Virus record (IMG/VR): IMGVR_UViG_2778261535_000012
Location: 1-36,784 of that record
DNA length: 36,784 bases
Strand: one strand, 5' to 3'
From: a virus
Taxonomy: Duplodnaviria > Heunggongvirae > Uroviricota > Caudoviricetes
Shown here: positions 1 through 36,784 of the stretch, piece after piece
Layout of the letters: every line of letters begins with the position of its first letter
How positions within the stretch are numbered: the first letter of the stretch is position 1
Notes under the pieces: model-generated
Database searches by the model: none
Told to the model about the DNA's origin: nothing
The model's input: only the letters and a program-made list of their open reading frames with translations
Program-made: the position numbers and the translations under genes

Positions 1-999
1 ACCTACAGAAAAATCAAAGTCAGTATGGGTAGTAGAGCCTGCCGGTGTATCTGGTGCTGTAGTCCATAACTTAATCGTATTATCTATATTCTGTACCGCT
101 ATTCCCTGATGACCCAGCCTGTCCTCAGGAAGCATAAAATCAGAAGATGTGTTTTTAATTTTTGAATCAGCAGAATATTTATTCCAGACAGAAACAGTCG
201 TAGGGTTTCCATCTATTTCTGTATTGTGATTGGAATAATAAGCTCTGCTTACAGGATCATATGCAAAAGTTTGCAATGTTCTTATTCGTCCGCGACCATT
301 AGCAATTGGTATAAACCGTATAGCAGAATTAGCTTCATGCCCAATGGCATTAACGTCCCATGCAGGTCGCTTGCTTGTAACTAGTTCGCCATTAACAGGA
401 ATGACTTTTCCGCCAACCAACCATTTCCCGTTAATATAGGTATTCCTGAAAAATGTTCTGGAGGTAAAATAAGTTTTACCGCGCATATCAACAACCATGG
501 ATGTAACATCATCTTCCAGTTGTTCAAATGCCTGCGTATCATCCGCAATGCCATCACCTTTTGCTCCCCAGCCGCGTGGATCTGTTTCATCACGCCATCG
601 TGCAATCTGCAATTCTGGATATTTTTTAGCACCATCCGGGTCTTCTAATTGCTGCCGTAGCTGGTCAGGGTCGTACTTCAGCACATTAGGAAAATTGAAC
701 TGCTGAGCACCATACGCATCATAAACAGCCATAGAATGACCCTGCACAGTAACGAACTTGGCAATCTGTCCGTTATATACCGGATATCCAGCAGCGTTAA
801 TGATGATTGGTTGCGAAACAGGAACGTGAGAGCCGTCTTCGTTTTCCACATAAACCTGAATCTGGTTTTCAGGATTTACAGGGTCAGTGTCAATTTTTCC
901 GATATAAATTTTGCCATTGGCTACGGCTTTAAAAGAACGCGCCATAGTGAATAGTTGCGATGGCATACTCACTACAACATTGGCTGTAATGTCTGTCAT
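1..999 (-). CDS. Tailspike protein, N-terminal part (333 codons, open to window edge)
   Basis: Hand translation from ATG at 999 (GGAG 8 nt upstream) gives [34 protein letters not shown]..., which matches the P22-family tailspike head-binding domain from memory. No in-frame stop down to position 1. The downstream part diverges and contains a [12 protein letters not shown] beta-helix-type motif. Confidence 0.85.
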
Positions 1000-1099
1000 T
1001 TAATTTGCTCCAGATGCAAAGAATCGCCGCAGCATGGCCACGGTGAATTTTGGGCATAAAAAAACCCAGCCGAAGCTGGGTCGTTGCGTTGGTTATCTG

Positions 1100-2035
1100 T
1101 CAGTAATTATGTACTGAAGGAGGTAATTCTTTATTCTTAAGTCTCATCCATGCGGAAAGATTCGTTGGTCCGTCTGGCTCATTGATATCAACATCTCGTG
1201 TGTGATTAATTAAAACGTCTCTCGCTATATCTATAATACGGGAGAACTCATAACCGCAGTCATGACATCTGCCGGAATAGTTCGATTGAATTTGTTTCAG
1301 CGCCGGATACAGTTCGCGGAATAATGCCTGTGAGCGGTTGGCATAATCCCATAACCATACAAGGCTGTTTGCTTCTTTTGCAGAAAGCTCGTTGGTTTTC
1401 TTCTCTTGTTTGCCAATGAACTCACCTTCAAGTGGAACTCGAGCTGCAAGTGATAGTGCTTCGGTAAACTGCTCCTCACTGATTTCTTTGTACGAACATC
1501 CAAAATGGGATTTTAGTGACGACCACATGGTGATCATCGCCTTAGCCTGTTTTTCTTTTGGTAGAGACTGACCGCGACTCATGACGAGTTGTTTAATGGC
1601 TTCCTGCTGTTCAGTGGTGATTTTACCCGGCAACGCCTTTTTAGCTTTGCGTGGGTTAACTACATGGCCTTTAGTCCAGTAGTCATGCAGCACGCTAAAG
1701 CATTCATCCTGGTACTGAATCAGTTTATCACGGATGTCAGCACGAACTTTCTCAGGGTTGATGCTGAACAGCCATCCATTTAACTTCTTCAAAGGAAGGC
1801 AGAGTAGCTTACGAAGCTTCCCATCAGCGGCAACCATGTTCATATGAACACAGTTGAATTTGCTAATCTGCTTCATGAGTTTTGTTTGCTGCGTTGACCA
1901 GCTCATTCCAAGGTTTTCAACGATTGGCTTCATCGCAACATATGCAACTCCGGCAGCCATGGCGGTGATAATTTGCTGACCGTTGAATGGTACGTAAGAG
2001 GTGTTCACTGCTTCTAAAATTGCTATACTATTCAT
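1100..2035 (-). CDS. ant: Antirepressor Ant
   Basis: Translation [22 protein letters not shown]... resembles P22 Ant; position next to arc/mnt. Start chosen at the internal Met (ATG 2035) rather than the ORF-track start at 2101. Confidence 0.75.
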
Positions 2036-2097
2036 GTTGGTTTTTCTCCACGGATTTACTGACAACCGAAGCCCTGACTGTTCCCGCAGTTGGGGCT

Positions 2098-2301
2098 TCA
2101 ACTTTCTGCTCTATCAGTTATATCTTTCCCTTCGTATACTTCACCTATATTGCTAATGCTGGCAGAACATCCAAGATGCTTGTATCTTATGATGTCCAAC
2201 ACGCAGTCACTACACAGCATCCGACCTGTTTCTTTAGAGTAAATGTATGTTTGATCAGCGTCTGATTCGCTAATGCCGCAGAAACAACATTCTTTACTCA
2301 T
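2098..2301 (-). CDS. Small Cys-rich protein (zinc-ribbon-like, CxC...CxxC), unknown function
   Basis: 67-aa ORF; its ATG overlaps the arc-like stop (ATGA), which suggests translational coupling. Cysteine pairs CCFC and CSDC. Confidence 0.5.
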
Positions 2302-2438
2302 ACTGTTATCCCCTCTCTTTTCAGGCTGTCCAACACCCGTTTAATTACTTCTGCGCTAAATGAGCGACACTCTTCCTTTGCTTTCTCTTCAAGGATTTTT
2401 TCTAACTTCTCTGGCATACGCAGTGTTTTTACCTTCAT
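2298..2438 (-). CDS. arc: Arc-like ribbon-helix-helix repressor
   Basis: Hand translation [46 protein letters not shown] (46 aa, below the ORF-track cutoff); RHH-like N-terminus; divergent from mnt as in P22 immI. Confidence 0.6.
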   Translation of the reverse strand: MKVKTLRMPEKLEKILEEKAKEECRSFSAEVIKRVLDSLKREGITV

Positions 2439-2440
2439 TG

Positions 2441-2543
2441 CATCCTCCGTTGTATGTGGTACGCATACATAGTATTTAGGTACGCATTGATAGTCAATAG
2501 ATACCTACATATCCTGTGGTAAAAAATTATTCAGGATGCGCCG
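2441..2543. promoter_or_regulatory. Divergent promoter/operator region between arc-ant and mnt operons
   Basis: Direct repeats GGTACGCAT at 2458-2466 and 2479-2487 (21 bp apart) and partially palindromic AGGTA...TACCT at 2478-2506 between two divergently transcribed RHH repressor genes. Confidence 0.4.
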
Positions 2544-2795
2544 ATGTCTGATCGTAAGTACAAAAACCCTCAAGTGAATCTGAGGCTTCCTGTAGAGATA
2601 AAGGAACGTCTTATTGAGCTGGCTGAGGCTAATTCTCGTTCATTAAATGCTGAGATGGTAGCAGCACTTGAGGCATGGACTGAAAAAAATAAACATATTC
2701 AAGCACTAGATCTTGCAACTATAGCATCGCGGTTGATAGAGCTTGAGCATGAGGTTGAGAAGTTAAAATGTATGCATGGCAACAGTGAAAAATGA
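2544..2795 (+). CDS. mnt: Mnt-like RHH repressor (maintenance of lysogeny)
   Basis: 83 aa, same length as P22 Mnt; N-terminal RHH pattern (NLRLPVEIKERL...ANSRSLNAEMV); divergent from arc. Confidence 0.7.
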   Translation: MSDRKYKNPQVNLRLPVEIKERLIELAEANSRSLNAEMVAALEAWTEKNKHIQALDLATIASRLIELEHEVEKLKCMHGNSEK

Positions 2796-3106
2796 AACGT
2801 ATCGCTATTTTGTTAATATTGTTCTTCTCTACAATAGTTTGCGCCAAACAAAAATCAGATAATGGCGATCTTAAAGGCCTGCAAGAACTCATGATAACTT
2901 CGAAATTTGCTGGCATGTGCGGCACAATCAAACAAATGGCAACATTTCAAGAATCAACAAAAATGCCTGGCGGAGATGAGTTCTTACAGCGTTTTCTGAC
3001 CACAGAGCAAGCAAGACTAGGAATGAATCCACAGGAGTTTCTTGAAACATGCCAGAAGTCAATTTCAGCTTATACCAATTATTACAATCTAACTTCTGAT
3101 AAATAA
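2792..3106 (+). CDS. Exported protein with N-terminal signal peptide, unknown function (moron)
   Basis: MKRIAILLILFFSTIVCAKQ signal-peptide-like N-terminus; ATG overlaps mnt stop (ATGA). Confidence 0.6.
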   Translation: MKRIAILLILFFSTIVCAKQKSDNGDLKGLQELMITSKFAGMCGTIKQMATFQESTKMPGGDEFLQRFLTTEQARLGMNPQEFLETCQKSISAYTNYYNLTSDK

Positions 3107-3131
3107 TAGAAAGGATTTTATAAATAACTTT

Positions 3132-3617
3132 ATGAAAAAATCACTATTAATTATCCCGCTTCTGCTGGCTGGATGCGCAAAAGTAAGTGACTACCAAGCA
3201 AGTTGCGAACAACGCTATCCAAAGCTTAGTGATATGGCTAATTGCCTTGATGCCAGCGTGAAGAACGACTCACGCATGGCATCAGCACCAACACCTAAGC
3301 TGTATGTCCTTGCTGCGAAGATGCTCGGGCAAGGTGTCGATGAAGGCAAGATAAGTGACGCACAGGCAAGACTTGAGCTTCAGAATCTTTACGTTCAATT
3401 ACAAAGCCAAGAACAAGCCCAACAAATAGCGCAAAGCCAAGCATTCCAGCAGGCTTTATTGAATTATCAGGCTGTAAACACAATGCAAGCGATCGAGCAA
3501 AAAGCGCGCCAGCCTGTTATAACTCAACCTTACCCAACACGCGTTGACACATATACAAACTGCAATTCAGGATTTGGAAACACGGTAACATGCAACAGTA
3601 GCAGTAATATCAGGTAG
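3132..3617 (+). CDS. Lipoprotein with Q-rich C-terminal region, unknown function (moron)
   Basis: MKKSLLIIPLLLAGCAK has a lipobox (LAGC); occupies the position of sieA in P22 between mnt and gene 16. Confidence 0.65.
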   Translation: MKKSLLIIPLLLAGCAKVSDYQASCEQRYPKLSDMANCLDASVKNDSRMASAPTPKLYVLAAKMLGQGVDEGKISDAQARLELQNLYVQLQSQEQAQQIAQSQAFQQALLNYQAVNTMQAIEQKARQPVITQPYPTRVDTYTNCNSGFGNTVTCNSSSNIR

Positions 3618-3631
3618 TTATATCTTATCTT

Positions 3632-5479
3632 TTATTGCTGTTCTGCTGTAATTTGGCTTGAAAGTATAGGGCGTATCGCATTTGCAGCATTATTTAGCGC
3701 TCTTTCATAGGCTGGTGTTCCTGCTTTGGTGTTTGCCAAACGTAAGAGAGCATTCCTTGCTGCTTTGGACTCATACAAGCGCATCATTGCACCGAAACCA
3801 GCCTCAAGCCCCATTGATACGCCAAGAGTCGCAGTTGCGCCAATCGTCCTTATCCTGTTGGCTTGCGATTGCCCCGTCTGAGTTACTACATTTGCGGTGT
3901 CTGACCTTGCTGTTTGCTGTAGAACTTCATGAAGAGAATCAAGCTCTTTCATGTGCTTTCCAGAAAAAATAGTGTTGTAAATTTCACCACCTGACTGAGA
4001 TTTCAGCTTATTAACTTCAGTGATGAACTTGGCTGGAGAGTCACCGGCCTTTTCCGCTATTTTGCTGACGTAAGCTGCACGCATAGCATCTTTCCCTTTA
4101 TCATCCAATGCGCTCCAGATTCGTTTCACGTCAGATGGTTTTCTGCTTAATACAACGATATTTATAAGTTCAGGACTGGCTTCACTGCTTGCCTTGTTGA
4201 GCTTGTTAGCAATGCTTTTATTAAGCACCTTATTATAAACGTTTGCATAATCGGAATTTGCTTTAAGGTATTTTGCTGCGTCTGACGCACCGAGGTTTTT
4301 TGCAACTGCGTTACGAAGGTCTTTTGACATTGCATTCTCTACCATATTGGTAGCTGCTTTTGCCTGGTTGGGGAAGACCATAGCATCTCCCTGAACATTA
4401 GATCTAAATGCTGTTCTGTGCTGACGCAATAGATCAAACGTAACATCCAAATCAGTTGCAGGGTTTGCTAATTCTTCACGTAGGTTACGCAAGGATGTAA
4501 GCAGGCTTTGATTGGCTGAAGTCCCAAGCCGTTCCTGTCTTGCGATCGCTGTATTCAGAGCATTCATGGTATTTGTGGTATCAACTGCGGCATTACCCAT
4601 TTTATTGGTGACGTCATTGATAACAGCGCCAGCAGCATCCTTCCGCCCCCTTAACGTGGTGGTCAGAGATTTCACCACATCATCAGGGTTGTACTCACCA
4701 AAACGGTCAAAATAATTGCTTACCAGCTTACTACGCGTTGCATATTGCTCCGCTCGCTTTGAGCCTGTCCCGAGCAAAGCCCCCTCGGCATCCTGAGTAA
4801 TGCCGCGAGTGAAGGCATTATTCGGCGGGATAACATCAGATGTCATTGGTGTCACGCCCATCGATTCTGATGTGGCAATTTTCTTCACCACTTCTGGTGC
4901 AATATCACCTTTTATAGCCGTTATTCCACGCCCTATTCCCTTTGCTGCTGCGGAAAGAACCCCCTGAGCGGCAAGGTTAACTCCGGCATTTTTGGCTGCA
5001 TTTTGTGCGAAATCGCCTTTCTGATTTGCGGCCTCTGCCAGTGATCCAATAGCCATGCTTCCTGCCGTTCCAACTCCTGGAACTAAATACCCGCCAATTG
5101 TTTCTCCAGCTTGCGCATAAGGGTCTGTCGGTCGATCGACTGGACGATAGACATCATCCAATACTTTTGGCCCACCAAGCCCCTGACTGATTGCATTAAT
5201 CAGACTTGCGCCACCCTGCAATACGTCAAATGGTATGTTTACCAGACCACGACCAGCCTGTTCTGCAATTTGCCCTGCACTTTGACCACCAGTGAGCCAA
5301 TCGCCAGCTTGTTGCATCAATGATGGTTCTTCCCGTGTTGGTGCATTATTGGCCTGATTAACTGTTTGTTGCTGAACAGCCTGACCAGCAAAATACTCAT
5401 CAATGGCGGTGCCAATATCTTCGGTGCTCGTACCATCAGGAAAGGTAAATGTCTTACCGTTTGCAGTTACTTTCATCAT
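3632..5479 (-). CDS. DNA ejection/injection protein (P22 gp16-like)
   Basis: 615 aa (P22 gp16 about 609 aa); conserved position at the end of the virion module; Ala/Gly-rich. Confidence 0.75.
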
Positions 5480-6891
5480 TCCACCGTAAATTGAATGCCT
5501 GATTTTGAGGTATATGATCCAACCTGATTCCGTGGTTCTCCTGAAGGTGTCGAATCTTGTGCTGGCGCTGCGTCAGTATTCATTGACATATACCGCTTAA
5601 CGGCACTCCCCAATGATTCACCTTTTTTAACATCCAACCCCAATATCTGACCGCCATTACGCGATTGTCCAGGGTTGCCATTCGCGCTCATCCACTCGGC
5701 TTTAAACTCATTAAACTGCGCGTTTCGTCGCTCAAGGTTTGCCATTGCATCAAGCCATCTTGCGACCGTCTCAGGGTTATCCATGTCAGTTGGCGCACCC
5801 TGTCGAACGATCTCAACGTCTTTATCCGTTGCTGGGCCGGGAGGTAGGAATTTAAGAACCTGACTGTTAACAAGGGCATTTTGGCGAATGCGCAAATCAC
5901 GCAATGTCGTATCGCTTCCGGTAAGTTTTGCGAACATGTTCTGTGCGTTACCGAACAAACCTGTCGTTGGTTTTTCTGCTCTGAACTGTTGAGCAAGCGC
6001 ACTCATGGAATTGGCTGAGTTTGATGATGCTGTGGCATTGTTTACAGCCGTCTCGATGCCTTTTTCCATGTTTACTGACAGCTTAGGTGCTTCGCTAATC
6101 AACTGCTGAGCCTTTTCCTGCGCTTGCTGCATCTTAAACCCGAACTCTTGCTGATCCAGAGCCAAACGTTGTGCTGCGATATTGTGCCCAGTCATTGCTG
6201 ACTGATAGGAAAGGTTTTGTCCTCTCGCCTGAAGTGCTTCACCAGCCTGATTGCTGCGGATTGTCTCTGCCAGCCTGCCTCGGTCAATTTCACGACCAGC
6301 CATCTTATCCTGAACAGCAAACGCCTTTTCTGGTCCAAGCGCACCGAGAGACATAGTAGTCAGCATGTGTGATAGCTGCTCTGGATTCTGGATACCTGTC
6401 TGAATCATCCAGTCAGCATTAGCACCAACGCGATTTAACCTGTCCTTGTTGTCAGTAATGAATTTACTGTAGGCTTCCGGCCCCTGAGAAAGAGCGACGT
6501 TAGCCCTCATGGCTAAATCGCCCATATCGTTGCGTTGCTGATCATTAAGACCGGAAAACGCCTGTTGTGCCTGTGCAACAAACGCTGGATTTTCCTGGGC
6601 AAACTTAAATAGTCCCGATGGATCACCAGAAGCCCATGCATCAGCGTGAACCTTATTGAACGCACTAATAGCTTTCTGTTGCTGTTCCTGATTGTAAATA
6701 TCAGCAACTCCAGCCAGACCACGTAACGCGGTCAGACCAACGTTATTTGCACCTGAGCGAGCCAGTTCATTGTTTTCGCGGATCAGACCAAGCGTTGCGT
6801 TAATGTCGCTTGCCTTTGGCGCATTCTCATTTTGCGCACCAATGCCAGCCAGAAAACCACCAGAATTAATACCCTGTTGCCACGTAGCCAT
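5476..6891 (-). CDS. DNA ejection protein (P22 gp20-like)
   Basis: 471 aa, same size as P22 gp20; synteny. Confidence 0.75.
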
Positions 6892-6901
6892 TGATTACCC
6901 C

Positions 6902-7594
6902 TTAAAACAACGAGCCAAGCAGACCAAGACCGCCGCCAACAGCGGCACCAATACCAGTACCAATACCGGGAACAATGCTGCCAAGCTGTGCTCCAGCAAT
7001 TGCTCCAGAGGCAGCCCCGCCTATTGCAGATTGAAGGCCGGAAGGTCTATTAGCGTTTGCCGCCGCCAGTGCCGCGCTTTGCTGTGAAATCTGGCTCATG
7101 TTGTTGGCATATGTTTGCCCGGCGTTTGCCTGCCCCTGAAGAGCGCCAAGACCAATATTTGCCAGATTCTGGTAGTTGTTCATCTGGCCAGACAGCCACT
7201 GCTGACCAAGCGTTGGTGCGATTGTTGCTAACTGATTACTGGTTGCGGTGGAACCTAATCCACCTGTTGCTTCCGCTGCCGCCAGACTCTGATAGCGCGC
7301 CTGACCAGCAAGGTCTTTGTACTGCTGAGAGTTGTAATACTGGTTAAGCGCCTGACCTTGCCCCTCCAGAGACGATAAGTTCTCGAGGCTGCCGACATAC
7401 TTCTCAGCCAGAGGAGTAAACGGTTTCAGGTTGTTCATGATGGTGTTGAACTGCTGATTTTGCAGGTCTGCGGAATACTTCTGGGCTTCTGCTGCATACT
7501 TTGCGCTTTTATCGGCTCCACCTTTCCCGCCTTTTTCAGGGCAATAAGGTTCCTCGCCGCGCAGTTTTCTGCCCAGCTTAAATGCATATAACAT
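6902..7594 (-). CDS. DNA ejection protein (P22 gp7-like)
   Basis: 230 aa (P22 gp7 about 229 aa); Gly/Ala-rich hydrophobic C-terminus; synteny. Confidence 0.7.
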   Translation of the reverse strand: MLYAFKLGRKLRGEEPYCPEKGGKGGADKSAKYAAEAQKYSADLQNQQFNTIMNNLKPFTPLAEKYVGSLENLSSLEGQGQALNQYYNSQQYKDLAGQARYQSLAAAEATGGLGSTATSNQLATIAPTLGQQWLSGQMNNYQNLANIGLGALQGQANAGQTYANNMSQISQQSAALAAANANRPSGLQSAIGGAASGAIAGAQLGSIVPGIGTGIGAAVGGGLGLLGSLF

Positions 7595-7596
7595 GG

Positions 7597-8052
7597 CTAT
7601 CTCCCGTGATTCAGGAAGTCGATTAGTTCTTCGCGTGTAGCGCTGTAAAACGTCACGTCATCCACGCCTTTGAAGTATTTCTTGATGGTTCCTACACGCT
7701 TAAGGCCAATCATTGCGCAGTACATCTGCCCGTGGCGGAATTTGCGTGCGGCGAACGATGTGACGCACTGAACGGTGGTGTTAGTCAGAATGTATCGCCA
7801 GAACGCCAGACCGATTTCCTTGCTGAAGCCACGAACCTCTGGCAGGTACATGGCGTGGCAATCGAATGTCAGCGGCTGAATCTCCTGATAGTAAACAATG
7901 CCGCCGAACTGCCCGTGCACGTTAACCTCAAAGTAACGGCATTCAGGCTTGTAGTCGTATCCATCACCGTTGTTGCTCCCGGCGATAATGTCAGGGTGAT
8001 TTCCTACTGCTTCTATCAGGTCGATGTTTCGCGTTGGTTTGAATGTAATCAT
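7597..8052 (-). CDS. Virion assembly/ejection-associated protein (P22 gp14-like)
   Basis: 151 aa ORF between tail needle and gp7 homologs; assignment by position. Confidence 0.6.
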   Translation of the reverse strand: MITFKPTRNIDLIEAVGNHPDIIAGSNNGDGYDYKPECRYFEVNVHGQFGGIVYYQEIQPLTFDCHAMYLPEVRGFSKEIGLAFWRYILTNTTVQCVTSFAARKFRHGQMYCAMIGLKRVGTIKKYFKGVDDVTFYSATREELIDFLNHGR

Positions 8053-8753
8053 CAGTCAATCAGCCCATGTAATCTAAGTGCTGTTTCAAGCGCCAGAATA
8101 CGCTGCCGCGCCTGCTGCAAACCTGTAGCGAGAGCCGCGACTTCGGATTGTGTGTACGTAGTGCCGACCGTGTATGACTGGTTAGCGTTGAATGAGCCAA
8201 GAAGAGGTGTACCTGTGGCTGCAGTCCATCCGGTATTTCTTGCTCCAATAACCTGAATTCCATCAACTGAATATGATGTTTTTACATCCAGCGGTGACGC
8301 AAGAGACTGCGATTCTGTTACGGTTTTCGATACGTAATCACTCTTAATGCCAGAGACATCGTTTTCTACGTCATCCAGTCTTTGGTCAACAGTGACCAGA
8401 TGCGCCTGAATATCGATAACCTCATCCAGCAAGTAATCAACATCGCTACGCAGTACGACTATCTTCCCTTCGGCGGTTGTTAACCTGACCTCAAGTAGAT
8501 TTATCGCTTTTGTGTTTGCGGTGATTCTTGCATCGTGGTCAGCCAGCTCGACATCCTGTTCATCGTTTTTTACCTGGGCATCGTAAGCGCCCTGACCAGC
8601 CTGATTTGCCTTCCCAGCAATTGCACCGACATCAGCTCCCTGATTTATGACATACAGCAGGTAAGACTGGCTGAATATATTGCGTGGCAAAATTGAAGCA
8701 TCAAGGCGCGTAGCCTGAACCACGACAGGATCATTCAGTGATGAATCAGCCAT
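8052..8753 (-). CDS. Tail needle protein (P22 gp26-like)
   Basis: [25 protein letters not shown]...ALRLHGLID closely matches the P22 gp26 N- and C-terminal regions from memory; 233 aa. Confidence 0.85.
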
Positions 8754-9247
8754 TACTCGATCCTCTGCCTTGCAAACTCTCCAAAATTTTCTGCTCTTGC
8801 CATCATTGATGCTGAGATAGCTTCGTCCAGGTCATCGAAGCATCCAACGTGAACCTGTTTTTTATTTTTCTTGAAAGAAACAGTCCACTTGCAGAGATTT
8901 TTGTGCCAACAGACACCCGGATATCCTGACTTATTATTTCTTTGAATATTCCTGTTCATCCCATTCTGGGATCTATTTGCCAATCTTAAATTTGAAAATC
9001 TGTTATCCGTTCTGTCTCCGTTAATATGATCTATTAAGCAATTTGCAGGTTTTCCTGTCATATAAAACCAAGCAAGCCTATGCGCTAAGTATCTCTTACC
9101 ACAGACCATTATCCTTAAATAACCAGTGCACATGGTTCCCGCTTCATCACCAACGGTGACGCTCGCTGTATTTGATATTTTTCGGGTAAAACCCCCGGTT
9201 TCTGGGTCATATGATAAATGACGCTTCAACTCTTCATGTGAAATCAT
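8753..9247 (-). CDS. HNH homing endonuclease with AP2-like DNA-binding domain
   Basis: HNH motif ([26 protein letters not shown]) and AP2-like segment ([17 protein letters not shown]...[12 protein letters not shown]); inserted between gp10 and gp26, which are normally adjacent. Confidence 0.8.
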
Positions 9248-9249
9248 TA

Positions 9250-10668
9250 TTACTCCAGCCTAATAGAGCAACCAGACAGAGTGACAGGTGACTTAGTGAT
9301 AACGCGCAATTTGAAGCCAATGTTTTTCCTGATGCGCCCTACTTTCTTCCACAAAACGCGTTTGTCGTAAACGAACGGTTCATTCTGCTCAATCATCTGC
9401 TCACGACCGTAATTTATGCCGTCAGTGGTTGCAGAGAGGAACAGGCGGTCAGCGTACTGAGCTACGCCAGTGGATGATTCAACTTCAAGGTCGAAAACTC
9501 TGGCGTTATCCGCTTTGAACAACGGAGTAAACAGCAGGTGTTCCTGCTGCTTGTCGTACTGGCTGCTGATATCGAACTGCAGTTTCCCGGTAACAGATTC
9601 CAGCTTATCGCCGCACGTTATCTGATTGCCTTCGTAAATGAAGTCGATAGCGCGATACACATCGTCATACAGGCCTGTTTTCAGCACACACCATTGCGGA
9701 CCATTGGCGCTTGAAGATGCGTCGTACACAAGGACGTGACGCGAAAGATGGATAATCAGCAACTCATGAGCATCAAACCGCAACGATTCCATCACACCAT
9801 CAGCCAGTTCATCAGCAGTGTAGGAGCGGAGGATTTTCTCAATGCTCGCGCTGGCGATTGGTGATACCTGACCGGAGCCGATGATGTATACAGACGGAGC
9901 ACCTGTTGCCGGATTGCTGATAAACGCATAGGAATCAGCAAACGGCGTTTTGCAGTAAGTTCCGGCAATGCCTTTCTGCACCATCAGTGATGGCTGTGCG
10001 ACATACAAAGCGGCACCAACGGTGGTTGCCCCAGTCAGGGAAAAATATTCAATCGTCGATGAACCAAAGCAGACGATGAAGTCTCGCCATGTTCCGATGC
10101 CGAGGATACCGTCCGGCTGCGATTCTGCGCGATATTGTGCGCTGTAACGGTCAGGATGCGATTCGTCTTCAAGGTCAGTGATAAACCATGAATCCGTGCC
10201 GTCTTTTGACCACGCATAACGCCCACGTAAGCGCGTAATGTCACGGACTGATCCTAATTCATACTGCGTGAATCCGCTGTCTGTAGGCCAGTTTGAGACG
10301 GTTTTAACCGTACCATCATAGCGATACTCGACCAGTTGACCATTAACGCCTACAGCCTGAGATGTCCGACCATGCGCCATTGATACGCGACCACTTCCGG
10401 CAACGTCACCGACCTCGCTTTCGCCCTTATACAACTTGCCACCACACACGCGATACACAGCATTCTGCGCCATGTTGTACTCGACGCCGCGCGATACACC
10501 GTTCACATCAGAACGTTTGGCAATGCCCGGGAATGAGCGAAGATATCCGCTGCTGTTGAGGATTTCTTTGGGTGTAGCCAACATATTCACTGGCAGATAG
10601 TCGATATAGTCGGCGTTTCTAAAGTCTTTGCCGACACCTTTCATAAGCGGAAGTTGCTGAATAGGCAT
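9250..10668 (-). CDS. Tail hub/accessory protein (P22 gp10-like)
   Basis: 472 aa, same size as P22 gp10; synteny between gp4 and tail needle. Confidence 0.7.
   Translation of the reverse strand: MPIQQLPLMKGVGKDFRNADYIDYLPVNMLATPKEILNSSGYLRSFPGIAKRSDVNGVSRGVEYNMAQNAVYRVCGGKLYKGESEVGDVAGSGRVSMAHGRTSQAVGVNGQLVEYRYDGTVKTVSNWPTDSGFTQYELGSVRDITRLRGRYAWSKDGTDSWFITDLEDESHPDRYSAQYRAESQPDGILGIGTWRDFIVCFGSSTIEYFSLTGATTVGAALYVAQPSLMVQKGIAGTYCKTPFADSYAFISNPATGAPSVYIIGSGQVSPIASASIEKILRSYTADELADGVMESLRFDAHELLIIHLSRHVLVYDASSSANGPQWCVLKTGLYDDVYRAIDFIYEGNQITCGDKLESVTGKLQFDISSQYDKQQEHLLFTPLFKADNARVFDLEVESSTGVAQYADRLFLSATTDGINYGREQMIEQNEPFVYDKRVLWKKVGRIRKNIGFKLRVITKSPVTLSGCSIRLE

Positions 10669-36784: not shown

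Follow-up and report, generated by a model that had tools for sequence, protein, structure and literature searches.

A P22-type tailspike with a predicted five-bladed propeller receptor module in an HK620-like Escherichia coli prophage

The tailspike gene and its prophage setting

We analysed a stretch of viral DNA of 36,784 nucleotides, hereafter the window. A tailspike gene lies on the minus strand at its left end. The ATG at positions 997-999 is preceded, 8 nt upstream, by a GGAG (Shine-Dalgarno) sequence, and the frame remains open through base 1, where the window edge cuts the gene off. The initial annotation had described the tailspike as truncated by the window, and this is borne out: 333 codons are visible, compared with 829-835 amino acids in full-length relatives. 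The portion of the gene past base 1 could be damaged. The same annotation had assigned the tailspike to positions 1-660. This range contains the linker, the cap and the first ~1.75 blades of the receptor domain, but it leaves out the head-binding domain. The features of the locus are compiled in Table 1.

Table 1. Features of the tailspike locus, in window coordinates
Feature	Positions	Strand	Basis
Pair of terminator-like hairpins separating the antirepressor gene (1100-2101) from the tailspike start codon	1027..1082	-	Consensus scan, 2 sites vs 0.2 expected
Head-binding (tail-anchoring) domain, residues 1-113	661..999	-	Pfam PF09008 and identity to CUS-3 and AST215
Linker, residues 114-142	574..660	-	Identity to CUS-3, the P0021 type and AST215
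GxxGDGxxDDT motif, residues 143-154	538..573	-	Direct sequence reading
Small alpha/beta cap domain of the endosialidase N-terminal-extension type, residues ~141-219	343..579	-	Weak PF12218 match and model
Visible part of the receptor domain, remainder beyond the window	1..327	-	
GHQG motif, residues 296-299, directly before the inner strand of blade 2	103..114	-	Conservation in relatives

The gene occupies the position typical of P22-like tailspikes, with an antirepressor gene (PF10547, PF10548) and two Arc-like genes directly upstream. The prophage is HK620-like and belongs to the P22 family (96% identical to HK620 across 70% of 24 kb), and open reading frames run through the regions for head, tail and lysis. 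At its right end, the window consists of host DNA and includes cscB, a sucrose permease gene of the LacY family (35537-36784, minus strand; Pfam E 9e-194); torI and other prophage genes lie just inside, at about 33200-35500. The presence of torI and of host cscB places the prophage in an E. coli chromosome, and the position of cscB beside prophage genes indicates that a prophage-host junction falls within the window. ARAGORN detected no tRNA in the window. By analogy with E. coli strain AST215, where intS and a tRNA-Arg follow the tailspike gene, the integrase must lie past base 1.

Several small genes in this neighbourhood were recorded in passing. A 67-aa open reading frame between the antirepressor and Arc-like genes (2098-2301, minus strand) has no Pfam match; its paired cysteines (CCFC ... 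CSDC) suggest a small zinc-binding protein. Two plus-strand genes are located between the Arc/Mnt-like regulators and a DNA-transfer gene, one coding for a 104-aa protein with a signal-peptide-like N terminus (2792-3106) and the other for a protein of 161 aa that contains a lipoprotein box (LLAGC; 3132-3617). Neither could be assigned to a Pfam family, and both could be prophage 'moron' or exclusion genes.

The N-terminal residues 1-113 match the Pfam family Head_binding (PF09008) over all 113 profile positions (E 8.4e-67, 223 bits, cut-off 24), in line with the initial annotation, which had called the gene a tailspike and had matched its first ~115 residues to the conserved head-binding domain of the P22 family. 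For the related tailspike of AST215, matches extend to the Sf6 and P22 head-binding domains whose structures have been solved (E 3e-58 to 2e-41). This part of the protein is thus the trimeric head-binding domain, through which the spike is inserted into the tail. The linker behind it is common to many E. coli P22-like tailspikes with differing receptor modules; it is 80% identical to that of CUS-3, 90% to that of a 799-aa protein of the P0021 type and 97% to that of AST215, and it leads into an exchangeable receptor module. At the nucleotide level, HK620 and Sf6 are similar only over gene positions 1-339 (residues 1-113) and CUS-3 over positions 1-405, and the best E. coli prophage genes among the matches listed extend over positions 1-464 or 1-473. 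The divergence noted earlier past the head-binding domain is therefore real, likeness to HK620, Sf6 and CUS-3 stopping at about residue 113-135, and an exchanged receptor module on a conserved head-binding domain was correctly proposed.

The protein encoded in the window is itself mosaic: in the head-binding domain it shares 97% identity with CUS-3 but 85% with AST215, whereas from the linker through the cap into the propeller part its identity to AST215 is 96-97%. This arrangement points to a recent recombination at the anchor-linker boundary. When window positions 574-999 were compared with loci L001 and L003, the anchor was seen to be CUS-3-like and everything past about residue 113 AST215-like.

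Cap, propeller and chaperone of the receptor module

The receptor module starts with the GxxGDGxxDDT motif, which had already been spotted and had been taken as typical of pectate-lyase-like beta-helix depolymerases. The motif is present, and it does head beta-helix enzymes, but it is common to endosialidases as well, and no beta-helix follows it here. In the fragment, residues 146-180 of the cap region align with the endosialidase N-terminal family End_N_terminal (PF12218) below its cut-off (E 1e-3, 19.2 bits, cut-off 26.3), and this cut-off is passed by 5 of the 10 distant relatives scanned. The family profile aligns the motif region to the depolymerase Dpo31 (E 4e-11), at the junction preceding the Dpo31 beta-helix, and to residues 6-42 of endosialidase NF (E 7e-4); the motif also aligns to fungal beta-1,3-glucanases. 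Judged by these alignments, it is an N-terminal cap element of beta-helix enzymes (Dpo31, fungal beta-1,3-glucanases) and of endosialidases alike, a likeness that goes beyond chance. Consistently, GxxGDGxxDDT has been described as a shared cap element that is not predictive of the downstream fold (PMC13317679).

We modelled residues 137-565 of P0011, a 97%-identical relative standing in for the window protein, as a monomer with AlphaFold2, using a 101-sequence alignment. The model is confident (pLDDT 92.4, pTM 0.92) and supersedes one of the complete P0011 sequence, for which 10 aligned sequences had given a pLDDT of 51. It consists of a small alpha/beta cap, in which model residues 8-86 form helices and strands with pLDDT ~93-98, followed by an all-beta domain. 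The best structural matches of the model are five-bladed propellers. Foldseek retrieved the phi11, 80alpha, NF5 and P68 proteins at E 4e-13 to 4e-10, and the top match in BFVD is the neck appendage protein of phage GA-1 (E 3.5e-18). The propeller can be superposed on phi11 Gp45 and on the P68 tail fibre, and neither a tailspike nor a pectate-lyase beta-helix is found in the best structural matches listed. The structure-based search of the receptor domain, which the initial annotation had proposed, gave five-bladed phage propellers rather than beta-helix tailspikes among the best matches listed.

The Pfam family PF21311 ('phage 5-bladed beta propeller receptor binding platform') scores 20.0 bits on the closest full-length relative, a partial-profile match below the cut-off of 23.7; the cut-off is passed by 7 of the 10 distant relatives scanned (28.8-48.8 bits), most of these ten ending in an S74 or G2 chaperone. 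A profile of the 101-member family detects phi11 Gp45 with 54.4 bits in two stretches, which correspond to blades 1-2 and 4-5 and in which the conserved motifs are aligned. Because Gp45 is found by a sequence profile with its motifs in register, we regard the two propellers as homologous, beyond a resemblance in fold. PDB sequence searches gave no match for the propeller itself. In the full-length AST215 relative, a region outside the window matches Peptidase_S74 (PF13884, E 5.7e-11) and PDB entry 3GW6 (E 2.9e-34). Other family resources add little: neither the fragment nor the full-length homologue belongs to an NCBIfam family or to a pectate-lyase or beta-helix Pfam family, PHROGs offers generic 'tail spike' families only, and the protein is not identical to any characterised tailspike.

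These findings together establish the order of the module as a cap, a five-bladed propeller homologous to the phi11 Gp45/P68 'platform', a short stalk and an S74 chaperone, the latter two being seen in relatives that are 96-97% identical. The receptor module is hence built like an endosialidase spike with a different core.

Relatives of the module and a lead to its receptor

A word-indexed protein search with the window fragment returned 10 matches, mostly partial, including the nearest database entry, P0001; full-length relatives were recovered with a central-region query from AST215. These are 829-891 aa long, and in them the propeller is followed by a stalk and, at the C terminus, by an S74 chaperone of the endosialidase type. 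Close relatives are rare: the module occurs in 1 of 5,426 complete E. coli genomes, that of strain AST215 (92% nucleotide identity, 829-aa product annotated 'phage tailspike protein'), and in 1 of 50,697 phage records, that of the N4-like Escherichia phage Pollock. Its carriers are E. coli and Escherichia marmotae. The module is found on at least three anchor types, P22-like, epsilon15-like and N4-like (Pollock). It is joined to the head-binding anchor in P0011 (835 aa), to an N terminus that we take to be of the epsilon15 type in the prophage protein P0012 (891 aa), to a CBA120-type N terminus in P0016 and to short N termini in P0013-15.

The wider family is much larger. A HMMER search with a central-region profile found 517 representatives at E<=1e-3, only three of the 50%-identity clusters included being close. 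Other E. coli head-binding tailspikes fall into the same propeller family profile, namely P0019, P0020/P0021, P0050, P0053 and P0054. The type thus recurs in prophages, which suggests a recurrent, unannotated propeller class among P22-like tailspikes. This class appears to be devoid of a characterised member. Neither a scan of P0021 nor its precomputed annotation, the latter common to P0020, contains an S74 chaperone. Two side observations concern the same proteins. In the 799-aa P0021 type, which has 262 cluster members, Pfam sees the head-binding domain only, and E. coli 19AR1724 encodes a head-binding tailspike matching the same propeller family profile (L004:3501-5900). Our literature search returned no studies of Pollock gp76 or of any close relative, and Pas et al. 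2023 and DepoCatalog mention neither propellers nor the present receptor module.

The initial annotation considered receptor specificity beyond what can be inferred from the sequence, and we agree, apart from a weak lead to O169 that comes from one genome, AST215. The O-antigen locus of this strain (L007:36172-49001) has kept a glycosyltransferase gene and an O169-family wzx beside gnd. In place of the other genes of the cluster there are now transposase genes of the ISAs1 family and a partial integrase-core pseudogene, which are followed by colanic-acid genes. With its O-antigen cluster reduced in this way, AST215, the sole complete-genome host of this tailspike type, is now probably rough or O-non-typeable. 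O169 is a serogroup associated with enterotoxigenic E. coli (ETEC). The position of the retained glycosyltransferase gene fits the described O169 cluster (PMC7685785), and the strain used to isolate Pollock was an enterotoxigenic E. coli whose serotype is not stated (PMC4319500). The AST215 remnant thus provides a weak lead to an O169-type O-antigen as the receptor; no O169-specific tailspike was found described in the literature.

Proposed function, alternatives and comparison with known systems

We analysed conservation among 93 distant relatives (~19-30% identical to the query). Residues Q243, D248, G296-H297-Q298-G299 and W312 inside the window, and R340, R397, D409, N/Q434, D439, E492 and E494 beyond it, are 81-100% conserved. 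They are located on or beside the inner strands of successive blades, and in propellers such inner-strand positions line the central channel. The GH of the GHQG motif aligns to the 'GGHGT' of phi11 Gp45. Two patterns, Q/E-x-x-A-x-D-G and R-x-F, recur from blade to blade, and several of the conserved residues may be structural rather than functional.

We consider it probable that the gene product is the tailspike of an HK620-like E. coli prophage of the P22 family, with the propeller serving as a glycan-recognition module. The spike would be a trimer displaying three propellers. Judging from strand topology, each propeller may form a pocket at the mouth of its central channel, lined by Q243, H297 and Q298 together with N434, E492 and E494 from beyond the window. 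The propellers of phi11 and P68 have been described as platforms that bind the GlcNAc of wall teichoic acid, with a central cavity as the proposed site (PMC4901313, PMC6795507), which is why we take the propeller to be a unit of glycan recognition. By analogy, the predicted pocket would bind a sugar unit from a polysaccharide on the host surface. This polysaccharide is most likely the O-antigen, as with other P22-like prophages, given that in prophages of Lederbergvirus and Uetakevirus the receptor module varies with the O-serogroup of the host (PMC10408124). The S74 chaperone would fold the stalk and then be cut off, as in the endosialidases.

Two alternatives concern the fold. The initial annotation envisaged a pectate-lyase-like right-handed beta-helix depolymerase after the head-binding domain. 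This idea draws on the cap motif, which heads beta-helix enzymes and aligns to the junction before the Dpo31 helix and to fungal glucanases, and on PF12708 scores in three distant relatives. The best stretches of these scores cover profile positions 1-23, 2-24 and 2-63 of 213 in the motif region, two of them the motif alone, and the single protein whose match reaches position 63 stays below the cut-off. Neither the fragment nor the 829-aa homologue matches PF12708 at E<=0.1, and the confident model is a cap with a five-bladed propeller. We thus reject the beta-helix assignment, which the model contradicts and which now appears extremely improbable. A diverged endosialidase, a depolymerase of K1/K92 polysialic acid like those of CUS-3 or K1F, would share the chassis of cap motif, propeller, stalk and S74 chaperone, and the similarity of the linker to its CUS-3 counterpart points the same way. 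CUS-3-type proteins carry the six-bladed sialidase propeller (PF12217) and the beta-barrel (PF12195), however, and both are missing from the fragment and the full-length homologue. Furthermore, hhalign against CUS-3 aligns the C-terminal chaperone region only, and the best structural matches are five-bladed propellers and not endosialidases. On these grounds, an endosialidase is rejected too, as a reading with next to no likelihood.

The remaining alternatives concern what the propeller does. It might be a polysaccharide-degrading or -modifying enzyme, representing an uncharacterised family of five-bladed O-antigen or capsule depolymerases with conserved His, Asp and Glu residues as active site. 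We regard this as a serious contender, though on balance rather less than an even prospect. To our knowledge, all characterised P22-family tailspikes are enzymes, the CUS-3 tailspike being annotated as an endosialidase, so that a purely binding role would be unusual. Twelve polar residues are conserved among the 93 relatives, and His, Asp and Glu are frequent in the conserved set; glycosidases are numerous among five-bladed propellers; and Klebsiella surveys list n-bladed propellers among depolymerase folds (PMC12491483). On the other hand, the same conserved residues are present in phi11 Gp45, which has been reported only as a binding adhesin (PMC4901313), the activity of propeller-type phage proteins has been described as unclear (PMC12491483), and several of the residues follow the blade-to-blade repeat. 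The gene might also be a decaying remnant in a cryptic prophage without current function, as the 333 visible codons and the partial nearest entry P0001 could indicate. All 999 bases are open, however, with a start codon and a Shine-Dalgarno sequence in place, the receptor part is 96-98% identical to intact genes for 829-835 aa, and reading frames are open across the prophage genes for head, tail and lysis. We thus set aside this reading, which we consider improbable.

On the usual view, P22-like podophages need beta-helix or sialidase enzymes to get through the surface polysaccharide. It is conceivable, if somewhat doubtful, that such a phage here relies instead, in one of two ways, on a receptor module of common origin with the platform by which phages of Gram-positive bacteria bind teichoic acid. 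The spike would either be non-enzymatic and lectin-like, or it would be the first of an uncharacterised catalytic class in which five-bladed propellers depolymerise O-antigen or capsule, the target possibly being an O169-type O-antigen of enterotoxigenic E. coli. A lectin-type spike would require a different route through the O-antigen layer.

Our knowledge of P22-like tailspikes comes nearly entirely from beta-helix enzymes and one endosialidase. A phi11-like five-bladed propeller on an endosialidase-like chassis represents a third type of module, which other E. coli prophage subtypes also carry and which moves between P22-like, epsilon15-like and N4-like phages. Tailspike receptor modules set which strains can be infected, and they are used in phage engineering, as serotyping reagents and as depolymerase therapeutics. 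The role of propeller folds in phages was called unclear in a Klebsiella survey (PMC12491483); a tractable E. coli case with a virulent relative, Pollock, would make this question testable.

We compared the module with known systems. The P22, Sf6 and HK620 tailspikes share the head-binding domain and the gene position, but their receptor domains are right-handed beta-helix endoglycosidases and the likeness stops at about residue 113. The endosialidases of CUS-3 and K1F (GH58; PDB 1V0E, 3GVJ, 3GW6) have the same order of anchor, cap motif, propeller, stalk and C-terminal chaperone, the latter being cleaved off; in the family described here, a five-bladed phi11-type propeller replaces the six-bladed sialidase propeller and its inserted beta-barrel. 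The propeller core in turn resembles Staphylococcus phage phi11 Gp45 (PDB 5EFV) and the related P68 tail fibre (6IAB), 80alpha RBP (6V8I) and NF5 RBP (9M7X). These proteins serve phages of Gram-positive hosts and recognise GlcNAc on wall teichoic acid, are only ~17% identical, and have a coiled-coil stem at the N terminus and a 'tower' at the C terminus, but neither a GxxGDGxxDDT cap domain nor an S74 chaperone. The neck appendage protein of Bacillus phage GA-1 (Q9FZW3; chaperone PDB 3GUD) has a homologous C-terminal chaperone, but it belongs to the phage of a Gram-positive host and has a different anchor. In Pollock gp76 (AIX12435.1), the same module (83% identity to P0011 over 428 residues, 87% to the propeller part of the window protein) with stalk and chaperone as in the other module relatives is mounted on an N4-type anchor of ~390 residues, in a virulent Schitoviridae phage (PMC4319500). 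The tailspike described here is a domain swap within a well-known modular system and not a new type of system: its anchor belongs to the P22 tailspike family, and its core to the phi11 Gp45-type platform.

Follow-up and report, generated by a model that had tools for sequence, protein, structure and literature searches.

[quoted passage not shown] The promoter Pant is repressed by Mnt in the lysogen and by Arc in lytic growth (PMC12111858); arc and ant are also transcribed from a late promoter, and sar blocks the translation of ant (PMC12111858; PMC2629481). In P22 and epsilon34 alike the arc stop codon abuts the sar terminator, so a preliminary description of the present locus was correct in setting it against P22 on this point. 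The immI region of phage P1 (c4 antisense RNA–icd–ant1/2) provides a further comparison, since there too an antisense RNA controls the operon, in which a 73-codon gene, icd, lies upstream of the antirepressor gene.

Here we describe an immI operon that shares with P22 and epsilon34 the divergent promoters Pant and Pmnt, Arc and Mnt, a full-length sar and a P22-type Ant, but differs from both in having a 204-bp gene, referred to below as X, in line between arc and the sar terminator. Our literature searches found nothing on a gene between arc and ant, on an insertion slot at this position or on phage proteins resembling the ZBD of ClpX.

A P22-type immI module with an additional gene

The window (the whole stretch analysed here, 36,784 nucleotides of IMG/VR record IMGVR_UViG_2778261535_000012) represents a P22-like prophage in reverse orientation, with the tailspike gene at 1-1000 (-) followed by ant. 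The latter (1100..2035, (-)) is the third gene of its operon, encodes an antirepressor of 311 aa (Pfam P22_AR_N, E 9.8e-45; P22_AR_C, E 8.9e-29) and has identical CDS coordinates in the RefSeq annotation of strain PK8217. The sar antisense RNA (2036..2103, (+)) covers the ant ribosome-binding site and matches Rfam RF00262 over its full length (1-68; 95.6 bits, E 2.9e-20, gathering score 43 bits); the window matches epsilon34 at 100% identity throughout 1900-2105, a stretch that holds both sar, which is annotated in that phage, and the 5′ end of ant. The sar terminator hairpin occupies 2068..2099 (+), and the Psar promoter can be placed at 2001..2029 (+) by identity with the epsilon34 annotation (L006 1602-1630), a coordinate carried over by offset.

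On the other side of X, the first gene of the Pant operon is an arc-like gene (2298..2438, (-)) for a ribbon-helix-helix repressor of 46 aa (Pfam Arc, E 3.7e-8); for strain PK8217, which is 100% identical, RefSeq names the product 'Arc family DNA-binding protein'. A divergent mnt-like repressor gene of 83 aa (2544..2795, (+); Pfam Arc, E 2.9e-10) is likewise annotated in RefSeq. Between the two, a consensus scan places a Pant-like sigma-70 promoter, TTGACT-17-TACTAT, ahead of arc-X-ant at 2469..2497 (-), where its position agrees with Pant/arcO of epsilon34, and a Pmnt-like promoter face to face with it at 2487..2515 (+). Arc and Mnt repressors thus flank face-to-face Pant and Pmnt as in P22, the promoters being consensus matches only. 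The same kind of scan found no promoter-like or terminator-like site in the arc-X interval. On all tested features the surrounding module is a standard P22-type immI, save that arc does not directly precede sar and ant.

Around the overlapping Pant and Pmnt, the arc-mnt intergenic region (2439-2543) has GGTACGCAT as a direct repeat together with an inverted repeat, AGGTA...TACCT; these are presumably Arc/Mnt operators unlike those of P22. Downstream of mnt, where CUS-3 and UTI89 have a second mnt, a YafO toxin gene and hkcB, the window has instead two ORFs of 104 aa and 161 aa at 2792-3106 (+) and 3132-3617 (+). Both have hydrophobic, signal-peptide-like N-termini, the 161-aa ORF has a lipobox-like LLAGC, and neither matches a Pfam or PADLOC family.

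Gene X (2098..2301, (-)) begins with ATG, has 67 codons and encodes a C4 zinc-ribbon protein with the motif CCFC...CSDC. Its start codon (2301-2299) overlaps the TGA of the arc-like gene (2300-2298) in an ATGA, and its own TGA (2098-2100), 62 nt upstream of the ATG of ant, falls within the 3′ arm of the hairpin that terminates sar. The preliminary description had read this stretch as a 67-aa zinc-ribbon-like ORF, coupled through ATGA to the arc-like gene and preceding ant, and the analysis confirms it in every particular. X is not an N-terminal extension of ant, because the two are in different frames with stop codons between them.

X is a genuine gene

X is almost certainly a real protein-coding gene, as judged from the ORF translation, from homologues at the same locus and from frame-specific conservation. 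The length of the ORF alone is weak evidence, because open stretches of 55 and 47 codons also occur on the opposite strand. A conservation search in P22-like prophages, which the preliminary description had proposed, identified a homologue of 68 aa (P0014/P0019), ~35% identical to X, at the identical place in Salmonella prophages. It sits between a 52-aa arc and ant, has the same kind of 4-nt start/stop overlap (GTGA or ATGA) and ends, like X, with a TGA in the sar stem.

The first 27 nt of the two types are nearly the same (26/27 identical), and beyond them the nucleotide identity is only ~43%, with synonymous sites saturated (pS 0.79) and a pN of 0.52. Residues 10 to the end nevertheless align as protein with a score of 57-58 against a shuffled mean of 21 ± 4 (z ~8.4), a level reached by 0/5000 shuffles. 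In the other five frames similarity is absent from two forward and two reverse frames and borderline in one reverse frame, where 55/2000 shuffles reach the real score. Alignments are shallow (5-20 sequences from two to four lineages); within that range C6, F7, C8, G9, C30 and C33 are invariant in 20 sequences, and the Cys ligands are kept across four diverged lineages. For the Salmonella type only 17 differences were available; they give a dN/dS of ~1, which is uninformative, and purifying selection is not seen at this short range. The segment gives no RNA-structure signal (z -0.30), and an RNA-structure role was rejected on this basis.

At least 1000 deposited contigs carry the exact X protein under the name 'hypothetical protein', and it matches phrog_7150 from end to end (E 3.4e-50; residues 1-67 on profile positions 1-67 of 67). 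Overall, the evidence supports X as an extra, genuine and translationally coupled Cys4 zinc-ribbon gene within the immI operon, one that P22 does not have.

A polymorphic cargo slot between arc and sar

The position of X, between arc and sar, is very probably a polymorphic slot, and X one of several exchangeable cargo genes. In two E. coli Lederbergviruses, phiv205-1 and vB_EcoP-611R6, the match to the window goes no further than the X stop codon. Each has an annotated 'hypothetical' gene of its own between arc and ant, of 57 aa (L068:1999-2172) and 73 aa (L069:1997-2218), respectively; both genes overlap arc by 4 nt and both are unrelated to X.

A census of the slot was made by searching one collection, IMG/VR, with one junction pattern, the conserved arc 3′ end followed by RTGA. 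It returned 93 loci with at least eight ORF families that are translated from the RTGA and share their junctions; since some contigs were retrieved twice, locus counts per family are approximate. All intact cargo ORFs share one stop codon, the TGA that precedes AGCCCCAACTGC; at loci with an identified ant start, this TGA lies 62-63 nt ahead of ant. A frameshifted O157-type copy terminates early. Besides the 67-aa E. coli type of the window, the slot families measure 57, 63, 68, 73, 74, 80 and 89 aa (IMG/VR loci L075, L079, L080, L086 and others). The 68-aa family is the Salmonella homologue of X, and the 63-aa family (X3), with MKNRRCCFCGCS...ICDSCVTDIV, matches phrog_7150 (E 5.7e-8). The 57-aa protein is basic (phrog_17642), the 73-aa protein belongs with phrog_11805, and the 80-aa protein is without a strong family match. 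The 89-aa protein (phrog_27312) has a hydrophobic N-terminal stretch which, read by eye, suggests a membrane protein. ClpX-like zinc ribbons make up four of the eight families; as the other four are not zinc ribbons, the slot by itself implies no link to ClpX.

The 5′ junction of the slot (2298..2324, (-)) comprises the last nine arc codons (LKREGITV*) with the GAGAGGGG Shine-Dalgarno sequence and the ATGA, and it is near-identical before eight cargo families; in the window copy a single base is different, a synonymous change (ACA vs ACG). Three arc types share this C-terminal ...DSLKREG(I/V)(T/V)V* junction and with it the ribosome-binding site for the cargo. In P22, by contrast, arc ends in ...ESFKKEGRIGA* and the slot is empty. 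The 3′ junction is the sar terminator hairpin that overlaps the X stop codon, and the homology of the window to P22 and epsilon34 starts at AAAGTTGAAGCCCC, just before the TGA used by X. X itself occurs with at least three arc alleles and at least three ant leader or N-terminal types. The several arc and ant alleles found with X, the varied cargo and the empty slot of P22 together argue for exchangeable cargo rather than a co-evolving part of the Arc/Ant/sar circuit.

Many related immI regions carry a gene for a ClpP-like serine protease of 178 aa directly downstream of mnt (L008:2967-3503 (-); also L009-L012 and L014, and phages phiv205-1, E212, EC.P3 and PhiR12), which matches Pfam CLP_protease and the NCBIfam ClpP-related head maturation protease (E 2.5e-13). 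To our knowledge, P22-like phages do not need a prohead protease. By approximate counts the gene accompanies the Salmonella type of X at 6/7 loci, the E. coli type at 24/57 and the 57-aa cargo at 12/17. An association specific to X was rejected: the window and many X loci lack the gene, which is also common at loci with the unrelated 57-aa cargo.

Similarity of X to the ClpX zinc-binding ribbon

X is probably ClpX-ZBD-like in fold or by homology, a resemblance that the preliminary description had missed. A core at about residues 4-41 resembles the ClpX N-domain and is followed by an acidic tail that is predicted to be disordered. The cysteines are arranged as C-x2-C ... C-x2-C with a CxFCG first knuckle, as in the ClpX ZBD, and the motif common to both proteins reads C-x-F-C-G ... 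(I/L)-C-x-x-C-(V/I)-helix; the loop between the knuckles has 21 residues in X vs 18 in ClpX. Compared with the ClpX ZBD (PF06689 zf-C4_ClpX; PDB 2ds5 and 6vfs, residues 1-45), X is a standalone protein of 67 aa that is not fused to an AAA+ module, and it has an extra Cys beside the first ligand in addition to the disordered tail. Its acidic character (pI 4.6, net charge -5) fits binding to protein rather than to nucleic acid.

X itself matches no Pfam family at E<=1 and no NCBIfam or PADLOC family. Among its relatives, zf-C4_ClpX is the sole Pfam match for P0014 (E 0.086) and for P0019 (E 0.75), the latter named 'ClpX-type ZB domain-containing protein' in UniRef, and it is the top and mostly the only family at E<=1 for four slot proteins (E 0.086, 0.75, 0.2 and 0.0015). 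These scores of 10.2-18.9 bits lie below the Pfam gathering threshold of 27 bits; as a control, residues 1-61 of E. coli ClpX score 77.6 bits. The sole NCBIfam matches fall on positions ~5-60 of ClpX models (E 0.03-0.17). All scores of the X family are below curated thresholds, and because the Pfam threshold is not passed, X is not filed as a member of the ClpX ZBD family. The Salmonella and X3 relatives match phrog_7150 with E 1.8e-9 to 5.7e-8, a family without assigned function or description.

In profile comparisons, hhalign places both knuckles onto residues 14-42 of E. coli ClpX with a probability of 31%, and a profile of five sequences, run against 177,635 PDB sequences, has ClpX (6vfs_E, residues 1-45) as its top match at E 0.031. 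Against residues 11-51 of E. coli ClpX, between 8 and 78 of 5000 shuffles reach the real score. AlphaFold2 models, from the single sequence and from a 4-sequence alignment, have a mean pLDDT of 55-56, with 62-71 in the core and <50 in the tail. With these low-confidence models Foldseek gave no match below E 0.09 in PDB and BFVD; the fold search returned many generic treble clefs, and the predicted models are consistent with a treble clef, no more.

Distribution, annotation and variants of X

X has a narrow distribution, in prophages of E. coli and Salmonella. Apart from close E. coli copies, a word-indexed search over 5.8 billion proteins and a HMMER search of 1.84 billion representatives recovered a single diverged relative. 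In the HMMER search, 12 of the 13 matches were spurious multi-stretch alignments to eukaryotic repeat proteins and were discarded, leaving P0014 as the only real relative. A scan of GTDB species-representative genomes confirmed nothing, a metagenome scan gave only near-identical copies of the E. coli type, and tblastn of X and its Salmonella homologue against 50,697 phage records had CUS-3 as sole match.

The gene has largely escaped annotation in complete genomes, with no CDS at X in the RefSeq annotation of ~60 sampled complete E. coli genomes. In the GenBank record of CUS-3 (CP000711), arc and X are both covered by a 'bsq2 boundary sequence' (3277-3758) and neither is annotated. A comparison from 2008 stated that CUS-3 lacks arc (PMC2629481); this statement is outdated, as a gene of the Arc family with 46 aa is present.

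About 300 of the 373 complete E. coli genomes with the segment, mainly of the O157:H7 lineage, share one +T frameshift (MSKECCFLRH*). In Sp6 of O157:H7 Sakai (L004 3060-4715), the mnt-arc-X-ant cassette, with X frameshifted, is a moron in the tail cluster of a lambda-like prophage, between the genes for minor tail protein L and tail assembly protein K; in an O145 copy (L005), ant is split by an IS3 element. In two natural variants, P0025 and P0033, the presumed first zinc ligand is replaced (C5Y; MSKEYCFCG), so that either the adjacent C6 substitutes as ligand or the alleles are defective. The only fused homologue is an arc-X fusion of 112 aa (P0001) on a Logan assembly contig of 2564 bp; it implies a frameshift in the ATGA junction region, whether from an error in sequencing or from natural variation.

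Possible roles of X

Small phage proteins that modulate AAA+ proteases are well known: lambda CIII acts against FtsH and T4 PinA against Lon. These proteins and the anti-adaptors IraD, IraM and IraP, which transiently protect a regulator from an ATP-dependent protease at a developmental decision, are functional analogues only and have no homology to X (IraD and RssB are covered in PMC7226468). [quoted passage not shown]

In the mechanism that we propose, arc, X and ant would be co-transcribed from Pant and X would be translated by coupling to arc. Judging by the regulation of P22 immI, the protein would appear in a burst when the DNA enters the cell, and possibly once more from late read-through transcripts, at roughly the same times as Arc. 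Its resemblance in fold suggests that X may act by protein-protein binding as a free ZBD decoy that would either compete with the ClpX N-domain for adaptors or for substrates that depend on the ZBD, or form heterodimers with it; a protein of the phage or of the host might thereby escape ClpXP for a time. This decoy mechanism is possible, and we put it forward tentatively. A broader version, in which the arc-sar interval is a dedicated, recombination-ready slot for early-burst effectors, laid out like an acr-aca operon with strong promoter, autorepressor and variable cargo, and X and its three ribbon relatives are free ClpX N-domain mimics that block adaptor- or ZBD-dependent proteolysis by ClpXP upon infection, is speculative and unlikely to hold as a whole.

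Several other readings of X have to be weighed. Anti-CRISPR genes are found beside autorepressor genes in the acr-aca arrangement, and by analogy the layout of the X operon would fit an architecture of this counter-defence type. X could accordingly be early-burst cargo with a target unrelated to ClpXP, serving counter-defence or host takeover through a generic treble-clef ribbon, an account that we consider somewhat unlikely. It would explain the hypervariability of the slot, where eight small families alternate within junctions that do not vary, and a ribbon that diverges fast (35% identity between flanks that are 90-100% identical, with a dN/dS near 1 in Salmonella), and it agrees with the generic treble clefs of the fold search. 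X is also coupled to an autorepressor under a strong early promoter, Arc repressing its own Pant (PMC12111858). Against this, ClpX is the only recurring similarity, and neither Pfam nor PHROGs assigns a known anti-defence family; the lack of a PADLOC match counts for little, as that library holds models of defence and not of anti-defence. The preliminary description had instead suggested an added regulator or an anti-antirepressor component, and a part of immI that binds Ant, Arc, Mnt or C2 and tunes the antirepressor would account for a gene between arc and ant that is kept in step with Arc by translational coupling. P1 icd, also a small ORF upstream of ant, is annotated as required for ant expression. 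The suggestion has not fared well, however: the circuit runs with an empty slot in P22 and epsilon34, at least eight ORF families, among them a putative membrane protein, share the position, and X is found with several different arc alleles and with three N-terminal or leader types of ant. Nor does the P1 gene offer a close parallel. icd overlaps the start of ant1 and is annotated as the C4 RNA target, whereas X is located ahead of the sar target and, with a gap of 62 nt to ant and no overlap, has no coupling of the icd type; homology to Icd was rejected (hhalign probability 0.09%, and Icd is without paired CxxC motifs). We regard a regulatory role of X within immI as improbable.

Binding of X to nucleic acid is less probable again. 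With 67 aa and C-x2-C-x21-C-x2-C, X resembles small phage zinc-finger activators, and it adjoins the antisense-RNA control region, so that an Ogr/Delta-like regulator or an RNA-binder acting on the ant leader or sar might be imagined. Yet no Ogr_Delta or other DNA-binding zinc-finger family of Pfam is matched even at E<=10, the protein carries a net negative charge, and its relatives, with different tails and charges, share the ribbon only; this makes such a role very unlikely. That the segment is non-coding, a recombination 'boundary sequence', spacer or RNA leader with a fortuitous ORF, is extremely improbable. The bsq2 feature of CUS-3, the missing CDS in the sampled RefSeq genomes, the frameshift of the O157 lineage and the dN/dS found in Salmonella would all suit a non-coding segment. 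Protein similarity specific to one frame at such low nucleotide identity, Cys ligands kept in four diverged lineages, cargo ORFs that run from RTGA to one and the same TGA, and the flat RNA-structure score all speak against it, as does the fact that both GenBank submitters and PHROGs call the product a protein.

Perspectives

What is new here is an immI operon with a plug-in cargo slot, together with a standalone phage protein that is like the ClpX N-domain. In many prophages of E. coli and Salmonella the arc-sar junction serves as a plug-in site for small genes, to which it supplies the ribosome-binding site, the start and the stop. The proteins encoded in the slot form a small, well-defined set of candidate early effectors, and four of them resemble the domain on which ClpX docks substrates and adaptors. 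If the decoy idea is true, the antirepressor module would be linked to the control of host proteolysis, and if the reading of these proteins as ClpX mimics is true, they would represent a new class of phage proteins that inhibit a host AAA+ protease.

What the first reader, a model, noticed from the sequence alone, without database searches (positions are those of the whole stretch)
2792..3617. Two exported-protein morons fused to the mnt operon at the sieA position
The mnt repressor gene is followed by a 104-aa signal-peptide protein (ATGA-coupled to mnt) and a 161-aa lipoprotein (lipobox LAGC, Q-rich C-terminus), convergent with the injection-protein genes. In P22 this slot carries superinfection exclusion gene sieA, an inner-membrane protein. 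A periplasmic protein plus a lipoprotein co-expressed with a lysogeny-maintenance repressor is the expected layout for an envelope-acting superinfection-exclusion or lysogenic-conversion pair, but neither protein resembles any exclusion protein I can name.
Basis: partly seen in the sequence, partly recalled or inferred. Interest (0 to 1): 0.75.

Follow-up and report, generated by a model that had tools for sequence, protein, structure and literature searches.

The report
Two exported prophage genes replacing sieA
In this P22-like E. coli prophage, the place where phage P22 keeps its anti-superinfection gene sieA holds two unrelated accessory genes of unknown function, a small periplasmic protein and an outer-membrane lipoprotein, which makes them good but untested candidates for a new way of blocking incoming phages.

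Summary
The immI region beside them (mnt, arc, sar, ant) is intact.

- **Not an obligate pair.** In about 125 related loci each gene always sits between mnt and gene 16 on the mnt strand, but they assort independently.
- **orfB is allelic with sieA.** In some relatives it sits behind a 96%-identical copy of P22's mnt-orf59a-terminator-PsieA region, up to 7 nt before the sieA start. No locus carrying orfA or orfB has a type A or B sieA.
- **Expression.** Published RNA-seq of a 98.8%-identical orthologue (phage Gally in LF82) shows the second-highest prophage transcript in LB and roughly 16-fold more in macrophages.
- **Selection.** orfB is under very strong purifying selection (dN/dS 0.01-0.06).

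Neither protein matches Pfam, NCBIfam, PADLOC, PDB or BFVD. Both belong to large unnamed families that also occur on other mobile elements and on chromosomes. The function is untested. Envelope-level superinfection exclusion is the leading inference. The variability of this slot (the "ant moron") is already known.

The parts
2544..2795 (+). mnt (Arc/Mnt-family maintenance repressor), first gene of the transcription unit
   Evidence: Pfam Arc E=2.9e-10; phrog_795 at 3.2e-24. 94% nt identity to CUS-3 mnt.
2792..3106 (+). orfA: 104-aa secreted (periplasmic) protein. Signal peptide of about 1-18 (VCA|K), then a three-helix bundle with two conserved Cys (C43, C87) and an invariant loop FQESTKMPGGDEF. 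Its start overlaps the mnt stop (ATGA).
   Evidence: alignment A1. AF2 pLDDT 77.8 with helices 24-56, 61-76 and 80-102. phrog_19844. 315 homologous clusters. dN/dS about 0.16.
3132..3617 (+). orfB: 161-aa lipoprotein with lipobox LAGC and Cys15; the +2 Ala predicts outer-membrane sorting. It has a helical N-domain with C25/C38, a long Gln-rich helix, and a C-terminal Cys144-Gly-Cys154 beta-hairpin. It occupies the position of the P22 sieA ORF.
   Evidence: A2; AF2; phrog_6067; sieA-leader junction in relatives; dN/dS 0.01-0.06; orthologue RNA-seq.
3107..3131 (+). 25-nt orfA-orfB spacer. It lacks the PsieA-derived leader and the AAGGAG Shine-Dalgarno found upstream of orfB in most relatives. 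The only SD-like AAAGGA lies about 17 nt upstream of the ATG.
   Evidence: Sequence comparison of upstream regions. Homology to Gally begins at 3131.
2469..2515 (.). Overlapping divergent promoter-like sites: Pmnt (+, 2487-2515) and Pant (-, 2497-2469)
   Evidence: same layout as the annotated P22 Pant/Pmnt.
2458..2511 (.). Candidate Arc/Mnt operators: two 21-nt direct repeats (2458-2478, 2479-2499) and an 18-nt inverted repeat (2473-2490 / 2494-2511)
2298..2438 (-). arc repressor gene (neighbouring, divergent unit)
   Evidence: Pfam Arc 3.7e-08.
2036..2103 (+). sar antisense RNA of the immI region (neighbouring)
   Evidence: Rfam RF00262, 95.6 bits, E=2.9e-20.
1100..2101 (-). ant antirepressor (neighbouring). 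The true start is probably the ATG at 2035.
   Evidence: Pfam P22_AR_N 1.2e-44 and P22_AR_C 1e-28. Residues 23-32 of the ORF ([10 protein letters not shown]) are identical to the first ten residues of P22 Ant.
3632..5479 (-). Gene-16 homologue (ejection/DNA-transfer protein), convergent right boundary of the slot
   Evidence: annotated 'DNA transfer protein' in O104:H4.

Best explanation
orfA and orfB are two independent accessory (moron) genes in the hypervariable cargo slot of P22-like phages, between mnt and ejection-protein gene 16. This is the slot that holds orf59a and sieA in P22.

**orfA.** It is exported by Sec to the periplasm as a disulfide-bonded three-helix protein of about 86 aa. 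It is translationally coupled to Mnt.

**orfB.** It is lipidated at Cys15 and sorted to the inner leaflet of the outer membrane. Its helical N-domain, long Gln-rich helix and C-terminal disulfide hairpin project into the periplasm.

**Transcription.** In this prophage both are transcribed with mnt from Pmnt. In most relatives orfB instead uses the sieA promoter and leader.

**Shown:**
- the anatomy and the export signals;
- slot fidelity across relatives;
- allelism of orfB with sieA;
- purifying selection on both genes;
- transcription of an orfB orthologue in a lysogen.

**Inferred:** the products act in the lysogen's envelope. orfB most likely does the job that SieA does from the inner membrane, which is to stop DNA delivery by superinfecting P22-like phages. 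It would do so from the outer-membrane or periplasmic side, either by binding a conserved host envelope component the ejection apparatus needs or by binding the ejection conduit itself. orfA would be a separate periplasmic factor, expressed alongside Mnt, with a similar or different envelope role.
For: - **Slot fidelity.** In about 125 loci from IMG/VR, GTDB genomes and GenBank phages, orfA and orfB always lie between mnt and gene 16/20 on the mnt strand.
- **Allelism with sieA.** In mnt-orf59a-orfB loci (for example L022) the 814 nt upstream of orfB are 96% identical to P22 mnt-orf59a-tmnt-PsieA, up to 7 nt before the sieA start. Most other orfB loci keep the last 29-41 nt of that leader.
- **Mutual exclusivity.** No type A (P22) or type B (E. 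coli HS) SieA was found in the window or in any locus fetched, at E<=0.01. In the literature 22 of 66 P22-like phages carry sieA (PMC10883804).
- **Expression.** Gally LF82_138, 98.8% identical to orfB, gives 70 normalised counts in LB against a prophage median of 15.6. It ranks second after c2. Its log2 value rises from about 6.1 in LB to about 10.3 in the MB1 columns.
- **Export signals are conserved family-wide**.
- **Purifying selection.** For orfB, dN<=0.011 while dS reaches 0.37. For orfA, dN/dS is about 0.16.
- **Cassette behaviour.** orfB stays 98-100% identical while the adjacent gp16 ranges from 33 to 99% identity.
- **Mobile-element carriage.** Distant orfB relatives are cargo of P4-like islands and other mobile elements. 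An orfA relative lies next to the cI-type repressor (HTH_3 + Peptidase_S24) in a Pseudomonas prophage, and others follow mnt-like genes in long-tailed phages.
- **Operon structure.** No promoter or terminator signal lies between mnt and the end of orfB.
Against: - No functional data exist for either protein.
- Neither matches SieA, Cor, Llp, Bor, TraT or any PADLOC defence model.
- The fold searches that could be run found nothing.
- Some relatives of both families sit in ordinary chromosomal neighbourhoods. This fits a generic envelope role as well as it fits exclusion.
- orfB's extreme sequence conservation next to hypervariable gp16/gp20 argues against direct recognition of those proteins.
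- In this window orfB has lost the PsieA leader and its strong Shine-Dalgarno. Pmnt-driven transcripts were at background in LB in Gally and undetected in Kapi1 lysogens, so expression here may be low or conditional.
- The authors of the Gally study did not call the orthologue a moron. It fell just under their 5-fold cut-off.
Confidence: 0.45

Rival explanations
1. Host-fitness or virulence conversion rather than phage exclusion. orfB, and perhaps orfA, would alter the lysogen's envelope to help it in the host. Examples would be stress, serum or phagocyte tolerance or outer-membrane homeostasis, as lambda Bor does, with no effect on phages.
For: - The Gally orthologue and its neighbours are strongly induced in cell-culture medium and inside macrophages (PMC9928086).
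- orfB is carried by pathogenic lineages, including O104:H4 outbreak isolates and AIEC LF82.
- Very strong purifying selection and independence from the gp16/gp20 type fit a conserved host target.
- Family members occur in chromosomal contexts.
Against: - Deleting the whole Gally prophage did not change LF82 survival in macrophages (PMC9928086).
- There is no homology to Bor, TraT, Lom/Ail or PagC families.
- The exact replacement of sieA behind its own promoter, and carriage on phage satellites and islands, suggest a phage-versus-phage role.
Confidence: 0.25
2. orfA and orfB form an obligate two-component envelope system, a periplasmic partner plus a lipoprotein anchor.
For: - They are adjacent and apparently co-transcribed here and in 18 complete E. 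coli genomes.
- They are also juxtaposed in a second architecture, where a 72%-identical orfA allele lies 470 nt upstream of orfB (L017/L101).
- Both are disulfide-containing envelope proteins.
Against: - orfB lacks orfA in 168 of 186 E. coli genomes and in all five GenBank phages that carry it.
- About 32 of 42 orfA loci lack orfB.
- The two families have different taxonomic ranges and contexts.
Confidence: 0.1
3. The genes serve the phage's own lytic cycle or virion, for example lysis or spanin-like, assembly, or protection of progeny from adsorbing to debris. They would not be lysogen-expressed accessory genes.
For: - The slot lies inside the late operon region.
- There is a weak PHROG similarity of the orfB N-terminus to an Rz-like spanin (E=0.058, signal-peptide region only).
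Against: - The genes are on the strand opposite the late genes and converge on gene 16.
- The prophage has what appears to be its own lysis cassette: three consecutive ORFs at 19083-20300, matching in size and order the holin, lysozyme and lysis genes annotated in the related E. coli HS prophage. I did not scan these three ORFs themselves.
- Presence/absence polymorphism among otherwise functional phages (Gally, Kapi1, P22, CUS-3) shows the genes are dispensable.
- The orthologue is transcribed in the lysogen.
Confidence: 0.05

Closest known systems
P22 SieA (inner-membrane superinfection-exclusion protein; types A, B, C)
   Same: - Same genomic position and strand, as the last gene before the end of gene 16.
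- In some relatives orfB uses the same promoter and leader.
- The two are mutually exclusive.
- Both are prophage accessory genes of P22-like phages.
   Different: - SieA is a polytopic inner-membrane protein with an FxRYPxEAxxFNK motif.
- orfB is a lipobox lipoprotein predicted for the outer membrane, with no transmembrane helices beyond the signal peptide and no sequence similarity.
- orfA sits at the orf59a position, not the sieA position.
Cor (phi80/N15/HK022) and Llp (T5): outer-membrane lipoproteins that exclude phages by inactivating the receptor FhuA
   Same: - They are small phage-encoded outer-membrane lipoproteins with disulfides that act from the periplasmic face.
- This is the mechanistic class that orfB most resembles on paper.
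   Different: - There is no sequence relationship. The PHROG Cor hit has E=0.078 and covers the signal peptide only.
- orfB is larger, with a long Gln-rich helix and a C-terminal hairpin.
- P22-like phages use O-antigen, and no FhuA link is known.
- The target of orfB is unknown.
P1 Sim and T4 Imm/Sp: envelope proteins that block DNA entry after adsorption
   Same: By my own knowledge, not tested here, Sim is a signal-peptide periplasmic protein expressed from a prophage. That makes it a functional analogue for what orfA could be.
   Different: No detectable homology: orfA hits only its own PHROG of unknown function. orfA is much smaller. Its function is untested.
Lambda Bor / plasmid TraT (lysogen-expressed outer-membrane lipoproteins conferring serum resistance or surface exclusion)
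   Same: They are prophage- or plasmid-borne outer-membrane lipoproteins expressed in the carrier cell.
   Different: No Pfam match to either family. The architecture differs.
The 'ant moron' of P22-like phages (Villafane et al. 2008, PMC2629481)
   Same: [quoted passage not shown]
   Different: As far as the searchable literature shows, these two gene families and the exact sieA-to-orfB ORF swap have not been described.

Membership tests
SieA superinfection-exclusion proteins (types A/B) | Sequence homology to P22 SieA or E. coli HS SieA, including the FxRYPxEAxxFNK motif | tested here: not met
   tblastn of both SieA types against the window and all loci at E<=0.01 hit only P22 and HS themselves. 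orfB hits only phrog_6067.
SieA superinfection-exclusion proteins (types A/B) | Polytopic inner-membrane topology | tested here: not met
   orfB has a lipobox signal peptide and no further hydrophobic helices; the AF2 model is a soluble helical domain plus a hairpin. orfA has only a signal peptide.
SieA superinfection-exclusion proteins (types A/B) | Position between gene 16 and mnt, expressed from the prophage | tested here: met
   Position shown. The PsieA leader is retained upstream of orfB in relatives. Orthologue RNA-seq.
SieA superinfection-exclusion proteins (types A/B) | Blocks DNA injection by P22-like phages | not testable with these tools
   Needs plating, potassium-efflux and DNA-entry assays.
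Cor/Llp-type exclusion lipoproteins | Sequence homology to Cor or Llp | tested here: not met
   PHROG Cor family E=0.078 over residues 1-29 only; no other hit.
Cor/Llp-type exclusion lipoproteins | Phage-encoded outer-membrane lipoprotein (lipobox, no Asp at +2) | tested here: met
   LLAGC followed by Ala-Lys. Cys15 is invariant in A2. 215 of 236 family members have a lipobox, with no Asp at +2. This is sequence prediction only.
Cor/Llp-type exclusion lipoproteins | Inactivates an outer-membrane phage receptor | not testable with these tools
   No target is known; needs adsorption and interaction experiments.
Prophage moron / accessory gene | Presence/absence polymorphism between conserved flanking genes in related phages | tested here: met
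   At least seven slot architectures were seen: mnt-B, mnt-[opposite-strand ORF]-B, mnt-orf59a-B, mnt-A-B, mnt-A, A+orf59a, and sieA.
Prophage moron / accessory gene | Transcribed in the lysogen independently of lytic genes | tested here: inconclusive
   The orthologue of orfB in Gally is the second-highest prophage transcript in LB and is induced in macrophages. There are no data for this prophage, where orfB depends on Pmnt, and none for orfA. The Kapi1 paper gives no value for the orfA homologue.
mnt operon (co-transcription with mnt) | Same strand, overlapping or short spacers, no intervening promoter or terminator | tested here: met
   ATGA overlap and a 25-nt spacer. No promoter-like or terminator-like site in 2516-3617. 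In silico only.
Sec-exported periplasmic protein (orfA) | N-terminal signal peptide with an AXA-type cleavage site and conserved paired cysteines in the mature part | tested here: met
   MKR + hydrophobic 4-17 + VCA|K. 113 of 121 family members have an N-terminal hydrophobic stretch, and 82 of 87 with the MPGG motif have exactly two Cys. The Kapi1 homologue is annotated 'signal 1-22' by DeepTMHMM. SignalP was not available.
Lambda Bor / TraT | Pfam family membership | tested here: not met
   No Pfam hit for orfB at E<=1.
Known anti-phage defence systems (PADLOC) | Match to any PADLOC-DB model | tested here: not met
   0 families for orfA and orfB at E<=1.

The most novel reading that the evidence does not exclude
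orfB would define a new class of superinfection-exclusion protein: an outer-membrane lipoprotein that evolution has swapped ORF-for-ORF with the inner-membrane SieA. It would block the P22-type ejection-protein conduit, or a conserved host factor that conduit needs, from the outer-membrane or periplasmic side. Relatives on phage satellites and other mobile elements would do the same in other Proteobacteria. orfA would be a second, Sim-like periplasmic blocker wired to the Mnt maintenance circuit.
Probability: 0.3. Interest if true: 0.7.

Novelty: new variant of a known kind. Interest (0 to 1): 0.5.

Why it matters
If orfB excludes phages, it would be a second, mechanistically different solution at the same locus as SieA. 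It would act on the outer-membrane or periplasmic stage of podovirus DNA delivery, which is poorly understood. Its interaction partner could be used to probe how the gp7/gp20/gp16 conduit crosses the envelope.

The gene is common. It is in 186 of 5,426 complete E. coli genomes, including O104:H4 outbreak isolates and AIEC LF82. It is extremely conserved and is induced inside macrophages, so an alternative role in host interaction would also be relevant.

Both proteins belong to large unnamed families (at least 250 representatives at 50% identity for orfB, at least 315 clusters at 90% identity for orfA). One functional assignment would therefore annotate many genes.

The general fact that this slot carries variable cargo is already established, and nothing here shows function.

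Tried and rejected
- **Family libraries.** Pfam, NCBIfam and PADLOC gave no meaningful hit for orfA or orfB. The weak hits (RVT_N, T3SS needle, GspK, spanin, Cor) are below threshold and cover low-complexity or signal-peptide regions, so I rejected them.
- **PDB sequence profiles.** Nothing below E=0.99.
- **Literature.** Searching by protein accessions and locus tags found nothing. The Kapi1 lysogen transcriptome paper gives no value for the orfA homologue.
- **Terminator.** I looked for a bidirectional terminator between orfB and gene 16. There is a hairpin, but its z-score is -0.28, so it is not significant.
- **Rejected ideas.**
  - That orfA's 'VCA' is a lipobox: the Cys is not conserved.
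  - That the GGDEF string in orfA signals a diguanylate cyclase: the protein is a 104-aa exported helical bundle.
  - That orfB tracks the gp16 type: 98-100% identical orfB sits next to gp16 of 33, 42, 49 and 99% identity.
- **Low yield.** The GTDB genome scan returned only 5 loci.
Full report
**1. What is there**

The window is a P22-like (Lederbergvirus-type) E. coli prophage. At its left end the order is as follows:

| Feature | Coordinates | Strand |
|---|---|---|
| tailspike N-terminus | runs off the window | - |
| ant | 1100-2101 | - |
| sar antisense RNA (RF00262, 95.6 bits) | 2036-2103 | + |
| 67-aa Cys-rich ORF | 2098-2301 | - |
| arc | 2298-2438 | - |
| overlapping divergent Pant/Pmnt with repeats | 2458-2515 | . 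|
| mnt | 2544-2795 | + |
| orfA | 2792-3106 | + |
| orfB | 3132-3617 | + |
| homologues of ejection genes 16, 20, 7 | 3632-7594 | - |

- The orfA ATG overlaps the mnt stop codon (ATGA).
- orfB follows orfA after 25 nt and ends 14 nt before the gene-16 stop.
- The consensus scan finds no promoter-like or terminator-like site between Pmnt and the end of orfB, so the three genes look like one transcription unit.
- In P22 the same stretch reads mnt, orf59a, terminator, PsieA, sieA, then the end of gene 16.

**2. The proteins**

*orfA*
- It has a typical Sec signal: MKR, a hydrophobic core, then VCA|K.
- AlphaFold with a 16-sequence alignment gives a three-helix bundle (pLDDT 77.8).
- The alignment shows two invariant cysteines (C43, C87) and an invariant loop FQESTKMPGGDEF between helices 1 and 2.

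*orfB*
- It has a canonical lipobox (LLAGC) followed by Ala-Lys, so by the +2 rule it is predicted to go to the outer membrane.
- The model (pLDDT 61.7 overall, 72-83 for residues 20-90) shows three parts:
  - a small helical N-domain with C25/C38;
  - a long, low-confidence Gln-rich helix to about residue 124;
  - a C-terminal beta-hairpin closed by C144/C154.
- Across 236 family members, 215 have a lipobox and none has Asp at +2. 151 end in the Cys-x-Gly-x-Cys hairpin, usually with a terminal Tyr/Phe/Trp or Arg.

*Database matches*
- Neither protein matches Pfam, NCBIfam or PADLOC.
- PDB sequence profiles and Foldseek against PDB or BFVD found nothing.
- Each protein matches one PHROG of unknown function end to end.

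**3. Are they real and selected?**

Yes. Comparing the window with related loci:
- orfB shows dN<=0.011 while dS reaches 0.37, giving dN/dS of 0.01-0.06.
- orfA against its 71%-identity allele gives dN/dS of about 0.16.

**4. Comparative context**

I fetched about 125 loci that encode relatives, from GenBank phages, IMG/VR and GTDB genomes, and mapped reference proteins onto them.

In every P22-like locus, orfA and orfB lie between mnt and gene 16/20 on the mnt strand. They are independent cassettes, and the architectures seen were:
- mnt, 95 nt, orfB (the most common);
- mnt, an opposite-strand lipoprotein gene, orfB (Gally type);
- mnt, orf59a, 417 nt, orfB;
- mnt-orfA-orfB (the window type);
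- mnt-orfA alone;
- orfA with orf59a.

Frequencies in complete E. coli genomes and in GenBank phages:
- orfB occurs in 186 of 5,426 complete E. coli genomes.
- This orfA allele occurs in 18 genomes, and 18 genomes carry the full mnt-orfA-orfB arrangement. The strains listed in both searches coincide. About a dozen are O104:H4 isolates.
- All five GenBank phages with orfB lack orfA.

The 'pair' reading therefore fails, although the two genes have come together in two different architectures.

orfB remains 98-100% identical at the protein level while the neighbouring gp16 varies between 33 and 99% identity. It behaves as a conserved cassette moving through mosaic backgrounds.

**5. orfB is allelic with sieA**

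- In mnt-orf59a-orfB loci, the 814 nt upstream of orfB are 96% identical to P22 from mnt through orf59a, the mnt terminator and the annotated sieA promoter. The identity ends 7 nt before the sieA start codon.
- Most other orfB loci retain the last 29-41 nt of that leader, including AAGGAG.
- The orfB ORF has therefore replaced the sieA ORF precisely, behind sieA's own expression signals.
- Neither P22-type nor E. coli HS-type SieA is detectable in the window or in any fetched locus carrying orfA or orfB. SieA is reported in 22 of 66 P22-like phages (PMC10883804).
- In the window itself this leader is absent. Homology to other orfB loci starts at the ATG, and the 25-nt spacer offers only a distant AAAGGA. 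Here orfB depends on upstream transcription and may be translated less efficiently.

**6. Expression evidence from the literature**

Gally, the P22-like prophage of AIEC LF82, carries a 98.8%-identical orfB (GALLYPH_13 = LF82_138). Table S1 of PMC9928086 gives the following:
- 70 normalised counts in overnight LB, against a prophage median of 15.6 and 727 for c2. This is the second-highest gene, just under the authors' 5-fold moron cut-off of 78.
- log2 values of about 6.1 (LB), 8.0-8.2 (columns B1/B6), 10.3 (MB1) and 8.6 (MB6). By my reading of the column labels, the MB columns are macrophage-internalised bacteria.
- The text reports that the five rightmost prophage genes are induced 6- to 40-fold in macrophages.

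Caveats:
- In Gally orfB is not in the mnt operon, and mnt itself is at background level in LB.
- In the Kapi1 lysogen, mnt was not detected in LB or simulated intestinal fluid (PMC12922286).
- Curing Gally did not change survival in macrophages.

**7. Wider families**

*orfB family.* A profile search of 1.84 billion representatives found 250 relatives (96 at E<=1e-10). Most are lipoproteins of 125-140 aa sharing the N-domain and the C-terminal hairpin, with no Pfam model. Five contexts were sampled:
- two look chromosomal (uvrC/pgsA/EarP, and Sel1/thioredoxin);
- three are on mobile elements (cargo of an integrase-AlpA-primase island, an integrase-DUF3987 island, and next to a 3,215-aa ddrB-ParB protein).

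*orfA family.* It has at least 315 clusters across Proteobacteria and Campylobacterota. Members sit:
- after mnt-like genes in long-tailed phages;
- between the early-left operon and the cI-type repressor gene in a Pseudomonas lambdoid prophage;
- also in chromosomal or island contexts.

Both are broad, uncharacterised envelope-protein families that temperate phages repeatedly place in slots next to lysogeny regulators.

**8. Most likely mechanism**

*Shown:*
- Both are exported accessory genes.
- orfB is a sieA allele.
- An orfB orthologue is transcribed in a lysogen.
- Both are under purifying selection.

*Inferred:* they act in the lysogen's envelope. The leading hypothesis (about 0.45) is that orfB excludes superinfecting phages at the outer-membrane or periplasmic stage. 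It would be functionally analogous to Cor or Llp lipoproteins and would replace SieA's inner-membrane block.

- Its extreme conservation, independent of gp16/gp20 type, favours a conserved host target over direct recognition of the variable ejection proteins.
- By helix length only (about 49 residues, roughly 7 nm), the Gln-rich helix could hold the C-terminal hairpin near the peptidoglycan layer. This is speculation.
- orfA would be a separate periplasmic factor tied to Mnt expression.

*Rivals:*
- host-fitness or virulence conversion (0.25);
- an obligate two-component system (0.1);
- a role in the lytic cycle or virion (0.05).

**9. Comparison and novelty**

- SieA biology is also published (PMC10883804).
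- These two gene families are annotated only as hypothetical proteins or lipoproteins. I found no paper that mentions them.
- New here:
  - the exact sieA-to-orfB swap;
  - the independence of orfA and orfB;
  - the strength of selection on orfB;
  - the size of both families;
  - the link to existing RNA-seq data.
- This is best classed as a new, untested variant of a known kind: a prophage envelope moron and candidate exclusion protein.

**Verdict**

Interest is moderate (0.5). It is a well-defined, common and easily testable candidate, but there is no functional evidence and the general phenomenon is known.

Noticed in passing
window 2036-2103 (+): A sar antisense RNA (Rfam RF00262, 95.6 bits) overlaps the 5' end of ant, so the whole immI circuit (mnt, arc, sar, ant) is intact. 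The ant ORF listed from a TTG at 2101 probably starts at the ATG at 2035, because its residues 23-32 are identical to the first ten residues of P22 Ant.
   Followed up: partly
window 2098-2301 (-): A 67-aa Cys-rich ORF (CxxC ... CxxC; phrog_7150, function unknown) is inserted between arc and ant. It is present in only a few relatives (CUS-3, L051, L091, L098, L106).
   Followed up: partly
window 27760-28236 (+): This ORF (phrog_2651, function unknown) lies immediately downstream of, and overlaps the end of, the c2-type repressor gene (27203-27835). That is the rexAB/bstA-like position where lysogen-expressed defence genes often sit.
   Followed up: no
window 35537-36784 (-): A 415-aa ORF at the right end of the window matches only phrog_17800 (function unknown, E=2.3e-181).
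   Followed up: no
L001 3448-3867 (- in locus; Gally GALLYPH_14 = LF82_139): In Gally-type slots a second, unrelated 139-aa lipoprotein (MKRIIGVVAGAILLSGC...) lies on the opposite strand between mnt and orfB. In the LF82 RNA-seq table it is induced even more strongly than orfB (log2 about 5.5 in LB, 10-11 in medium and macrophages). The slot in other relatives also holds small two-TM proteins, so it seems enriched for envelope cargo.
   Followed up: partly
window 2792-3106 (orfA residues 57-64): The invariant loop KMPGGDEF contains the string GGDEF. In a 104-aa exported helical protein this is almost certainly coincidental, but the loop is the most conserved feature and is likely the functional site.
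   Followed up: no
window 3107-3131: In the window-type arrangement orfB has lost the PsieA-derived leader and the AAGGAG ribosome-binding site that nearly all other orfB loci keep. The recombination joint is exactly at the ATG.
   Followed up: yes
L112-L114 (IMG/VR contigs), around 5400-6300: In long-tailed phages with a tape-measure gene adjacent, an orfA homologue again directly follows a longer (142-148 aa) Mnt-like gene next to an antirepressor. The mnt-orfA linkage is therefore older than, and independent of, the P22-like virion module.
   Followed up: partly

Follow-up and report, generated by a model that had tools for sequence, protein, structure and literature searches.

We propose that the window, by which we mean the whole 36,784-nt stretch of viral DNA analysed here, very probably carries, within a P22-like late operon of phage or prophage origin, a homing endonuclease gene that is free-standing and of the HNH(HNN)-AP2 type. 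The attribution draws on sequence comparison. The preliminary description of this DNA had seen the gene as wedged exactly between gp10 and the tail needle gene gp26, and our main addition to that first reading is that the insert swaps in a new gp10 end rather than sitting between intact genes; the ORF does lie between the two neighbours, but the unit to which it belongs replaces the last codons of gp10. The surroundings are those of a typical P22-like genome, with genes for ejection proteins, capsid, portal, terminase and a Q-like antiterminator, and the window also holds replication genes, a repressor, a RecT-like protein, Ant and the sar RNA.

The endonuclease ORF (8753..9247, minus strand) encodes 164 amino acids from an ATG start and was assigned from the ORF list, Pfam, phrog_99, an AlphaFold model and Foldseek. 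It is preceded, in the direction of transcription, by the invaded gene gp10 (9250..10668, minus strand; 472 aa; head closure and DNA stabilisation), which is identified by phrog_578 and by an end-to-end match to the Pfam family Phage_stabilise (E 2.4e-299). The gp26 tail needle gene (8052..8753, minus strand; phrog_1219, E 1.4e-113) follows, and gp14 (7597..8052) is the next gene downstream of gp26. The stop codon of the endonuclease ORF and the ATG of gp26 have one base in common within a TAATG motif, through which the two genes are presumably coupled in translation, whereas the endonuclease start is set apart from the gp10 stop by two bases (TA, 9248-9249). Overlapping start and stop codons, which had been described for both neighbours, are thus found on the gp26 side and not on the gp10 side. 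The GC content across the ORF is 0.38-0.41, compared with approximately 0.50 on either flank.

As judged from its sequence and predicted structure, the protein is built of an HNH_3 or I-HmuI-like core plus a C-terminal AP2 domain, the two hallmarks of its family. The catalytic core, residues 53-97 (8957..9091, minus strand), is matched by Pfam HNH_3 at E 4.4e-16, with 58.7 bits against a cutoff of 24.8, and the phrog_99 family of HNH endonucleases matches the ORF at E 1.6e-69. A phmmer search of solved structures aligned residues 49-99 with I-HmuI (1U3E), placing D73, H74, N86 and N95 opposite its D74, H75, N87 and N96; in an alignment of 24 homologs, D73, H74 and N86 were invariant and N95 nearly so. 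Loss of the catalytic HNH residues had been named in advance as grounds for abandoning the homing interpretation, and on the I-HmuI alignment these residues are present.

The AP2-type DNA-binding domain, residues 107-153 (8789..8929, minus strand), is matched in Pfam at E 9.2e-5 and 23.1 bits, under the gathering cutoff of 33.3, while the Plasmodium AP2 domain 3IGM matches residues 106-127 (phmmer against the PDB, E 0.004) and a precomputed match to PF00847 (AP2) is present in many relatives of the ORF. The AlphaFold model, built on a 24-homolog alignment and reaching a mean pLDDT of 87, places an AP2 fold at residues 112-158, with strands at 112-115, 120-127 and 130-137 and a helix at 140-158; the last four residues of the ORF are predicted to be disordered (pLDDT 46). 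When compared with the PDB by Foldseek, the model retrieved the AP2 domains of TEM1 and AtERF1 (probability 1.0, rmsd 1.1-1.5 Å, 48 residues) and also I-HmuI (1U3E; probability 1.0, 104 columns), at E-values that were modest, as expected with single-domain matches. The HNH-plus-AP2 architecture originally read from the 164-aa ORF is therefore borne out by the HNH_3 match, 3IGM, the model and the structural comparison, with the AP2 Pfam match itself remaining below its cutoff.

The gene is free-standing, since gp10 has its own stop codon, the endonuclease ORF has its own start codon and the window contains no Rfam intron match. A group I intron or an intein was rejected on the same grounds, the sar RNA being all that Rfam finds in the window. 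Other identities were also considered and set aside. The annotation 'endolysin' given in ON470594 is unsupported by any domain search. A component of an anti-phage defence system was rejected, as PADLOC returned a weak and generic 'homing endonuclease' match (24 bits) and NCBIfam nothing, and the neighbours are virion genes. HNH proteins like HK97 gp74 are conserved beside the terminase and portal genes of cos phages and are required for packaging; a packaging protein of this type was rejected here because the gene lies several genes away from the terminase and is absent in more than 98% of relatives.

The broader homolog family comprises more than 3491 members, mostly phage-borne. Matches at E <= 1e-20 occur in 975 phage records, many of them annotated as homing endonuclease, and the RefSeq label of the protein is 'HNH endonuclease' (WP_021529423.1). 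Apart from the copy in Escherichia phage vB_EcoP-683R2, deposited phage homologs share less than 48% identity with it.

The HNH-AP2 gene is optional and sporadic, and represents a presence/absence polymorphism at one precise site. As had been assumed, gp10 and gp26 are normally neighbours, and directly so in the great majority of relatives. The insert is found in just one (vB_EcoP-683R2) of the 127 phage records that match the gp10-gp26 region, and at least 14 phages, among them HK620, CUS-3 and IME10, lack exactly 497 nt in alignments that span the junction. A gp10 homolog is present in 923 of the 5426 complete E. coli genomes, and 16 of the 923 carry the endonuclease gene at an identity of at least 99.4%, corresponding to a frequency of approximately 1.7% in gp10-bearing genomes. 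In IMG/VR, 10 contigs have a filled junction, as opposed to at least 120 with the canonical empty one. The competing idea of a conserved virion gene present at this position in all P22-like phages, raised at the outset as a possible refutation, fails on these counts. Carriers differ in their needle type (702 nt or the 954-nt 'knob' form) and in their gp4 and capsid alleles; the insertion site is the gp10/gp26 junction in every locus examined. IS2 interrupts the ORF in three complete E. coli genomes. Of the 16 analysed copies, at least two are no longer intact: L004 is interrupted by IS2, and L024 has an uncharacterised disruption. Rarity and disrupted copies together suggest that the drive of the element is weak or that its opportunities are few.

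Comparison with relatives free of the insert, which had been recommended for defining the empty site, revealed what the insertion does to gp10. In empty alleles, gp10 ends with GCT/TGC CAG ATA AGG ATY GAG TAA (A/C-QIRIE and stop), and the TAA overlaps the ATG of gp26. Filled alleles instead have a rewritten gp10 3' end, TGC TCT ATT AGG CTG GAG TAA (CSIRLE and stop; 9250..9270, minus strand), which is identical in 16 of 16 filled loci; it is followed by TA and the endonuclease start, and the endonuclease ORF terminates with CAG AGG ATY GAG TAA. From this comparison of empty and filled gp10 ends, the last codons of the endonuclease ORF, AGG ATC GAG TAA (RIE and stop; 8753..8764, minus strand), can be recognised as the old gp10 terminus. 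For gp26 they preserve the AGGA ribosome site as well as the stop-start overlap TAATG, and they display the same ATT/ATC polymorphism as the empty sites. An xRIE tail occurs only in homologs located at the gp10/gp26 junction, distant homologs ending just after a conserved GEFAR. At the opposite end of the ORF, the rewritten gp10 codons CTG GAG generate a GGAG (9253..9256, minus strand) 5 nt upstream of the endonuclease ATG, which we read as its putative Shine-Dalgarno sequence. A repeat search detected a 13-nt imperfect direct repeat that marks the duplication, with the right copy (ATTACTCGATCCT) at 8752..8764 and the left copy (ATTACTCCAGCCT) at 9249..9261, both on the plus strand; the copies are spaced by 497 nt, which equals the net length of the insertion.

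The extent of the exchange is given by a near-isogenic pair of loci, one filled (L007) and one empty (L155), which upstream are the same over 800 nt but for the 18 nt adjoining the insert and downstream are identical over the first 77 nt. It follows from this pair that 506 nt have been swapped for 9 nt (GCT/TGC CAG ATA), a net gain of 497 nt; on the basis of the pair and of pairwise divergence, the inferred mobile unit occupies 8765..9270 (minus strand) of the window. A near-isogenic empty partner of the window itself was not present in the E. coli complete genomes, in which the best flank match was 95.9%. We searched for the CSIRLE end directly abutting gp26 and found it neither in IMG/VR nor in any of the 5426 E. 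coli genomes. As the rewritten gp10 end never occurs without the endonuclease gene, it belongs to the mobile unit and does not represent a gp10 variant that predates the insertion. A consensus scan for a promoter or terminator belonging to the insert gave no more sites than shuffled sequence, and we assume that the gene is expressed from the late transcript.

Spread of the unit is recent and has reached several different backgrounds. Over 515 nt of the unit, the 14 intact copies show a median pairwise divergence of 0.19% and a maximum of 0.58% (at most three differences), as opposed to a median of 7.4% in the 500-nt flanks on each side, and the majority of the 91 pairs show their first mismatch 3-6 nt beyond the left boundary of the unit and 4-5 nt beyond the right one. 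Placed among 174 empty loci, the filled loci are polyphyletic for both flanks, with nearest gp10 and gp26 neighbours that are mostly empty alleles, and the same unit of approximately 0.2% divergence is found in at least eight flank backgrounds. With the endonuclease gene removed, the flanks of the window are 95.0-95.9% identical to empty E. coli genomes, which is no worse than the match to the best filled genome. The occurrence of near-identical copies in diverged and scattered flanks thus demonstrates horizontal movement as a sharply bounded unit. Together with the low GC content and the junction rewrite that is linked to the insert, this evidence of mobility supports the initial proposal of a selfish, free-standing homing endonuclease.

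The association with the site has a longer history. Metagenomic P22-like contigs encode two relatives (P0003 and P0004) that are 78% and 74% identical to the window's protein and are likewise located between gp10 and the needle gene; the gp10 and needle proteins of these contigs are 71% and 46% identical, respectively, to those of the window. Their gp10 ends CS(I/V)R(V/L)E and stop, followed by a 2-base spacer and an endonuclease gene that ends KRIE and stop and overlaps the needle start. The presence of 74-78% identical relatives at the same junction indicates that the site association is old, though the spread in E. coli is recent, and the earlier statement that the gene has invaded the late operon is therefore to be taken with caution. 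A dN/dS of 0.08 between the window's gene and the 78%-identical relative implies long-term purifying selection by which the protein has been kept functional. The copy in the window has a private V19G substitution beside an invariant glycine (conserved YDPETGxF motif), which might weaken the window's own enzyme.

The empty junction is highly conserved, as 119 of 119 empty sites share the 21 nt CAGATAAGGAT[T/C]GAGTAATGG, while the bases immediately outside vary. It should be noted that the empty sites were chosen via an anchor upstream of the junction, in a pool that also held loci from junction-pattern scans, and the filled-to-empty ratio in this anchor-picked pool is no estimate of frequency. 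Filled alleles have this 21-nt block interrupted, with changes in both parts. The proposed comparison with insert-free relatives has yielded an invariant 21-nt junction at empty sites and a 506-for-9-nt swap. We infer that this junction is a candidate recognition site of the enzyme, and that the rewrite would provide self-immunity.

A cycle of homing could then proceed as follows. Made late in infection from the late-operon transcript, with the GGAG of the rewritten gp10 end serving its translation, the enzyme would act when a carrier meets a non-carrier relative, either by co-infection or in a lysogen. It would use the AP2 domain together with the I-HmuI-like N-terminal part to bind the empty junction, CAGATAAGGATYGAGTAATGG, and would then nick or cut nearby; on account of the resemblance to I-HmuI, the enzyme may nick rather than cut both strands. 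Phage recombination, possibly involving the RecT-like gene (30492..31394), would repair the break from the carrier genome and so copy the unit in. The carrier itself should be immune because its junction is split in two halves, each of them altered. The left half has 6 of 15 bases changed and a different sequence after it, and the right half has a different sequence upstream, from 3 bases before AGG; exact removal of the unit would restore the empty-type junction, ...CAGATAAGGATTGAGTAATGG.... The cost to the phage is probably small, as judged from a gp10 C-terminus that is near-identical and from the ribosome site and stop-start coupling of gp26, which are both kept.

Break-repair homing usually gives longer co-conversion of the flanks than 3-6 nt, and a co-conversion gradient in the flanks was looked for and not seen. 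This near-absence could mean that the abundant empty alleles recombined with filled ones afterwards, or that the insertion took a different route. It also speaks, as does the low frequency, for the notion that the gene is passive cargo (a 'moron') with no drive of its own, spread by homologous recombination of the mosaic tail module; P22-like genomes are indeed highly mosaic, and the gp26, gp4 and capsid alleles of the carriers differ. Cargo of this kind should, however, drag its flanks along, whereas here most of the 91 pairs lose their identity no further than 3-6 nt from either end of the unit. Moreover, a junction rewrite carried within the unit would have no obvious purpose, and the nuclease site is intact and under purifying selection, which makes passive carriage improbable to us.

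Expression from the late operon and strong purifying selection would also suit a nuclease domesticated for the benefit of the phage, whether it assists packaging or is a weapon with which rival P22-like genomes are cut. A cut at a conserved junction would harm a competitor, in overlap with the 'marker exclusion' of the T4 seg genes. Yet more than 98% of the related phages and prophages are without the gene, which is therefore unneeded for assembly or packaging, and its position far from the terminase genes argues further against a packaging helper. An exclusion weapon, in turn, is the same cut-and-repair process viewed from the fitness of the phage and hence no true rival; domestication as a separate explanation strikes us as quite unlikely, even more so than passive carriage. 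We give least credence of all to the view that the element is an inactive relic, which once homed and is now decaying through vertical inheritance only. The IS2-disrupted copies in three complete genomes, the further disrupted one in IMG/VR and V19G in the window do point in that direction, but 14 of the 16 copies are intact and differ at no more than three positions in 515 nt. Intact, near-identical copies across polyphyletic flanks imply recent spread, and the dN/dS of 0.08 argues against decay over the longer term. A homing endonuclease gene remains our preferred reading.

Another endonuclease gene has settled at the same junction. E. coli K56-43-un (L011) has a NUMOD4-HNH gene of 177 aa and a GC content of 0.35 at the gp10/gp26 junction, and altogether 36 complete E. 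coli genomes (K56-43-un and 35 others) carry this gene there. It resembles the HNH-AP2 gene in its junction, its orientation, its low GC content and the changed gp10 3' end that accompanies it. In contrast, the two proteins have the HNH core alone in common (35% identity over 46 aa), NUMOD4 and a helix-turn-helix-like C-terminus are present instead of AP2, and the divergence of the gp10 3' end extends over more than 300 nt as compared to 18 nt for the HNH-AP2 unit. A second endonuclease at the junction fits the idea that this conserved sequence is targeted repeatedly. More specifically, the gp10/gp26 junction could be contested by at least two HNH elements of unrelated specificity, each with a portable immunity in the form of a rewritten gp10 end that doubles as a ribosome-binding site; we regard this as an attractive proposal whose chances fall slightly short of even. 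A third HNH gene is located elsewhere, at the gp4/gp10 boundary, in E. coli K56-43-un and in Salmonella phage UPF_BP1, so that both ends of the gp10 gene appear to serve repeatedly as landing sites.

The combination of HNH and AP2 is treated as a homing endonuclease family of phages, cyanobacteria and protists (PMC10448857; Magnani et al., 2004, as cited there), in a paper that also refers to work on marker exclusion by the T4 seg genes. Free-standing HNN-AP2 endonucleases have been described from the Xanthomonas oryzae phages Xp10, OP1 and Xop411 (PMC2248197). The window's gene is like them in joining an N-terminal 'HNN' core to a C-terminal AP2 domain, in being a free-standing gene of a kind scattered in phage genomes, and in the conserved boxes HRLAW, DH, DNR, NLR and xN, but differs by its location in a P22-like tail operon, which is new. 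A carried rewrite of the end of a host gene is apparently not described in these papers (PMC2248197 and PMC10448857). A full-text search of the literature returned nothing specific on an insertion between gp10 and gp26, although an earlier mention in comparisons of P22-like virion modules is possible.

I-HmuI of Bacillus phage SPO1 (1U3E) is a site-specific nickase that cuts intron-less alleles, and the window's protein is similar to it in the N-terminal region and the HNH core, both in sequence and in fold, including the catalytic D/H/N/N residues. However, the I-HmuI gene lies in a group I intron and its product has a helix-turn-helix module at the C-terminus, whereas the window's gene is free-standing, with no intron detected, and has AP2 in that place. 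The seg and mob genes of T4 (SegG, SegF, MobE) are optional, intron-less genes between or at the ends of conserved genes, which spread by cutting the allele that is without them, with marker exclusion as the result. The HNH-AP2 gene is equally intron-less, optional and situated at the ends of conserved genes. Seg proteins, though, are GIY-YIG enzymes whose cuts are made at a distance and lead to long tracts of co-conversion, while the enzyme in the window is of the HNH-AP2 type and its flank co-conversion is almost nil. The closest parallel in anatomy comes from mitochondria, where free-standing endonuclease genes (e.g. in Allomyces atp6) enter host genes at the 3' end and replace the C-terminus by one that they carry. 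There too the element supplies a new in-frame end and the old end is displaced downstream; the mitochondrial enzymes are of the GIY-YIG or LAGLIDADG type and the host is a different one, and in the window the displaced end has found a new use, in that it provides both the final codons of the endonuclease and the signal for coupling of the following gene.

The HNH-AP2 element is of an expected kind and, beyond its anatomy, fairly ordinary. Homing endonuclease genes are common in phages, but to our knowledge few outside T4 have a defined target, mobile unit and immunity mechanism. Here, sequence alone yields the exact swap, a candidate 21-nt target, a rewritten copy that is presumably uncuttable and a near-isogenic pair, and with these four items at hand a clean experimental test should be cheap. 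The findings also call for corrections of existing annotation, namely of the vB_EcoP-683R2 gene labelled 'endolysin' and of a Salmonella phage S4lw homolog labelled 'class I holin'.

Apart from this, the insertion illustrates that a structural operon with tight coupling can take up a selfish gene and still remain intact. If the junction is indeed contested in the proposed way, the 'bring your own C-terminus' design of some mitochondrial endonuclease genes would have a counterpart in phages, and the junction would offer three ready-made alleles, empty, AP2-filled and NUMOD4-filled, with which recognition, self-immunity and competition could be dissected in P22-like phages.

The copy of the HNH-AP2 gene in the window, encoding a putative homing endonuclease, carries a private T-to-G change that converts valine 19 to glycine (V19G; codon 19, window 9191-9193). 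The substitution is absent from the other 13 intact copies and adjoins an invariant glycine, within the conserved YDPETGxF motif of the ORF. Elsewhere the ORF is disrupted: an IS2 element splits it after approximately 108 nt in three complete E. coli genomes, namely FDAARGOS_1280 (L004:4399-5627), H58 and H59, and a single disrupted copy is also found in IMG/VR (locus L024). It should be noted that database labels for this family are sometimes wrong, as the identical gene that phage vB_EcoP-683R2 carries (L001:2202-2696, ON470594.1) and the member in STP03 are both labelled 'endolysin', and a homolog with 45% identity in Salmonella phage S4lw (P0085) is labelled 'putative class I holin'. At another position in the window, a sar antisense RNA (2036-2103, plus strand; Rfam RF00262, 95.6 bits) overlaps the Ant anti-repressor gene (1100..2101, minus strand) at its start, which is the known P22 immI arrangement.

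The junction between gp10 and the tail needle gene, gp26, has a distinct occupant in E. coli K56-43-un (NZ_CP053079.1), where a NUMOD4-HNH endonuclease gene (L011:627-1160; 177 aa, GC 0.35) is found whose similarity to the ORF of the window is confined to the HNH core. This gene is present in 36 of 5426 complete E. coli genomes. In K56-43-un it has an 8-nt overlap with the start of the needle gene, and the gp10 beside it has an AT-rich 3' end that is strongly divergent across more than 300 nt and encodes the C-terminus ...LSIRVT*. A third HNH gene, of 194 aa and with a NUMOD4-like N-terminus, is located at the gp4/gp10 boundary in the same E. coli locus (L011:2548-3132) and in Salmonella phage UPF_BP1 (L003:4568-5152). 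According to the K56-43-un annotation it overlaps the start of gp10, and a 93-nt gp10 fragment remains upstream of it as a pseudogene, which together suggest that this gene inserted at the 5' end of gp10 in a similar manner, duplicating the gene end.

In all empty loci, e.g. L155, in which gp10 is joined directly to gp26, a 21-nt block spans the gp10 stop and the gp26 start; the corresponding region of the window is 8735-8775. Across 119 such alleles, chosen by an anchor outside the junction from a pool that includes some loci from junction-pattern scans, its synonymous positions are invariant apart from one T/C position, while adjacent codons are variable. The block is probably held constant by the need to preserve stop-start coupling and the ribosome site of gp26, and a junction constrained in this manner may be the reason that endonuclease genes target the gp10/gp26 spot.
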